This document shows positions 1-64,000 of a stretch of DNA of 64,000 nt, piece by piece. Every line of letters starts with the position of its first letter. The first letter of the stretch is position 1. Below the pieces are notes generated by a model, which worked only from the letters and a program-made list of their open reading frames with translations, made no database searches and was not told where the DNA came from. The stretch is from a virus. The stretch lies in IMG/VR virus record IMGVR_UViG_3300028535_000001, one strand, 5' to 3'. Position numbers and translations under genes: made by a program.

Positions 1-1053
1 TATAATATCGTCTGTAGTATATAAATTACCGTCATTAGTAATTGTTTTTGTTCCTGGTATTCCTGAAATATTTGCTAAAATATAATAATCGTCTGTATCA
101 GTTGCTGTACCTTGTATTTCTTCATCTACTTGAAAAGTACCTATGATAGTATCTTTGTTTATAGTAACTTCAGAAACTTCACTAGCACCAATATGAAATT
201 TAGTAACATGTTCTATTATTGCTGTTGCTTTAGAAGTATTACCTGTAATTTTTCTTCCAACTAAAGATGAAGTATTACCTTGTGTAGCTATTACTCTTAA
301 AACTGTTTTAGTATCCCATTTACCGTCAGATACTTTCATCAAGTTTTCTCTAGGATAAAATGTTTCAGAGCTATCGTTAAATAATATTCTAAAAAATAAT
401 TCGTGACCTTTTTGTGTGCCTTTTAGTTTATATAACGATTTAATATTTTTTATTAAATTTCTTTTGTTTAATCCTGAAGCTAAATTTTCTGGTATAGTTT
501 GAAAGAACTCGTCCCTAAAACTATCTAAAAAATTTGAAATAACTTTATCAGGATCCCTAAAGTTTGTTAATTGTTGAATTGTATTAACTGGATTAGGTCT
601 ATATAAATTAACAACAGCTGACGCATTAGAAATTGTACCAACAACTATTTCACCAATTATAAATTTATCTTGTGATGATATGAATAATCTATTATTATCT
701 AAATCTTCCGTTAATACTGTAGCTGTTGCTTTAGAAGTTTGTCCTGTTATAGTTTCTTTAAATGTAAATTTACCATATGTACTATCTTCTAATATAATTT
801 TATCATCTAAATCTAATTGTGTATGTTCAGCACCAAGTGATCCACCATCTAATACTAAATTGTTAGCAACGCCTGTTTGATTTTCTAAAGTTATTCCGTC
901 TGTAGTTTGAATAGAAGTTACCTGTAATTCGGCAGCCTCCATAAATTGAAAATAAGTTTTTAAGAACTCTACAAATTTTGGGTGATCGTCAACTACGAAA
1001 TCCGGTAGTTGAGTCGGTATTAAGTTGGAAATTTTATTATCAAATTTCGCCAT
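1..1053 (-). CDS. Baseplate wedge protein gp7-like (N-terminal part, runs off window)
   Basis: ATG at 1053: MAKFDNKISNLIPTQLPDFVVDDHPKFVEFLKTYFQFME resembles the N-terminus of gp7 in marine T4-like phages; directly follows gp6. Confidence 0.75.
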   Translation of the reverse strand, partial: MAKFDNKISNLIPTQLPDFVVDDHPKFVEFLKTYFQFMEAAELQVTSIQTTDGITLENQTGVANNLVLDGGSLGAEHTQLDLDDKIILEDSTYGKFTFKETITGQTSKATATVLTEDLDNNRLFISSQDKFIIGEIVVGTISNASAVVNLYRPNPVNTIQQLTNFRDPDKVISNFLDSFRDEFFQTIPENLASGLNKRNLIKNIKSLYKLKGTQKGHELFFRILFNDSSETFYPRENLMKVSDGKWDTKTVLRVIATQGNTSSLVGRKITGNTSKATAIIEHVTKFHIGASEVSEVTINKDTIIGTFQVDEEIQGTATDTDDYYILANISGIPGTKTITNDGNLYTTDDII

Positions 1054-1059
1054 TGTTTA

Positions 1060-2901
1060 TTAATGACTTGTTGTAGTTGTATAGCCTACGCCAGCTTCAG
1101 ATGAACCACCTACAAAAGTATCTTCCTCTACAGTTATGTTTGAATTTGAAACATCTATCTCTACAACTTGGTTTCTAACTGGAACTATATCATTTGATTT
1201 TGGCGTAGCTGTTAATTCAATAACATTAGAAACAACACCTCTAATATTTAATATTGAAGCTACGTTTAATGAATTTAAAGTTACCTGACCTGTTTCATAA
1301 TTAATAGTACCTTGTGTTGAGTTAGCATATGTTTTAACACCACTTACTAGATAATATCTTCTAACATTACCTTTACTATCATCATCTAAAAACATTTCAT
1401 TATTACTACCTGAAACTTTAAATCCTGTTGATGTTAAAACTGATGGATGACTATCATGTGGATCCCATATTGAATTTCTAAAATATATATCATATTTTGT
1501 TGAAGACGATATAGTTGGTGTAAAATTTTTTCTCATTTTAATAGTTGTTATATTTGATAAAATACTTGTATCAACATCATCTATTAAACCTGTTAATTTA
1601 GAAAATCTGAATACACCATCAAATTTTTGTAAAGTAGAACTATTATAATTTGTAATAGCTGTAATTATTTCTGATTTTAATGTATCATCGGATTTACTAG
1701 TACCTTTTTTATCGTACTTAGCAGTAGTAGTTAATAAAATTGATGTTATTTCTGGATCAATAATTTCTGGTCTAACAGCCGCTACATTATAAGGTATTAA
1801 ATCTTTTACAATAGAAGCTTTTGTTGCCTCGGTTAAAGTTGAACCTGAAGCTGCTTTTATAGAAATTTTTACTACACCATAAACTGGTGTTTCATCATCT
1901 TCTCCACCCCATGCACTAACTGATAATGTATTAGGATAAATTGATCTTACTATTGTTTCGTAATCTGTTGCTGTGACAGCTCTATCTTGTGCTGTATATT
2001 GTAGAGGTGCATTAAATCTAATAGACTCTTTTTCTTCTTCGTCTGATCCGCCTTGAGCATTTGATTTAGTAGTTATAGTTACATTTGAAAATGCTCCAAT
2101 ACTGGAACCTAATTCAAATTTACTAGCGCCATTAGCTTCTTCTTGATTTGTAACAATATATTCTAAAATAACTATGTTACCATCTTCTAATTTATTTCCT
2201 ATAACACCATCACCAAAGTAAACTTCAAATTTACCTGTATCTGTTTCTTGTAAGAAGTAAATTTTAGATGTATTATTTAAATTTCTTAAACCTGTAGCTA
2301 ATGTGTAAGTATTTAATGTTGAATCTGATACAGAGTTTTGAATTGTTACTTTTAAAGTAGAAGTATCAGCGTCTATATTTCTTATCATAAATCTTTGATC
2401 TGAATCAGAGCTATCAACTGTATATTTGAAAGTAACTAAAGTACCTTCGTATAATTTAACATTTGAAAACTTATAAACACCGTTTAAAGGTGTGATTGTA
2501 ATATCTTCGTTAGTAAGAAAGTTATATCCTGTTCCATCTACTGTAGTTGTAAACGTTGTTCCTTTATTCATTAATATACTTGAGCCTGAAGCGTTGTTAA
2601 CTAAAATATCAATTTCAGCCATTGGCGCTCTAACAGATGATGGAGTATAACCGATTGCTTTTGCTAATGATACTATATTTTTTCTTATGTCAGCAGAATC
2701 TAAATAAGATTCATTTACAAACATATTGGCATTGAAACCAAGATAGTGTGTATTGTAAGCTAACGTATCTAAAAGAACGGCAAAGCCTGATCCTTCAAAA
2801 TTATAGTCTGAAAATTCTGGTTGATTTTGTAAAAATGTTTTTAAGTTTGCTTTGACGTTATCAAAATCAAAATCTGATACTACGAGTTTATTACTTGCCA
2901 T
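1060..2901 (-). CDS. 6: Baseplate wedge subunit gp6
   Basis: DFDFDNVKANLKTFL..FSDYNFEGSG..LLDTLAYNTHY and QDRAVTATDY motifs; synteny with gp25. Confidence 0.95.
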   Translation of the reverse strand: MASNKLVVSDFDFDNVKANLKTFLQNQPEFSDYNFEGSGFAVLLDTLAYNTHYLGFNANMFVNESYLDSADIRKNIVSLAKAIGYTPSSVRAPMAEIDILVNNASGSSILMNKGTTFTTTVDGTGYNFLTNEDITITPLNGVYKFSNVKLYEGTLVTFKYTVDSSDSDQRFMIRNIDADTSTLKVTIQNSVSDSTLNTYTLATGLRNLNNTSKIYFLQETDTGKFEVYFGDGVIGNKLEDGNIVILEYIVTNQEEANGASKFELGSSIGAFSNVTITTKSNAQGGSDEEEKESIRFNAPLQYTAQDRAVTATDYETIVRSIYPNTLSVSAWGGEDDETPVYGVVKISIKAASGSTLTEATKASIVKDLIPYNVAAVRPEIIDPEITSILLTTTAKYDKKGTSKSDDTLKSEIITAITNYNSSTLQKFDGVFRFSKLTGLIDDVDTSILSNITTIKMRKNFTPTISSSTKYDIYFRNSIWDPHDSHPSVLTSTGFKVSGSNNEMFLDDDSKGNVRRYYLVSGVKTYANSTQGTINYETGQVTLNSLNVASILNIRGVVSNVIELTATPKSNDIVPVRNQVVEIDVSNSNITVEEDTFVGGSSEAGVGYTTTTSH

Positions 2902-3326
2902 TATCTTAATCTTTCTAAAAATGTTTCTATTGTTACCGGCTCTGTTGTACCTATAACATAAAACATTATTGTTAAGTGATAACTATTTCTATCAAGGTCT
3001 GGTCTAGCTAAAATTTGTACTAATTTAATTCTAGGCTCAAAATTATCAAGAACTTCGTTAACCTTTCTTTGTAAATTAAGCGCTGTAAGAGGTGTCATTG
3101 GTTCAAATAACATACTTCTAACATCACTGCCAATTTCTGGATGAAAAGGTCTCTCAAAGTGAGAAGTTTGTATTAAATTTCTAACACTTCGTTTAACAGC
3201 CTCTACATCGGTCAATTTGTTTACATCATTAGTAACAGGATTACGACCAAAATTCAAATCCAAGTCTTTATAGATTCTATTTGCTCTTTTGCTATTGTTT
3301 GTATTGCTACTATCAAAGTTTGGCAT
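2901..3326 (-). CDS. 25: Baseplate wedge subunit gp25
   Basis: YKDLDLNF..AVKRSVRNL..ERPFHPEIGS..FEPRI motifs. Confidence 0.93.
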   Translation of the reverse strand: MPNFDSSNTNNSKRANRIYKDLDLNFGRNPVTNDVNKLTDVEAVKRSVRNLIQTSHFERPFHPEIGSDVRSMLFEPMTPLTALNLQRKVNEVLDNFEPRIKLVQILARPDLDRNSYHLTIMFYVIGTTEPVTIETFLERLR

Positions 3327-3331
3327 GCTTA

Positions 3332-3339
3332 TATTTATA
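3332..3339 (-). promoter_or_regulatory. T4-type late promoter TATAAATA
   Basis: Exact TATAAATA on the minus strand, 5 nt upstream of the gp25 ATG. Confidence 0.8.
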
Positions 3340-3352
3340 CGACAATTGGTAA

Positions 3353-3652
3353 TTAACCGCTAAAAACATTTGATGATCCTGCAGTCATAGCTCCTGCGTC
3401 TGTACTATCGCCAATTCTTGCTACTGCTAAGCTATGTACTCTAACAGTTGAAGAGCCAACGTTAACAACTTTAACATGATTCGGGCAAGGAGGTATTGGA
3501 GGCGCTGGGTGAGGTACAGTTGGATCGGTAACTCTAGCAATTAGAATACTATTTGCTCTACAAGTACCTTGTCCTGGTGTATCAAGTATAGTTGAACCTA
3601 CACAAGCATGTCCTGTACTTAAAGCGTCGCCTTTTCTACTAACTGCTGGCAT
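3353..3652 (-). CDS. PAAR spike-tip protein (gp5.4-like)
   Basis: PAVSRKGD, IARVTD and VARIGD repeats; ends GSSNVFSG; His/Cys metal ligands. Confidence 0.9.
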   Translation of the reverse strand: MPAVSRKGDALSTGHACVGSTILDTPGQGTCRANSILIARVTDPTVPHPAPPIPPCPNHVKVVNVGSSTVRVHSLAVARIGDSTDAGAMTAGSSNVFSG

Positions 3653-3861
3653 TATCTTCCTATTTTGTCTTTTCTACCTAATGGTAATATTTGCCATTTG
3701 GTCATTTCCAGACCTTTTTTACTTACCCATTCAACGTATACCATTTTTTGTTTAACTTGATTTTGAAAAGATTTAACTGCTTTCTTAAATGAAGTTGATT
3801 CTATTATTTTTTCGCCTTTTTCATCATCTATAAATTTAAATTCTCGCATTTTACTCATCAT
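3652..3861 (-). CDS. Hypothetical basic protein
   Basis: ORF translationally coupled to the PAAR gene. Confidence 0.6.
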   Translation of the reverse strand: MMSKMREFKFIDDEKGEKIIESTSFKKAVKSFQNQVKQKMVYVEWVSKKGLEMTKWQILPLGRKDKIGR

Positions 3862-4139
3862 TTTCCTCTATTTCTATATTTTCTTCAATTCTATTATATT
3901 GACAAACGACAATTTCGTAAATTCTGCCATTTTCGTCTATTTCCGTTCTTTTTAGAACATCTTCGTGAGATTTATTTCCACAATTCATACAATAAATCAT
4001 AATATTATTTAGGTTTAAAAATTACAGCGAATATGAGTATAAAGATCATTTCCGGATAAATTTTTTGCATATTTTTTTACTGATTCTGTATCAAAATCAA
4101 AAAATCTGCAATTTTCAACATTTTTTGAGCAAGAAACTA

Positions 4140-4154
4140 GAACAAAAAGCGAAC
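4140..4154. promoter_or_regulatory. Alphaproteobacterial LexA-type box GAAC-N7-GAAC
   Basis: GAACaaaaagcGAAC upstream of the 4211 promoter. Confidence 0.6.
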
Positions 4155-4210
4155 AGGCTAAAAAAAGCGCCATTTTACGTATATTTTTTGTATTTTTGAG
4201 CATTTTTTTG

Positions 4211-4239
4211 TTGACTTTTCTATATTTATCTGGTATAGT
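4211..4239 (+). promoter_or_regulatory. Sigma70-type early promoter
   Basis: TTGACT-17nt-TATAGT with extended TG. Confidence 0.8.
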
Positions 4240-4273
4240 GGACCAATAAATGAAAATAATAAAGGAAAACACT

Positions 4274-4459
4274 ATGAATACTTTTTTTAGTATTACAACT
4301 ATACTTTCTGCTATAATGGCAGTTGGTTTCATTGAAGATTGTGGTGGTCATTGTTTAGGAAACGATAACTGGCCAATGTTCTTTGTAATGTTTGGAATTA
4401 TGTTAATTTCAGGCATATTAACATTATACACTATGGAGGGAAATAATGACAATTGTTAA
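4274..4459 (+). CDS. Small two-TM membrane protein
   Basis: SD AAGGA then ATG at 4274; two hydrophobic helices around a CGGHC loop. Confidence 0.65.
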   Translation: MNTFFSITTILSAIMAVGFIEDCGGHCLGNDNWPMFFVMFGIMLISGILTLYTMEGNNDNC

Positions 4460-4829
4460 TTTAAAAGCAACTTCTTTAGATGAAGGAGTTAAAAATATGA
4501 TGAATGGTGCCAAGGCAGATTATGTTTCTTGGACTACCGACAAAAATGGTAACGTTTCTGACTACTCAAAAGAAGAAATCGCAAATTGGGATAATAAAAC
4601 AACAGTAAAAAAAGGTCAAAAGTACATTAAGATCGTACATGACAGAGGTGTTTTTGCATTTATCGTAATAAATGATTTTAAACACTTTAAAAAAGGCGAT
4701 ATATTAAAAGCGGCTGGTTATAATGCACCTGCTTTAAATTCTCCTAGAGGAAATGTACTAAATGGCAATTACCATATCAAATGGACTGGTCCTTTGTATA
4801 TGGATTCACAAAGAAGATTAAGAGGATAA
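4446..4829 (+). CDS. Hypothetical early phage protein
   Basis: GGAGG SD; GQKYIKI..GDILKAAGYNAPA motif typical of marine phage hypotheticals. Confidence 0.7.
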   Translation: MTIVNLKATSLDEGVKNMMNGAKADYVSWTTDKNGNVSDYSKEEIANWDNKTTVKKGQKYIKIVHDRGVFAFIVINDFKHFKKGDILKAAGYNAPALNSPRGNVLNGNYHIKWTGPLYMDSQRRLRG

Positions 4830-4830
4830 T

Positions 4831-5124
4831 ATGAATAGACGTGATAGAGTTTTTAGAAATATAGTAAACCCATTATTACTTAAACATATGTTAGACCCAT
4901 TTAAATATCAAGGGTCTTGTATAGCTGCTGGTATACCAATTAAGTATTTAAAATACTTTAAAGAAATTACTAGAGCTAAAAACGCCAAGAAAGTTAGATA
5001 TAGATATAGAGGTTGTTCAAAACCAAATTACAAAAGACCTCAATCTTTTTGTCATATTTTTGGTGCTGATACATTTAGTTTATATTATAGAAATCCAAAC
5101 AATAACTATTTTAGATATAATTAA
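4831..5124 (+). CDS. Hypothetical basic protein
   Basis: Third gene of the plus-strand cassette, AGGA SD. Confidence 0.6.
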   Translation: MNRRDRVFRNIVNPLLLKHMLDPFKYQGSCIAAGIPIKYLKYFKEITRAKNAKKVRYRYRGCSKPNYKRPQSFCHIFGADTFSLYYRNPNNNYFRYN

Positions 5125-5531
5125 CTATCTATAATACGTTTTCTTAAATCGGTGGTGGAGAACCTATGTTCTCTTTTATTGTAAACAATCTTTATGTGTT
5201 TCTTAACACATATCTCTTTACCAGTAAAATTCTTACCTTGATATTCTTCACCTATAATTCTAACTGATATATTATACATTTGGAATATATCTTCTAAATC
5301 TTTTTCTGTTTCGTATGGTATAACTTCATCTACATATTTTATAGCATTAAGTTGTATACTTCTCTCTACCAATGTTTGTATTGGTTTTTTCTTTTCTTTT
5401 GGTCTATCTATAGTTGGATCAGTTTGTAATCCAACAATCAAGTAATCGCATTCTTCTTTAGCGTCTTTTAACATCTGTACATGACCAGCATGTAACAAAT
5501 CAAAAGCACTACACGTAAATCCTACTTTCAT
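5121..5531 (-). CDS. tagD: Glycerol-3-phosphate cytidylyltransferase (TagD-like)
   Basis: FDLLHAGH (HxGH) motif and C-terminal FSTTDLR. Confidence 0.85.
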   Translation of the reverse strand: MKVGFTCSAFDLLHAGHVQMLKDAKEECDYLIVGLQTDPTIDRPKEKKKPIQTLVERSIQLNAIKYVDEVIPYETEKDLEDIFQMYNISVRIIGEEYQGKNFTGKEICVKKHIKIVYNKREHRFSTTDLRKRIIDS

Positions 5532-6490
5532 ATTTTATCCTTTTCTTGCACTCTTTGACTATTAAATCCGTACAACTTTATATAGTTTGCAAGCCATTCA
5601 TGTCCTTTTTTATTTGGGTGTGTATTAGCTTTACTAATAACATAATCATAATTAACTAAATCTTTTGGAGCTATTTTATATAATGTTCTTCCATCGTCCT
5701 CCACATTTAATAACTTCATATCTGTATCTTTGTCGTGTACTCTTTCCTCGGATACGGAGTTCTTCTGCCGTTCTTCATAAGTACTATTAGCAGGATTAAA
5801 GGTAGAATTAGGTATATTATTGGCTAATCTATTTTCCACTCCCCAATTTTTATGTATTTGTACATCACCAAGAACAAAACCACCACATTCGTCAATGATA
5901 GGCCAACCAATAAAGTTTTTCATTTTATGGAAGTATGGTGATGTTTTAATTACATCACAACAACTATTATATATCTTTCTAAATGGTATACCATTATCTT
6001 TATATTCTACTTCATATAGATGATCTATAAATAAAGAAATCATTTGAAAATGTCTATATGGTATTCTATTATTTTCCATTAATGTTTGAAAGGCATACAT
6101 GTATCTTAATGAATCTAATATCCAAAAATGTACATGACCGTATAAATTAGGTTTACTATCATCCCAATTTAAAGAAATTTTTTGCCAATTTGCTCTTTGA
6201 CTTTTTGACCAGGCTGCAATACATAAACCAATTTCTTTTGGATCATGTGACACCACGTAATCTTGTATTGTTGAGAATATTCCTTGTTGACCAAAACCAC
6301 ACTTTGCTAAACAAACTAATTCCATATCTAATTTTTTTGCTAGTAGTTGTGCCCAATTAGGAAAATTCTTTATAGTAATTATATCACCATCATACCTTTG
6401 CCCTGGTACAACACCTTTTGGTGAATTTATTAAATTAACATATTCAATATCTGACCAACTACAACCACCAATTACTAATTTCTTTTTCAT
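5528..6490 (-). CDS. SGNH/GDSL-like hydrolase-fold protein
   Basis: N-terminal GGCSWS and C-terminal THPNKKGH; paralog of 45977-46750. Confidence 0.5.
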   Translation of the reverse strand: MKKKLVIGGCSWSDIEYVNLINSPKGVVPGQRYDGDIITIKNFPNWAQLLAKKLDMELVCLAKCGFGQQGIFSTIQDYVVSHDPKEIGLCIAAWSKSQRANWQKISLNWDDSKPNLYGHVHFWILDSLRYMYAFQTLMENNRIPYRHFQMISLFIDHLYEVEYKDNGIPFRKIYNSCCDVIKTSPYFHKMKNFIGWPIIDECGGFVLGDVQIHKNWGVENRLANNIPNSTFNPANSTYEERQKNSVSEERVHDKDTDMKLLNVEDDGRTLYKIAPKDLVNYDYVISKANTHPNKKGHEWLANYIKLYGFNSQRVQEKDKI

Positions 6491-6501
6491 TTTACCTTTT
6501 A

Positions 6502-7935
6502 CTATCCAACTGATCCTTCCATACTAACTTCTAATAGTTTATGTGCCTCTACTGCAAATTCCATAGGTAGTTTTTGAAATACATCTTTGCAAAAACCTGA
6601 TATAAGCAAGTTTCTAGCGTCTTCATCTTTTAGTCCACGTTGTCTTACATAAAATAGTTGTTCTTCATCTAGTTTAGATGTAGTTGCTTCGTGATTACAA
6701 TGGCTTGTTGAATTTTTATTTTCAATATATGGTACTGTATGAGCAGAACAATGGCTACCTAGTATTAATGAATCGCATTGTGTAAAGTTTTTTGAACTAC
6801 TTGCATTTTTCAAAATCTTTACTAAACCTCTGTACGTATTTGATGAATGTCCTGCAGATATTCCTTTTGATATAATTATACTTTTAGTATTTTTACCCAT
6901 GTGAATCATTTTAGTACCTGTGTCAGCCTGTTGTTTTCCATTTGTTAATGCAACTGAATAAAATTCTCCTACTGAATTATCACCCATTAATAAACAAGAT
7001 GGATACTTCCAAGTTATAGCAGAACCAGTTTCAAATTGTGTCCAAGAGATTTTTGAATTACGTCCTTTGCACTTGCCACGTTTAGTAACAAAATTGTATA
7101 TACCGCCTTTACCTGTAATAGGATCTCCTGGGTACCAGTTTTGTATTGTTGAATATTTTATTTCTGCGTCATCTAGTGCTACAAGTTCTACGTTAGCAGC
7201 GTGTAGTTGATTCTCATCCCTCATTGGTGCTGTACAACCTTCAAGGTAACTTACATAACTGCCTTTGTCTGCTATAATTAAAGTTCTTTCAAACTGTCCT
7301 GTGTTAGCCGCATTGATTCTAAAATATGTACTTAACTCCATTGGACATCTTATTCCTGGTGGCACATATACAAATGAACCATCTGTAAATACAGCAGAAT
7401 TTAAAGCGGCAAATGAATGATCACTTATAGGTATAACTGATCCTAAATATTTTTTTACAAGATCAGGATGTTCTTGTACTGCGTCTGAAAATGAACAAAA
7501 TATAATTCCTTTTTTTGATAATTCTTCTTTAAATGTAGTAGCAACGGATACAGAATCAAATACAGCGTCAACGGCCACTCCTGCTAGTTTGGCTCTTTCA
7601 GTTAATGGTATTCCTAATCTTTCAAAATCTTTTTTAATTTCTGGATCAACATCATCATATGATTTAGGACCTACTTTTGGTGCTGAGTAGTATGATATTG
7701 CTTGATAGTCTATAGGCTTAATATTAAGATTTGCCCAATCGGGTTGTTTTAAAATTTTCCATCTACGGTATGCTTTTAATCTAAATTCAAGTAACCATTT
7801 AGGTTCTTTTTTAATTTTTGAAATTTGTTTTATTGTGTTTTCGTTAAGGCCTGGTGGTAATGTTACTGATTCAACGTTTGTTGTAAACCCAGCATCATAT
7901 TTTTTGTTAATTTTTTCTTGTAGTATGTTATCCAT
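6502..7935 (-). CDS. sufB: Fe-S cluster assembly scaffold SufB
   Basis: [65 protein letters not shown] motifs. Confidence 0.97.
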
Positions 7936-7937
7936 TT

Positions 7938-8402
7938 CTAATCCTTTATCATCTTACGAAATGGAATCATTGTTGAAGGATTAAAGTTATGTCGTTTATA
8001 AAATGTTTGTGCTTGTACATTTGTTTTATCTGTAAGTAAAGTAATTCGTTTACATCCTTTTTTAGTTCCATATTCTATAGCATAATCTAATAACTTTGAA
8101 CCAACACCTGAATCTCTATAATCAGGAGACACAATCATATCTTCAAGTATAGCAACTCGTTCACCTAATGCTGTTGATACTGTATATAAAAGTAAAACCA
8201 TTCCAATTATATCTTCATCTTTTTTTGCAACAAAAATATTACCAATATTGTTATTGTTGAGTATCATTTCTAAACCACGACTTTGTGTTTTATAATTAGG
8301 TTTAAACTCAACTTCTTTTTCAAATAGATAGTTAAGAAGAATACATAACTCTGGAATATCTTTAGTGGTTGCTATCTGTATCATTTTCAACTTTTTCATC
8401 AA
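7938..8402 (-). CDS. GNAT N-acetyltransferase
   Basis: [15 protein letters not shown] acetyl-CoA motif; [10 protein letters not shown]. Confidence 0.85.
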
Positions 8403-8514
8403 TATCTTTTTTCTTTTTCTTCCAAGGTTTAAGGTCTAACAAGACATAAAATATAACTCCACCACATAGACAGATAAACAAAAAACCTAATATTACTTTT
8501 AATATTGTTATCAT
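8362..8514 (-). CDS. Small single-TM protein (50 aa, not in ORF track)
   Basis: MITILKVILGFLFICLCGGVIFYVLLDLKPWKKRKK; ATGA overlap with upstream gene. Confidence 0.5.
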   Translation of the reverse strand: MITILKVILGFLFICLCGGVIFYVLLDLKPWKKKKKDIDEKVENDTDSNH

Positions 8515-8864
8515 TTTTTAAACATTTCATCTAATCTACTATAGAAACTTTCTTTACTAGAATAGCCTACTAATCTTGCAACTTCTTTTCTACCATTCCA
8601 TATAATAAAAGTTGGTGTTCCTCTAATACCTTTAATTCTATTTTCGTTCATTGCCATTATAAACCAAAAAGGTTCTTCATTATGTTCTATAATAGTAAGT
8701 GGTAATTCTTTATTTTTAGAACCATATGAATAGCTAAAGTCTTCGGCGACTTGTTTAATAAATGCTTGACAAATATGACAATGCTTGTTTGAATACATTA
8801 ACAAGTCTAATGCTTGTATTGTTGTAGCATAAAACATTGCTAAAAGAAATATTAATATTTTCAT
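8511..8864 (-). CDS. Exported thioredoxin-like protein (SoxS/SoxW-like)
   Basis: Signal peptide, CHIC CxxC, GTPTFII cis-Pro motif. Confidence 0.75.
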   Translation of the reverse strand: MKILIFLLAMFYATTIQALDLLMYSNKHCHICQAFIKQVAEDFSYSYGSKNKELPLTIIEHNEEPFWFIMAMNENRIKGIRGTPTFIIWNGRKEVARLVGYSSKESFYSRLDEMFKK

Positions 8865-9319
8865 TATTTTTTCTCCACATGTGTTGCTTCACCTTTTTCA
8901 GTATCTATCCATTCTACCACTTGTGTATATTTTTTTGACTTAGCACATGTAGTCCTACATGCATTTGGTCCTATATTATTTGATAAGTCTTCTGCAAATT
9001 GTTTCCATTGTTTTGATTTTAATATATCTTCTATTTTATTGTTATCATCTATAACACTTGCTTTCAACATATCTTGCATTAATGGGTCGTTCATTGTATT
9101 TGGATCGTCAATTCTACAACAAGGTAGTAATACACCTTGATTAGAAACTGCTAAAGCAATTGCGTCTTTAAAACATAAAGGGTCTAACTCAATATCTCCT
9201 TTTGCTCTTAATGGTGATTTAGCTCCTAAAGAGTTATTGATTCTTCTAATATCAGCAGACCTATTAATTCCTCCAATTCTTTTTTTAATCATCTCCGTTT
9301 TTCCTATCAAAACAACCAC
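8864..9319 (-). CDS. SPASM/twitch-like Fe-S domain protein
   Basis: C..GVLLPCC..CRTTC; probable true start at 9292 after GGAG. Confidence 0.65.
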   Translation of the reverse strand: MVVLIGKTEMIKKRIGGINRSADIRRINNSLGAKSPLRAKGDIELDPLCFKDAIALAVSNQGVLLPCCRIDDPNTMNDPLMQDMLKASVIDDNNKIEDILKSKQWKQFAEDLSNNIGPNACRTTCAKSKKYTQVVEWIDTEKGEATHVEKK

Positions 9320-10037
9320 CCCTTACACACTCCTCAATGGATTGATGTTCGCTATGGTCATTTAATGTACTTTTTGTTTTAGGCTTTAACCAATCATCAT
9401 CATCTGTCCATCTTGCACTATTAATTATTATAAAATTAACATCATTATCTTTGGCCATTTTCATTGCTTGCCCAATACTCCTTTCATTATAACTGAATAT
9501 AATATATTGCCATAATGGTTTTGTGGAAAGATACTTTTTACTTTCTAACATAATCTTAAATAGTTTTTCGCCATCTTGATTTTTTCTATATATTCTACTA
9601 TCTTCAGGCATGCCATCTATACCAAATATCCAATTTGCTTTAGGGTTTGCTTGAAAGGCATTGATATAATGTTGCATAGGTTTTAAAGATGAAGCTACAT
9701 GTACTTCAACTTTAGTACCACGTTCTTTTGTGATTTTTAATAATTCGTTTATTTTTGGGTGATGTATTGGGTCTGAATATTGACCACAAAAAGATATTCT
9801 TGTAAACCAATCCAATAATTTATTAAATTCAGGTATTGTTAAATCTCTGCCTGGTACTTTAAGGCCTTTGTATAAGTAACTTCTTTGACGACCACAACGT
9901 AAACATTCTAATGGACACCTATGAGATAGATCAATGTTTAAACGTTTATGTCTTCTATCAAAAAAGGAATTTTCCTTTATTTTGATACCGTGTTCTTTAA
10001 AACACATGTCTATCTTTTCTCTATTCGTTTCAATCAT
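9285..10037 (-). CDS. Radical SAM protein
   Basis: CPLECLRC (CxxxCxxC); FCGQYSDP; FGIDG. Confidence 0.88.
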   Translation of the reverse strand: MIETNREKIDMCFKEHGIKIKENSFFDRRHKRLNIDLSHRCPLECLRCGRQRSYLYKGLKVPGRDLTIPEFNKLLDWFTRISFCGQYSDPIHHPKINELLKITKERGTKVEVHVASSLKPMQHYINAFQANPKANWIFGIDGMPEDSRIYRKNQDGEKLFKIMLESKKYLSTKPLWQYIIFSYNERSIGQAMKMAKDNDVNFIIINSARWTDDDDWLKPKTKSTLNDHSEHQSIEECVRGGCFDRKNGDD

Positions 10038-10054
10038 AATATAAAACTATTTAG

Positions 10055-10378
10055 TTAAATACTAAAAGATGTTCCACAACCACATGATGATTTAGTATTA
10101 GGGTTTTTGAATTGGAAAGAACTACCAAAGATTTCTTCTTTGTAATCCAACTCCATACCTGCGACATATATTTCAAATAGATTATCTATTACTACTAGAT
10201 TGTCAACTATAATATCATCTTTAGTTGGTGTCTTTTCAAATTCGTTTGGTATAAATGACCATTCGTATTCGTGACCTGCACAGCCACCACCTTTTACTTC
10301 TAGTCTAACATAATCTACTTTATGTTTTTCTTTTAAAATATTTAAATGTGCTTTCGCACCTTCCGTTAATGTAATCAT
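10055..10378 (-). CDS. A-type Fe-S carrier (IscA/SufA/HesB family)
   Basis: GGGCAG and NPNTKSSCGCGTSF motifs. Confidence 0.95.
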   Translation of the reverse strand: MITLTEGAKAHLNILKEKHKVDYVRLEVKGGGCAGHEYEWSFIPNEFEKTPTKDDIIVDNLVVIDNLFEIYVAGMELDYKEEIFGSSFQFKNPNTKSSCGCGTSFSI

Positions 10379-10387
10379 AATTTTCCT

Positions 10388-10660
10388 TTAGATAGGCATA
10401 CCAGTTTGTTTACCTATTTTAGGCTCTTCACCTAATATACTTCTATCTTGTTCTGTAGTATTATTTAGGTAAGTTTCATATTGCTCTTTTGTTAAACAAT
10501 AACATTGACCTACACTAGTAGGATATTTTTTATTATACTCTTGACTTATCACCACTGATTGTTGATAACAGTTATCATATGTTTCAAATGGTACTTCGTT
10601 GTGTATCGTCTGACAAGCAGTCCCTATACACATCATAATAACAAGAAAAAATTCTCCCAT
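10388..10660 (-). CDS. Small Cys-containing exported hypothetical protein
   Basis: GGAGG SD, hydrophobic N-terminus, 5 Cys. Confidence 0.6.
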   Translation of the reverse strand: MGEFFLVIMMCIGTACQTIHNEVPFETYDNCYQQSVVISQEYNKKYPTSVGQCYCLTKEQYETYLNNTTEQDRSILGEEPKIGKQTGMPI

Positions 10661-10688
10661 TTTTCGTTCCTCCTAGAACTATCGGAAC

Positions 10689-10997
10689 TTAATTCCGATT
10701 TTTTTTACTTAACTCACCTTCATATTGCGCTAATAGCTTTTTACAGATACCGTACCAATAGATACCCGAGTCTCTTAGCATTTCATTGGAAGATCGTAGA
10801 CGTTCCAACTTGCGTTCTAAAACATCAAGACGGACCTTTGTTAATTTCTTCGTGCCATTATGTAAATGTTCAAGAGTCATAATTATATTATCAATGTCTG
10901 TACACGTATAATTCGGTACCTTCGGTGCCTTCTTCTTAAATGCCAACAAAGCATACTTAATATCGTGATATGTTACTTTGTTATTTTTATGCTCCAC
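10689..10997 (-). CDS. Hypothetical protein
   Basis: AAGGAG SD; coiled-coil-like. Confidence 0.65.
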   Translation of the reverse strand: MEHKNNKVTYHDIKYALLAFKKKAPKVPNYTCTDIDNIIMTLEHLHNGTKKLTKVRLDVLERKLERLRSSNEMLRDSGIYWYGICKKLLAQYEGELSKKNRN

Positions 10998-11086
10998 TAT
11001 ATCTCCTTACAATTTATTTTTTTATTAATAAATCACGTCAGAAATATTAGATATAGAATGAAATAGTTGGTAAATACCAACACTTA

Positions 11087-11094
11087 TATTTATA
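11087..11094 (-). promoter_or_regulatory. T4-type late promoter TATAAATA heading the Fe-S island
   Basis: Exact motif in the intergenic region upstream of 10997. Confidence 0.6.
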
Positions 11095-11276
11095 AAAGAT
11101 TAGTGTAAAAAGTGAAAATTGTTTTTGCGATTAGTAATCAATGACCGATCAGTGTCCGGCCTATAGGGCTTTGGAGCCTTCCTTGAAACTCAACACCGTT
11201 ATATATGTTTTGTAAGATTTATAGGCCTAGTGTCTAATAGAATAATAATAACAAGTTAATACTCCTAAATACTTGT

Positions 11277-11837
11277 ATGAAATGGATGACCAACGATAAA
11301 CCAAAGAGTTGTCCTGATAGTAATAATCATTTTAAATACCAGAAAGAATCTGATCCTTTATACTACCAGGAACATAACGCCTTTAATGACGAAGAAATAA
11401 AACGTATAATAGAATGTGAGAAAACCGATCCTTGGTTACTTGAAAGATTATACCACTATATGAATAAAGCTAATGATAAAGGTTGGCATTACAGTATAGA
11501 TGGTGAACAAATACAATTACATAATTATAAACCAGGTAATCAATACATGTGGCATAGAGACGGAATATGTGGCCACAATAGTGTAATAAAGAACCTTGCT
11601 GATCCATTACATAATCTTACAAGAAAAATATCAATGACTATATTACTTAATGAACCATCTGAATTTACAGGTGGTAAGTTTCAAATAAAGAAACATGATA
11701 TAGAAGACTTTACAATAGATATGAAAAAGGGAACTGTTATTGTATTCCCTGCTTGGTTAGGCCATAGGGTAACACCTATAGAGACCGGCGAAAGACATAG
11801 TTTGCCTGTGTTCTTTTATGGAAGACCCTTTATTTAA
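11277..11837 (+). CDS. 2OG-Fe(II) oxygenase (PKHD/prolyl-hydroxylase-like)
   Basis: WHRD..RKISMT..GHRVTPIETGERHSL: HxD..H..RxS. Confidence 0.9.
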   Translation: MKWMTNDKPKSCPDSNNHFKYQKESDPLYYQEHNAFNDEEIKRIIECEKTDPWLLERLYHYMNKANDKGWHYSIDGEQIQLHNYKPGNQYMWHRDGICGHNSVIKNLADPLHNLTRKISMTILLNEPSEFTGGKFQIKKHDIEDFTIDMKKGTVIVFPAWLGHRVTPIETGERHSLPVFFYGRPFI

Positions 11838-12089
11838 GACTTCAACCAAATAATAAAGAAACCTACAATGCTTGCAATCCAGGTCATCCATATATCTTCA
11901 TAGATAAAGATAGTGTCTAAAGAAGTAATAATAATAGGGATAGAAATACTGTTATAATGGCCAATATCCCACAAATATAATATATCTTATTTGCCAGGCT
12001 TTTCATTGTTCCACATAATCAGTAAAGCTAATACTAATAAAAAAGGAAGACTTATCAATAATAAATTTATAGTTAAATCCATTAACATA

Positions 12090-12118
12090 ATCATATACTA
12101 TTTATGTGATAAAGTCAA
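12090..12118 (-). promoter_or_regulatory. Sigma70-type promoter
   Basis: TTGACT-17nt-TATGAT preceding tiny hydrophobic ORFs. Confidence 0.65.
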
Positions 12119-12301
12119 TGCTCCAATACGTGACGTTCCGTAGATCAACTTACAGTTGAGGCCTGCTTATCCGGCCACCGGCAATCCTGGAGGAAAAAAA
12201 TAAGATAAAGGATAATGCTAATGATTGTTATTGCAAATATAGATTAAACCTGGTGGACCCAGGATCAATAGCGCTGGCATATATGAAAAATTTTATTGAG
12301 T

Positions 12302-13573
12302 TTAAGGATTAAGGTCTATCGTAGCCCCTCTATGTGTTACTGCGCCTGTTGTGTTAGATGTCTTTGTGCCGGCCACATCTTCTTGTTTATTACCTTCTAC
12401 TAATATTGTGTAATTGCCTCCCACTTTAACATTGTAATCGCCACCTGCATTTACATTAATTCGGCCATCTTTGGTTACCATATTAATATCACCTTGATCT
12501 ACTTGTATGTTTATGTTGGCGTTCTTGCCTACATGTATATCGTAATTGTTTTCTTCTTCGCCATCTTTGTTAATGAATATTTTGTGGCGGCCATTAATAG
12601 TAATATCGGAGTTTCCTTTTATATTAGTATTGTGAGTGCCGGCGATTAACTGATAATTATCGTTGGCCACTTTGGTCACCAGGTCTCCGTTGTTGGTCAT
12701 TTCATAAGAAGTACCAGAAGTGTGGCGTTCATGTATTCGGTAATAATTTGTTCTTACCTCTTCGCCGTCAATAATTTCTATTGTATATGAATCATCAAAC
12801 TCTTTTATATGGCCTGACTCGGATTCAAACACGTGGTTATATGGGTAAACGGCATTGTAAGTGTGAGGTGTTATTTCTTCTCCTTCTTCGGATAAAACAC
12901 CAAGGCCATCGTATTGTATTTTAGGTTCTGACCAAGAAGTACTATCAGAGGCCAGTATTTCCGATCCATCGGCCGCCGTGAGTAAATCAAAATCGGCCGT
13001 TGCAATAGAAACCCAACCTTCGCCAGGTTTATTTTTATCTAAACGATTTAAAACCCTGGCCGTTAAACTGCCGTGTTCTAATTCTGTATTATGGACTGCG
13101 AGTCTATTTGTATCAGTCTCGTTAATGTTGCGAGGATATACCGACTTGTGGTAATTGTCATCATCTTCGTTATCGGCTCCGTAATCCTCAATGGCCTTAT
13201 CTTCAATATCTTCCTCTGATCTCCTAATTGGGTCATTAAATCCTACGTCAGGATTGCCATAATATTTCGGTTTACCTGGCAAACTCCCACAAACGACAGG
13301 CTCCTGGTGGCCACTGTCACGGAAATATCCCCATACCCAACTGCCTTCAACTAAAAAACTCGGTGAAGTCCCAAGGCCAGAAATACCTGGACTCTGCGTA
13401 GACAACATCACTGTCGCCCACGGTAAATCGGCCGTTGTTAATAAACTTTTATTTTCTGTATGAAAACCTAAACACCTTACTCTAAGCCGGCCTGTTTTAA
13501 TTGGGTCGTGCCTGTCCTCTACGACACCACAAAACCATGTAAACTCTGTATTCTTTCCTATAAATTTGGCCAT
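12302..13573 (-). CDS. 5: Baseplate central spike gp5-like (OB-fold plus beta-helix, no lysozyme)
   Basis: WFCGVVEDRHDP..GRLRVRCLG OB-fold; YPYNHVFESESGHIKEFDD; C-terminal VxGN repeats ending IDLN. Confidence 0.88.
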   Translation of the reverse strand: MAKFIGKNTEFTWFCGVVEDRHDPIKTGRLRVRCLGFHTENKSLLTTADLPWATVMLSTQSPGISGLGTSPSFLVEGSWVWGYFRDSGHQEPVVCGSLPGKPKYYGNPDVGFNDPIRRSEEDIEDKAIEDYGADNEDDDNYHKSVYPRNINETDTNRLAVHNTELEHGSLTARVLNRLDKNKPGEGWVSIATADFDLLTAADGSEILASDSTSWSEPKIQYDGLGVLSEEGEEITPHTYNAVYPYNHVFESESGHIKEFDDSYTIEIIDGEEVRTNYYRIHERHTSGTSYEMTNNGDLVTKVANDNYQLIAGTHNTNIKGNSDITINGRHKIFINKDGEEENNYDIHVGKNANINIQVDQGDINMVTKDGRINVNAGGDYNVKVGGNYTILVEGNKQEDVAGTKTSNTTGAVTHRGATIDLNP

Positions 13574-13630
13574 TGTCTTAAATATTTTCCGATATATGTT
13601 TGTTTTTAATCTCTACACTATACGTCATTT

Positions 13631-13897
13631 TTACCTATTAACTTTATCCTTACGCAAATGGCCTTTATTCTTTACGTGGTCTCTATAGGCCTGCGTATTC
13701 TTATTTATTAGTGTGTTATAACCTTTCCCAATGGAATAGGCATGCGCTAGCATGACTTTAGCTATTGGCCTACCTCTGATTGCCAGTGAGTTGTGTATTC
13801 TCTGTGACCATGAAAGTGTTTTAACAAAGGCCGCCTTGAGAATAAGGTCTATGTGTCTATAAGGGTTGTTCTCTTTATTATACATTGTCATATTCAT
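13631..13897 (-). CDS. Hypothetical basic protein
   Basis: AAGGA SD; no recognisable motif. Confidence 0.4.
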   Translation of the reverse strand: MNMTMYNKENNPYRHIDLILKAAFVKTLSWSQRIHNSLAIRGRPIAKVMLAHAYSIGKGYNTLINKNTQAYRDHVKNKGHLRKDKVNR

Positions 13898-14025
13898 TGT
13901 TCCTTAATCTTGTCTTTAATATGTTATGGTCAAATCCTCTCGTCATGGCCTCTTATATGGCCTCCGTTAGTATATCTATCGTCAAAGCGAGCGGAGCGGT
14001 CGGAAATTTCGGAGATTCTCTAAGC

Positions 14026-15516
14026 CTATGAGAGTACACTTGGTGGACCTCCTTTATTTGCTTCAGTTATTATTGCGTCATCTAAATCATATTGTAATAC
14101 GTTGATGGCCTCGGCGTTTTCCCTACCTGTAAAGGTATCTATTTCCTCCTCTGGATATGGAACCCTTACGGCGTCCTTCATACACGTAATCGCCATTGTG
14201 TGATTATCTTTAGTAGTATCTATTTTATGTCGTATGTTCTTAACCAGGTAGCGTCCAGACATATAGGGATCGTTATCTAAAGGGTTATCAGCACCTGCCG
14301 GTTCGTATGACGGAATCTCTAATGCAACTACATCACCAGCGGACAATCCTGTGAATCCTCTTGCTGTGAGTGCTACCTGCATTGAGGCGAAAGCCAACTT
14401 TTGTGATAATCTTTTGGCCATTGTAGTACCTTTTGGAACACCTTCAAAATCATCATGTATTTTGGTTGTTGTAGATTTCATAAATGTACGAGTCTCTGCA
14501 TAATCACTAAATTGGTTACCATGATAGTTTATCACTGGCGCCATTGATTTAGTATCTGTTTTACCACCACTGCCATCATGCTCTGTATGGTGTGATTTTT
14601 CAAAGTCCAAATTGTAATCATAATCATGTATTGTATATGTTTTATCCATTAAATCGTGTGCAATAGTTCTACTTGCAAATACACCATTCCTTAAATTCTG
14701 TATTGTGTCATATTGGTTCATTATTTGAAAATTATCCACTATCTGCATTTCTTGTATGATATTGGTTACACCAGTACCACCTTTAACTGACCTTGGTTTC
14801 TTTTCAAATCGTGCAACAGCAGGTCTAGCCGCTCCATCTGTAATCGCCAACATATTTTCTAAACTTCTAAATCTATATCCTGTACTGTCTTCATAGAAAA
14901 AATAACCAGCATTATTATATCTACCTGATTCAGCTGAGTTTCCTAAACTTTGAATAAATTCAAATGGCCTTAATCCTGTTGGCACATACTTACGAGCACC
15001 TTTCGTTTCTTCTAATATTAATGTCTTATTGGATTCTATATCACGTCTGAATATATCCAGTACCATTTGATCTATAGTACCTGTCATAGATCGGTAGATT
15101 TTCTTTGTCTCGTTTGTTAATATTTCTTTAGAGGCAAAATTTAAAACATACATTTGTGTTCTTGGAGCAAGTTCTCGTCTGGCTGATATTTTATATATGT
15201 ACATAGGGTGGCCGGTCACCGATGTGAAATCAAAACCTTTTGCAATACCAGGTGTATTCAGTTTAAATTCTATTCGTTCAAACCCGGTAAGAGGTAAGTG
15301 ATTGGGAACATTTTGGTTATCTACCACTACTACATTACCTGATAGGCCTTTAGTAAATATATCCTCGTATATATTGATTTCTAGTACTTGTGATCTGATA
15401 CTAATTTTTTTTGGATTACTACCACCTTCAGCAGATATATAAGATATTAATTGTATATCTGATAAGGAAAATTGGCCAGCTTTTGTTAATGTGTCAGCGT
15501 TTATTTGATCGTACAT
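14026..15516 (-). CDS. Putative baseplate hub/tail protein (gp27-like)
   Basis: Between gp53 and gp5; INIYEDIF, YFFYED and SGRYLVKNIRH motifs typical of phage hub proteins. Confidence 0.55.
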   Translation of the reverse strand: MYDQINADTLTKAGQFSLSDIQLISYISAEGGSNPKKISIRSQVLEINIYEDIFTKGLSGNVVVVDNQNVPNHLPLTGFERIEFKLNTPGIAKGFDFTSVTGHPMYIYKISARRELAPRTQMYVLNFASKEILTNETKKIYRSMTGTIDQMVLDIFRRDIESNKTLILEETKGARKYVPTGLRPFEFIQSLGNSAESGRYNNAGYFFYEDSTGYRFRSLENMLAITDGAARPAVARFEKKPRSVKGGTGVTNIIQEMQIVDNFQIMNQYDTIQNLRNGVFASRTIAHDLMDKTYTIHDYDYNLDFEKSHHTEHDGSGGKTDTKSMAPVINYHGNQFSDYAETRTFMKSTTTKIHDDFEGVPKGTTMAKRLSQKLAFASMQVALTARGFTGLSAGDVVALEIPSYEPAGADNPLDNDPYMSGRYLVKNIRHKIDTTKDNHTMAITCMKDAVRVPYPEEEIDTFTGRENAEAINVLQYDLDDAIITEANKGGPPSVLS

Positions 15517-15518
15517 AA

Positions 15519-16043
15519 TTATTCATTTATCAATTTGTCAAATTCTTCTAATAATACAGGCAAGAAACCTGGGTTTAGTAATTTGATTTTTCTTCTTTGA
15601 TCTTGTATTCTTTGTTCATATTCTCTATTAGAAACTGATTGAGCACCAGACTCATTACTGTTTACCTCTATCATATGTGAATAATCGTTTGATTTGGTTG
15701 GACCACTTGATTGTACCTTTTCATAATGATGTATTGCGTCTGGATTGGAATACTTTGTGTCAACAAAGGATTCAAATGCTCTGAAATCTAAAGGCCAATC
15801 ATAAAAACCATCGTGACCAGCATTTGTCATTAATATAACCCAATGATATTGAGGATCACCAAAATGTTTCATTGCTGTATCTTCAGGTCTTTCACCATTT
15901 GGTACATCATACTCTTGGTATAAACTTGCCTCGTTAATTATCTTATCTCTGATTTTAACTCGTTTGAATATATCGGTAACCTGTTTGTATGTAATATTAT
16001 CGTTAGAATATTTGCCTTTTGGAAACTTTTCAAAATATGCCAT
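15519..16043 (-). CDS. 53: Baseplate wedge gp53
   Basis: MAYFEKFP..GERPEDTAMKHFGDPQYHWVIL..DWPL..RRKIKLL. Confidence 0.9.
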   Translation of the reverse strand: MAYFEKFPKGKYSNDNITYKQVTDIFKRVKIRDKIINEASLYQEYDVPNGERPEDTAMKHFGDPQYHWVILMTNAGHDGFYDWPLDFRAFESFVDTKYSNPDAIHHYEKVQSSGPTKSNDYSHMIEVNSNESGAQSVSNREYEQRIQDQRRKIKLLNPGFLPVLLEEFDKLINE

Positions 16044-16044
16044 A

Positions 16045-17214
16045 TTAGAATCCCTCCGCTACAGTATGTTTAGTCATAATTTCTGTTTCACCAAACTCTA
16101 AATCCATTTTAATAATAGTTGGCGGTGCGCCTTTTTCATCTGGTATTAATGATGATACAACACCTTCGGGTGCATAATCAATATTACATGATTTTAAAAC
16201 ACAGCGGCTAACTCTTGGTATATATGAGTTTTCACTTTCTCTGTACATATATGTTATTTGAAATTCAGATGGTGTTATGAAATATCCTCCTTGAAGACCA
16301 TTTGATTGTTCAGGTAACATATGAAATCTTAACAATTGTAAAATTTTGTGTACTTGGTCTTTCTCTGACTCATCTTTTGGTGCAAATATAAATGGAAAAT
16401 TAAATGATCTAAATGGCACAGATTGGAATATCATTTCTAAATTTTGGTTCTTTGCTTGACCTAATGCTTTGTCTAATGTTTGTCTAGCATTTTCAAAACC
16501 TGGTATTATACCAATAGCCCCAAATCCAGCTGACTTCATTACTTCACCAATCAGTTGACCGCCTTTTTTACCAGCTGTTTTTATTTTATCTATCCAACCA
16601 GTTTGATTCATAACAGAACCAATAGCTTGGCCTAAATCACCTGCTAAACCTGTTTGTGTATCTTCATAACCCACACTGTAATTAAATTTCATTGACTCTG
16701 CTGGCGTATATAATATAATACTATCTGAAATATAATTATGCGTATCACCTGTTTTGGATACTAGACCAGAAGATGTTGATCTTAATCTGCTGGATTGGGA
16801 TATGCCATTTCTTTTTATGTTTGCTATTCTAGTTCTACTGCCTTTGGGTTTATGGCGAGCTTCAAAACCAGATAGTGTTTTACCACCATCTAATTGTCCA
16901 TTCTGAAAAGTCTGTTGTTTAAATTTGGATGATTTGTGAGATACAATATCAAATATAATATAATGGCCGGCACCTAAATTAGATGTTTCATTTGGATAGT
17001 ATACTGTACCATATTGATATGGATTATTTATAGACTCCATATGTGATAATGGACCTGTTGTTCCTATCTCTAACGGCGATTTGTTTAATAGTTTGGCTGC
17101 CACTTTGGTTGTTTGACCAGATGAGGCAAAGGATAATTTACTAGCAATTGCGCCAGAAACCATGTTACCTATTTTACCTTTAACTATGTTTTTGATCTTG
17201 TTTGTCCAAGCCAT
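16045..17214 (-). CDS. 48: Baseplate tail-tube cap gp48
   Basis: NQNLEMIFQSVPFRSFNFPFIFAPKDESE..PSEF..CVLKSCNIDYAP; start set at 17214 after AGGA SD and late promoter. Confidence 0.82.
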   Translation of the reverse strand: MAWTNKIKNIVKGKIGNMVSGAIASKLSFASSGQTTKVAAKLLNKSPLEIGTTGPLSHMESINNPYQYGTVYYPNETSNLGAGHYIIFDIVSHKSSKFKQQTFQNGQLDGGKTLSGFEARHKPKGSRTRIANIKRNGISQSSRLRSTSSGLVSKTGDTHNYISDSIILYTPAESMKFNYSVGYEDTQTGLAGDLGQAIGSVMNQTGWIDKIKTAGKKGGQLIGEVMKSAGFGAIGIIPGFENARQTLDKALGQAKNQNLEMIFQSVPFRSFNFPFIFAPKDESEKDQVHKILQLLRFHMLPEQSNGLQGGYFITPSEFQITYMYRESENSYIPRVSRCVLKSCNIDYAPEGVVSSLIPDEKGAPPTIIKMDLEFGETEIMTKHTVAEGF

Positions 17215-17240
17215 ATTTACTTCCTTTATATATACTGGTA

Positions 17241-17248
17241 TATTTATA
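17241..17248 (-). promoter_or_regulatory. Late promoter TATAAATA for gp48
   Basis: Exact motif in the gp48/gp4 divergent spacer. Confidence 0.75.
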
Positions 17249-17254
17249 ACGGAT

Positions 17255-17683
17255 ATGAAGAAATCTTTTAAAGGATTATATAAACCAGAGAACCCCAAAA
17301 AATATGTTGGTGATGTAAAGAATATAATATACCGTTCTCTTTTAGAGAGACGTATGATGGTGTATTTAGATAATAGTCACAATATAGAACATTGGGCTAG
17401 TGAAGAATTGCCTATTAGATATTATAGTCCCATTGATAATAAATGGCATAGATACTTTCCAGATTTTGTAGCAAAGACAACTAAAGGTAATAGGGTAGTA
17501 ATTGAAGTTAAACCATCACGCCAATGTGTTCCACCTAAAAAACCAACTAGCAGAAAAACTAAATCTTATATGAGAGAGTCTCTTGAATATATCAGAAATA
17601 AGGCTAAATGGCAAGCCGCTACCAAATATTGTAAAACTCAAGGTGCTGAATTTAAAATTATTACTGAAAAGGATTTAACCTAA
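17255..17683 (+). CDS. 4: Head completion nuclease gp4
   Basis: KGLYKPENPKKYVGD..IIYRSLLER..WASEE..HRYFPDF..IEVKP; likely start 17255. Confidence 0.92.
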   Translation: MKKSFKGLYKPENPKKYVGDVKNIIYRSLLERRMMVYLDNSHNIEHWASEELPIRYYSPIDNKWHRYFPDFVAKTTKGNRVVIEVKPSRQCVPPKKPTSRKTKSYMRESLEYIRNKAKWQAATKYCKTQGAEFKIITEKDLT

Positions 17684-19152
17684 TCTGTCCAACGACTATC
17701 CGAAGTATCTATTATAGTTCCATCTTTTGAATCATCTACAACACTAATATTTGCATTTGAAGCTTGACTGTTATCAGTAACTACGTTATTAAAAATGCTT
17801 GTATCAATACCTTTTTTTGCTAAATAATCGTTATTAGCTAAATTCAAAGCCTCAAATTCTGCTACAGCGTCTTTTTGCGCTTTCTTGTCTTCATAAAATT
17901 TTTTATTGCTGTTATATGCCAAAGGAACAGTAACTTCCAGTCCTTTATCAGCCTTATCCATTTCATCTTTGATTGTAGGTATTTTTCCAGCTGTTGCTGT
18001 AGACATTAAATCCATTTCTAAATCTGCTATCTTTGCCGTTAGTTTTGCTATCTTTTCAGGATCTTGGTCATCGGACCAGAAACCACTACCTGGAGCTGAT
18101 TTAGATTTTTCATCTGCTAATTTATTTTGTAGTTTTTTAAGTTCATCTGATTTTGCTGCTTCACCTTCCTCATCTACTAAACCTAATTTTCTACCTAACC
18201 ATGAATATTTGAACCAATCCATCAATTTTTTGAAGAATTGCCCAATTGCTTTTATCTTTGTTGCAACAAAAACAATAGCAGCAATTACCAATGCAAATTT
18301 AGCAATCAATATTAATCTAGCAAGTGAGAAAAAACCACCTATTGCTTTTAAACCTTTCCAAAGACCTTTAAATGCTTTTAAGAATATACCACCAGTTAAG
18401 AAATTAACTAGTTCTACTGAACCCTTACCTGTATCTTTCATCATATTAAAAGCTTCACCTATAGCATGAAAAGGTTCCATGAAAGCCATTTTTAATTGAT
18501 CTAAAAACATAGGCAATCCTTTAGATTTTTGTCCTGTGTTGGCAGTGACGTTAAGTGTATCGCCTGAAGTATCTTTATCTTTTTTTAATTTATCTAGTTC
18601 TTTTGTATTAGCAACTATTCTATCTTTTGTTGTTTTCTTTTCTTTATTGGATAAACTATCCCCAACCTGTAATTTTTTTCTATCTCTATCTAATTCTGTT
18701 TCTATTTTTGTAATATTCTTTTCTTTTAATTTAAATATCTTTTCTTCTTGTCTTATTTGTGATCTAGTTAATACTTCAACCTCTTTGGTCTCTTTATTAA
18801 CACGTGCAACAATATTTTGTTCTCTTAATTTTGTTACAGTCTCCTCTGACTCTCTGGCCTTTGTTTCTCTTTGTATCAATAAATCTGCCAACTCTGTACT
18901 GTATTCTCTTAAATCTAGACCTAACTTTTCAACCAATTTTTCTAATTTCACAATCACTCTTGTAAAACTATGAACAGGACCTTTCTTCAAATCAACTGTT
19001 AACTCATTTATCATTTTAGGTATATTGGGTAGAATAGTCTTAGCTGAGGCTGCAATTGAGCTGTTAACCTTTGCCTTTATTATCTGACCTAAACTGTCAA
19101 TCGCTTGTTGTGTTTGGTCTGTACCTTGGTTTTCTACTATTGGTAATGCCAT
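17680..19152 (-). CDS. Putative tape-measure-like protein (gp29 position)
   Basis: Long coiled coil, central hydrophobic segment, Asn/Ser-rich tail; downstream of gp26/gp51. Confidence 0.5.
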   Translation of the reverse strand: MALPIVENQGTDQTQQAIDSLGQIIKAKVNSSIAASAKTILPNIPKMINELTVDLKKGPVHSFTRVIVKLEKLVEKLGLDLREYSTELADLLIQRETKARESEETVTKLREQNIVARVNKETKEVEVLTRSQIRQEEKIFKLKEKNITKIETELDRDRKKLQVGDSLSNKEKKTTKDRIVANTKELDKLKKDKDTSGDTLNVTANTGQKSKGLPMFLDQLKMAFMEPFHAIGEAFNMMKDTGKGSVELVNFLTGGIFLKAFKGLWKGLKAIGGFFSLARLILIAKFALVIAAIVFVATKIKAIGQFFKKLMDWFKYSWLGRKLGLVDEEGEAAKSDELKKLQNKLADEKSKSAPGSGFWSDDQDPEKIAKLTAKIADLEMDLMSTATAGKIPTIKDEMDKADKGLEVTVPLAYNSNKKFYEDKKAQKDAVAEFEALNLANNDYLAKKGIDTSIFNNVVTDNSQASNANISVVDDSKDGTIIDTSDSRWTD

Positions 19153-19157
19153 ATTAG

Positions 19158-19517
19158 TTATTTATCTTTACCCTTATCTGATCCTGCATATAATCCGAAC
19201 CAGGCAGCGCCAGCACCAACAACAACAGAAATTAATCCTGATTGTTCCATACTAGGTTGTCCTAATTCCATATACCATATTACACATTTGTATAATAATA
19301 TAATATACGTTGTTATGAATATTCTAGGGAATATTCTCCAACTATCTATTGCTCTTGCTAAGTGAATCCATTTTCCATATGGGTTTACGCCTATGTCTCT
19401 GATTGAGGTATCCACATCAAGATCAACCCTAATTTTTTGTTTAGGTTCTTTTACTGCTACAGGTTCTAACTTTTTTTCTATTTTAATTTCTTTAATTTCT
19501 TTAATTTCTTCTGACAT
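19158..19517 (-). CDS. Two-TM membrane protein (holin-like)
   Basis: SWRIFPRIFIT..SGLISVVVGAGAAWFGLY. Confidence 0.5.
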   Translation of the reverse strand: MSEEIKEIKEIKIEKKLEPVAVKEPKQKIRVDLDVDTSIRDIGVNPYGKWIHLARAIDSWRIFPRIFITTYIILLYKCVIWYMELGQPSMEQSGLISVVVGAGAAWFGLYAGSDKGKDK

Positions 19518-19518
19518 A

Positions 19519-19725
19519 TTATTCCTCCCTTATAATATATTTAATTGGATAATCTGATTTAACAACTATCTTTTTTTCAGTTTCTACATTCCAAAAAGCA
19601 ATATGGTTTGGTTTAATCTCAACAAACTTTTTAACTTGTAAAGTTTCTGACTTGCCTTCAAACCAATAAGTTAATTGTGCAGGATGTCCTACAATCCAAT
19701 ACCATATGTTTTTTAGTATGCTCAT
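19519..19725 (-). CDS. Hypothetical protein
   Basis: ORF coupled to the gp51 stop, GGAG SD. Confidence 0.55.
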   Translation of the reverse strand: MSILKNIWYWIVGHPAQLTYWFEGKSETLQVKKFVEIKPNHIAFWNVETEKKIVVKSDYPIKYIIREE

Positions 19726-19850
19726 TATTTCTCCCTTTTTCTTTTTTCATTTTCTTCTTTAATATAATTAATTAACATCGTAACGTAAATATCACGTTCC
19801 CATGGTATCATATGTTCAATCTCGGTAATGCTATACTTATGATGTTGCAT
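19725..19850 (-). CDS. 51: Baseplate hub assembly protein gp51 (probably reached by -1 frameshift from gp26)
   Basis: MQHHKYSITEIEHMIPWERDIYVTMLINYIKEENEK; frame stays open upstream to the slippery site at 19907-19913. Confidence 0.8.
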   Translation of the reverse strand: MQHHKYSITEIEHMIPWERDIYVTMLINYIKEENEKRKREK

Positions 19851-19879
19851 TAACGAAAAGTTTACTTCAAAAAACGCCT

Positions 19880-20614
19880 CTAGGCTACTATGGGTGAGGC
19901 CAATCCGAAAAAATCGTTGAGTCCTTCAAAGGTCACTTTACTTTTAACACCTGTCTTTGGATTTGTGACTTCTTGCGTATGTCTCAATCTAGGCATAGTA
20001 TCAAAAAATTTTCTAATTTTATCAAAAGTACCTTGTGGCATTTTCTCAAAAAATTCTTTTAATTCTTCTTTAGTAGTATCTACTCCAGGGTACACTTTAT
20101 CTCCTTCAAAAACTTCGTGTACACAACCTAACATTAAATCAAATACAGTATCGTAATCAGCGTCCTTTAACGTTTTGCTGTTTATCATTGCCATCGTAGG
20201 ATATTTGAGAACAACACCCAATTGCCTAGTGTCATCAAATACTACTTTGTTTGTATGTCCATCATCTACTTGGACCTCAATCTTTGATATGTCAATTTCA
20301 ATATCTGTATAAGTTTTCTTATCGTCTGGACATATAACTTGAAATTTTGATATTTCACCAACTGACTTTGCTCTTATTTGTAAGAACATATACTCAATGT
20401 CAAATGTAGGCAAATTTAAAATATCTATTTTGTTAAATGTACAAGCACCTAAAACTTGTTTGGTTGCTTCTTGTATTTGTTTTTCTTCACCAGACTCTAG
20501 AGCAATCAACATCATTTTTTCTTCTTTTACAAGAAAAGGTCTAAATTTAACTTTTGTTTCTTGCGAAGGTAATGTCAACTCATAAGTTGGTGTTTCTATT
20601 ATCGGTAATGCCAT
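19880..20614 (-). CDS. 26: Baseplate hub assembly chaperone gp26
   Basis: MALPIIETPTYELTLPS..KFRPFLVKEEK..FDIEYMFLQIRAKSVGE..EGLNDFF. Confidence 0.92.
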   Translation of the reverse strand: MALPIIETPTYELTLPSQETKVKFRPFLVKEEKMMLIALESGEEKQIQEATKQVLGACTFNKIDILNLPTFDIEYMFLQIRAKSVGEISKFQVICPDDKKTYTDIEIDISKIEVQVDDGHTNKVVFDDTRQLGVVLKYPTMAMINSKTLKDADYDTVFDLMLGCVHEVFEGDKVYPGVDTTKEELKEFFEKMPQGTFDKIRKFFDTMPRLRHTQEVTNPKTGVKSKVTFEGLNDFFGLASPIVA

Positions 20615-20632
20615 AATATTATCTCCTTGTTA

Positions 20633-21613
20633 TTATATATTTATTGGTGGTAGTTTGAACGGTGGGAACACTCTACCGCCAGTAATTCTACCTAGTGGTG
20701 CTCTACGTCTCAAATTGTTCAATACGTCTCTACCTGCTCGTCTCAATTCTGGTGGAAGTTTACCTAATAAACCTCCAAATAAACCGGACTGTTCTTTTAC
20801 ACTTGGTTTTCCAAATTTAGGTTGACCAAGTTCTATGTTGCCTTGTTTGTCTAAAAAGAAATTAATCCAATACATAAATTTAAATGTAACTGTAAATGTT
20901 TGTACTGTATTTGAATCATGTGAATAATCTACTTTACTAATACTTGTTGGTAAACAATCAAACAATTGTACACCATATGTTATTTCGTCTCTCTCTTGTC
21001 TAGACGCAAATGATCCTAACTGATATATTCTCATATCTGACACGTAATTTTTATAGTAATTCATATTGAAAGATTTAGTACTGAAAGCGGCACTTTGCCA
21101 CATTTCAAAATATGATCTTTCTCTCATAAATTTATCTGCATAAAACGTTGCTGTAATCTCTGCTGATTTAAAATCAATTGCAACGTGTCTAGTTGGTGTA
21201 TTACCATGTCTAACTTCTTTGGTAACTATTTCTCTATCAGGCATTTCAATAGCACTACAAAATGCTTGAACACGTCTACCGTTTGCTATATGTACTGCAT
21301 TCATATCTTGAGCTGTAAAAAATGAATCATACGTTTCATCTGCCATAGATGAAGATACGGAACCTGCTGAACCATCTGGTCCACCACCTAAAGATTTAGG
21401 TAACATAAACTCAACATAAAATCTTGCCTTACGAGCAAAACCTTCTGCCTCATTTACCATAGCCTGCACTCTACCCATTGTAGATTCAGGATTACCACCC
21501 ATATTTCGTTTTAATCTTTTATCACCTGCCACATTGTCAAGTGATCTATCTCTCGGTATACCAATTCTAATATCGTATCCGCCTATTCTTTTTCCGCCTC
21601 TTAATATCGCCAT
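20633..21613 (-). CDS. Tail-tube-fold protein (gp54-like tube initiator)
   Basis: FCSAIEMPDR..ITATFY..YFEMWQ..LFDCLPTSIS..FTVTF, gp19/gp54-like pattern. Confidence 0.6.
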   Translation of the reverse strand: MAILRGGKRIGGYDIRIGIPRDRSLDNVAGDKRLKRNMGGNPESTMGRVQAMVNEAEGFARKARFYVEFMLPKSLGGGPDGSAGSVSSSMADETYDSFFTAQDMNAVHIANGRRVQAFCSAIEMPDREIVTKEVRHGNTPTRHVAIDFKSAEITATFYADKFMRERSYFEMWQSAAFSTKSFNMNYYKNYVSDMRIYQLGSFASRQERDEITYGVQLFDCLPTSISKVDYSHDSNTVQTFTVTFKFMYWINFFLDKQGNIELGQPKFGKPSVKEQSGLFGGLLGKLPPELRRAGRDVLNNLRRRAPLGRITGGRVFPPFKLPPINI

Positions 21614-22146
21614 TAATATGGTCTCCCTTTTTTAAATTGTGCGATTGGTAAATATACTGCTAAAGCAGCCTCATTATAATCAACTCTTAAATATTGACTT
21701 CTAGTGTGTGCCCACAAATACTTTTTAATAGCATTCTTTGTAAGTGGTAACTTTTTAATTCTGTTATAACTGACATCAAATCTATTTTTAGCACTTATCT
21801 CTCCTGCTCCATGTATAGCATATCTTTGTAATTGTGTTAACAAAGTAAATCTTTGGTTTGGTGGTAAATAGTGAAAATTAATACCAGCAAATCCATTCTT
21901 TATTGGCTCTAGTGGTAACACTAAAGGAAAAATATCATAATATGGTAATGTCTGTTTATATTTAGGATCGTAAACAAATAAATTAAGCCTACCAACACTA
22001 GGTCTACCTATCAATTTACCTTGAGCCATTAATCTTCTTGCTGATATTCTATCGTAAATAGAACCTACAGCTTTCCTATACCATGAGGATGACTTTTGAC
22101 CACCATCTGCTTTATCAACCAGATTGTCTAAAATGCTTAATGCCAT
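21613..22146 (-). CDS. 2: DNA end protector gp2
   Basis: YDPKYKQTLPYYDIFPLV..GINFHYLPP..AIKKYL..LPIAQF. Confidence 0.9.
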   Translation of the reverse strand: MALSILDNLVDKADGGQKSSSWYRKAVGSIYDRISARRLMAQGKLIGRPSVGRLNLFVYDPKYKQTLPYYDIFPLVLPLEPIKNGFAGINFHYLPPNQRFTLLTQLQRYAIHGAGEISAKNRFDVSYNRIKKLPLTKNAIKKYLWAHTRSQYLRVDYNEAALAVYLPIAQFKKGRPY

Positions 22147-22154
22147 TATGGGTA

Positions 22155-22162
22155 TATTTATA
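22155..22162 (-). promoter_or_regulatory. Late promoter TATAAATA for the gp2 operon
   Basis: Exact motif just downstream of the gp32 terminator. Confidence 0.8.
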
Positions 22163-22163
22163 C

Positions 22164-22196
22164 AAAAAAAAGGGCTATTATTGCTAATAGCCCTTT
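22164..22196 (-). terminator. Rho-independent terminator after gp32
   Basis: AAAGGGCTATTA-GCAA-TAATAGCCCTTT followed by a T-run. Confidence 0.85.
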
Positions 22197-22226
22197 AAAG
22201 TATGTCTAACGGAGGGAATAGTTAGT

Positions 22227-23129
22227 TTACTGATCGTCCTCGGCTAATTTACTAAAGTAAGATAACGTATCGTCATCATCACTAGCCGCTGGAGCAGTAG
22301 GTATTTCACTCATACTTTTCACACTACCAGCTGATTTAACGGTTGGCGGGAGCTCATCGTTATCTGCTGTTTTAGTGCTTCTTGTACCTGAAATTACCCT
22401 ATTCAGTTTCTCTTTGAGTTCATCATAGGACTTAAAATTGTCAGGTGCTAAGAATGGTTTTAGAGGATATTGTGTAGACCAGATTGCTTTAATCTTGTCA
22501 TCACCGTCAGCTGTTGCCGACACTGCCTCAAATTCAGATTTGTCATAGTTCCAATAACCATCAACTTTTCTGATTTTTAGTTTAAAGTTTGCACCTTTCC
22601 AAAAATCAAATGGGTTAATTGGTTTCTCATCTTCAAATGCTGGTTGCATTGCTTCTGTTATCTTATCAAAAATCTTTTTACCAAATTTAAATAAGAACAC
22701 TTTACCTTCATTCTCTGGATGTTTTGGATCAGATACGCATAGAATATTTGAGAAATAAGAAAGTTTTCTTTTTCTTTTTCTAGCAATATCTTTATCACTA
22801 TCAACACCAGTATTCCACAATCTTGTGTTTTCTTCGGACACAGGATCCTTTTGGCTTAATGTTGTTAATGAGTTTTCAATATACCAGCCGCCTCTATCTT
22901 GGAAGGCATGTGACCAAACTCTCTGCCAAGGTAAATCTTCTCCTTGTATAGCAGGTAAAAATCTGATTACTGCATAACCATTACCAGTTTTATCTAGTTC
23001 AGGTTTCCAAAATCTGTCGTCTTGGTATTTGTTTTTGTTTGATTGATCCTCGGAATTGAGGTTCTTTTCAAGTGCTTTAGTAAGTTTGTCAAAGCCACTT
23101 GATGATGATTTTAATGCTTCAAAATCCAT
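22227..23129 (-). CDS. 32: Single-stranded DNA-binding protein gp32
   Basis: DDRFWKPELDKTGNGYAVIRFLPA..GWYIENSLTTL..PFDFWKGANFKLKIR; acidic tail. Confidence 0.96.
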   Translation of the reverse strand: MDFEALKSSSSGFDKLTKALEKNLNSEDQSNKNKYQDDRFWKPELDKTGNGYAVIRFLPAIQGEDLPWQRVWSHAFQDRGGWYIENSLTTLSQKDPVSEENTRLWNTGVDSDKDIARKRKRKLSYFSNILCVSDPKHPENEGKVFLFKFGKKIFDKITEAMQPAFEDEKPINPFDFWKGANFKLKIRKVDGYWNYDKSEFEAVSATADGDDKIKAIWSTQYPLKPFLAPDNFKSYDELKEKLNRVISGTRSTKTADNDELPPTVKSAGSVKSMSEIPTAPAASDDDDTLSYFSKLAEDDQ

Positions 23130-23198
23130 ATTATTTTCTCCTTTGTATATATTTTCGTATTGTTATATTTGTGTTCCCTATATTATCGGGATCATTAT

Positions 23199-23206
23199 TA
23201 TTTATA
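23199..23206 (-). promoter_or_regulatory. Late promoter TATAAATA upstream of gp32
   Basis: Exact motif in intergenic region. Confidence 0.65.
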
Positions 23207-23212
23207 AGTCTT

Positions 23213-23440
23213 TTAAAGGTATTTACCAGTTTTTTTATCTCTCTTATGTGCTCTACCAGGTTTTAGTAATCTATTCTCACCCTTTGGCCACCTCATTTCA
23301 ATTTTCAATAAACTTCCATCGGCTTTCAAAATTTGTATATCGTGTCCATTAGGTTCACTATTATCCCAATATCTAACATAATTGTTAATCTTAATAGTTT
23401 TAGTTGGCGTCTTTTTACTCATACCATTTATAATACTCAT
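23213..23440 (-). CDS. Hypothetical protein
   Basis: ORF immediately behind its own promoter. Confidence 0.55.
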   Translation of the reverse strand: MSIINGMSKKTPTKTIKINNYVRYWDNSEPNGHDIQILKADGSLLKIEMRWPKGENRLLKPGRAHKRDKKTGKYL

Positions 23441-23449
23441 ATTAGGTGT

Positions 23450-23478
23450 AATATAACATATCCTAGTTATATTGTCAA
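23450..23478 (-). promoter_or_regulatory. Sigma70-type promoter
   Basis: TTGACA-17nt-TATATT. Confidence 0.7.
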
Positions 23479-23485
23479 TGCTCCT

Positions 23486-24379
23486 TTAGCCTGTTAATGT
23501 TTCCATAGTAGGATAGTCAATATAGAATACGTTTTTAAGACCTTCCCACTCTTTTATTGCTCTATCAATGGCGTCATGTCCAACATCAGCCTTTGGATTG
23601 ACTTTATAAAACGTCACTCCTGGGTTGTTAATCATTAATGATTTCCATTGAGTAATCCAATTGTCTGTTGGTACTTGTTGTTGTTCTTTTAAACCATAGT
23701 ATTTGGTATCTTTGTATATATTGTTTATCAAATCATCATTACTAGCCAGATCATGGCCAATTAAAAACAGTTCTAAACTAATTTTATGTTCATTATCATC
23801 GGCGTCATTATATAAGTCTGTTGCCTTTGGTTGTTTTTCTTTTAGTATTGCAATTGCACCAGCAGTAGGACCAGCAGCAAAACCCCAATCTCTTGGTTTC
23901 ATTATATCGTCAATAGATTGTTCTTTACTATTCATGGTACACCAACTGACATCAACAGCAGTATGATTTACATTTTTACTTTCTTGTTTCTTATTCTGTT
24001 TTAAAATTTTAACTGCACCTGATATATTAGAACCATGCATTACAAACTCTTGGCAATCACCTCTCTCATTTGAGTTAATCAATTTTTGTTCCTTAACAAT
24101 GGCCATTTCTTCGGCAGTTATTGAGGCGCCTGCATTTATAACAGACTCATATATTGGTGCTGGTAATCTTGTCCAACCTCTTAAATATGTTTCATTGTTT
24201 TGGCAATAACCACTATTGTATATTTCATGGCAAATACCTGAATCAACTGCAACTAAAACATCTGGTGTAAAATCTCTATATAAGGCATTACAACCATATG
24301 TCCTACCTTTTTCTTTTAAATTAGTTAAATTATAATTTTTTCGGCTTTCACCATTACCTATAATAAATGCACTAGACAT
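23486..24379 (-). CDS. Conserved hypothetical protein (MptE/DUF115-like nucleotide-binding fold)
   Basis: AFIIGNGESR..YGCNALYRDFTPDVLVAVD..FLIGHD. Confidence 0.5.
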   Translation of the reverse strand: MSSAFIIGNGESRKNYNLTNLKEKGRTYGCNALYRDFTPDVLVAVDSGICHEIYNSGYCQNNETYLRGWTRLPAPIYESVINAGASITAEEMAIVKEQKLINSNERGDCQEFVMHGSNISGAVKILKQNKKQESKNVNHTAVDVSWCTMNSKEQSIDDIMKPRDWGFAAGPTAGAIAILKEKQPKATDLYNDADDNEHKISLELFLIGHDLASNDDLINNIYKDTKYYGLKEQQQVPTDNWITQWKSLMINNPGVTFYKVNPKADVGHDAIDRAIKEWEGLKNVFYIDYPTMETLTG

Positions 24380-24743
24380 AAACTTTTAAAATTCCTATTA
24401 ATAATACCATCGCTAAACAACTATTTAAAACCATCAATGCACGGTCATGCCATAGAATACCTACCCATAACCAACCCAATGTACCTATTAAACTTACATA
24501 TAAATCAACATTATGATAAGCAGTACCAGCGGCTCTAAAACAAACTGCCGATAATATTAAAATACAACTAAGCCATTTTATATACCATGAAAAATCATGT
24601 AAAGGTGTTACCTTACTTAATACTTTTTCTATTTGTTTTTGTTTAATTTCTTTTTTTTCAATTGTTAAATGTTTCTTTTTCTTTTTAACAATATCTTTCA
24701 TATCTTTCCATATTCCATCATTTGTCATCTTTTTTATCTTCAT
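24372..24743 (-). CDS. Three-TM membrane protein
   Basis: SWYIKW..GWLWVGILWHDRALMVLN. Confidence 0.65.
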   Translation of the reverse strand: MKIKKMTNDGIWKDMKDIVKKKKKHLTIEKKEIKQKQIEKVLSKVTPLHDFSWYIKWLSCILILSAVCFRAAGTAYHNVDLYVSLIGTLGWLWVGILWHDRALMVLNSCLAMVLLIGILKVYV

Positions 24744-24827
24744 TAATCACATACCACACTAGTGTTAGGATTATTATCATTACTACTATACCTGTTAACA
24801 ATAGTCCAAAACCATCAGCCGCTGTCA

Positions 24828-25985
24828 TTAAATTCCTTTCTTCATTACGTTATAAACTATTTTTTTCCAATTATAATGTTGGTCATCTGTATTAACAACA
24901 ATTACTTGACCTGTTTCCATGTTCATAACTATTTGTTGACCACCAGCACCGTCCATTGCAAATATAATACTATCTTTCATACCCTTAAATGTCATATGAA
25001 ACTGACCACCGTATTCGTATGTGGCCTGGTGAGAGCCTTTATTATAATCTCTTTTAAATCTACTATTTTTGGTAACTCTATTATCGTATATAGTTCTTAA
25101 ATAATCACCAATACAAGTATCAGAATTAAAATCTTTAATTATAGTATTAGCTATTCTTAAATAATCTTCACTCTTAGCATAAAAAGAATATCTACTTACG
25201 CCTTTATCTACGTCTTGTTTTGACCAAGAAACTTTGACAAAGTGTACATCATCTTTTACACCAACATGATCTGTAAATATTTCTTTTAATAATTTCTCAT
25301 AATTATCATAACCAACTTTGTGAATTACATAGTTGATAGCAACATGTGTTGACATTGCACTATAATTGTAAGGAGAGTTTTCCTCTTTCTTTTTTGTGCC
25401 TTTAAACCACAACATGCTCTCTGCAACAGTTCTTCTATTGATTTGTTTAGTTTTATTGTCTTTAAAAAAACCATCATTTCTAAATTTCTTTTCACCAATA
25501 TAGTCTTCGTCACCTGAAGTCATATTTAAAACTTGCATTAAGTTATTATCTACATATAAAGTATTGTTAATAACAACCCAATCATTTAATTGTTTATTCA
25601 AATCAATACCATATTTACAAACAGCATGACCTGTCACATATGAAATTAAACTTTTACCCATTGAATTAGATTGAAAAAGACCCTTATTTTCTTTAACATC
25701 GTTAGTCCAATTATTTTTATTTACTTTAATCTTACCATCTTCAAAAACAATATAAGATATTAAACCAGTTTTATCGTTGTTTTCTAATTGTTTATCAACA
25801 TAAGTTGTTAATTTATTTTCAACTAACTCTGTTTCTAATTTTTGATAATCATTTGAACCAGGAGCCGAAAAAGATATACCTTTAAAGTTATGTTCTTGTT
25901 GTTTGTGGTCAGCATTAGCAATATTGTTAAGACCCAACCATAGTAATACGTTGATTGTGATTATTGTTATTAGTAGTTTTTTCAT
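24828..25985 (-). CDS. Exported serine hydrolase (beta-lactamase/PBP-like family)
   Basis: Signal peptide; SMGK (SxxK), YNYS, YGGQF, GAGGQ motifs. Confidence 0.8.
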   Translation of the reverse strand: MKKLLITIITINVLLWLGLNNIANADHKQQEHNFKGISFSAPGSNDYQKLETELVENKLTTYVDKQLENNDKTGLISYIVFEDGKIKVNKNNWTNDVKENKGLFQSNSMGKSLISYVTGHAVCKYGIDLNKQLNDWVVINNTLYVDNNLMQVLNMTSGDEDYIGEKKFRNDGFFKDNKTKQINRRTVAESMLWFKGTKKKEENSPYNYSAMSTHVAINYVIHKVGYDNYEKLLKEIFTDHVGVKDDVHFVKVSWSKQDVDKGVSRYSFYAKSEDYLRIANTIIKDFNSDTCIGDYLRTIYDNRVTKNSRFKRDYNKGSHQATYEYGGQFHMTFKGMKDSIIFAMDGAGGQQIVMNMETGQVIVVNTDDQHYNWKKIVYNVMKKGI

Positions 25986-26012
25986 AGTGTTTTATCCTTT
26001 GTTTATTGTATT

Positions 26013-26041
26013 ATAATAACATATTCCTACTGAAAAAGCAA
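26013..26041 (-). promoter_or_regulatory. Sigma70-type promoter
   Basis: TTGCTT-17nt-TATTAT. Confidence 0.65.
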
Positions 26042-26054
26042 GCTTTTTCTGCTA

Positions 26055-26069
26055 GAACATTTAGCGAAC
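26055..26069. promoter_or_regulatory. LexA-type box GAAC-N7-GAAC
   Basis: GAACatttagcGAAC, 13 nt upstream of the -35. Confidence 0.6.
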
Positions 26070-26669
26070 AAACACGTCCTTTAATGTTAATTTACACTCT
26101 GTTTGGTTGAATTTAACGAATTTATTGAATTTTTTAAGTCTTTTTGAGAGTATAGGCCAAATAAATTTCTCTGAAATCTGTTTGTCCCAACGTTTGGCAA
26201 ATCCTAGAAAATGGTCTAAAATTACCGTTGTTTGGAAAGTTATATTTTTCTTAATAAGAAGTTGTAACAACCTTGGATGCTGTCCATTATTGCAACTAAA
26301 ACCAGAATCAAAAGAAAGAGACCTAGTAGAAAAGTCATCAGCAATCCGTAAGCAATCGTTTCTAAAATGGTAACTAATACCATCGGTATATTTTTTATAG
26401 TTGAGATAAACTTGTTTGCCATCTTTACTTAATAAATTACCAACCCATTGCCTGTCATCGTCTAAAAAATTAGCAACGAAGAAGTCTGTTATTTCATATT
26501 TATCATAGTGCTTACTTAACTTATGGAAGAAGTATCTATCATTACGTTTGGTAAATGTCTCTAATTTACAATTGACCTTACCACCATAATTAAAATAATC
26601 ATAATTATCTGTTGTAAAATGTAATTTTATTGCCAGATAAGTTTTAAATACCTCAAATCCATCATGCAT
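26061..26669 (-). CDS. 59: Helicase loader gp59
   Basis: GFEVFKTYLAIKLHFTTDNYDYFNYGGK..KRNDRYFF. Confidence 0.9.
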   Translation of the reverse strand: MHDGFEVFKTYLAIKLHFTTDNYDYFNYGGKVNCKLETFTKRNDRYFFHKLSKHYDKYEITDFFVANFLDDDRQWVGNLLSKDGKQVYLNYKKYTDGISYHFRNDCLRIADDFSTRSLSFDSGFSCNNGQHPRLLQLLIKKNITFQTTVILDHFLGFAKRWDKQISEKFIWPILSKRLKKFNKFVKFNQTECKLTLKDVFVR

Positions 26670-26688
26670 ATATTTTTCTCAATTTTTA

Positions 26689-26931
26689 TGCCTGTTTCTG
26701 TTGCAAGGTACAGGCAAACCCCGGCTACCTAAGCAGCCATACGATAACTTTCGTTGTCGTTTATAGTTTTAACAGTACGTTGTTAGCGATTTAACTCCAA
26801 ATAGTTTTAGTAGCAGTCGAATCTAACTCACCCCCTTAAAGCACACACGTATGTGTTTTGAATTGGTGGAGGTGGTGGGTACTGCCCCCACGTCCTCACT
26901 AGTTATTGTCTATTCTTCAACGTCAAATTCC
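26689..26931 (-). ncRNA. ssrA: Circularly permuted (two-piece) tmRNA
   Basis: Acceptor piece ends GTGGG-GGCAGTA-CCCAC-CACCTCC-A-CCA at 26864; 28-nt spacer; coding piece starts GGGGGTG at 26835 (G3-U70 pair); tag DNESYRMAA-stop at 26758-26729. Confidence 0.92.
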
Positions 26932-26933
26932 TT

Positions 26934-27164
26934 TTATACCGGTAGCGACCCTTGTTTTGGTATGTTTAATAGTTTTAAATTAATGGCCTCTACTTTTAAT
27001 TTTTCTTTTATCTGTTTATTGATAAATGAGTTTACTCTACCTGGATCCAAATCTTTTAATTCACATAAATGTATAATTGCGTCCATGTAGGAAATCTTTT
27101 GTTTTCTAACTGTATTCTCAATCTCTTGTGAGAAAGTCTTTGAGTTCATCTTTATAAGTTCCAT
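26934..27164 (-). CDS. 33: Late transcription coactivator gp33
   Basis: FSQEIE..SYMDAIIHLCE..KEKLKVEAINLKLL. Confidence 0.9.
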   Translation of the reverse strand: MELIKMNSKTFSQEIENTVRKQKISYMDAIIHLCELKDLDPGRVNSFINKQIKEKLKVEAINLKLLNIPKQGSLPV

Positions 27165-27166
27165 AA

Positions 27167-27505
27167 TTATTCCCCTAAAGTAGTTCTATCAAATGTATGA
27201 TACATGATACAGGTTGATTGTCCATTTGGAATATCTACTGTTGCTACTATCTGATTTTCTTTTGAATAATGAGTTACCATCATAACAGGTTGTCCACTTG
27301 GTACGGCACCTGCTCTGCCTAGACTAGCATTCTCTAATTGAAATCCTCTACGTAATATAAAAGCGTGTACGTAATCTGGCTTACCACAAATAACTGGCAT
27401 GGTACTAGGTGCTAGATTAGGGTTACCTTCGTAACTCTCTGGCACTTTTACCTCTGATAGGACTATTGTACTGAAAAGTACAAATAGGAGGATTAGGTAT
27501 TTCAT
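27167..27505 (-). CDS. Exported hypothetical protein
   Basis: Signal peptide, PVICG..TCI Cys pair. Confidence 0.6.
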   Translation of the reverse strand: MKYLILLFVLFSTIVLSEVKVPESYEGNPNLAPSTMPVICGKPDYVHAFILRRGFQLENASLGRAGAVPSGQPVMMVTHYSKENQIVATVDIPNGQSTCIMYHTFDRTTLGE

Positions 27506-28188
27506 TACATCTTTTTTTTATTAAGTTCTTCATAATATTTATAAAATCCTTGTATTGCTTTACCTAATTTTTCTTCATATGGTGCTTTTTCTTTTACAAA
27601 AGGTACCATTGAGCCATCTTCACCAGCAATTAATATTACTAGTTGATCTATTTTTTTCTTAAATAATTCTTCATACATTATTGCATAAGCACATGTTTGT
27701 AAGAAATAGTTCTCTATCCAAGATTCTTGTCTTTCTTTGTTTGCTGTCTTGAAGTCTATTACAGAAAGTTTACCATTATATTCTGCAATACAATCCACTT
27801 GACCAGCAACGGTCAACTTATGACTGTACATTATTGTTTCTAAACAATGTATGTTATTGATCTGATCTACGTATGGTTTGATTAGTCTGAACATACCTAA
27901 AGGTAACACACTTCTCTCACTTGGTGTTTCGCCTTTGATATACTGTTCAATTAATGTATGTGTAGATTTGCCTCGTCTGGCTGCTCGTCTCATTTCCCAA
28001 TTAGCAACATCTTCACCAATACTATCTCGCCATTTTTGTAGTTCTTTTTTCTTTTGAATACCAAGTACTGTAGTAATTGACGGATAGTTTTTACCATCTA
28101 TTTCGTAAAATCTGAATCCATCTATTTTTTTACCTTTAGTCTTTGGTAAAACGTCTTCATTTAGTTTTATAAATTTAAATTTGCTCAT
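27505..28188 (-). CDS. PD-(D/E)XK exonuclease (RecB/Cas4-like)
   Basis: YPSITTVL..RGKSTH..AGQVDCIAEY..VIDFKT..YFLQ..AY. Confidence 0.85.
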   Translation of the reverse strand: MSKFKFIKLNEDVLPKTKGKKIDGFRFYEIDGKNYPSITTVLGIQKKKELQKWRDSIGEDVANWEMRRAARRGKSTHTLIEQYIKGETPSERSVLPLGMFRLIKPYVDQINNIHCLETIMYSHKLTVAGQVDCIAEYNGKLSVIDFKTANKERQESWIENYFLQTCAYAIMYEELFKKKIDQLVILIAGEDGSMVPFVKEKAPYEEKLGKAIQGFYKYYEELNKKKM

Positions 28189-28197
28189 AATGTACCC

Positions 28198-28226
28198 ACT
28201 TTAACATAACCAATGTAAATTGTCAA
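28198..28226 (-). promoter_or_regulatory. Sigma70-type promoter
   Basis: TTGACA-17nt-TAAAGT. Confidence 0.7.
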
Positions 28227-28888
28227 GCCTTAAACACTTCGGAAATTGCCCATTCTCTTTCTTTACACCAGAAACAGGTATTACCACAACCAGTTTCAGG
28301 TCCTATACATGAAGTTGTCATGTCTAATAGATCAACAATACCTTGGTCTTTGAATTCCTGGACAATAAATCTCTTATCAATCTCTATGAAAGGAGTAGTA
28401 TGATTTATATCTGCTACTCTTTGATTTTTAGAGAAGTCTTTACCACCTTTAATACGGAATAACTCACCACCAAATGTTTTCTGAACATCTTCAGGTGGTC
28501 CTAATGATGTACCATGATATGTATGGTCAATTATACCACTTGCTTCTAATTGTTTAACAAGTGGTCTAATGTAATCTTGTTTAGCACCATTTTTACCACC
28601 ATCTGTATCAAATATTGTAGATAGAGGCCACTTGATTGATACCCTTGGACATCGCTTTCTAATATATGGGATTATTTCTGGTAGACCATTTGAGTCACCT
28701 GGTGCCCACATATCATAACCATTAAATGGTTGTATCTTTATATTTAAACCTTTTTCTCTAATAGTATTAGCTAAAAGATAACATAACAAAGTACTATCAG
28801 CACCACCTGACATGGCGACACCGATAGTTTCTTCATTTAAATGTTCAAGGTTTAACTCAATTAATCCAAATTTGTTATCATATTTCAT
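28223..28888 (-). CDS. PP-loop ATPase, QueC-like
   Basis: SGGADS PP-loop and C-terminal SC..CGNTCFWCKER zinc site. Confidence 0.7.
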   Translation of the reverse strand: MKYDNKFGLIELNLEHLNEETIGVAMSGGADSTLLCYLLANTIREKGLNIKIQPFNGYDMWAPGDSNGLPEIIPYIRKRCPRVSIKWPLSTIFDTDGGKNGAKQDYIRPLVKQLEASGIIDHTYHGTSLGPPEDVQKTFGGELFRIKGGKDFSKNQRVADINHTTPFIEIDKRFIVQEFKDQGIVDLLDMTTSCIGPETGCGNTCFWCKEREWAISEVFKA

Positions 28889-28966
28889 ATTTTAAATTGA
28901 CCTATACAATTGGTAATGGTCGTTAATTAATGCCGAGGATTCTCTTAATTTGTCTCGGTCCTGCTT

Positions 28967-29434
28967 TCAGCTAGGCTTATATTCTTCATAACAAGTTTTA
29001 CCTGTACCACTTCTGTAAGCACGTAAAATTTGTTTTCTATTATCTTCACTCTTATAAGAACAATGTATCCACCCACTGTTAGGTTCTTCTAATTTGTGGT
29101 ATTCCAAAATCATTTGGTCAAACTCCAAGTTGTCTGTTATCCACTTACATAATTCAGCGTTAGATAATCCAAAAATTTCAAAATCGGCCGCTTCCCCTTT
29201 GGCATGCTGGGAATTTTGTGATGATCCTATTGCCACACACAATTCCGGACTACGGTACCCACTTGATACTGTAACCACTTTGCTATAATGATCTCTAACT
29301 TTTTGTAATACATTCTCACATAACATTTTTAACTTATTAATCTGATCTTCGTTAGGGTTATTATTAATACCCTTACGTTCAGCTGTTTGTGAAGCTGTCA
29401 ATTCTTTTAAACTAAAGTTACTACTTAATTTCAT
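28967..29434 (-). CDS. Peptidase M15A (putative endolysin)
   Basis: SSGYRSPEL..SQHAKGEAADF..GWIHCS. Confidence 0.88.
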   Translation of the reverse strand: MKLSSNFSLKELTASQTAERKGINNNPNEDQINKLKMLCENVLQKVRDHYSKVVTVSSGYRSPELCVAIGSSQNSQHAKGEAADFEIFGLSNAELCKWITDNLEFDQMILEYHKLEEPNSGWIHCSYKSEDNRKQILRAYRSGTGKTCYEEYKPS

Positions 29435-29437
29435 TAA

Positions 29438-29842
29438 TTATCCTCTTGTTATTTTTAATATCTTCTCAATCTGTGCCTTGATAATTGGACCTCTGTTAGG
29501 CCAATGTATGTAAGGTTCAGTTGTTTTACTTAAATTATATAAAAAAGGCAATACTATTTTCTCTATATCTTTGAATTTAATTTTAACTGATTCATCTGAT
29601 ATTTCTTTTGTAATAGTATCCTTCTCTGCCACGATTTGCATAATTTCGTTCATCATAGATTTTATAGATGAAACATCGTCTTTAACTTTTGAAATTTCTA
29701 ACGTTGATGATTCAATAGCCTTATTAGTTTCTGTAGTATCTACAACAGGTACGTCCTGTGTAGGCATTGATGAAACTGGAGTCACTCCCCAATTATCCGT
29801 TAGGTCAAAGCCTCTCATATAATCTGGTATATCTTTTGCCAT
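29438..29842 (-). CDS. Conserved hypothetical protein
   Basis: Coiled coil plus PFLYNL..YIHWPNR. Confidence 0.65.
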   Translation of the reverse strand: MAKDIPDYMRGFDLTDNWGVTPVSSMPTQDVPVVDTTETNKAIESSTLEISKVKDDVSSIKSMMNEIMQIVAEKDTITKEISDESVKIKFKDIEKIVLPFLYNLSKTTEPYIHWPNRGPIIKAQIEKILKITRG

Positions 29843-29843
29843 A

Positions 29844-30161
29844 TTATTTTGCTCCTTTTTTACTTTGTCTTGCTAGGTGTTTTTTGATTACTTTCTTTGT
29901 TGCTATATCTTTCGCCGATCTTTTTCCATATCTATTTGCTAATTCACTTCCTGGGTGGGCTTCTGCTATACGTGATAGATTATCTTTCCAACCACTATCG
30001 TTCTTCATATTAACACCTAAAACACCACCAACTATATTTATGGGTTGTGGTACTTGTGTTATATGCTTATTTTTCTTCATATAAATCTCCATTTCTGCAA
30101 TGGACATCATTTCTGTAAATTCTTTTTTATTTCTTTTATTTCTAAACGTGTAAATTGGCAT
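29844..30161 (-). CDS. FmdB-like small protein (no Cys)
   Basis: MPIYTF start; GWKDNLSRIAEAHPGS. Confidence 0.55.
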   Translation of the reverse strand: MPIYTFRNKRNKKEFTEMMSIAEMEIYMKKNKHITQVPQPINIVGGVLGVNMKNDSGWKDNLSRIAEAHPGSELANRYGKRSAKDIATKKVIKKHLARQSKKGAK

Positions 30162-30555
30162 TAGCAATCCTTATAATTCTGTTTATTAATTCACCTAATC
30201 CATTTTGTCTTTGCATAGTAAGTAATTCTCTTATGCCTAATGGAACAAAACTATCTACTGTAAGATTGGCAACTTCTTCTACTGGTTGTCCATTAACTAT
30301 TTCAGTTACCACTTTGGCAGTACCTCTAGTTATGTGTGCCTCACCATCTATTTGATACATCATACTATTATCTTCTCTCTTTCCACCAATAATCCATAAT
30401 TTACTAGCACAACCATGTATTCTATTTTCTTCTGTCTTAACAACTTCTGGTAATGCCTCTACGTCTTTTGCTCTATCTACCAAATATTGTATTCTGTCAA
30501 TTCCTGTTAATGTCTTTAGATTATCACCAGCTTCTTTAATTCTTTCAGTTATCAT
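30142..30555 (-). CDS. sufE: SufE-family sulfur-transfer protein
   Basis: ENRIHGCASKLW, DGEAHITRG, LTMQRQNGL. Confidence 0.88.
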   Translation of the reverse strand: MITERIKEAGDNLKTLTGIDRIQYLVDRAKDVEALPEVVKTEENRIHGCASKLWIIGGKREDNSMMYQIDGEAHITRGTAKVVTEIVNGQPVEEVANLTVDSFVPLGIRELLTMQRQNGLGELINRIIRIANANLHV

Positions 30556-30754
30556 TATTCTTTAAATCTTCACACTTGCTACTGTCACCTAAACAATCAA
30601 AAAATTTCTCCATTGCAGTCAGTTCAGGTTCCTCTTTATAAAAATCTGGACATCCATCGTCTGTACAATAGTGTTTATTTTTTGTACTACAACCACTTAA
30701 TAACACAACTGTAATTGTTAATAACATTAAGAATAAAGTTATATTTCTAAGCAT
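30545..30754 (-). CDS. Small lipoprotein
   Basis: Lipobox LSGC, four further Cys. Confidence 0.6.
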   Translation of the reverse strand: MLRNITLFLMLLTITVVLLSGCSTKNKHYCTDDGCPDFYKEEPELTAMEKFFDCLGDSSKCEDLKNNDN

Positions 30755-30902
30755 AAAATCCTTTAATAACTAATGACATACCAAATTATTCCTTCATCTT
30801 TTAAAAATTGTTCTATTTCTGGCCATTGACTTGCTGGAAAATCATGTACCAACGTATTCTCTCCTACATCTTTGTAAATCACTAACCTCATATATCATGC
30901 TA

Positions 30903-31118
30903 CTAATCTGCCCAAAAATTTAAATATATCAACCAAGGTACTAATATTGGATATACCACGTGTTCTACTATTTCATATAATATTGCTAATGTTAACAGTA
31001 TTGCCCAAAACTTTGAGTTCTTTGCTTTTTCTGAAAGTTTGCTAAATATTTTAGAGTGCCATATTCCTATTTTTTTTATTATTGCTTCCATGTTATAATG
31101 CCTTTCCAAAAGTGCCAA
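30903..31118 (-). CDS. Small membrane protein
   Basis: Hydrophobic C-terminal half. Confidence 0.55.
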   Translation of the reverse strand: MALLERHYNMEAIIKKIGIWHSKIFSKLSEKAKNSKFWAILLTLAILYEIVEHVVYPILVPWLIYLNFWAD

Positions 31119-31317
31119 TTGGCACTACATCAGAATGTAAAGCGCCTGTCTTTCTATTATCGTAATACTTTTTAAATCCCATATCTTCAAAGTAAAATGC
31201 TATATCTTCAGCTGGTACTTGGTCTGATACTATACAATCATATAGACTTTCATATGAATGTGGATGTGGCCAAGAGTCACATACAACCTTATTTATTTTT
31301 TTGTTTTTTCTTTTCAT
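31093..31317 (-). CDS. Hypothetical protein
   Basis: YESLYDCIVSDQVP motif. Confidence 0.55.
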   Translation of the reverse strand: MKRKNKKINKVVCDSWPHPHSYESLYDCIVSDQVPAEDIAFYFEDMGFKKYYDNRKTGALHSDVVPIGTFGKAL

Positions 31318-31519
31318 TTAGTATCCTTCCATAATTAGGCCAACCAAATTTATCCGGCGACTCATCTGTATATCTCCAACGAATAACTCCTGTATCAGGA
31401 TTTCTTTCGTATATTTTTTCTTTTGTTTCTTTTTTTACCACTTGAAGTAGCTCCTTTATGTCTTTAACCTTTTTGTAAATTAACTGCCGAAGGTCCTTTT
31501 TGACCTTCTTCAACTTCAA
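31289..31519 (-). CDS. Hypothetical protein
   Basis: [15 protein letters not shown]; true start uncertain. Confidence 0.45.
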
Positions 31520-31667
31520 AAGTTATTGCGTCACCTTCATTTAGTTCTAAACCTGCGTCTTTAACTGCTGAAGTATGTACAAAAACATCTTTTTCATTGT
31601 CTTCTCTTGCTATGAAACCGTAACCTTTTGTAGGGTTAAACCATTTCACTTTTCCTTTTATACTCAT
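31464..31667 (-). CDS. cspA: Cold-shock protein
   Basis: [26 protein letters not shown]1/RNP2. Confidence 0.95.
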
Positions 31668-31688
31668 CTTATTTTTTTCTCCTTTCCT

Positions 31689-31964
31689 TTAATCTTTTCC
31701 CTCAATACTAGTCCCTTTGAAAGGATCATTTTCTGTATCTCTTTTATCTTCATTAAATTTATCTTGTATTTTTGAATCAACATAAGGAGTCTCAATCTCA
31801 ATCTCTGCTACATCTTCGTATGTTACCTTAATGTCTGATAGTCCTTCTCTTAAAATCTTTTCTTCCTCTATTGTATAAGGCCTCTTTTGTTTTATATCCA
31901 TAACACAATAATTGCTAATAATATAAGAGCATATCTTGGTACGTGAAATTCTCCAAGTAACCAT
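31689..31964 (-). CDS. Hypothetical protein
   Basis: ORF; start probably at the internal MDIKQ. Confidence 0.45.
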   Translation of the reverse strand: MVTWRISRTKICSYIISNYCVMDIKQKRPYTIEEEKILREGLSDIKVTYEDVAEIEIETPYVDSKIQDKFNEDKRDTENDPFKGTSIEGKD

Positions 31965-31989
31965 TTTTTAGCGTCTTTTAAATAATCCA

Positions 31990-32172
31990 TCATTTCCTTT
32001 CCTTTTTATTGTTTGTATAGTCTTTACTTTTAAAACTTTTACCAGTATTTAAAACTGATCCTTTTCTACCAAATATTTCATTATAATTATCCTTATATTT
32101 TTTGGTAGTTATTCTACTTCTACCATCCCATTTAAATGTAGTAGATTTTGTTAATCTACCTTTACCTGGCAT
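31990..32172 (-). CDS. Hypothetical basic protein
   Basis: WDGRSR..YKDNYNEIFG motif. Confidence 0.55.
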   Translation of the reverse strand: MPGKGRLTKSTTFKWDGRSRITTKKYKDNYNEIFGRKGSVLNTGKSFKSKDYTNNKKERK

Positions 32173-32355
32173 TTACTTTTTCTCTATTTTTTTACAAGTT
32201 TCTGTATCAGCTGGGTGTTCTTTTTCAGTAAACCATATGTAAGAATAAACTATATGGTTATCTTTTTCCATACATTTCTTACCAAATGATATTTCTTTTC
32301 CAGAACAGGCTGTAATTACAAAAAGTAATAATAAAAACGTCATTATTTTACCCAT
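32173..32355 (-). CDS. Small lipoprotein
   Basis: Lipobox ITAC. Confidence 0.6.
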   Translation of the reverse strand: MGKIMTFLLLLFVITACSGKEISFGKKCMEKDNHIVYSYIWFTEKEHPADTETCKKIEKK

Positions 32356-32531
32356 AGTATTTTAACTCCTTCTCTTTCATTTTTAATTTTATCAATAATT
32401 TCTTTAAACATCGTATCTATTTCCATTACAGTATCCCATAAAGTACTCATATCAGCATACTGTTTTGATAACATAAACAACATCAATATTATACAAATAG
32501 AGTTTAATAATACTGCAATTTTAATAATCAT
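32343..32531 (-). CDS. Small single-TM protein
   Basis: N-terminal TM plus coiled coil, overlaps the lipoprotein gene. Confidence 0.55.
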   Translation of the reverse strand: MIIKIAVLLNSICIILMLFMLSKQYADMSTLWDTVMEIDTMFKEIIDKIKNEREGVKILWVK

Positions 32532-32719
32532 TAATGTAAATTTTTATTATACAAATCTTCTCTATTATATTTTTTACACAACTTAACAAATACACCATGC
32601 CAAAAGGTCTTAGCCCAATCTTCGGTAGAGTTTTTACAAGCTCTAACAGCATTGTTTATAAGTCTTTCAACCTTGTATTTTCCTTCAGTTATTCTTTCTA
32701 TATCTATCGGTGCCATCAT
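32531..32719 (-). CDS. Hypothetical protein
   Basis: Starts immediately after promoter 32723-32751. Confidence 0.55.
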   Translation of the reverse strand: MMAPIDIERITEGKYKVERLINNAVRACKNSTEDWAKTFWHGVFVKLCKKYNREDLYNKNLH

Positions 32720-32722
32720 TAT

Positions 32723-32751
32723 ACTATACCTCATTTACTTATCTTTGTCAA
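32723..32751 (-). promoter_or_regulatory. Sigma70-type promoter
   Basis: TTGACA-17nt-TATAGT. Confidence 0.75.
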
Positions 32752-33037
32752 GCCTCGGGTGAGGTGTTACTTTTATTTCTTTACAAACCGCCTCTATTCC
32801 TTCATCTAATATTCTGCTTACTTTACAATCGTAACCAGTTATCTTTGATAAAGCAACATCGTTGGTTGTAGGCATATCATTAGCCGCTAAAGCCACGTCT
32901 ACACCTGTTTTTGTAAATGTTATTGTCTTATACGTTTCATATGTACCTGCACTTGTACCAATCCACGCTGGTAGGGTTCCACACCCATTCAATGCCACGA
33001 GCAATAATATTACACTAATTAGTTTTATTCTTATCAT
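32735..33037 (-). CDS. Lipoprotein
   Basis: Lipobox LNGC; ALSKITGYDC. Confidence 0.65.
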   Translation of the reverse strand: MIRIKLISVILLLVALNGCGTLPAWIGTSAGTYETYKTITFTKTGVDVALAANDMPTTNDVALSKITGYDCKVSRILDEGIEAVCKEIKVTPHPRLDKDK

Positions 33038-33944
33038 CTAAATTCACTATTTGGTTTAACTTTAACCTAATCTCATCTGGACTCATATCATAGTCTTTTA
33101 CCACATTTTTATAACGTTTTAAATACTTATTATTTCTTATCAATCTGGCTATTTTTCTTTCTAAATTTTCTTTCTTTACAGATAGTGTTAGTTGTTTTTT
33201 CATTGATCTTTGTTTCAATGATATATTAGCCGCTATCAATAGTAATACTGCTAATGGATCAAATACAAATATTAATACTACTATAACCCACCTAACAGCC
33301 TCATCAAAATGGTCTTTTGCCTGTTCTCCATATATTAATTCAGCAATATATTTAATAGGTCCTACTTCGGCCTCTATCTTATCTTGTTCTAATGCTAAAA
33401 CTGATTTTTCAGTTATTAAAATTGCAATCTCATCACTTGCACTATAGATTGCCTCATTTAAAAGGTCTCTTTCTTCTTTTTGTGCCTTTCTTTCTTTAAG
33501 TCCACGAGTCACATATTCTTTGTCTATATAGACTTCTAATGCCTTATCTAATAATTCTAATTGTTTTTCTGCTCGTACTACGATTAAATTTTGTTGATTA
33601 ATTCGTTTATCTAATAATTCTATCTTAATATTATTACCAGATATTGGTTTAACTTGATCTAGGTGTGCCTTTGATAGGAAACCAAAGATACCCATAGAGG
33701 TTATGAATACTAATACTATAATTGCTATAAACAGATATGTTTTTAAAATTCTAGGTATATCTGAGCGCCAATTATGATATAGCCAAGTAGCGGCCACTAA
33801 TTTACCAACTTCTAAAGCACTACCCATTGCAATAATAGGTACAACAGCACCTGCGAATAGAGTTGCCAATCCTACAATAGAATAACCAGCGGCTATTACA
33901 GATATAGAAATAGCAGTTATAAATGTTAATAAAATTAAGAACAT
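33015..33944 (-). CDS. Conserved multi-TM coiled-coil membrane protein
   Basis: ALEVGKLV, ITSMGIFGFLSKAH, EVGPIKYIAE, FVFDPLAV motifs. Confidence 0.75.
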   Translation of the reverse strand: MFLILLTFITAISISVIAAGYSIVGLATLFAGAVVPIIAMGSALEVGKLVAATWLYHNWRSDIPRILKTYLFIAIIVLVFITSMGIFGFLSKAHLDQVKPISGNNIKIELLDKRINQQNLIVVRAEKQLELLDKALEVYIDKEYVTRGLKERKAQKEERDLLNEAIYSASDEIAILITEKSVLALEQDKIEAEVGPIKYIAELIYGEQAKDHFDEAVRWVIVVLIFVFDPLAVLLLIAANISLKQRSMKKQLTLSVKKENLERKIARLIRNNKYLKRYKNVVKDYDMSPDEIRLKLNQIVNLDDKNKTN

Positions 33945-33945
33945 A

Positions 33946-34551
33946 TTAGTCTCTATAGTCTTTTCTTATCTTTTTAATAATACTTTTAACTTTCCAAAAG
34001 TAATCTTTATCAGTAGCATATGCTTCAAGCGTATCTACCAAATCTAAACTATCTGCACCTGTGGCCAATAGTTCTCTATATTTTTCATATAAAGTATGAT
34101 TATTTAGAGTTTTAATATAGTGAGCAACACTATCACACTCGTGTTGGTATACCTTAACTCCCCATTTTTTAGGATTGTTTGTAGGCAACATGTGTGGTTC
34201 TTTTAGATCATAGGTTCTCATACCAAATAGGTTTTTACCTACTCTAGCAAACCTACTATTTCCCCAACCCGACTCTAGAGCCGCTTGAGCTAATAATAAA
34301 TCTAAATCCACTTCTACAAGTGTCTTGTCGTAAAAGTAAACAAAATCTACACATTGATTCACATTTTTTAAAAATTGTTCATTGTTTGTATATTCAAAAT
34401 TAGGTTGTATTGGCACATCAGCCATTGCTTGTTTCTTATAAAAGTGTAAAGTAAATACACAAGCTATAACTATTACTACAAACATTAAAGTTCTTCCTAT
34501 TGTTTTTATTGTTTTCATAATTTCCTCGCTATGTAATCGTATCCGACCCAT
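33946..34551 (-). CDS. Glucosaminidase-domain protein (GH73/Bax-like)
   Basis: AQAALESGWGNSRFA..NLFG..YATDKDY; N-terminal TM. Confidence 0.85.
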   Translation of the reverse strand: MGRIRLHSEEIMKTIKTIGRTLMFVVIVIACVFTLHFYKKQAMADVPIQPNFEYTNNEQFLKNVNQCVDFVYFYDKTLVEVDLDLLLAQAALESGWGNSRFARVGKNLFGMRTYDLKEPHMLPTNNPKKWGVKVYQHECDSVAHYIKTLNNHTLYEKYRELLATGADSLDLVDTLEAYATDKDYFWKVKSIIKKIRKDYRD

Positions 34552-34826
34552 TCTAATCCTTCTTCATCTGTAAATGATTCTAATTTAGATTGATATAAAG
34601 ATAATCCTTCTTTCATTTTTGCAACTTTAGCAAATATAACAGCTGCCTGTTTATCTGTAAAATTATCATACACGTCTTTAGCCCAATTACCAGTGTAATA
34701 AGTTTTTGTTGTACCTGGTAGATTTGATGGTTTCTTCAATTGTTCTAATTGTATCAACGCCTCACCTACTCTGCCTTTCAGGTAAGGGTCAAGTTCTTTC
34801 ACTTTCCTTCTCGTCATTTCACTCAT
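34515..34826 (-). CDS. Hypothetical protein
   Basis: Coupled ORF. Confidence 0.6.
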   Translation of the reverse strand: MSEMTRRKVKELDPYLKGRVGEALIQLEQLKKPSNLPGTTKTYYTGNWAKDVYDNFTDKQAAVIFAKVAKMKEGLSLYQSKLESFTDEEGLEWVGYDYIARKL

Positions 34827-35257
34827 TATAAATCTAATCCTATTCTATTTAATTTTGTTCGGTAACTATAAAACAAGGAGTTATGGTTACCAGTATCGCC
34901 TTCATTGACCATCTGATATAAATGTACCATTTCGTGTGCCAAAGTACATGCAAATTCTTTTTTATTAGTGTAGTAAGGTCTCATATGGAGTTGGTATTCT
35001 CTAGTTCCACGTCTATCCCAATCATAAGTTAATACTTGACCATATATTTTTTCTTTTCTTTGGTGATCTCTGATCTGTTTAATCATTATCTTGTTAAACG
35101 GAGATAACTTGTTGTTAAAAATTAGTTCATTTAGCATAATAAAATACTTCTTAATATCTTTATAAGTTGTTTTATATTTTCTGGATTTATTTTTAAGGTC
35201 TATCTGAATGATCCTTTTAGTTTTGGTGATTCTTGACTTTACTGATTTTCTTAACAT
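34826..35257 (-). CDS. SprT-like zinc metalloprotease
   Basis: TLAHEMVHLYQ..H (HExxH). Confidence 0.8.
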   Translation of the reverse strand: MLRKSVKSRITKTKRIIQIDLKNKSRKYKTTYKDIKKYFIMLNELIFNNKLSPFNKIMIKQIRDHQRKEKIYGQVLTYDWDRRGTREYQLHMRPYYTNKKEFACTLAHEMVHLYQMVNEGDTGNHNSLFYSYRTKLNRIGLDL

Positions 35258-35287
35258 ACTTACTTTTTCCTCTGTTTAAGTTAATCA

Positions 35288-35620
35288 TTATATACAATCT
35301 TTATCAAGTGCTTTAGTATCTTCCAATAATTTACACTTATACTCGTGGTCAGCCTTTAATCTTAATTCTGTCATTACAGAATCTAAAATGTATGGCAAAT
35401 GTTTCTGTATAACTGAAATCATTTCCAAAGCATAAAGGTGTCCAAGTCTTTCTAGTTCACTTTCTAGGATAGCCTTGTTGTCAATGTCACTGTTTTTAAT
35501 AGTTTCTGATATAACATGTCCAATAACTGCGTTAGTGTAGTCATCTGCCTTTGCTATACTTGATAAACCGAACCATAATGTGCTACAGATTATCAATATT
35601 GTCGCTAAAAACTTTTTCAT
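35288..35620 (-). CDS. Exported hypothetical protein
   Basis: MKKFLATILII signal peptide after AGGT SD. Confidence 0.6.
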   Translation of the reverse strand: MKKFLATILIICSTLWFGLSSIAKADDYTNAVIGHVISETIKNSDIDNKAILESELERLGHLYALEMISVIQKHLPYILDSVMTELRLKADHEYKCKLLEDTKALDKDCI

Positions 35621-35650
35621 AATATAATATACCTTTCTTTTTATATATTT

Positions 35651-35679
35651 ATTATATACCAAACCACTAGAATAGTCAA
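35651..35679 (-). promoter_or_regulatory. Sigma70-type promoter
   Basis: TTGACT-17nt-TATAAT. Confidence 0.8.
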
Positions 35680-35715
35680 GCGAAAAATATATTTAAAAAG
35701 CGTGTAAAATAAGGG

Positions 35716-35750
35716 TTTTTTAAGGGTACGGTATGTCGCACCCTTAAAAA
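35716..35750 (-). terminator. Hairpin, probable terminator
   Basis: TTTTTAAGGGT..ACCCTTAAAAA inverted repeat after the 35759 gene. Confidence 0.55.
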
Positions 35751-35758
35751 GTGAGGTT

Positions 35759-36286
35759 TTAAGTCAATAATTCGTTAAGAATCGACTTGTTTGTCTGTTG
35801 CATAAATTCATCTGACCAGTTAAAAGCCTCTTTGACCATCTGAGCCGTTAATCCTTTATACATGTTGTTGATTTTTTTGTCTTTGATACCAATCATAACC
35901 TCAGCGTCCTTTTCGTGTAAAGATTCTAATAAACCAAGGAACATCTTTTCTTTATGTAATCTGGTAATTTCTGGATCAGCACCTTTAACAAAGTGCCATA
36001 GTTTCTTACTTGCGAATAATAGACTTGTATGTTCTGTTCCTGCTGGAGCTTCATTTGCTATGTAAGGAGGTCTTCCTTCTGGTAAATCAAACTCTATTTT
36101 AGGATCAAATGCAGCCTTAAGCAGGCCTCTCATTGCTTGGTTGTTGTGTTGTTTTAAGATTGCTATCTTTTTTGGTTTATCTTTAGCATTGTTAATTTCC
36201 GTAAAAATCTCGTGGACAGTAGGTTCTCCTGAGCCTGCTGTTCTGGAAGCCGCCGCTAATGATGGATTTATTTTTGCTATTGCCAT
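35759..36286 (-). CDS. Conserved T4-like protein adjacent to RNase H
   Basis: LPEGRPPY..EKMFLGLLESLHEKDAE..KDK..YKGLT. Confidence 0.7.
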   Translation of the reverse strand: MAIAKINPSLAAASRTAGSGEPTVHEIFTEINNAKDKPKKIAILKQHNNQAMRGLLKAAFDPKIEFDLPEGRPPYIANEAPAGTEHTSLLFASKKLWHFVKGADPEITRLHKEKMFLGLLESLHEKDAEVMIGIKDKKINNMYKGLTAQMVKEAFNWSDEFMQQTNKSILNELLT

Positions 36287-36307
36287 AATTTATTCTCCAT
36301 ATATATG

Positions 36308-37159
36308 TTAGAAGTCATTTACTTGTTCAATCAATGTCTTCAATTTGTTTTTCATAAAGTAATTTAACAGGAGCGACCTGTCTTTAGCTTTATAATTCTT
36401 GTAAGTATTTATAATACTTTTTTCTATGTGTTCTGGTATTTGAGACAAGTCAATTAGTCTCTTATTCCGTTGGTAGTTCTTCTTAATTGATGGTTCTATG
36501 TCTAATGATGTTTCTATATCAGTAAACTCAGCCAATCTTTTCTTATTAATAGGTCTCTGCCTAACTCCCTTATCTAAAAATATATCATCGGCACTCAATA
36601 CGTTTGGTACACCGTCTGATCTATCACCCTTAATAATCTGTTCATGTAAGAATTGTATAGGGTCTTCGTTTTCACCAATAAAACCTTTTAATATTGGACT
36701 GAATTGGTAAACGTCTCCATAATGGTGTAGTTGGATAAAATCTTTGTCACCAGATACTATCAAATACTTATCTTCTTCTCTCAATTTTATAAGACTAGCA
36801 ATAATATCATCTGCCTCTGCTTTGGCAACATGCATAACAATATATGGAAAGTTTTCTATTAGTTCATTCTTAATGGTCAACATTATATCAAATATATTGT
36901 CCCAATCTGTATCTGAATCTACTCTACCTTTTCGTCTACCATGTTTATAAAGTGTAAATATTTCTCTACGCCAAGGATTGGGAGCGTCTGAACATAATAT
37001 CATTTTACCATACTCGTCTCTAAATTTTATATTAAAACCTCTCAATGAATTTAAAACCATCTGTCTCACCATATCTAAATTAGGTTTAACTTCTGGCTTA
37101 CCTCTAGTCTGAACCATTAAGTTAGATATTAATACTTGATTTAAATCCACTAGTATCAT
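36308..37159 (-). CDS. rnh: T4-type RNase H (5'-3' exonuclease)
   Basis: MILVDLNQ..YKHGR..EADDII..SGDKDFIQL..KGDRSDGVPN. Confidence 0.93.
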   Translation of the reverse strand: MILVDLNQVLISNLMVQTRGKPEVKPNLDMVRQMVLNSLRGFNIKFRDEYGKMILCSDAPNPWRREIFTLYKHGRRKGRVDSDTDWDNIFDIMLTIKNELIENFPYIVMHVAKAEADDIIASLIKLREEDKYLIVSGDKDFIQLHHYGDVYQFSPILKGFIGENEDPIQFLHEQIIKGDRSDGVPNVLSADDIFLDKGVRQRPINKKRLAEFTDIETSLDIEPSIKKNYQRNKRLIDLSQIPEHIEKSIINTYKNYKAKDRSLLLNYFMKNKLKTLIEQVNDF

Positions 37160-37368
37160 TATAGATATTCACTCCAATGTTTTTCTTTAACTAATTTACC
37201 TTTTAATTTTGCTCTTAATCTTCCCTTTAATATTTTTATTCTATACTTTATACCATCAATGGTTGTATGCATCCAACCACAATCGTGTGGTTCAATTTGT
37301 TTCTTAAACCATTTGTTTGTATCTTCTAATGTTTCTATTTGTTTTTGTAATTGTACTTTAGTTGACAT
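37159..37368 (-). CDS. Hypothetical protein
   Basis: GGAG SD; PHDCGWMHTTI. Confidence 0.6.
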   Translation of the reverse strand: MSTKVQLQKQIETLEDTNKWFKKQIEPHDCGWMHTTIDGIKYRIKILKGRLRAKLKGKLVKEKHWSEYL

Positions 37369-37386
37369 AAATCTCCGTTTAAGTTG

Positions 37387-37412
37387 AATGGTGGCGATTT
37401 CTCGCCACCATT
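37387..37412. terminator. Perfect 11-bp hairpin (GAAA loop on minus strand)
   Basis: AATGGTGGCGA-TTTC-TCGCCACCATT. Confidence 0.55.
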
Positions 37413-37430
37413 TTATATACTATATGTATA

Positions 37431-37727
37431 TTAGTTTTTGTAAGCGAAAGGCGTACCATACATTTCTTGTATACCAGCAGCTATAATAGCTTTTGTTGGT
37501 GTACCTACTCTGTAAGAAGTACCTTTTGCTCCTTTGTTGATATAGATCATATTACCTTGTGATCTTAATTTATCAACCATCGCTCTTGGCGATTGAAGGT
37601 CAAATCTGTTTCTCAAAATTTTCCAAGATACAGACTCACCTCTATTCAAAAGATTTAATACCTTTTGAGTTTTGCTCATAGTAGGTCTTCCGACTCTACC
37701 AAAAGCTTTCTTTATAGATTTAAACAT
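37431..37727 (-). CDS. Winged-helix-like DNA-binding protein
   Basis: SKTQKVLNLL..FDLQSPRAMVDKLRSQG..YRVGTP; strong AAGGAG SD. Confidence 0.55.
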   Translation of the reverse strand: MFKSIKKAFGRVGRPTMSKTQKVLNLLNRGESVSWKILRNRFDLQSPRAMVDKLRSQGNMIYINKGAKGTSYRVGTPTKAIIAAGIQEMYGTPFAYKN

Positions 37728-37795
37728 TGTTTAAGTCTCCTTTTTTATTATTCACTATTTTACAACCTGCAAAGGCGATTCCAGTTGGAATTCCG

Positions 37796-38293
37796 TTAAT
37801 CTTTATCATCATCTGTTTCTTCTGTAAAAAATTGGTTGGCACCATTTGATAGGTCGTCAACTTCTTCTTTTACCTCTTTACTAAATGGTCTAGTTGGTGT
37901 ACGTTTAGCTTCTATTACCCTACTATAATCTATTTTAGCTGATCTATGACCATTCTTTAATTGTTTTATATCTACTAATTTGTCTGTTAAGGAGTGAGAC
38001 GTATGTTTCATTCCAAAATCTCTGTAGATTAAACCTCTTAATGTGTCTACCACCATAGCCAAGTCTTTTGTAAATGTTAACTTATCTGTTTTTATGGCCA
38101 TATCTAGAAAACTGTTTATTAATTTCATAACTATATCATCTACAGCAGATTCAATATATTGTTTTGTTTGCTGTTTCTTTAATTGATCGTTAAGTTTGTT
38201 TTGAATTTTTTGACTTTGTTGATCTTTACCTACACGCCTTACAATTTTATTTGTAGGAAATTGAATAATGTTTTTAATATCGTCATCGCTCAT
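37796..38293 (-). CDS. Hypothetical protein
   Basis: NIIQFP N-terminal motif. Confidence 0.65.
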   Translation of the reverse strand: MSDDDIKNIIQFPTNKIVRRVGKDQQSQKIQNKLNDQLKKQQTKQYIESAVDDIVMKLINSFLDMAIKTDKLTFTKDLAMVVDTLRGLIYRDFGMKHTSHSLTDKLVDIKQLKNGHRSAKIDYSRVIEAKRTPTRPFSKEVKEEVDDLSNGANQFFTEETDDDKD

Positions 38294-38601
38294 ATTTTAT
38301 AAAACGTATATTTAACTGTTAATTCTTCCCACACTTTTATAGGTCGTTCAGTATATAAAAAATACTTATTATAGTCTTCAACATCTTCACGCCCTAATAC
38401 ACCTCTCACCTTTATACAATTTGGTTTATCACTATGATTGATAAAACCACCTAACGGTGTTCTTATAAGTTCATCTTTAACAACTATATGTGATAATCCT
38501 AAATTAGTATCTTTCTCAATAAATTTTGTTGTAAATATTCCTTGACCCTCTATAGAAGATTTTTGAATTATTAATCCGTCTGGTAATGGTTCATACGTCA
38601 T
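38290..38601 (-). CDS. SET-domain protein
   Basis: SSIEGQGIF..FINHSDKPN..EELTVKY. Confidence 0.85.
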   Translation of the reverse strand: MTYEPLPDGLIIQKSSIEGQGIFTTKFIEKDTNLGLSHIVVKDELIRTPLGGFINHSDKPNCIKVRGVLGREDVEDYNKYFLYTERPIKVWEELTVKYTFYKI

Positions 38602-38861
38602 TATAGTACATCACCTTTGAAATTTATCTTACCTTCTTCTACAAAATACTCTAACAGTTGGTTATAACCACCAACTAATTGCTCGTCTATCTTCACCTGT
38701 GGCATTGATTTTACTTTTTTACCAATGTCCTTTAACATAGCGTCAACAGACGAAAAATCTTCCATCTTTTTTTCTGTGTATTCAAGGCCAAGCTTAGTTA
38801 AAAGTTCTTTGGCCTTGGTACAAAAGTGACAATTGTTTTTACTGTATATTACTATTTTCAT
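38601..38861 (-). CDS. Glutaredoxin (NrdC-like)
   Basis: CHFC, SMPQV, GGY. Confidence 0.9.
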   Translation of the reverse strand: MKIVIYSKNNCHFCTKAKELLTKLGLEYTEKKMEDFSSVDAMLKDIGKKVKSMPQVKIDEQLVGGYNQLLEYFVEEGKINFKGDVL

Positions 38862-39459
38862 TGGATTCTTTCATTAAGTTTTCGTAAGCTACGTCTGCTT
38901 TCATCTTAACGTTATAAGAATCTACAGCTTCTGAAATAGTGAAATTATACATTTTATTGTATTCACCCATTGGCAATCTTAAGCCAATCCAAGCTCTGTA
39001 ATATCCATTTTTAGTCATTGTGACATCTTTAGCAAAGATTTCATAACCTCTAACTGGTGTTTCTTTAATTAAGTTTACTATTGTAGACTCAACCTCTGAT
39101 ACAGTTGTCTTGTTATTATTCTTTCCTAGTTCAGTTATGAATTGTTTGCTAGACTTATTCATTTCGCCTTTGATAATGTCGGCTAACTCTGCTTTTGCTA
39201 TCATCATACCTTTTTCTATTGCTAGATTTAAGTCTGGCGATACAGCAGTACCAACTCCAAAGATACACATTTTATCTTTTTCTTTACCAAATCTTGGCGT
39301 GGCACATGCTTTTGATTCAGAAAAATCGGCCATGTACCATTTTGGTACTTGATTTAACACTTTGCCTTTTTCTGATTTTATTTGATAATTAGAAGAACAA
39401 TTGGAAATCAATAGTCCTAATAATACAACTCCTACGAGTTTTATCGTTTTTTTCATCAT
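38839..39459 (-). CDS. Lipoprotein (LPP20-like)
   Basis: Lipobox ISNC; VPKWY; AKAELA. Confidence 0.7.
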   Translation of the reverse strand: MMKKTIKLVGVVLLGLLISNCSSNYQIKSEKGKVLNQVPKWYMADFSESKACATPRFGKEKDKMCIFGVGTAVSPDLNLAIEKGMMIAKAELADIIKGEMNKSSKQFITELGKNNNKTTVSEVESTIVNLIKETPVRGYEIFAKDVTMTKNGYYRAWIGLRLPMGEYNKMYNFTISEAVDSYNVKMKADVAYENLMKESNENSNIQ

Positions 39460-39485
39460 ATATTTTAATTTACCTCACTCTTAAT

Positions 39486-39514
39486 AGAATACACCATTTC
39501 GCCTAATTTGTCAA
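39486..39514 (-). promoter_or_regulatory. Sigma70-type promoter
   Basis: TTGACA-17nt-TATTCT. Confidence 0.7.
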
Positions 39515-39601
39515 GTCCCATTTGTACATAGTCCAAAAACTCACCAGCTGAAATTCCAGTGATTACTACGAATAAGAGAGATAAAATGATTAAGTTTTTA
39601 A

Positions 39602-40123
39602 TCATTGTTTTACCTTCCATTCACCGTCCTTATTTAAACATGTTTTTCCGAACGACTTAAAAACATGATTTTTTCTACTATACCAACGGCAATACTCTGG
39701 TGTTGCAACGTCTCTATAGTAAAACTGAGCAAACAGTTCCCAATAACTAGGACCGTCTACTTTCTTCCTACCATCAGCACATTCAAGGGTTTCTTCTTTT
39801 ATTATATTATTGCCTTGTTGCTTGATAATAATTTTTACATAACAATATTGATCGGCGGCATTTTTTGGTTCAATTGTCGTGATCTTATCGTAATAAACCT
39901 TACCTTTTTCTTTTTCAACTTGTTCAATCTTCTCTAATACTTCAATAGTTTTTTCTACTGTAGATGATACTTCTGTAGATGATATTACTTTTACCTCTGA
40001 TATTGGTAAAACATTGCCTGTTAAATCAGCTGTCACTCCTTCAACATCTGATTTTGCAACATCGGTTAACATCAATATAGAAAAGGCCATAATCGTGGCC
40101 ATTAAAAATTCTTTTTTATTCAT
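39602..40123 (-). CDS. Exported hypothetical protein
   Basis: MNKKEFL signal peptide after AGGAG; 4 Cys. Confidence 0.6.
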   Translation of the reverse strand: MNKKEFLMATIMAFSILMLTDVAKSDVEGVTADLTGNVLPISEVKVISSTEVSSTVEKTIEVLEKIEQVEKEKGKVYYDKITTIEPKNAADQYCYVKIIIKQQGNNIIKEETLECADGRKKVDGPSYWELFAQFYYRDVATPEYCRWYSRKNHVFKSFGKTCLNKDGEWKVKQ

Positions 40124-40346
40124 TTCTCTCCTTGTACATAAAATAACCACCCATAACTATACCTGCAAGGATTATAGTTCTTAATTCTATAGGTGCTGAC
40201 CAAAATATTTCAAATATTTCTATCAATTTCTATTCCAATCTAATTTTTGTACTAACGGAATCATTATATTTGGATCCGGAAATACTTTTTTGTTTATTTT
40301 GTTAACTGATATAGTTAACCAAACTAACATTGCTATTATTACACAC

Positions 40347-40529
40347 TTAGCTAATATGTCTACTTGTTTCGTCATTTGCTCCTAACTTTGTTAATGTATC
40401 ATTAATTTCATAAAGTTCGTCATTTAAAGTATTTGTTTCACCTGAAAATTCCATTTCGTCCTTTATTTCATCTTTTCTTTTTTTAAGATTTTGTACTGTT
40501 GTATTATTCGCCATAATTTCCTTTATCAC
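40347..40529 (-). CDS. Hypothetical protein
   Basis: Short coiled-coil ORF. Confidence 0.5.
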   Translation of the reverse strand: MIKEIMANNTTVQNLKKRKDEIKDEMEFSGETNTLNDELYEINDTLTKLGANDETSRHIS

Positions 40530-40731
40530 TTGCTACAAGTTTACATTGTGATTGTATATCTACTATCATATTGTCAACTTCAGCGTCACGCTCTGGTGAC
40601 TTTGTTTTATTATATTTTGTTTCATATAATCTATCACTAATGACTTTTATACCATTAATCTTTTTGCATAGTTCACTTACTTTATGTATCATTGTTTTAA
40701 CTCCACCCAACGTCCATCTGGTAATTGACAA
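40504..40731 (-). CDS. Hypothetical protein
   Basis: ORF; true start likely MIHK. Confidence 0.5.
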   Translation of the reverse strand: MSITRWTLGGVKTMIHKVSELCKKINGIKVISDRLYETKYNKTKSPERDAEVDNMIVDIQSQCKLVASDKGNYGE

Positions 40732-41168
40732 GCAGTACCAAATATAACTTCTCTATTAACACCGCCTATACCAATTAATGGCCATCTATTTGTTATATCC
40801 ACTGTAGCGTCATATTCTTTACACTTAAACGGTCCTTCCATATAAGATCGTGTAATTTTAATTATGCCTGAATTTCCTGTTTTACTATTATACCAATTAG
40901 TATATGAAGAACCATTAATACCATTGTTTAAATGATCTACGAATACAGCATTGTGTACATCGTAGTCTGAATTATACATAATTTCTGCACCGGCAAATGC
41001 ACCAACTAAAGTACAACCAGCGACAACATAGGGATCACTTACTCCCATTTCAAGACATGCACCAGTGGTTGTTGTAGCACCTAAAACTGCTCCTACTTGT
41101 GATCTATTTGTAGAAGCACAATTTGTAAGTGCTAAACCGATTAATAATATTAGTATATTTCTAATCAT
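40689..41168 (-). CDS. Rickettsia 17-kDa surface antigen-like glycine-zipper lipoprotein
   Basis: Lipobox LTNC, Gly zipper, WYNSKTGNSG, CKEY, GTACQLPDGRW. Confidence 0.8.
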   Translation of the reverse strand: MIRNILILLIGLALTNCASTNRSQVGAVLGATTTTGACLEMGVSDPYVVAGCTLVGAFAGAEIMYNSDYDVHNAVFVDHLNNGINGSSYTNWYNSKTGNSGIIKITRSYMEGPFKCKEYDATVDITNRWPLIGIGGVNREVIFGTACQLPDGRWVELKQ

Positions 41169-41458
41169 TACTGTTTTATATTAAACAATCCTTTTATTTG
41201 GTCTATTGTTTTAGCTAATTGAATTTTACCCTTAGCCCAATTTTCTTTTTGGAACTTTTTAGTTTTTTCAATTTCCATAGACAAGTGATTACCAATCTTC
41301 ATTGGAACCTCTGAAACTGACTTACCAAATTCTTTTAGTGTCACTTTAGTGTTCTCATCACTTTTTGCCATAGTTGCTGTCATTAAACCAATTATGGTCA
41401 TTAACATCATCATTGTTCTCATCTTTCCTCTTTCTTTGGTTATTATATTTGTTCTCAT
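41168..41458 (-). CDS. Exported hypothetical protein
   Basis: Signal-peptide-like segment. Confidence 0.55.
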   Translation of the reverse strand: MRTNIITKERGKMRTMMMLMTIIGLMTATMAKSDENTKVTLKEFGKSVSEVPMKIGNHLSMEIEKTKKFQKENWAKGKIQLAKTIDQIKGLFNIKQ

Positions 41459-41593
41459 ATAATTAGTTAAACACTTTTATTAAAATTATGGTTTGCATAA
41501 TTAACAACACAATTGGAAGTATAGTTCTAATTAATTCCATTATGTGATTATACTCATCTAATTTTCTTTCTAATTTATTTCTTTTCTTTTTCA

Positions 41594-41980
41594 TTAATAC
41601 CAATCCCTTTGAATTTTTTCTGTTTTCTTCGTAGTTGTCAATCCTGATTTAGATTCTCCAAGGTCTGTAGCTTCATGTTCTCTTTTTTCTTGTCCCATTT
41701 TTTCTGCATAAGTCATTCCAAATACTGTCTTATAAAAATGGTCTCTAGGATTTGTTGATCTATAAGCTATCTCTAAATTATCAAAGTTAATATTAACATG
41801 TTCATAATAATGTGGTTTGTCTATTTTTAGTTCTTTATGATCTACACAAAATTTAATTCTATTTGTGAAATAATCGTTTTCTTTGGCGTCTTGGTCTTTT
41901 AATTTGGACAAAGCAATGTCTTTTTTCTTTGCCTCTGCAAATTCTTTGTATAAATTATCTTTATCGTATCTAAAACTCAT
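41594..41980 (-). CDS. Hypothetical early protein
   Basis: First gene after promoter 42014-42042. Confidence 0.6.
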   Translation of the reverse strand: MSFRYDKDNLYKEFAEAKKKDIALSKLKDQDAKENDYFTNRIKFCVDHKELKIDKPHYYEHVNINFDNLEIAYRSTNPRDHFYKTVFGMTYAEKMGQEKREHEATDLGESKSGLTTTKKTEKIQRDWY

Positions 41981-42013
41981 AGTAATCCTTCCGTTATATT
42001 GTTTATTCTCATT

Positions 42014-42042
42014 AGGCTATCAGGAACCCTTGTAAATGGCAA
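42014..42042 (-). promoter_or_regulatory. Sigma70-type promoter
   Basis: TTGCCA-17nt-TAGCCT with extended TG. Confidence 0.55.
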
Positions 42043-42130
42043 CCCTACAAGAAACACTGTATTTACTTGTTTTTTCACTCCTGGAAAGCGCCAGGACACG
42101 CCAGGAACGCTTTTTCTCGCTGTCTGCATA

Positions 42131-42355
42131 CTAGAGTACCCCCTCTCCAAAAGGTAATACTAGCTGTTTCGCAACTTGTGGTTGCACTTTATCTAGTCTA
42201 TTTCCAAGATTTTTAAGTCTTGCCGGTAACACTTTAGTTATATTACAATAGGTACAACATACATCTTTTCCAAGTGGTGTTGGATTATGGTAATCCATAC
42301 CATTATCAATTTCTATTTCGCATATACAACACTTCATTTGTTTTTTCGCTTTCAT
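42131..42355 (-). CDS. Small zinc-finger protein
   Basis: CCIC..HNPTP..CCTYC. Confidence 0.65.
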   Translation of the reverse strand: MKAKKQMKCCICEIEIDNGMDYHNPTPLGKDVCCTYCNITKVLPARLKNLGNRLDKVQPQVAKQLVLPFGEGVL

Positions 42356-42367
42356 ATTTTACTCCTA

Positions 42368-42559
42368 TTAAAAATCAGTTAGTTCGCCATCAACATTTTG
42401 TCTAATATATTCTTCAACTGCCTCAATGTCTTTTTGATATTCGCCTATCTTCTCATCAATCAGCTTATGTGTTGGTTTAAATACTATATTCTCTGGTAGA
42501 CTCTTCTTAATCTCTTTTAGGTCTGCAAGTGGTCTATCTAAATCGTGACTTGTTGCCAT
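42368..42559 (-). CDS. Hypothetical protein
   Basis: AAGGAG SD before MATSHD. Confidence 0.55.
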   Translation of the reverse strand: MATSHDLDRPLADLKEIKKSLPENIVFKPTHKLIDEKIGEYQKDIEAVEEYIRQNVDGELTDF

Positions 42560-42560
42560 A

Positions 42561-42932
42561 TTATTCTCCTTCTTGTGGTTCATATGAAACAGTATTAATC
42601 TGAGTCTCCGGATAGCGGCCGGATAATTCACGCTTATGGCGAGACTCGCCGTCCTCAAATGGTGTTGTTGCGTCTTCACTACTCATTAATAATATTACAT
42701 AATGTATAGCTTTTAATAAATCTTTTCTATTTCTACCATTTTTCTTACCAAATCTAGCAAGATATTTAATTGCATTGGCTTGGCAAAAATCTTTATCAAT
42801 ACCTACTGATCTTAACAAATCTTGTACCTGAAAACCTTCGTCACCTGTAGCGTTAGATACATAATGTTGACCATATGTTGATTTAATGTAATCTGTTATT
42901 TCTTTTATAATTTTATCTTCGTTATATTTCAT
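42561..42932 (-). CDS. DUF3310-like phage protein
   Basis: YIKSTYGQHY..FCQANAIKYLARFGKK..DLLKAIHY. Confidence 0.75.
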   Translation of the reverse strand: MKYNEDKIIKEITDYIKSTYGQHYVSNATGDEGFQVQDLLRSVGIDKDFCQANAIKYLARFGKKNGRNRKDLLKAIHYVILLMSSEDATTPFEDGESRHKRELSGRYPETQINTVSYEPQEGE

Positions 42933-42943
42933 ATCCTCTTTCT

Positions 42944-43204
42944 TTACCATTGCCAAATATTCGCTGTCAATATTAAAATTAACATCGCTGGCACAACTAT
43001 TGTCATTGGCCAAAACTCTAAAAATTGTAGCCAAAGTGGTGGTTGTTTATTTTGTTTTTTTATATCTCTTTTAATTTCCATAATTAGATTATGAAGTGGT
43101 TCGCCTTTTTGAAAATTAGGAAAATCCAAATCACTCAATAGTTTCACTTGATTATATGCCTCTAATACAGTTGTCTTTTTTAGTTCAACGTTTACAGTTT
43201 TCAC
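42944..43204 (-). CDS. C-terminally anchored membrane protein
   Basis: Hydrophobic C-terminus. Confidence 0.55.
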   Translation of the reverse strand: MKTVNVELKKTTVLEAYNQVKLLSDLDFPNFQKGEPLHNLIMEIKRDIKKQNKQPPLWLQFLEFWPMTIVVPAMLILILTANIWQW

Positions 43205-43716
43205 TATTTACCTAACTGACTTTCTGCTTCTAAATTATTTGAAACATCAACATCAGATTCTTCTTTAGTTCCATAAACAACTTTTTCTAAATCGCCTAAT
43301 GGATCCATTTCTTTTTCTTTTTCAACAACTTCGCCCTTGTCATTAATGACATCGGTTTCTAAAGCATATGTGTCTAGTTCAACATCGCCATTTTCTTTGG
43401 CATTTTCTAAACCATCATAATCGTCATAAACTACTTTAGCAACATATTCAGTATCACCTGATTCTGTATAGTTGGCGTCTACCATATGTGTTTCAACACC
43501 GCCTTTTTCTTCTGCTAAGTCTTTACCTATGTTTGAATAGTTAATACCTGCGTCTGAAAGCAATGTATCTGCCTCATCTTGGTTTTTCGCTAATACATCT
43601 TGCTCTATGCATAATGTATAGTAAGTTTTTTTTCTGTATAGGTTTTTACCTATATCGTCTTGACCAATATATTGGTCTGTTATATCATGTTTACTCATTA
43701 TTGTACCTTTCTCCAC
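43204..43716 (-). CDS. Acidic hypothetical early protein
   Basis: D/E-rich ORF. Confidence 0.6.
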   Translation of the reverse strand: MEKGTIMSKHDITDQYIGQDDIGKNLYRKKTYYTLCIEQDVLAKNQDEADTLLSDAGINYSNIGKDLAEEKGGVETHMVDANYTESGDTEYVAKVVYDDYDGLENAKENGDVELDTYALETDVINDKGEVVEKEKEMDPLGDLEKVVYGTKEESDVDVSNNLEAESQLGK

Positions 43717-44210
43717 GCATATTTTGTATTTTTGATCTTACTTTTAGTAAGTTTAGGATTATAATCCTTTCTTAATGATTGTCTGGCATATGCTTGACCA
43801 TAATCATTAAATAAATCTTTATTACCTCTAGCTGTTTCACCAAATACATCTTCATATGTTTGGTAATATTTCTTTTGACTAATCAACTGTACTTTAGTTG
43901 TTTTAGCAAAATTAGAAGCTGTTTCTTTATAATTCCAATCTAAAAATTTAACAATCTTTAATTTCATATTATCATTAAAGTATTTCTTAAACTTATTAGG
44001 TACATTTCTATATACAGTTTCATATGCATAGAAATAATCACCTTCTTGTTCTGAATCCATATATTCTCTTAAATAACATACGTTAAAAGTTGTACCGTTA
44101 ACAACATCACTTAAAGATTTCCCTTCAACAAATATAGCTGGATCGCTATTAACAAATTTATCTGGTTTAGTATTCAATTTTAGTACCTCCGTTTTTAGTG
44201 TAATCTGCAA
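43698..44210 (-). CDS. Hypothetical early protein
   Basis: ORF in early cassette; start uncertain. Confidence 0.55.
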   Translation of the reverse strand: MQITLKTEVLKLNTKPDKFVNSDPAIFVEGKSLSDVVNGTTFNVCYLREYMDSEQEGDYFYAYETVYRNVPNKFKKYFNDNMKLKIVKFLDWNYKETASNFAKTTKVQLISQKKYYQTYEDVFGETARGNKDLFNDYGQAYARQSLRKDYNPKLTKSKIKNTKYAWRKVQ

Positions 44211-44442
44211 TTACTTTTCCTGAAATTGCGTCAACATAACAAAATATGTTAGTGTCATTTTTAAAATCATCTATAACTTCATCAATATTGTATTCATCAA
44301 TACCGATTAAATTGATATTTCCTGCATTTAATATTAAATTTTTTGCAACTGTTGAATTGTAAACACCAGCTTTGAATTTTGCAAGTATTTTATCTACATT
44401 GCTTTCTGCTGTGTCTGTAGCCCATTGTTTTACTTTACTCAT
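44167..44442 (-). CDS. Hypothetical early protein
   Basis: MSKVKQWA; AAAGGATACACTAATG leader. Confidence 0.65.
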   Translation of the reverse strand: MSKVKQWATDTAESNVDKILAKFKAGVYNSTVAKNLILNAGNINLIGIDEYNIDEVIDDFKNDTNIFCYVDAISGKVIADYTKNGGTKIEY

Positions 44443-44469
44443 TAGTGTATCCTTTGTTATTATTGGTTA

Positions 44470-44498
44470 ATCCTATCATACTATTTGACGTTTGGCAA
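44470..44498 (-). promoter_or_regulatory. Sigma70-type promoter
   Basis: TTGCCA-17nt-TAGGAT with extended TG. Confidence 0.65.
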
Positions 44499-44626
44499 CT
44501 AGTTTTTTTAAGTGGGCTTTCGTTCCTTTCGTTGTTTTTACTCTGAAAACCACATAAAGGGAAAACTAAAACATTTCTAGAAAGCCCAAAGTTTCCGGTC
44601 GCCTTTATTGTGAAATTCATACTACT

Positions 44627-44654
44627 ATCCTATCAGTCCTGGCGAGAAAGTCAA
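44627..44654 (-). promoter_or_regulatory. Sigma70-type promoter
   Basis: TTGACT-16nt-TAGGAT with extended TG and A-tract UP element. Confidence 0.65.
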
Positions 44655-44694
44655 GCACTTTTTTTACTTTTTTTACTAGTATTTACTTGTGTTT

Positions 44695-44709
44695 GTTCTG
44701 GTTTTGTTC
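44695..44709. promoter_or_regulatory. LexA-type box GTTC-N7-GTTC
   Basis: GTTCtggttttGTTC upstream of the tandem early promoters. Confidence 0.6.
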
Positions 44710-45377
44710 TATTTCCAGTTGTCTTCAACCCATTTCTGCTTTGATTCGTGTGGGTTAGGTTTACCATGAAAGACAGCCACTTTTGTGTTTGACTTTCTTT
44801 CAAATGTCCACTCTGATTGGTGTATTCTTGGTTTCTCTCTATCGTACCACTTGTATGAGAAAGTCCAATCGTCTGGCATAATCTTTAGATGTGGTGATTC
44901 ATGCATAATTAAGCTAATCACCTGTTGATCGCCTTGGTTTCTACTCATACTGGTTTCATCGTTCTTAAATGATTTCCATATATGTTCAGCTGTGATATTA
45001 TTGAATTTCATTATACTTGAATTGAAAGATTTACTATTAGGATTAAAATCGTTTATGATACCAAAGGTGTCTTCTTTACCAAACAATGCCATATCGTCTA
45101 TGTTATCTAATATCACTACATCTAAATCAAAGTATAAACAAGTACCTTGTAGGTCGGCCTCATGGCTAAAGAGAGTTAATTTATTCCACCAACCATCATA
45201 TTGGTTAAATGGTAATTTTCTTGTCTCTATATCGTCAATTATTTTTAGTGAAGGGTGGTTCGTATAACAAATAAACTTAAATGGCATAGAAAGGTTCCTT
45301 TTTACCATACTGTATAGTTTATTTACATAGTCTATACTATACTTGTTTCCCCAATATACACATACTATATTAACCAT
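44709..45377 (-). CDS. Glycosyltransferase (GT-A fold)
   Basis: CVYWGNKY..GWWNKL..YFDLDVV (DxD)..NSSIM..GDQ..FHGKPNPHE. Confidence 0.8.
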   Translation of the reverse strand: MVNIVCVYWGNKYSIDYVNKLYSMVKRNLSMPFKFICYTNHPSLKIIDDIETRKLPFNQYDGWWNKLTLFSHEADLQGTCLYFDLDVVILDNIDDMALFGKEDTFGIINDFNPNSKSFNSSIMKFNNITAEHIWKSFKNDETSMSRNQGDQQVISLIMHESPHLKIMPDDWTFSYKWYDREKPRIHQSEWTFERKSNTKVAVFHGKPNPHESKQKWVEDNWK

Positions 45378-45987
45378 CTAACAAGTATCTCACACATATT
45401 GGAAAATGGTCTTTCATATGTTTTGATATATGATGTGTTATCACTCTTGTTTCCACTTGAGCATTTTCTTTATTTCTTAAATTACATACCCTAGCAAATG
45501 CATATAAACTACCTGACCATATCCACTCGGTCATCATACATTGAGGTAATATCATACGTGCCATTTCAGGTGCTATATCGTCTGCTAACATATCATTATA
45601 CATTTCTTCAGCGTCATTTATTATTTTAGTTATGTCATAAGGTACTTCTTCATCACTTGAACCTTGTTTAATATTCTTATCAGGACGTTTTCTCCACATA
45701 AATGGAATATAAAAATGTGGTTTATCATCTACATATCTTCTACTGACTTCGTTCCAAGCCAAACCAACTTGATGTTTAACTAATTGTCTTGCAACAAATA
45801 TTGGTGCCTTAATTCTAAATGACATTGTAGCGTGAGCAAATGGTGACCAATGATTGTGTTCTGCCAAATACTTGATTAACTTCTCATCTTTTTCATCAAG
45901 TATATCTTTTGTTTTTGCAAAAGAAACTCTAGCAGCATTCACTACTGATAGGTCACTACCCATTTTATCTATAAGTTCAACGTTCAT
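45370..45987 (-). CDS. thyX: FAD-dependent thymidylate synthase
   Basis: VVNAARVSF, HWSPF, RQLVKHQ..NEVSRRY, PEMARMILP. Confidence 0.95.
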   Translation of the reverse strand: MNVELIDKMGSDLSVVNAARVSFAKTKDILDEKDEKLIKYLAEHNHWSPFAHATMSFRIKAPIFVARQLVKHQVGLAWNEVSRRYVDDKPHFYIPFMWRKRPDKNIKQGSSDEEVPYDITKIINDAEEMYNDMLADDIAPEMARMILPQCMMTEWIWSGSLYAFARVCNLRNKENAQVETRVITHHISKHMKDHFPICVRYLLDG

Positions 45988-46750
45988 CTTTAAATTTTTT
46001 ATATCTCTTTAAAAACTCCTCTGCTAATTTCTCTTGACCTATTTTGTTAGGGTGTTTATCTAAATCAGATATTTTATGTTTAATATCTAAACAATAACGC
46101 AATGTCCATGATTTTTCTTGGTCATAATACTTGTTAGTAATTACATCACCAGGCCAACCTAGAAAGTTCTTATTCATTCTATTATAATAACCTGTTGATT
46201 GTATTAAAGCTTTAAAGTAATCTGCTTTTGCATTTAAAATTTTACTTCTAAAAGAAAAAAAATTATTTTTTTTTGGATACACCTTGTGATATTGCTCGTG
46301 AAATTTTTTGTTTATGTGTGATCTCCATAAGGAGATCATTTGAAATTGTACATACGGTACATTAAGATGTCTACATAAATTTTGATATGCAAATTGTAAT
46401 CTTATAGATTTTAAAACATGATAATCAAGATCACCTTTTATGTCAAACCAATCATTTCTCCATACCTGTTTCTTGTGAATGGTTTCTGACCAATCACGTC
46501 TATGACCTTGTGACCAGGCAGCCACTACTAAACCTACTCTTGTACTAAAATTAGTTAAGTAATCTGATATACTACTATAAATTTTTTCATTACCTGCACC
46601 TGAAGCTGACAAGTTAACTAAATCCATATTCAATTCCTTAGCAACTAGTTCTGGCCATTTAGGCCAATTACATTCCAATTCAGGATGAAAAGTAGAAATT
46701 AAATCATTAGCTGACCAACTACAACCACTTACTAACATTATATTTTTCAT
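45977..46750 (-). CDS. SGNH/GDSL-like protein
   Basis: SGCSWS, NLSASGAGN, DKHPNKIG. Confidence 0.5.
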   Translation of the reverse strand: MKNIMLVSGCSWSANDLISTFHPELECNWPKWPELVAKELNMDLVNLSASGAGNEKIYSSISDYLTNFSTRVGLVVAAWSQGHRRDWSETIHKKQVWRNDWFDIKGDLDYHVLKSIRLQFAYQNLCRHLNVPYVQFQMISLWRSHINKKFHEQYHKVYPKKNNFFSFRSKILNAKADYFKALIQSTGYYNRMNKNFLGWPGDVITNKYYDQEKSWTLRYCLDIKHKISDLDKHPNKIGQEKLAEEFLKRYKKFKDER

Positions 46751-47577
46751 ATTGTAAATACCTTATTTGGTTGTTTAGATAAAACTTTATAGGCAGTTCC
46801 ATTTTTCATTTCTTCTATTGTAAATTGGTTGTTTGCCAATAATTTCATCCACTCATTTACATTATCTTTTGTAGGTTTTAATGGATCATTTATAAATTGA
46901 ATAAATCTTGTAGATACTGGCCATGCAACGTTTCTACCATCACACACAACAGGCACACCTTCTAATATTGAGTCAATAGCTGATAAACTCATATTGGTAA
47001 TTAAACAATGGCAATCATCTAAATCTTCTTTTATATCTTTACCCCACCATTCATTGTTTGGTCTAGGTTTATATCTAATTCTTATATCTCTATTTGTTAA
47101 TTTTTTTATTTGTGAAATTGCTCTATCTACCCAATCTCCTTGAGTCAGATTATTATGTTTATAAGTTACCGTTTCAGAGGAAGGACATATTAGTATATGA
47201 TCTCCTTCACCACCTTTCCAATTTTCAAATTTAGATGGTAGACCTTTTTTTGCTAATTCTTTTAATCTAACATCACCACCTTTTTTTGATCCTTCTAATG
47301 TGTGTATCTTACCTTTTACAATTCTAAAGTAAGTTTTATCGTAATCGTGTATTTTAGGGATAGGGTATCTTGTAATTGGTTGAGTTAAATAACCAACATC
47401 AACATAGTACCATTCTTGTCCATGTTTTTCTAGTTGTTCAATCTTTGATACGTTATCACCACCTAAACCCCAAAAAAAATGTTGGTCTAAACTTGTTTTT
47501 GGCCAGCCCTTTTCCAAGGCAGGCCAAATTTCGTGGGATAAACAATCAATTTTATCCATTCTATGTGTAAAAATCAT
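46747..47577 (-). CDS. Capsule-biosynthesis/GT-B-like protein
   Basis: YYVDVGY, IRYKPR, SLSAIDSILEGVPV, LANNQFTIEEM. Confidence 0.55.
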   Translation of the reverse strand: MIFTHRMDKIDCLSHEIWPALEKGWPKTSLDQHFFWGLGGDNVSKIEQLEKHGQEWYYVDVGYLTQPITRYPIPKIHDYDKTYFRIVKGKIHTLEGSKKGGDVRLKELAKKGLPSKFENWKGGEGDHILICPSSETVTYKHNNLTQGDWVDRAISQIKKLTNRDIRIRYKPRPNNEWWGKDIKEDLDDCHCLITNMSLSAIDSILEGVPVVCDGRNVAWPVSTRFIQFINDPLKPTKDNVNEWMKLLANNQFTIEEMKNGTAYKVLSKQPNKVFTI

Positions 47578-48482
47578 AATAACCTTTTGTGTACCTCGCC
47601 ACTATTTATCTCACTCATTTTCCATTGTGTATAGGCCATGTCATATAACCATTGTGTTCTATCTTTCTCTGGCATTACTGTTTCCTCTAACACATCTATA
47701 TTATGAAAAGACACTGGCCAAGCATGTGATGTTTTTGATAATGTGATAGTAGGTATACCAGCACAAACTGTTTCTACTAATGCATTACTTGAATATGATA
47801 TTGCAACTCTAGCATGATCTAGGTCTTTATATAAGTCTTTACTACTAGATTTATTAAAATCATCACCAACATGTTTACTAAAAATTATATTGTTTCTTAC
47901 TTTTAAATTTAATAAAGATCGTAAGTTATATCTTAAAGGAAATCTAGGGTGTAATCTAACCATAATGTCTTCAGCAGTATATTTTGAAATTTTTATTATA
48001 ATATCTTTTACCCAATTATCATAGTCACTATTTCTACTTACTAGATCATTTAAACTGGTGTCTACAGGATTTTGTAATAGTAATAAAATATAATCACCAT
48101 TTTTCTTCCATGGTTTTATCTCAATGTTTTGTTCTTTCTGTATCTTCAACCATCTACCTGGTTTACAGTTTTTATTATTAAAATTACCTTTATTGTAAGT
48201 ATAACAATCTCTACCTACTCTATAATAATAATCTGGTTTATCTATATTTAAATTCTGTCTAAAGGTTGCTTGTTCTACAACTAATATAGGTTTCTTTTGG
48301 TCTAAAATATATCTGTACATATCAGAGTTTATTATCTTCATTCTACCTAATATATTTGATTGAATATATGCGTCTGCTTTATGTTTATCTCTATCTTTAT
48401 ATTCTATAAGTTTAAAATCTTCATGTGTAGGGAAAACAAAACCAGCCTTGGTGTTAAATGCACCTTTGATACCTATAATCAT
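47574..48482 (-). CDS. Capsule-biosynthesis/GT-B-like protein
   Basis: LLLQNPVD, VRLHP, SSNALVETVCAGIP, YTQWKMSEI. Confidence 0.55.
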   Translation of the reverse strand: MIIGIKGAFNTKAGFVFPTHEDFKLIEYKDRDKHKADAYIQSNILGRMKIINSDMYRYILDQKKPILVVEQATFRQNLNIDKPDYYYRVGRDCYTYNKGNFNNKNCKPGRWLKIQKEQNIEIKPWKKNGDYILLLLQNPVDTSLNDLVSRNSDYDNWVKDIIIKISKYTAEDIMVRLHPRFPLRYNLRSLLNLKVRNNIIFSKHVGDDFNKSSSKDLYKDLDHARVAISYSSNALVETVCAGIPTITLSKTSHAWPVSFHNIDVLEETVMPEKDRTQWLYDMAYTQWKMSEINSGEVHKRLL

Positions 48483-49168
48483 AATCTAACCTTTGTTGTT
48501 ATATCATATAAATGAAACCATTCATCTGCATAATCTTGATTCTCATAATCTTTATACCAAGGACCACCTAATGTCCAATGGACATTTTTTGCGTCTGGAT
48601 TATAATTATATTCATTTACTAACCAGTTCCACTCTAAAGGTATATCACCTATCATATGTTCTCTTTCTAACCATTTAAATTGGTGTAAGTCTAAACCACT
48701 TGCCTTGTTAACATATTCAGGTGTTAGTGCTGTACATTGTGAATTGTGAAATAACATTACACTAGACCAGTTCTTTTTAGGAAACGTTAGATTTTTTGCA
48801 GCTCTAAATTTTACATCTTGTTTAGGTATATAATCATGTTTACAACACATAACAGAATATTTGTATGTAGCATGACCATATAAATCGTAAATATCTGATC
48901 TAAACATCATATCACAATCCATATAAACTGACCAGCCCTTATATTTTGATAGATAAGGTACTAAAAATCTGCTAAATGCAAAGTCTGTTGATTGATTGGA
49001 TTCTTTTGCTCTTTTAAATTCTCGTAAATTATTTAAACTTAATGGAGTTATACTTACAGGTCCACTAGCATGTGATCTAATACTTTCAGATAGTATGTGG
49101 TATGCTACTGGCTCACCATAATCATATCCTATAAAAACATTACAAGGAGTTGGTACAATATTAATCAT
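48479..49168 (-). CDS. Glycosyltransferase (GT8-like)
   Basis: VFIGYD, STDFAFSRFLVPYL, YMDCDM, KNWSSVMLF, HWTLGGPW. Confidence 0.85.
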   Translation of the reverse strand: MINIVPTPCNVFIGYDYGEPVAYHILSESIRSHASGPVSITPLSLNNLREFKRAKESNQSTDFAFSRFLVPYLSKYKGWSVYMDCDMMFRSDIYDLYGHATYKYSVMCCKHDYIPKQDVKFRAAKNLTFPKKNWSSVMLFHNSQCTALTPEYVNKASGLDLHQFKWLEREHMIGDIPLEWNWLVNEYNYNPDAKNVHWTLGGPWYKDYENQDYADEWFHLYDITTKVRL

Positions 49169-49842
49169 AATCTAGATTCTTTACTTTTACCTTTTATCTT
49201 TCTTATTCCTTTAGTATGGTCATATACTTTACCTAAAATTGATCTAGCTTGAACATGACCTACTCTTCCGTCGCCAATATCGTGGTTAATTACACCGTAT
49301 TTGTCCTCAAATCTCTTTCTAACTACATCAAATATCCATGAATCATGTTGTTGTTCTTCTTTAAAAAGTAAATCTTTATCATACATCTTTCTCATATCTG
49401 AAGCAAACTGTTTTATAAAACCATGTTTCATATTAAAATATATAAAACCACACTCACTATAAGTTGGTCTGTTAAGATAAGTTAACATACACTCGTCTCT
49501 ATGTAAATGTTTTTTAATCCAATTTACATCAATCTTTTTATAGAACACACTATCGGCGTCTATATACATAATGCTATCGTAATCTTTACTTTCTAAAATT
49601 GATTGTGTATATGCATATACTTTATAAGAAAATCTTACTGCGTCTTTAAGAAAACTTACAGGCATACTTACTTTGTTTCTGTCTACAAATTTTTTAAGTT
49701 CTGGTATTTTATCATACATATCAATATCTTCATTGTATATTTCTAATTCAAATGGCCACTTATACGTTTTTTTGAATCTTCGGGCATATTGTTTGTAGAG
49801 ATAATTGTTCCATGTACTAACGACTTTTATTTTCATGGCCAA
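49165..49842 (-). CDS. Putative nucleotide-sugar transferase
   Basis: DAVRFSYKV, YIDADS, SECGF, HDSWIFD, DHTKG. Confidence 0.65.
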   Translation of the reverse strand: MAMKIKVVSTWNNYLYKQYARRFKKTYKWPFELEIYNEDIDMYDKIPELKKFVDRNKVSMPVSFLKDAVRFSYKVYAYTQSILESKDYDSIMYIDADSVFYKKIDVNWIKKHLHRDECMLTYLNRPTYSECGFIYFNMKHGFIKQFASDMRKMYDKDLLFKEEQQHDSWIFDVVRKRFEDKYGVINHDIGDGRVGHVQARSILGKVYDHTKGIRKIKGKSKESRL

Positions 49843-50374
49843 CCTTTTGTATATAATAACTATCTACAATATCAGATAAAGGGTTACCACACTTTTCAGT
49901 GTCTAATATTTGTTTTAAATCTATTTTGGTTTCTTTTAGAAAGGATTCATACATCATATCTTTGTCTGCGTTTCCCTTTCCTGTTGCGCCTTTCTTAACA
50001 ACGCTCGGTACAACTGTATCGTAACTATAACCTTTGTCTTGTAATCTAAATTTGAGGATTCCACAATTTTCAGCAATTTGAAAAAGACCTTGACCTTTAG
50101 AGCCAAACGAGTAGCCTTCAATATAAATTTCTGTAGGAGTATGTATGGGAGTGAGTATATCAAATACAAAATCTGATATATTTTTGAATCTTTCAATAGG
50201 ATCAGTCCATGCTTTATGTTCATAACCAATTATATTCTCACTTTGTTGACCTTGCCATTTCTTTTTGGTGGTCAGATAATAAAAATTTAATTTACCATCA
50301 TTTATACAAACAGCTGGACTCGTTAAAGAGTAATCAATTCCAACTTTCGTGTTCTGCGTCTTCTGGTATATCAT
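49817..50374 (-). CDS. RuvC-like nuclease
   Basis: VGIDYS, IEGYSF, VKKGATGKGNADK, SDIVDSY. Confidence 0.8.
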   Translation of the reverse strand: MIYQKTQNTKVGIDYSLTSPAVCINDGKLNFYYLTTKKKWQGQQSENIIGYEHKAWTDPIERFKNISDFVFDILTPIHTPTEIYIEGYSFGSKGQGLFQIAENCGILKFRLQDKGYSYDTVVPSVVKKGATGKGNADKDMMYESFLKETKIDLKQILDTEKCGNPLSDIVDSYYIQKVGHENKSR

Positions 50375-50501
50375 TGTCTTCCTGTTCAACCTCATATCCA
50401 CAGAAAGGACAAGTAAGAGCTTCTAAATCGTTTTTCTCCTCATCCCATTCTACGGTATATTTAGTCTGACAATTAGAACAATGTTTTGTAACTCTTTCCA
50501 T
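50334..50501 (-). CDS. Small zinc-ribbon protein (55 aa, not in ORF track)
   Basis: MERVTKHCSNC..TCPFCG; coupled to the nrdB stop. Confidence 0.7.
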   Translation of the reverse strand: MERVTKHCSNCQTKYTVEWDEEKNDLEALTCPFCGYEVEQEDNDIPEDAEHESWN

Positions 50502-51604
50502 TACAGCTTAAATTTTTTAAATTGATTTTTGGTAACGTCTTGTTTTATTCCACCAACTACATAAGATTCTATTTCAGTTTCTTGTGGTGCATTTTGATTT
50601 GATCTACTGTTTAACCAATGTTCAACCCACGGTAGTGAGTTTTGTTTTTGTTCGTAAGAAGGAGTTAAACCTATAGCTTTCATACGTCTATTAGCCATGT
50701 ATTCTATAAATTGGTGTAATAACTTTTCTGATAAACCAATCATAGACCCTTTACTGAATAGGTATGTTGCCCAACGTTTCTCATCATGTACTGCGTCATC
50801 GTACATTTTATAAACTTCTTTATCACAATCTTTGATTACTTTTAACATTTCTTTATCGTTTTCGTAATCTGTCCAATTGTTAATAATTTTTTGTGACATT
50901 GCTAAGTGTTGACTTTCATCCCTTGCAATAAAGGATATAATTTTAGCAGAGCCTTCTAATTTTTTAAGTTCACCAAATGCAAAACTGCAAGCAAATGATA
51001 CATAAAATCTTAAACCCTCTAGTATGTTTACCGAAATCATAGCCAGATATAATCTTTTCTTTAATTCATACATATCAACTTTATCTGGATTCAAATGCCA
51101 TCTATGACCCATATCAATTAATTCATCATAGGTTTTAGTGACATTAGCTGCTCGTTCTTCTATTTTCTTGTCTTCTATTATCGTATCAAATACTTCACTT
51201 GGATTTGAATATAAATTTTTAATGATGTATGTATAAGATCGTGAGTGTATTGTTTCCATGAAATCCCAAGTAATTATACAACTTTCTAATTCTGGTATTG
51301 ATACTAAAGGTAAAAATGCTAGACAAGGTCCTCTACCTTGTACACTATCTAACATAGTTTGATACTTTAAATTAGATGTAAATATAAACTTTTGTCCTTC
51401 AGATAAATCCAAGTAATCATTTCTATCTTTCTGTAAAGATATTTCTTCAGGTCTCCAAAAATAACCAAGTTGTTGTTGGCATAACTTGTCAAATATAGGA
51501 TATTTCATATTATCATATCTTTGTACAGACAAATCGGGTCCAAAAAACATTAACTGTTTTGTTGTATCTATTCCTTTTGTTTTATTAAAAACTGTTTTAC
51601 TCAT
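50501..51604 (-). CDS. nrdB: Ribonucleotide reductase class Ia beta subunit
   Basis: FWRPEE, ETIHSRSY, EGLRFYVSF, RDESQH, APQETEIESY. Confidence 0.97.
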   Translation of the reverse strand: MSKTVFNKTKGIDTTKQLMFFGPDLSVQRYDNMKYPIFDKLCQQQLGYFWRPEEISLQKDRNDYLDLSEGQKFIFTSNLKYQTMLDSVQGRGPCLAFLPLVSIPELESCIITWDFMETIHSRSYTYIIKNLYSNPSEVFDTIIEDKKIEERAANVTKTYDELIDMGHRWHLNPDKVDMYELKKRLYLAMISVNILEGLRFYVSFACSFAFGELKKLEGSAKIISFIARDESQHLAMSQKIINNWTDYENDKEMLKVIKDCDKEVYKMYDDAVHDEKRWATYLFSKGSMIGLSEKLLHQFIEYMANRRMKAIGLTPSYEQKQNSLPWVEHWLNSRSNQNAPQETEIESYVVGGIKQDVTKNQFKKFKL

Positions 51605-51621
51605 AAAATTTATTTATTATA

Positions 51622-53931
51622 TTAAATATTGCAACTATCACAATCTTCCTCTTTGGTTTCCTCTTTAGGTTCTTCAGGTGTGATAGGTGTATCGTAATCT
51701 ATAGAGTGTTTAGGTTCTTCTATATCTCTTTTACTATCGTATGTGTTTTGGTAGTATGATGTTTTCCAACCATACTTATATGTATTTAATAAATCTTCTA
51801 CCATTACTGAAACAGGTACTTGATTATCTTCAAAATGATCTGGATTATAAGACCAGTTACCTGATATAGCTTGGTCAAAGTACTTTTGCATTACTGCGAC
51901 AACGTTTATATATCCTTCGTTACTAGGCATATCCCATAATAACGTATAAAAATTCTTTAATTTATTATATTCAGGTACTATTTGTTTTAATGTACCTTTT
52001 TTAGACTTCTTAATTGATAAGTGGTCTCTAGGTGGTTCAATGCCGTTTGTAGCATTTGAAACCACACTAGAAGACTCGGAAGGCATTTGGGCTGATAGAG
52101 TACTATGTCGCAGCCCAAATTCTTTAATATCTGCTCGTAATTTGTCCCATTTCATTGATAGTTTACGATTTACAATTTCATCAACTTCTTTTTTGTAAGT
52201 ATCTATTGGTAATATTCCATCTGCGTATTTTGTTCTATGAAATAATTCACACTTACCTTTTTCTTTTGCAAGTTCATTACTTGTTTGTAATAAGTAAAAT
52301 TGAAAAGCCTCTGTTAATTTATCTACTTCTCTCCAAGCACCTTTGTCTTCATATTTGTGTCCAGTTTTTGCTAGATAATGTGCAAGGCCAATATAACCAA
52401 CACCTAATGATCGTCTTTGTTTGGTAGATATTTCAGCGGCCTTTACTGGATATTTTTGATGATCTATCATTTCTTCTAATGCTCTTACTGTAAGATCGCA
52501 TAGTTCTTCCAGTTCAATTGGATCGTTGATCTTACCTACATTGATTGCTGATAGAATACATAGTGCAATCTCTCCTGGACCATCTATATGTTGGATAGGA
52601 GTGGTTGGGAGTGTGATCTCTTGGCATAGGTTACTCATAGTCACTATATCTTTAAATGATGAGTGAGTATTGCAATGGTCTATATTCATTATATAAATTC
52701 TGCCTGTTTCTGCTCTTTCTTTTAATATGTCAAAGAATAATTTTTGTGCTGATATTTTTCTTTTATGTACACTTGTTTTTCTTTCTGCTTTTAAATACAT
52801 ATCATCAAATTCTGGTGTTCCCCATACATCATAAAGTTCTGGTACTTCGTGTGGTGAGAATAGTGTTATTTCTTCTTCATTAATAAATCTTTCATAAAAT
52901 AATTTTGATAACTGTATAGAATAATCTAATTTTCTAACTCTGTTATCTTCCGTACCTTTATTATTTTTTAAAACTATAATATCTTCTATTTCTTGGTGCC
53001 AAATAGGGAAGTGAACAGTTGCCGAACCTCCACGTACTCCGTTTTGAGTACAACACTTAACCGTTGCTTCAAATTTTTTAAGGAAAGGAATAACTCCTGT
53101 ATGTTGGACTTCTCCCCCTCGGATTCTTGCATTAATTCCTCGTACTCTACCTGCGTTGATACCGATACCGGCTCTTTGAGCAACGTAATTTCCAATAGCC
53201 ATGTCACTACTGAATATGCTAGGTAAAGTATCGTCAACGTCAACAAGTACACAACTAGCATACTGCTTAATAGGAGTACGAACACCAGCCATAACAGGAG
53301 TTGGAATATTAATTTTAAAATTGGATATAGCGTCATAATATTTCTTAACATAGGTCATTCTCCTTTGTTTTGAATAATTTTGAAAAAGTGTAGCAGATAT
53401 TAACATATACATAAATTGAGGAGTTTCAAAAACTTCTCCACTTGATCTATCTTGTACTAGATACTTGTCAATGACTTGTCTTAAGCCTGCATATGTAAAG
53501 GTATTATCTTTGTCATGTGTAATCCAATTCTGCATTCTACTAAAATCTTTTTTATCATATTTTTTTAAAATTTCTGGATCGTATACACCTTTTTCAATAC
53601 ACTTCTCTACATGATCGTAGATGTGTGGATGATCCCATAATCTACCAATAACTTGTTTTCTTAAACTGAACAATAATAGTCTAGCAGCCACGTATTGGTA
53701 GTTGGGATTTTCTAGGGAGATTAAATCTGAAGCTGACTTGATTAAAATTTGTTGTATATCATTTGTGGTAATACCATCATAAAATTGGAGGCCACTATTC
53801 ATTTCAACTTGTGAGGCTGATACACCTTTTATATCTTCACAAGCATACTCAACCATTTCATGTATCTTATCAATATTAAGAGGTTCACTTCCTCTTCCAT
53901 TTCTTTTTTCAACGTTTATTTTATCAATCAT
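51622..53931 (-). CDS. nrdA: Ribonucleotide reductase class Ia alpha subunit
   Basis: ATP cone, PTPVMAG, ASCVL, SNLCQEI, KTSYY, C-terminal CDSC. Confidence 0.97.
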   Translation of the reverse strand: MIDKINVEKRNGRGSEPLNIDKIHEMVEYACEDIKGVSASQVEMNSGLQFYDGITTNDIQQILIKSASDLISLENPNYQYVAARLLLFSLRKQVIGRLWDHPHIYDHVEKCIEKGVYDPEILKKYDKKDFSRMQNWITHDKDNTFTYAGLRQVIDKYLVQDRSSGEVFETPQFMYMLISATLFQNYSKQRRMTYVKKYYDAISNFKINIPTPVMAGVRTPIKQYASCVLVDVDDTLPSIFSSDMAIGNYVAQRAGIGINAGRVRGINARIRGGEVQHTGVIPFLKKFEATVKCCTQNGVRGGSATVHFPIWHQEIEDIIVLKNNKGTEDNRVRKLDYSIQLSKLFYERFINEEEITLFSPHEVPELYDVWGTPEFDDMYLKAERKTSVHKRKISAQKLFFDILKERAETGRIYIMNIDHCNTHSSFKDIVTMSNLCQEITLPTTPIQHIDGPGEIALCILSAINVGKINDPIELEELCDLTVRALEEMIDHQKYPVKAAEISTKQRRSLGVGYIGLAHYLAKTGHKYEDKGAWREVDKLTEAFQFYLLQTSNELAKEKGKCELFHRTKYADGILPIDTYKKEVDEIVNRKLSMKWDKLRADIKEFGLRHSTLSAQMPSESSSVVSNATNGIEPPRDHLSIKKSKKGTLKQIVPEYNKLKNFYTLLWDMPSNEGYINVVAVMQKYFDQAISGNWSYNPDHFEDNQVPVSVMVEDLLNTYKYGWKTSYYQNTYDSKRDIEEPKHSIDYDTPITPEEPKEETKEEDCDSCNI

Positions 53932-54929
53932 TTTATTTTTTTCCAATGGTTTAATTTAGTGAGAGCACTTAATTGTGAGTAAGTATTCGTCTTTATAATA
54001 TCTGTAATTTTATTAATTGTAAAGCCACCAAGAATCATATCATTAATATCTTTAAATTGTAAATCTTCTGGCCATATAACAATGTTGAAATCAGAATCAA
54101 TCATCTTATACATGCGATTTATAATTTCTTTATTTCTTGGTTCGTTGTCAAATATATAGGTTATCCTATTGTTCGGTACTTTGTTATTTAAAGACAAATC
54201 GGCACCAGCAGCTGCGATACAATTGCCAATGAACAATGAATCAAACGGACCTTCAACTATATATACATGATCTTGAAAATTTAAACGTTCTAATCCAAAA
54301 ACTTTTTGTTTGTTTTCGTTTAGCTTAATTGTTAAGTATTTAGGAATATCACGTCCTAAACTACGACCTTGAAAAGCAAATAACTCACCAGTTGTATCGT
54401 AAAAAGGAATAATGATCCTATTGTGATCCTTTTGAGTTTTATATGTATTTGGTTTAACTTTATTAACAAGCTGTTGAAATTTTTCTACATAATATAACTT
54501 ATCAAAAAATTCTTCAGGTATTTTTCTATCTATTAAATATTTTTTTGCAACATGTTCATCATCTAAATCTTTAATTACTTTACAATCGTTTAATATATTA
54601 ATTTTAAATACAGGTTTTTCAAATTTCCAATTTGGTTCAGGTGTAGATGGTGCTGACCCTTTATATCTTTCTAATAGATATTCTTTGTGTAGTTTAGGGT
54701 CTATAAATTTTAAGAAGTTAGTAAAGTTTTGTCCTTGGCCACAATTATGGCATTTAAAGAACATATCATTTTTTACTCTATAAAAATATGCTCTTGCTTT
54801 ACTTTTAGATTTTTTAGAATCACCACAATGAGGACAACGAAAGTTAAACAGATAGTCTGTTTTCTGTTTAAACTGTTGCAACCTTCCCGATAGTTGATTG
54901 ATAAATTTTAGATCAATATAAGATGACAT
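53928..54929 (-). CDS. 61: DNA primase gp61
   Basis: NFRCPHCGDS..FKCHNC zinc site; VEGPFDSLF and FDNEPRN TOPRIM. Confidence 0.95.
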   Translation of the reverse strand: MSSYIDLKFINQLSGRLQQFKQKTDYLFNFRCPHCGDSKKSKSKARAYFYRVKNDMFFKCHNCGQGQNFTNFLKFIDPKLHKEYLLERYKGSAPSTPEPNWKFEKPVFKINILNDCKVIKDLDDEHVAKKYLIDRKIPEEFFDKLYYVEKFQQLVNKVKPNTYKTQKDHNRIIIPFYDTTGELFAFQGRSLGRDIPKYLTIKLNENKQKVFGLERLNFQDHVYIVEGPFDSLFIGNCIAAAGADLSLNNKVPNNRITYIFDNEPRNKEIINRMYKMIDSDFNIVIWPEDLQFKDINDMILGGFTINKITDIIKTNTYSQLSALTKLNHWKKIK

Positions 54930-54939
54930 AGTAAAGAAT

Positions 54940-54968
54940 ACTATACACCATTACTATGAAATTGTCAA
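54940..54968 (-). promoter_or_regulatory. Sigma70-type promoter for primase-nrdAB
   Basis: TTGACA-17nt-TATAGT. Confidence 0.78.
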
Positions 54969-54970
54969 GC

Positions 54971-55414
54971 TTAATTGAAAAATGAAAGCAAAGGGAAAAA
55001 ACCTTTTTTGGATAACATTAAAACCGTTATAGACTCTACGGCAATAAAGGCACCTATAATAATCCACTTGTACTTTTCTAACATACTAATTCTACCTCTA
55101 AATTCGGTTTTTATCTCAATCAGTTCATTTTTTATACGTTTTTCAGATTCTTCTATTTTATCAGAAAGTTCTTTTTCTATACTTATCGTCTCACTGGCTC
55201 TTATCTTTAGTTTAGAAAATATCACATCATCTATCTTTTCCTGGTGTTCAATCTTCTCCTCGTGTACAGCCAGCATAGATTTAATAGAAGATGATACCTC
55301 TGTCAACTTATCAATAGCTACATCTAATCTATGTTGTATATTATTAATCTGTTGTACATCTTTAGTTAATTCTGCTAATTGTACGTGTATTTCTGTGTGG
55401 TTATTTTCTGCCAT
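54971..55414 (-). CDS. Coiled-coil protein with C-terminal TM
   Basis: RLDVAIDKLTEVS..MLAVHEEKI..LEKYKWIIIGA; late promoter at 55436. Confidence 0.7.
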   Translation of the reverse strand: MAENNHTEIHVQLAELTKDVQQINNIQHRLDVAIDKLTEVSSSIKSMLAVHEEKIEHQEKIDDVIFSKLKIRASETISIEKELSDKIEESEKRIKNELIEIKTEFRGRISMLEKYKWIIIGAFIAVESITVLMLSKKGFFPLLSFFN

Positions 55415-55435
55415 AGTGTTTTATTTGTTTATCAA

Positions 55436-55443
55436 TATTTATA
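55436..55443 (-). promoter_or_regulatory. Late promoter TATAAATA
   Basis: Exact motif. Confidence 0.65.
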
Positions 55444-55561
55444 ATAGTTTCAGTTTCACATGCTTTTAAATACGTTAATTTTTGTGAGCAGGTCCACAAT
55501 ACGCACCAACATAAAAAAAACTTTATGAAGGTCCAAAATATCTTTCTTATCAGACAGCCTC

Positions 55562-57196
55562 CTAAATTGTGTAGATAGATACCATATTAGATTTGCCTTT
55601 AACTTTAACCATATCTAATTTCTTCCAATCGTATTTTGATCTTAGCATTCTGTATGTATCATAACCTACAATTAATGTTGCGTCATAATTTTTACTTACA
55701 CCTTCTAATCTACTTGCAAGATTAACGGCGTCACCTAAAACAGAATAATCAAAACGTTGATCTGATCCCATATTACCAACTACAGCAGGACCTGAATTTA
55801 TTCCTATGCCGATGTTTATCTTAATATCTGGACCAAAACTATCACTGTCATTTAATTCTTTTAATTTGTTCATCATTTCACATGCCGAGTTAACTGCAAG
55901 TGATCTATGATTATGTTGTTGTATTGGAGCATTCCAAAATGCCATAATACAATCGCCCATGTACTTATCAATAGTACCACCATTTTTCATTATAATGTTT
56001 GTCATGGGTGTTAAAAATTTATTTATAACTTTTGTAAGACCTTGTGGATCAGATTGAAATTTTTCTGAAATAGGAGTAAATCCTCTTATGTCACAAAATA
56101 AAAAAGTCATATCTCTTGTATCACCACCTAATTTTAAAAGTTCAGGATTTTTCTGCAACTTCTTAACCATATCTGGTGCTAGGTAATGTTCAAATTGTTT
56201 TTTGATTTGTAATTTTAATCTATTCTCTCTTGCAAAGTTATTGTATATCAAGTGTGCCCATACTATACTTCCTATTACTGCGATTGATGACCAATCTGTA
56301 AGTATCATATGTTTTTGCCATAGATAACCACTTGTAAGTGCTAAATCAAAATAAAAACCGACTAAAATTGCGGCTGACCAAAATAAGTCAACTCTAGGTA
56401 AAACTATTAAAAAGAAACCTAATGTTAATAATAAAGCAATCCATTCTGCCATAGGTGCCCAATCAGGTCTTTTTATATACTCACCTGATAATAAAGTTTC
56501 TGTTGACAAGGCCGCTATTTCGTGTGTGTTCTTTAAACCATTAGGTGTAAGTACAAAAGTGGAACCATCAAATGTAGCACCTATGAATACTATCTTACCT
56601 TTCATAGATGACCAATCTTTATCTGTATAATCTATTCTAGGTATTCTATGTCTGAAATCAATCCATATACTATCTTGGTCAGGTATTGGAAACTTGATTA
56701 TGGATAAAATCTTTTCCGGCACGGAATTATCCAAGGATAAAATTCGTATAACAGAGTCAACGCCCACTTTCACTTCCACGTTAGCGATAGCGAGAGATTT
56801 CCTTTCAATACTCTTTAAGTTCTTAGCTGTACTTGTTTCAGTTAGAATAACTGGATACTTTGAGATCATCTTCAAAAACATTTCATCACCACCTAGCCTA
56901 TCTTTGTGAACAAATACTACGTTCAAAAATACTAGAGCTGCACCATTTTTATATGCATTGATGATAGTACGACCTAATATGTCTCTCTTCCAAGGCCATT
57001 GACCTTGTTTCTTTAATGCTTCATTTGATATATCTAACAACACAAGACTTTTAGACTCATAGTTATCGCCAAGTGTTTGATATAGATCAAAGGTCTTTAG
57101 TTGGAGGGTTTGTAAAGGTACTGGATTATATAATTTTAATCCTAATAGTATTAATACACTTACTATTACTGCCCAAATGGAAGTAAATTTAGTCAT
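55562..57196 (-). CDS. CHASE2-domain class III adenylate cyclase
   Basis: N-terminal TM, GQWPWKR CHASE2 motif, 3 TM, FCDIRGFT, DKYMGDCIMAFW, DYSVLGDAVNLASRLE. Confidence 0.93.
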   Translation of the reverse strand: MTKFTSIWAVIVSVLILLGLKLYNPVPLQTLQLKTFDLYQTLGDNYESKSLVLLDISNEALKKQGQWPWKRDILGRTIINAYKNGAALVFLNVVFVHKDRLGGDEMFLKMISKYPVILTETSTAKNLKSIERKSLAIANVEVKVGVDSVIRILSLDNSVPEKILSIIKFPIPDQDSIWIDFRHRIPRIDYTDKDWSSMKGKIVFIGATFDGSTFVLTPNGLKNTHEIAALSTETLLSGEYIKRPDWAPMAEWIALLLTLGFFLIVLPRVDLFWSAAILVGFYFDLALTSGYLWQKHMILTDWSSIAVIGSIVWAHLIYNNFARENRLKLQIKKQFEHYLAPDMVKKLQKNPELLKLGGDTRDMTFLFCDIRGFTPISEKFQSDPQGLTKVINKFLTPMTNIIMKNGGTIDKYMGDCIMAFWNAPIQQHNHRSLAVNSACEMMNKLKELNDSDSFGPDIKINIGIGINSGPAVVGNMGSDQRFDYSVLGDAVNLASRLEGVSKNYDATLIVGYDTYRMLRSKYDWKKLDMVKVKGKSNMVSIYTI

Positions 57197-57203
57197 ATCA
57201 TAT

Positions 57204-59354
57204 TTAGTCCGTTTGAATGATTGTGATATTGTTTTGAGTAGAGCTGCTACCTACATCAAGGTGTTGTGCTTCAGTATCTTGTAAAATCTGTATGTCTGCC
57301 TCTTTACTAGTTTCAGTTTTTACATAAGCTCTATGATTGTCGTTGTATCTATTTAATATTGTGTAATCACCAGACGTTGAGGCAGTTGCGTTAAAGTCGT
57401 TATCTAACGTTGATACTCTTCCTGTAGAAGTAATACTTGTTGACACACCACCACTTGTTGTAGTTAAGGTTTGAGTTACATCTCCAGTACTATAATTTAA
57501 AACTTCACCACTAGCAGTTACTTGCGTTTCTGAACCACTATTATCAACCCACTCCGTACCACAACTTGATTGAGCATTGTCCCAATAGTATCCATAATTT
57601 AAACAATCTTCTTTATCATAACTTGCTAATAACAATTCTAATTCTGCGTCTATGTCATAGTTATCTTCAAAATCATACTCATCTTCCCAATTAGACTCAT
57701 CATCTTCATTATTGTAATCGTAACCTGTATACCACCAATCATACACGGCGTCCCAATATATGTCCCAATCTGCCCACTCCCAATCAGTTATGTAAGTCTT
57801 CTTTAAGTCTTTCATCTTCCAAGGTTTAGGTTGGTTATCACACATCTTATAGTTTGGCCACGATCCACACCAACCATATAATTTACCCCATATCTCTTTT
57901 GATTCTTTAGTCCAACTATCGTTAGTTACTTTTAAAGTCCAATCATCTTTGTACCAGTCATTTAAATAATCAACATAATCTTGGTTACACCAATAGTCTT
58001 CGTAACCATTGTACTCACAATAGTTTTGTACAGTTAATGTTGGAGGTCCACCTTGGTTTTTGTATTCTGCATTGTTATAGTAGTCATCATCTAAAGCAAA
58101 ATCTTCCCAAGTATATCCTTCAACTGTAGTTGCTTCTGTTTCATCTTTTGTATCTTCAACAACATCTTGTTCATCTACATCAACATTCCAAGAAGTTAAA
58201 CCATAGTCTTCTAATAGATCATTATACTTGTCCGAATATTCGTCCCAATCTACAGCGTCCCAATCAATAGTATCCCAATCAATAGTATCCCAGGTACAAT
58301 CTGAACAACCAATAGCGTCAAAGTATGCTTGATCCATTTCTGCATACATTTTCTTTGCGTCATCCCAATCCATAGTTTGCTCACCTTCGGCATCCCAAAC
58401 TGAAATCTGGTTGTCTTCATCTATATAACCCCAATCTTTTAAATCATCTTCCCAAGAATCATAATAAGATGTATCAACTTCTTCTACTTCAACTAAAGTA
58501 TTTTCTTCTGCTGATTTTGTTTCAATCATTGTATCTGCTTCACTAGAAGATAAATCTGTACCAACAATTGTATTACTATCTTCTACTATACTTGCTTCTT
58601 CATTAATTAAAGCCTCTTCCATTTCTTGTGCTTCTTGTTCGTCTTTAGACATTTCAGATTTTGAATCTATATCACCAAAATGTTTTGCTGTATCTTCTTT
58701 AATTTCATCTTCAAATTCATCTAACTCAATAATGTCTGACTTATTAGTCTCTATCTTTGGAGGAGTTGGTGTTAAGTCGTTTGATACAACTGTCACTGAA
58801 TTGTAAGCGTTAGTTATTGTTTGAGAACCTGCGTCATTGGAGACCGTTACCGACCCTACTGCACCATCACTATCTGGTAGTAAGGTAATTGTAACCTCAC
58901 CACTAGTGTCAACTGTTCCTGAAAAGGCAGTACCTTGTACTGTAATTGAGGCAAATCCAGCATTGATGTTAACTTCACCACCTAAATTAGATACCTGTCC
59001 TGATTCATATGTAAATGTACCAACGTTAACTGATATGTTCATTGCCAATTCAATTGGTACAACCGATGTATCAAAAGCAAACTCATCAATTATTAATTCT
59101 GTATTTGGTCCCATTGTAAATTTAGTATTATCAAGGTAATGAATAATCATACCACCATCTTCACCAGTTTGGAGGAAATCGTTCATCTGCAACTCATAAC
59201 CCATTGCTGTATTTTGAGTTTCTCCTTCTCTTTCGTTCCAAGTAGTACCCATTTGGCCTATGACTTCGCCAACTTTAGGACTTGTTATTTGTGATGATGA
59301 AATACTAGTACAGAAAAGTACCAGAAAGGTAATAAAAAATAAAATTCTTTTCAT
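57204..59354 (-). CDS. Exported FecR-domain protein with long acidic W/D/Y-rich region
   Basis: Signal peptide; DFLQTG..DNTKFTMGPNTELIIDEF..ASITVQGTAF FecR pattern; ends NNITIIQTD. Confidence 0.8.
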   Translation of the reverse strand: MKRILFFITFLVLFCTSISSSQITSPKVGEVIGQMGTTWNEREGETQNTAMGYELQMNDFLQTGEDGGMIIHYLDNTKFTMGPNTELIIDEFAFDTSVVPIELAMNISVNVGTFTYESGQVSNLGGEVNINAGFASITVQGTAFSGTVDTSGEVTITLLPDSDGAVGSVTVSNDAGSQTITNAYNSVTVVSNDLTPTPPKIETNKSDIIELDEFEDEIKEDTAKHFGDIDSKSEMSKDEQEAQEMEEALINEEASIVEDSNTIVGTDLSSSEADTMIETKSAEENTLVEVEEVDTSYYDSWEDDLKDWGYIDEDNQISVWDAEGEQTMDWDDAKKMYAEMDQAYFDAIGCSDCTWDTIDWDTIDWDAVDWDEYSDKYNDLLEDYGLTSWNVDVDEQDVVEDTKDETEATTVEGYTWEDFALDDDYYNNAEYKNQGGPPTLTVQNYCEYNGYEDYWCNQDYVDYLNDWYKDDWTLKVTNDSWTKESKEIWGKLYGWCGSWPNYKMCDNQPKPWKMKDLKKTYITDWEWADWDIYWDAVYDWWYTGYDYNNEDDESNWEDEYDFEDNYDIDAELELLLASYDKEDCLNYGYYWDNAQSSCGTEWVDNSGSETQVTASGEVLNYSTGDVTQTLTTTSGGVSTSITSTGRVSTLDNDFNATASTSGDYTILNRYNDNHRAYVKTETSKEADIQILQDTEAQHLDVGSSSTQNNITIIQTD
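58243..58292. repeat. 15-bp tandem repeat x3 encoding WD[TA][IV]D
   Basis: tcccaatcaatagta twice plus a degenerate tcccaatctacagcg. Confidence 0.8.
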
Positions 59355-59356
59355 TT

Positions 59357-60448
59357 TTAACATCCATTGGAAACCGTAGCCGTAACATCAGCTGATTGTG
59401 TGTTTCTATTAAATGAATAGGTACAAGAATCTGAACCGTTTTGTGCAAAGTTTAATGTGTAATCGTAAATTGAATCACCTGATATGGTAACTTGACCTGT
59501 GTTACCACCACCTGTTTGGTCAAAATTTATTACCGAACCATCTGTATAAAGATAAATCTTGGCAGTATTATTTCCACCTGCCATATGTAATCTTATTGTA
59601 TTACTATCTCCAGATATGTATGTTCTTAAATAGTTACCGTCACCTAATATCAACATTGTATCTCCATATGGATCAGTATCGGCACTAGTATAACTAGAGT
59701 GAATATCTAAAATATTTGAACTACCTATAATATCGTGGAGTTGATAGTTACCTGTACCGTATGATGAAGTATGTAATCTATTGGAATTCCCAATAATATA
59801 AATGTCTGCTGTAGCGCCTTCACTACCTGAACTATCTGCAAATTGTCCATGTGATGTTGTTTGTGGACCAATAGCCTTGTTAGAGTTTGTATTAAATCCT
59901 ACTGAATCAGTTGTACCATAAAATTGTACATCATTTGAATCACCTGACATAAGAACATATAAGAAGTGATTATCACCTTTATTTCTTACCCAAAAAGTAT
60001 TTGAGTCACCTGTAATATCTAAATCAACATTGAAATTTGCTGTATCATTTGCCCAAGTATCATAATCTACTACGTTTAAGTTACCTGTAATATCGTGGTC
60101 TAAATAATGTCCAGTAGCATCCGTATCATCACTATCTATTCTTAATTTATTACCATCACCAGTTGCTGTATAATCTAAAGTCATATTCTCACCTTTAAAA
60201 CTCACGTGATTTGAATAATCTGTTACGTTATTATTACCTATTTGTTTAATAATGATTGTGATGTTCTCTCCATCTACTTTAAATGGATAAGATGTAGAAT
60301 ACCCTACTGTATTACCAGTACCATCTTGTTTGATAAAAATTGATCCGTCGCTATCTTGGTTGTCTTGTTGAATCCAAACGGAATTGCCTGCGAAACTGTT
60401 AGTTAGTGTCGCTAGAAGAATCACTATTGACATCATTATTTTTCTCAT
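59357..60448 (-). CDS. Secreted curlin-like beta-solenoid repeat protein
   Basis: Signal peptide; many IxQxGxxN / IxGDSN repeats at about 23-aa spacing; C-terminal Cys pair. Confidence 0.72.
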   Translation of the reverse strand: MRKIMMSIVILLATLTNSFAGNSVWIQQDNQDSDGSIFIKQDGTGNTVGYSTSYPFKVDGENITIIIKQIGNNNVTDYSNHVSFKGENMTLDYTATGDGNKLRIDSDDTDATGHYLDHDITGNLNVVDYDTWANDTANFNVDLDITGDSNTFWVRNKGDNHFLYVLMSGDSNDVQFYGTTDSVGFNTNSNKAIGPQTTSHGQFADSSGSEGATADIYIIGNSNRLHTSSYGTGNYQLHDIIGSSNILDIHSSYTSADTDPYGDTMLILGDGNYLRTYISGDSNTIRLHMAGGNNTAKIYLYTDGSVINFDQTGGGNTGQVTISGDSIYDYTLNFAQNGSDSCTYSFNRNTQSADVTATVSNGC

Positions 60449-61385
60449 CTGTATTCTCCTCTTGTTCTAATTTTTTTAATTCTTCTTTTTGTTTAAGATA
60501 ATCTTCATAGGTTTTCTCTTTTTTCTTCTCACCTATATCCACATGTACACCTATTTCAACATCATTTGTATGATCTATATAATCTTTAATCTCTGGTATT
60601 GTTACTTCTTCTATTTTATATGCCCATAAATCTTTTATAATACCTTTGTGTATTAAATCTACTACACCTTTTTCAATTGCTTTTCTTATTGCAAAGGTCA
60701 CTGGTTCGTTTCTAGCATAACCAGCTTCAATCTCTACTAACATTGTATCTGTATCAAAATATTTAAATACATCTGATCCAAAAGCTGTAGAAACTATAGT
60801 CTTTTCAATAGTAGTTACTATAACTACCTCACCTGTTTGTACATTAACCAATCTTAATATAACTGTAACAATATCTTGTCTGTATTGTTTATTAGCTTGA
60901 ATACCTAATACTCTTGCACCTAATCCACCAGATTTAATATCACTATCATAACCTACTATACCACCTGTGATATATGCACCTGCGAATAACAATGGTGGTA
61001 ATGGTTCTGCACCTTCTCCATTAATTTGTTGTCTTGTAGACCTAATTAGTTTTCTTTCTTGTAATAGACTTGGTAAACTTGTTCTCTCTACAACTCTAAA
61101 CCATTTGCCATCACCTGCGTCTTGTAAAGCTTTAATTAATAACTGATATGATCCTTGAGTAACCGCTGTACTCATTGAGGCAAAGTTACCACCTGGTTTC
61201 TTTTGACCAGTCATATCAACAAAGTCATAGACAGCAATTATAATAGGGTCACCACTAGGTGCCTTAATTTCTGTTAAATCTTTATAAGCAACCTTTTGTG
61301 TTCTTATATCAAAATTTACTTTGTTTGAACCAGCACAACCAACTAACAAAAATGTTAGTAATATTACTGATAATATTCTTATCAT
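60399..61385 (-). CDS. csgG: Curli secretion channel lipoprotein CsgG
   Basis: Lipobox LVGC; AVYDFVDMTGQKKP, STAVTQG, WFRVVER..LLQERKLIR, GGIVGYD, NEPV. Confidence 0.92.
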   Translation of the reverse strand: MIRILSVILLTFLLVGCAGSNKVNFDIRTQKVAYKDLTEIKAPSGDPIIIAVYDFVDMTGQKKPGGNFASMSTAVTQGSYQLLIKALQDAGDGKWFRVVERTSLPSLLQERKLIRSTRQQINGEGAEPLPPLLFAGAYITGGIVGYDSDIKSGGLGARVLGIQANKQYRQDIVTVILRLVNVQTGEVVIVTTIEKTIVSTAFGSDVFKYFDTDTMLVEIEAGYARNEPVTFAIRKAIEKGVVDLIHKGIIKDLWAYKIEEVTIPEIKDYIDHTNDVEIGVHVDIGEKKKEKTYEDYLKQKEELKKLEQEENTDEKNNDVNSDSSSDTN

Positions 61386-61849
61386 TACGAATTGTCTTCC
61401 TTCGGCATAGTAAATGTTGTTACAGTGCCATCTGATTCAGTTACAGTTACGCTTACAGTATCATTTGTTCCTGTAGTTGTTGTTGCCCAAGTTACCACTT
61501 CACCACCAACTGGTGATGTAAATGTACCAGAGTCTTGTTGTAGACCATCTGTACCAAAAACGTTATCTGTAAGTTGTTTTGCTAATGCTGTATAAAATCT
61601 TGCTTCAACATTTGCTTTGAATTTTGCAACAGCAGTTGCCTTTGCGTCAGCTATTAGTTTATCAGCTGCCGCTTTGTTAGCTGCTTTGATTGCGTCTTTT
61701 CTAGTCTTCTCTATGTTCTCTATCGTTAGATAGTGTGATGATTTTCCCACTCCACTAAATGATGGACTGTGAAATTTAAAACCTAATTCACTTGCATAGG
61801 TACTAGAACAGAACAATAATGTTATTAAAATGATTGATAATTTTTTCAT
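61385..61849 (-). CDS. csgF: Curli assembly protein CsgF
   Basis: Signal peptide then ASELGFKFHSPSFSG, similar to the CsgF N-terminal channel-binding motif; next to csgG. Confidence 0.8.
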   Translation of the reverse strand: MKKLSIILITLLFCSSTYASELGFKFHSPSFSGVGKSSHYLTIENIEKTRKDAIKAANKAAADKLIADAKATAVAKFKANVEARFYTALAKQLTDNVFGTDGLQQDSGTFTSPVGGEVVTWATTTTGTNDTVSVTVTESDGTVTTFTMPKEDNS

Positions 61850-61870
61850 ATTCCCTCTATTTTACACCAA

Positions 61871-61878
61871 TATTTATA
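61871..61878 (-). promoter_or_regulatory. Late promoter TATAAATA for the csgF-cyclase operon
   Basis: Exact motif 21 nt upstream of the csgF ATG. Confidence 0.75.
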
Positions 61879-61934
61879 ATAACAGTGTGTTAAATTATCA
61901 AATTTCTTTGTGGGAATCGTATAGGAAATGATGG

Positions 61935-62096
61935 TTATTTACTTGTCAACTTATTAATCAGTTCAAAGGCTACTTTTATCTTCTCTTCCAGTACCTTAAT
62001 TCTATAATGTGCTTGTGCTAATGTAACTATTAAAAGTATAAACGCCAAGAATATTGGCCATAACTTTGTTAGCAATATTATTGCTTCTGAATCCAT
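61935..62096 (-). CDS. Small single-TM coiled-coil protein (53 aa, not in ORF track)
   Basis: MDSEAIILLTKLWPIFLAFILLIVTLAQAHYRIKVLEEKIKVAFELINK. Confidence 0.55.
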   Translation of the reverse strand: MDSEAIILLTKLWPIFLAFILLIVTLAQAHYRIKVLEEKIKVAFELINKLTSK

Positions 62097-62228
62097 AATT
62101 ATTTAATTAACTTGGAGGTCCTCCCAAAAGGGCAAGTAGAATCATTAGAATAATTAATATTCCTGTAAAATAGTAATTCATCCTGGCGTTCTCCATAGTT
62201 TTTTATCCTCATATTATTATACATCTAT

Positions 62229-62516
62229 TTATATATCTTCTCTGACAATATGCTTTCTTAATGCCCTTACTAGTTCTTCGGTCTTATCTACAACAGCATT
62301 TAAACCTTTATCTTGTATTCTCATTTTTATCATTGCTCTAACTAGTTCTTCAATTTTATCTATGATAGCAATTAAAGATTTGTCTGTGATATAATGGTTT
62401 TTTTCTCTTAACTTATCATATTCTTTTAATGGAATTGTGACAGTTCTTTGAGAAGTTATCTCATCTTCAAAACTTGCGTCTAAACTTCTTTGTTGTTCGT
62501 CTGTTATATGTGCCAT
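62229..62516 (-). CDS. Hypothetical protein with internal duplication
   Basis: ITDKSLIAIIDKIEELVRAM / IQDKGLNAVVDKTEELVRAL repeat. Confidence 0.6.
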   Translation of the reverse strand: MAHITDEQQRSLDASFEDEITSQRTVTIPLKEYDKLREKNHYITDKSLIAIIDKIEELVRAMIKMRIQDKGLNAVVDKTEELVRALRKHIVREDI

Positions 62517-62519
62517 AAT

Positions 62520-62942
62520 TTACCTCACTCTTTTTCTATTATTTATATGTGCCTTCTCAACTAATTTTTTATTTTGACCATAATATGTTACAGCATGTCC
62601 TACTTTACACATTAATTTATTAACAGATTTACCATCAAGCCATACATCACCAAGTATTCTTCCAAACTTACCTGTTTCGGAATCTCTGTATGTTTTGATT
62701 GAAATCTTTGTTGCTTTTTTGATTTGTTCTTGTAAGAATTTTTTAGATTTTAGTCCGTATTTCTTCTCAACTAAATCTCTTGTTCTAGATTCTGGTGTAT
62801 CTATACCAAACAATCTAACTCTTTGTGCAAATAGAATATTAAAACCCATATCCAGTATTACATCTATTGTATCACCGTCTACGATTTTTGTTACTCTTTT
62901 AACTCTGTAATTGTAATCAGTTTTATCACCTAATTTAGCCAT
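62520..62942 (-). CDS. Thermonuclease (SNase-like)
   Basis: KIVDGDTIDV, RVRLFGIDTPESR, GKFGRILG; start after AAGGT SD. Confidence 0.9.
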   Translation of the reverse strand: MAKLGDKTDYNYRVKRVTKIVDGDTIDVILDMGFNILFAQRVRLFGIDTPESRTRDLVEKKYGLKSKKFLQEQIKKATKISIKTYRDSETGKFGRILGDVWLDGKSVNKLMCKVGHAVTYYGQNKKLVEKAHINNRKRVR

Positions 62943-63089
62943 AATATACCTTTCAATTTTATTTATGCCTTTGGTCCCAATTATAAGGGTTGACCTCATC
63001 AGCAAACTTATTAATTTTATAAATCAAATATATGATAAAAATAATGTAACCTAAAATGTATAACATTATTCATATTTTCCTTTTATTTT

Positions 63090-63527
63090 TTATTCCTCTT
63101 TTTTATGTTTTCCTAATATCTCTACTATTTCCCAAGTACCATCATTATAATGATGTACTCTTGCGTCAACTAAATCACACATAAATGCTAATGATTCACC
63201 ATCTATTTTATAAGTTATACCATTTATTTCTACACTATCTGTTTCTTCTGATTTGTTTCTCCACTTTTTCTCTACTTCTCTTTTAGTCTTTAAGCAATCG
63301 GACATTGAGTTAGCACCTTTATGGTCTATCAATGAGCCATCTGCAAATACACAAACAGCAAATACTACTTCTGGTTTTTGTGCGTCTCCTTCTACTGGAC
63401 AAACTTGGTGTCCATCATCTCCACAACCGGTACAATCTGCTTTAGCAGTACTGAAACCAATTGATAATAAAAAAACAACTACTATTGCTGTTGCCCATTT
63501 CTCCCAAACGTTATGAAATAATTTCAT
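63090..63527 (-). CDS. Exported Cys-rich hypothetical protein
   Basis: Signal peptide, 6 Cys, GGAG SD. Confidence 0.6.
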   Translation of the reverse strand: MKLFHNVWEKWATAIVVVFLLSIGFSTAKADCTGCGDDGHQVCPVEGDAQKPEVVFAVCVFADGSLIDHKGANSMSDCLKTKREVEKKWRNKSEETDSVEINGITYKIDGESLAFMCDLVDARVHHYNDGTWEIVEILGKHKKEE

Positions 63528-63537
63528 GTTTTTCTCC

Positions 63538-64000
63538 CTATCTTATTGGCGGTACATACATAACGCCACCGTTTTTCCAAAGATTATTTAATCCTCGTTC
63601 TAATTTAAGTGGTGTATTAGGTCCTACATTTCTATCAAATGATTCTCCGTAATTACCAACTTGTTTTATAATATTATAACCAAATTTCATACCAAGTCCT
63701 AACATTGGACCGATATAACCTTCAACACCTAATATTCTTTTAATTTCTTTTGACTTAGCAGTTAACATCATATCCACATTATACATTGTGATACCTGCTT
63801 CTTCAGCATTAACCATAATGAAGTGTGTCCATCTAACTACATCTTCCCACTCTTGGTCACCTTGTCTTACAAGTGGACCTAATGGTTCTTTTGATATAAT
63901 TTCAGGTAACACCATCCATTTACTAGGGTCGTCTGCACCTGCTCTAGCACTTGCTAAACCAGAGGCGTCTGTTGTGAATACATCACAATCACCACCAAAT
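63538..64000 (-). CDS. General L-amino-acid ABC transporter substrate-binding protein (AapJ/BztA-like), C-terminal part
   Basis: CDVFTTDASGLAS..LPEIISKEPLGPLVRQGD..VGNYGESFDRNVG..RGLNNLW..PPIR; start lies beyond the window. Confidence 0.9.
   Translation of the reverse strand, partial: FGGDCDVFTTDASGLASARAGADDPSKWMVLPEIISKEPLGPLVRQGDQEWEDVVRWTHFIMVNAEEAGITMYNVDMMLTAKSKEIKRILGVEGYIGPMLGLGMKFGYNIIKQVGNYGESFDRNVGPNTPLKLERGLNNLWKNGGVMYVPPIR

Follow-up and report, generated by a model that had tools for sequence, protein, structure and literature searches.

A curli-type cassette with a FecR-fold protein and a CHASE2 adenylate cyclase in an uncultured SAR11-type myophage

A further copy of the pelagiphage curli cassette

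The DNA analyzed here (IMG/VR record IMGVR_UViG_3300028535_000001, 64,000 nucleotides, hereafter the window) comes from an uncultured SAR11-type, HTVC008M-like T4-like myophage and carries what is almost certainly another instance of the type VIII (curli) cassette with FecR and adenylate cyclase genes already published for pelagiphages. We favor a model in which a FecR-CHASE2 pair of this cassette may link cAMP production to the secretion apparatus. The cassette consists of five minus-strand ORFs (61849-55562), all of which proved real and intact and lie where the initial annotation had placed them, abutting or overlapping on one strand (Table 1). In gene order, their junctions are overlaps of 1, 50 and 7 nt and then a gap of 7 nt. 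Export signals were found on all four envelope proteins, namely CsgF, CsgG, the curlin-like subunit and the FecR protein.

Table 1 Features of the cassette in the window.
Feature	Coordinates	Strand	Basis
T4-type late-promoter consensus box, TATAAATA	61871..61878	-	Exact match
CsgF-like, 154 aa	61385..61849	-	Pfam CsgF; phrog_35372; N-terminal signal peptide
CsgG outer-membrane lipoprotein pore subunit, 328 aa	60399..61385	-	Pfam CsgG; solved E. coli CsgG; lipobox
CsgA-fold curlin-like solenoid subunit, 363 aa	59357..60448	-	AF2 model; signal peptide
Sec-exported FecR-fold protein, 719 aa	57204..59363	-	Homologue Pfam matches; model fold
FecR-fold domain of the 719-aa protein	58749..59276	-	Invariant columns, PF04773 homologues, fold match
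C-terminal beta module of the 719-aa FecR protein	57207..57485	-	Profile and alignment
CHASE2 class IIIb adenylate cyclase, 544 aa	55562..57196	-	Pfam CHASE2 and Guanylate_cyc; CyaB alignment

As the initial annotation stated, csgF and csgG are known from pelagimyophages. The curli cassette, FecR and cyclase included, has been described with its conserved order, global distribution and transcription (Wittmers et al. 2022, PMC9599517), its transcripts being reported in metatranscriptomes without timing, and the annotation of HTVC008M gp014-gp019 (NC_020484) matches the cassette of the window in the same order. The pelagiphage curli operon has also been placed in a hypervariable region (Zaragoza-Solas et al. 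2020, PMC7029224). The earlier remark that no functional description of such a phage system was known is not supported in view of these papers and of the HTVC008M annotation, and the lysis-timing idea attached to it is not new either, a role of phage CsgGF in lysis timing having been proposed before (PMC9004378).

The secretion components and the curlin-like subunit

The CsgG channel subunit, CsgF and the curlin-repeat subunit of a type VIII system are all present. CsgF matches the Pfam CsgF family (1.5e-8, 35.3 bits for a cut-off of 25.8 bits) and phrog_35372 (4e-32); beyond the signal peptide it continues with ELGFKFHSPSFSG. A sequence comparison of the protein with solved CsgF gave no match. 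CsgG is recognized by Pfam CsgG (1.1e-50, 172 bits) and aligns with E. coli CsgG (3x2r/6l7a) over residues 8-256 with 166 bits; it carries a lipobox, LVGC, with the lipidation residue Cys17, and its last 70 or so residues form a tail rich in K and E. Its constriction loop aligns as KKPGGNFASMSTAV against FKPYP-ASNFSTAV of E. coli, so that Gly replaces the E. coli Tyr and the Asn-Phe pair is offset. No csgE, csgC or csgD was found among the ORFs flanking the cassette, and the absence of these genes noted earlier therefore holds for this part of the window.

The 363-aa protein has no Pfam match above threshold, Curlin_rpt not being reached, and its assignment as a secreted curlin-like repeat protein, which we confirm, comes from its signal peptide and its fold. 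Its AlphaFold2 model (pLDDT 72, pTM 0.75) has strands arranged in pairs that recur every 11/22-25 aa and matches Pontibacter CsgA 8c50 with a VIA Z score of 26, the next-best matches being generic beta-helices at Z 17. Its Q-x-G-x-x-N / G-x-x-N repeats are conserved, the recurring G-x-x-N motif being invariant across 21 homologues, and it has a Cys342/Cys363 pair. It is related to both gp016 ('CsgB') and gp018 of HTVC008M.

The exported FecR-fold protein

The 719-aa protein comprises a signal peptide, a FecR domain (~30-205) that begins right behind it, an acidic Trp/Tyr/Cys-rich helical middle (~300-600) and a C-terminal beta module (~627-719). Although the protein itself stays below the Pfam FecR threshold (E 0.013), among 30 phage homologues aligned with it 22 match PF04773 (best 1.4e-13), and sixteen columns of the domain are invariant across the 30. 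The domain model matches the FecR-family periplasmic domains of PupR (CCSSD, 6ovm, Z 15.1) and BDI_1681 (4m0h, Z 14.7), and the gene thus encodes an exported FecR-domain protein, as proposed in the initial annotation. The model also resembles the MpIBP anchoring domain 5ix9 (Z 7.4), on which its first half superposes with an rmsd of 0.9 over 62 columns, a resemblance limited to some 74 residues. Of the features that define a FecR-type regulator the protein has the periplasmic FecR fold and lacks the cytoplasmic anti-sigma domain and the single membrane anchor, no transmembrane segment being found beyond the signal peptide.

The C-terminal beta module, which ends in ..NITIIQTD, occurs in phage FecR proteins only; Q695, I715 and Q717 hardly vary in either phage clade. 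A profile built from the module recovers the FecR C-termini of csgG loci that form an independent set, finds no match among the ORFs adjoining bacterial cyclases and has no similarity to the curlin family or its repeats.

The CHASE2 adenylate cyclase

The cyclase is built of an N-terminal transmembrane segment (4-22), a CHASE2 domain (15-262; 2.7e-23, 83 bits, spanning profile positions 4-252 of 257), a hydrophobic block (~250-318) and a catalytic domain (361-539; Guanylate_cyc 1.5e-22, 80 bits). Hydropathy marks hydrophobic segments at 4-22 and 253-287, and the block probably contains a third helix. This layout places the CHASE2 sensor outside, between the N-terminal segment and the C-terminal membrane block, and the catalytic domain inside.

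The catalytic domain aligns with P. aeruginosa CyaB (3r5g) with 116 bits and holds the adenylate-specific class IIIb residue set: metal-binding D369 and D415, substrate-specifying K411 and S485, and transition-state N492 and R496, all invariant in 23 viral homologues. Both metal Asp residues, the Lys and the N/R pair had been listed in the initial annotation and stand. The specificity Asp had to be replaced: Asp483 was rejected because the alignment to CyaB puts Ser485, opposite the Thr of CyaB, at the second purine-specifying position.

Promoter and linkage in viral relatives

The csgF ATG is preceded, at a distance of 22 nt, by the TATAAATA box, and the exact T4 late promoter announced earlier is thus there, even though the window as a whole has no more such boxes than chance predicts (14 against 19 expected). 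What singles it out is its conservation: most close relatives retain it ~29-33 nt ahead of their csgF ATG, and clade I relatives mostly have it at the same position whichever of the two gene arrangements they show. Another copy lies upstream of the primase-like gene at 55414. By analogy with T4, the cassette may be expressed late. Co-transcription of all five genes, expected by the initial annotation, is not obligatory, because the cyclase gene is inverted in 21 related loci, where a 46-101 bp spacer is common to the cyclase and csgF genes.

Among csgG-bearing viral loci with enough flank, csgF, the curlin gene and the FecR gene were present in 30/30 and the cyclase gene in 28/30; the FecR gene invariably lies inside the csg run, as the next gene behind curlin. 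The cyclase led to at least 599 viral relatives, and almost all loci with enough flank hold csgF, csgG, curlin and FecR genes. The cyclase stays linked to the cassette through inversion (21 loci) and insertions of 1-6 kb, and the linkage spans two deeply diverged clades (39-45% identity). That the five genes form one conserved unit is thus supported, and since linkage in relatives is near-total, the failure to co-occur that could have undone this part of the earlier proposal was not observed.

FecR-CHASE2 pairs outside the curli cassette

FecR-CHASE2 cyclase pairs had been said to occur in bacteria, and they do. The nearest cellular relatives of the phage cyclase are alphaproteobacterial, and 17 of 48 long alphaproteobacterial cyclase loci contain a FecR-domain ORF, often directly adjacent. 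Type I secretion genes are linked in 18/48. The bacterial FecR domain is located close to the N-terminal end of RTX/cadherin adhesin-like proteins, whose genes neighbor the cyclase gene and those for ABC and HlyD proteins; in one locus (L111) FecR-RTX, ABC/HlyD and cyclase genes form one co-directional run. Further bacterial loci of this FecR-RTX/type I secretion/cyclase kind are L129, L091 and L161. A 172-kb phage contig (L071) likewise encodes a FecR-cadherin-RTX protein, TolC-like and HlyD-like proteins and a cyclase that falls within the viral clade. The neighbors of the bacterial cyclases and of the L071 cyclase fit the idea that CHASE2 could read the FecR domain as the stub which a secreted protein leaves in the periplasm. 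In the literature, a LysM-FecR protein forms an operon with a CHASE2 kinase in Burkholderia (PMC5192318), and in S. meliloti the Clr/cAMP circuit, which the CHASE2 cyclase CyaD1 feeds, counts the FecR-domain protein SMc02177 among its targets (PMC5498481).

A working model and its rivals

We propose that a late-type promoter would drive four Sec-exported proteins and one inner-membrane enzyme. Lipidated CsgG would form an outer-membrane channel capped by CsgF, through which the 363-aa CsgA-fold subunit would be exported and stack into a surface fibre. The FecR-fold domain would remain periplasmic and contact the CHASE2 domain of the cyclase while the phage-specific C-terminal module engages the pore or the fibre, and cytoplasmic cAMP synthesis would then report or control the state of the secretion apparatus. 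Fibre secretion is a likely role for the cassette; that FecR-CHASE2 coupling is tied to the secretion conduit is a serious but more tentative suggestion. The signaling chain of the initial annotation, from a fibre or plug through FecR and the cyclase to lysis timing in the manner of lysis inhibition, is a conjecture. Several observations run against our model: cultures infected with the OM43 phage Melnitz, a csgGF carrier, do not clump (PMC9004378); CsgF and the CsgG loop have diverged and CsgE is missing among the flanking ORFs; the FecR C-terminal module is unlike curlin; neither the window nor any of the viral loci yielded a cNMP-binding protein; two of the 30 csgG loci are without a cyclase; and the resemblance to 5ix9 is short.

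The cyclase and FecR protein could instead work by themselves as a sensor whose cAMP output alters the metabolism or gene expression of the host. They would then share a variable island with the curli genes without any physical or signaling link to pore or fibre. The varying position of the cyclase gene (abutting, 1-6 kb away or inverted), the two loci that lack it, the location of the operon in a hypervariable region (PMC7029224) and the existence of bacterial FecR-CHASE2 pairs without csgG, with csgG or csgF within 10 kb in none of 80 loci of the closest bacterial cyclases, speak for this reading. We nevertheless find it unlikely: co-occurrence in 28/30 loci persists across two diverged clades and through rearrangements, the FecR gene never leaves its place behind the curlin gene, and the FecR C-terminal module is found only with the csgG version, those with type I secretion ending in RTX.

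A different alternative, which we judge quite improbable, sees CsgG/CsgF as a pore and not a fibre machine, that is a pinholin- or secretin-like lysis timer or an uptake channel gated or plugged by the solenoid and FecR proteins, with cAMP as timer. Lysis timing was proposed for phage CsgGF in PMC9004378 and uptake discussed in PMC7029224 and PMC9599517, and the unclumped Melnitz cultures, the lack of a CsgE gatekeeper among the flanking ORFs and the late-type box agree with it. A bare pore does not, however, easily account for a full-length CsgA-fold subunit (Z 26) in 30/30 loci; CsgG lies in the outer membrane and therefore cannot depolarize the inner membrane as a pinholin does, and no lysis genes adjoin the cassette, next to which lie a primase-like gene, NrdA and an SNase homologue. 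A last reading, suggested by the name of the Pfam family and discussed in PMC9599517, would make the FecR protein a ferric citrate-type iron regulator and the cassette an importer of iron or cofactors. This is very improbable for a 719-aa protein with a signal peptide and FecR fold that has neither anti-sigma domain nor anchor, with no TonB-dependent transducer or ECF sigma factor near the cassette and with RTX/cadherin adhesin-like proteins as bacterial cousins.

Comparison with known systems

The cassette of the window is sister clade to that of HTVC008M, with which it shares the host group, the core order csgF-csgG-curlin-FecR(-curlin)-cyclase and the lack of CsgC, CsgD and CsgE, the proteins being 34-47% identical. 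It differs in its single curlin (363 aa), where HTVC008M has two, in a FecR protein that is twice as long (719 against 368 aa) and has a Trp/Asp-rich helical insert, in a shorter cyclase (544 against 611 aa), in the C-terminal tail of CsgG and, unlike the pelagiphage region, in having no histidine kinase upstream. With E. coli curli it shares the CsgG lipoprotein channel, a CsgF family member and a CsgA-fold solenoid subunit, whereas CsgE, CsgC and CsgD are missing from the flanking ORFs, the constriction loop and CsgF have diverged, and the subunit is ~2.5 times longer than CsgA, its amyloid formation being putative.

The FecR protein has the periplasmic domain fold of FecR/PupR cell-surface signaling regulators (PupR CCSSD 6ovm, Z 15.1). 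The periplasmic domain of PupR binds the periplasmic signaling domain of an outer-membrane protein. In contrast to these regulators, the protein of the window is soluble and Sec-exported, without anti-sigma domain, TM anchor, partner sigma factor or TonB transducer. The pairing of a CHASE2 sensor with an exported FecR-domain protein is shared with CyaD1-type alphaproteobacterial cyclases and with the Burkholderia LysM-FecR/CHASE2 kinase; the bacterial pairs differ in having no csgG/csgF link (0/80 loci) and, in many cases, type I secretion genes (18/48). Finally, LapA/MpIBP-type T1SS adhesins have an N-terminal periplasmic retention module, and the first half of the FecR domain superposes on the MpIBP anchoring domain 5ix9; the FecR proteins beside bacterial cyclases and one phage cyclase are RTX adhesin-like. 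The protein of the window is however Sec-exported and without RTX repeats and might be retained at the CsgG pore, and the second messenger of its system would be cAMP, whereas that of the LapA/MpIBP type is c-di-GMP.

Identity of the cassette genes

The DNA similarity search returned Pelagibacter phage HTVC008M as its sole match. The record of this phage lists gp014-gp019 as CsgF, CsgG, 'curlin CsgB', two hypothetical proteins and an adenylate/guanylyl cyclase; gp017 is homologous to the FecR protein, with 34% identity over residues 10-204, and gp016 and gp018 are related to the curlin. The 'curli operon' of pelagimyophages was described by Zaragoza-Solas et al. 2020 (PMC7029224), and Wittmers et al. 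2022 (PMC9599517) reported the full set of CsgF, CsgG, CsgA/B, FecR, a second CsgA/B and adenylate cyclase, with alphaproteobacterial affinities and an order conserved in pelagi-podophages and pelagi-myophages. According to the same study, the cassette occurs at all 65 GOV2.0 stations, is transcribed and accounts for ~0.1% of the assembled viral proteins in GOV2.0. The initial annotation had known of no functional description of such a phage system; gene set, order, distribution and transcripts are in fact already in PMC9599517. The gene content of the cassette is published and its function uncharacterised, and the window adds only another member.

Features of the cassette and its flanks in the window
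Feature	Coordinates	Strand	Length	Observation
Cassette region	55562-61878	(-)		five ORFs, overlapping or abutting
TATAAATA box	61871-61878	(-)		exact, 22 nt before csgF ATG
CsgF	61849-61385	(-)	154 aa	Pfam, 35 bits
CsgG	61385-60399	(-)	328 aa	Pfam, 172 bits
CsgG C-terminal tail	60399-60620	(-)		low-complexity, K/E/D-rich
Curlin-like protein	60448-59357	(-)	363 aa	no Pfam name
FecR-fold protein	59363-57204	(-)	719 aa	no Pfam name
Cyclase	57196-55562	(-)	544 aa	CHASE2, residues 15-262; class III cyclase domain, 361-539
Primase, two ORFs	53928-55414	(-)	147 and 333 aa	DUF7201 protein and DnaG-type core, 41 nt apart
SNase (staphylococcal nuclease) homologue	62520-63005	(-)		Pfam 6.5e-16, upstream of cassette

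The cassette is real, intact and strongly conserved, and the identification of its genes is secure; the mechanism is not. Residues 8-256 of CsgG align with the solved E. coli CsgG (166 bits) and its lipobox reads LVGC. The CsgG tail shares a 50-nt overlap with the start of the curlin gene; among close relatives (homologues in viral loci L034-L041) the full CsgG protein measures between 328 and 474 aa, and the CsgG of the HTVC008M clade (about 270 aa) has no such tail. The CsgG of a 20.3-kb public viral contig (L162, IMGVR_UViG_3300009409_000070) is 100% identical to that of the window, and the two sequences probably belong to the same phage population.

Both proteins without a Pfam name have PHROG or phage relatives. 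The 363-aa protein has a signal peptide, and an invariant G-x-x-N motif recurs in it. Its AlphaFold2 model (pLDDT 72, pTM 0.75) matched the cryo-EM structure of Pontibacter CsgA with Z 26, against only Z 17 for generic beta-helices. This match came only from the exhaustive VIA search, and Foldseek of the same model against the PDB gave no match below E 0.07.

The 719-aa protein starts with a signal peptide followed by a beta domain (about residues 30-205) whose own match to Pfam FecR is below threshold (E 0.013). The same Pfam family is matched by 22 of its 30 phage homologues (best 1.4e-13), and alignment of the domain to phage homologues leaves 16 invariant columns. In the structural search, this domain of the model matched the periplasmic domains of two FecR-family regulators, PupR (Z 15.1) and BDI_1681 (Z 14.7). 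The name 'FecR' is not to be read as iron regulation because the protein has neither an anti-sigma domain nor a membrane anchor. Beyond the FecR domain lie an acidic linker, a helical region rich in Trp, Tyr and Cys (26 Trp and 7 Cys within residues 301-600) and a C-terminal beta module. We considered that the tail (..DIQILQD..NITIIQTD) might be a curlin repeat, but hhalign of the FecR family against the curlin family aligned the signal peptides only (probability 38%), and the tail profile had a single weak match to a second-curlin ORF (in L212, E 2e-4), so that the module is not demonstrably curlin-like. As BLASTP also found no similarity between the window FecR protein and HTVC008M gp018, the 719-aa protein does not represent a fusion of FecR with curlin.

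Alignment of the cyclase with the solved class III cyclases, CyaB of P. aeruginosa (3r5g) among them, identified D369 and D415 as the metal Asp residues, K411 as the substrate Lys and N492/R496 as the transition-state pair. All five are invariant across 23 viral homologues. These assignments agree with the initial annotation except for its second specifying Asp: that residue is Asp483, and it is Ser485, two residues further on, that lies opposite the CyaB Thr, where class IIIa enzymes have the purine-specifying Asp. In the established classification of Linder and Schultz the Lys/Thr(Ser) type is class IIIb, and on this alignment the window enzyme is assigned to it. Hydropathy revealed a single helix at the N-terminus and, behind CHASE2, a hydrophobic block, a layout that fits a predicted periplasmic sensor with a cytoplasmic catalytic domain.

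Promoter box and flanking genes

The number of TATAAATA boxes is not enriched in the AT-rich window (14 found, 19 expected). Of the 14, 13 are on the coding strand, and 9 of those 13 precede an ORF start by no more than 120 nt. In relatives the box holds its position, about 29-33 nt ahead of csgF and often immediately behind a terminator hairpin, and in some of them it reads CATAAATA. By analogy with T4, genes led by the box would be expressed late. Scans for terminators and sigma-70 promoters within the cassette stayed at chance level. An exact TATAAATA is also found 22 nt upstream of the first primase-like ORF, at 55414; the two primase ORFs match the N- and C-terminal parts of phrog_451 (positions 7-106 and 131-461). 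Small ORFs without family matches, one of them with a hydrophobic segment, separate the SNase homologue from csgF. Upstream of the window cassette we found no histidine kinase of the kind reported before csgF in podophages.

Conservation of the linkage across viral loci

At least 599 relatives of the cyclase were found in IMG/VR, and nearly every cyclase-seeded locus with enough flank contained the other four genes. Conversely, among 30 csgG-seeded loci with flanks of no less than 2.6 kb (upstream) and 7 kb (downstream), csgF, curlin and FecR were present in 30/30 and the cyclase in 28/30. The linkage holds from both ends, with the csgF-csgG-curlin-FecR run fixed and the position of the cyclase mobile. 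The cyclase gene abuts FecR (as in the window), lies 1-6 kb downstream past extra genes, or is inverted, in 21 loci, head-to-head with csgF across 46-101 bp (L014, L024, L026, L028, L030-L033, L036 and others). This spacer carries TATAAATA on the csgF strand and often a AATAAATA-like box on the cyclase strand, and may be a compact bidirectional late promoter. A single transcript is not required for the cassette; that the linkage survives rearrangement argues for function. Two clades differ in composition. In that of the window the FecR protein is long (about 715-850 aa) and the cyclase short, with a single curlin; in that of HTVC008M the FecR protein is short (about 365 aa) and the cyclase long, with two curlins. 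The FecR C-terminal module (roughly 60-90 aa) is present in both clades.

Type I secretion versions

The nearest cellular relatives of the phage cyclase are alphaproteobacterial. None of 80 bacterial cyclase loci had csgG or csgF within 10 kb. Among the 48 bacterial loci of at least 15 kb, a FecR-domain ORF was present in 17 and an HlyD-type gene, usually adjoining an ABC exporter, in 18. In the loci examined the bacterial proteins that carry the FecR domain are adhesin-like (RTX, cadherin or BapA-prefix; 650-2600 aa), with the domain close to their N-terminus; in one locus (L111), FecR-cadherin-RTX, ABC, HlyD and cyclase genes form one co-directional run. A tail profile search found the phage C-terminal module in none of the ORFs adjoining bacterial cyclases. 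Another locus (L161:6107-21000; also L136 and L141, all from marine alphaproteobacterial SAGs) has a layout that suggests cAMP-gated type I secretion: it encodes a C39-ABC exporter, an HlyD with a fused cNMP-binding domain, the CHASE2 cyclase, a free-standing cNMP-binding protein, DUF1538, another HlyD/ABC pair and a FecR+RTX protein of 977 aa.

One phage contig carries the type I secretion version as well. This 172-kb sequence (L071:122-9830; IMGVR_UViG_3300029319_007985) encodes FecR-cadherin-RTX (1471 aa), a TolC-like OEP (546 aa), a 248-aa ORF, an HlyD-like protein (232 aa) and a CHASE2 cyclase, followed downstream by phage genes for an exonuclease, QueD and an endonuclease. In a quick FastTree of 100 cyclases, unrooted and so read without a direction of transfer, all viral sequences formed one clade (support 100) that included L071 and two short 'MAG' contigs. 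The latter (L082 and L124, 2-3 kb, from Rhizobiaceae and Saprospiraceae MAGs, L124 also with a curlin-like ORF) are probably phage fragments mis-binned into MAGs.

Possible function

Across these sequences a FecR-fold domain and a CHASE2 cyclase appear constant, the secretion machine interchangeable, and the FecR-protein C-terminus changes to match, a pattern that is a correlation. Tentatively, and with the odds rather against it, we propose that the core conserved here is, rather than 'curli' itself, a pair made up of an exported protein, its FecR-fold domain at the N-terminus, and a CHASE2 cyclase, and that this pair plugs onto whichever outer-membrane secretion conduit is available. The conduit would be type I secretion with an RTX tail in Alphaproteobacteria and the one phage contig, and CsgG/CsgF with the phage-specific C-terminal module in most SAR11-type phages. 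The protein would then be anchored at the surface, with its FecR domain as a stub in the periplasm that CHASE2 reads, and outside-in signalling, possibly mechanical or by occupancy, would be converted into cAMP.

The receiver of such a signal is not encoded in the DNA examined: the cNMP-binding profile built from bacterial neighbours had no match in the window or any viral locus, and our literature search found nothing on SAR11 cAMP receptors. The link to lysis inhibition proposed in the initial annotation found no support. Phage CsgGF has been proposed as a lysis-timing pore by Buchholz et al. 2022, and no clumping was seen in cultures infected with phage Melnitz (PMC9004378).

SAR11 phages are among the most abundant ocean viruses, and from the cassette a host that lacks curli genes would gain both a surface structure and a second-messenger enzyme. 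What the cassette does would have consequences for aggregation, superinfection, lysis timing and carbon export, a question that the pattern of a pair with an interchangeable machine could make testable. In the library searched we found no paper on CHASE2 together with T1SS, RTX or adhesins, nor one joining 'FecR domain' to a retention module or adhesin; what may be new here, and we hold it to be doubtful, is the coupling of FecR-CHASE2 to secretion. If true, this coupling would assign a class of ligands to CHASE2, an orphan domain. The idea in the initial annotation of a pore-held component read by the cyclase fits both the comparative pattern, correlative as it is, and a likeness to a known adhesin, since the periplasmic anchoring domain of the T1SS adhesin MpIBP resembles the first half of the modelled phage FecR domain. 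Such a secretion-coupled system would be a cAMP counterpart of the LapA/LapD/LapG c-di-GMP circuit.
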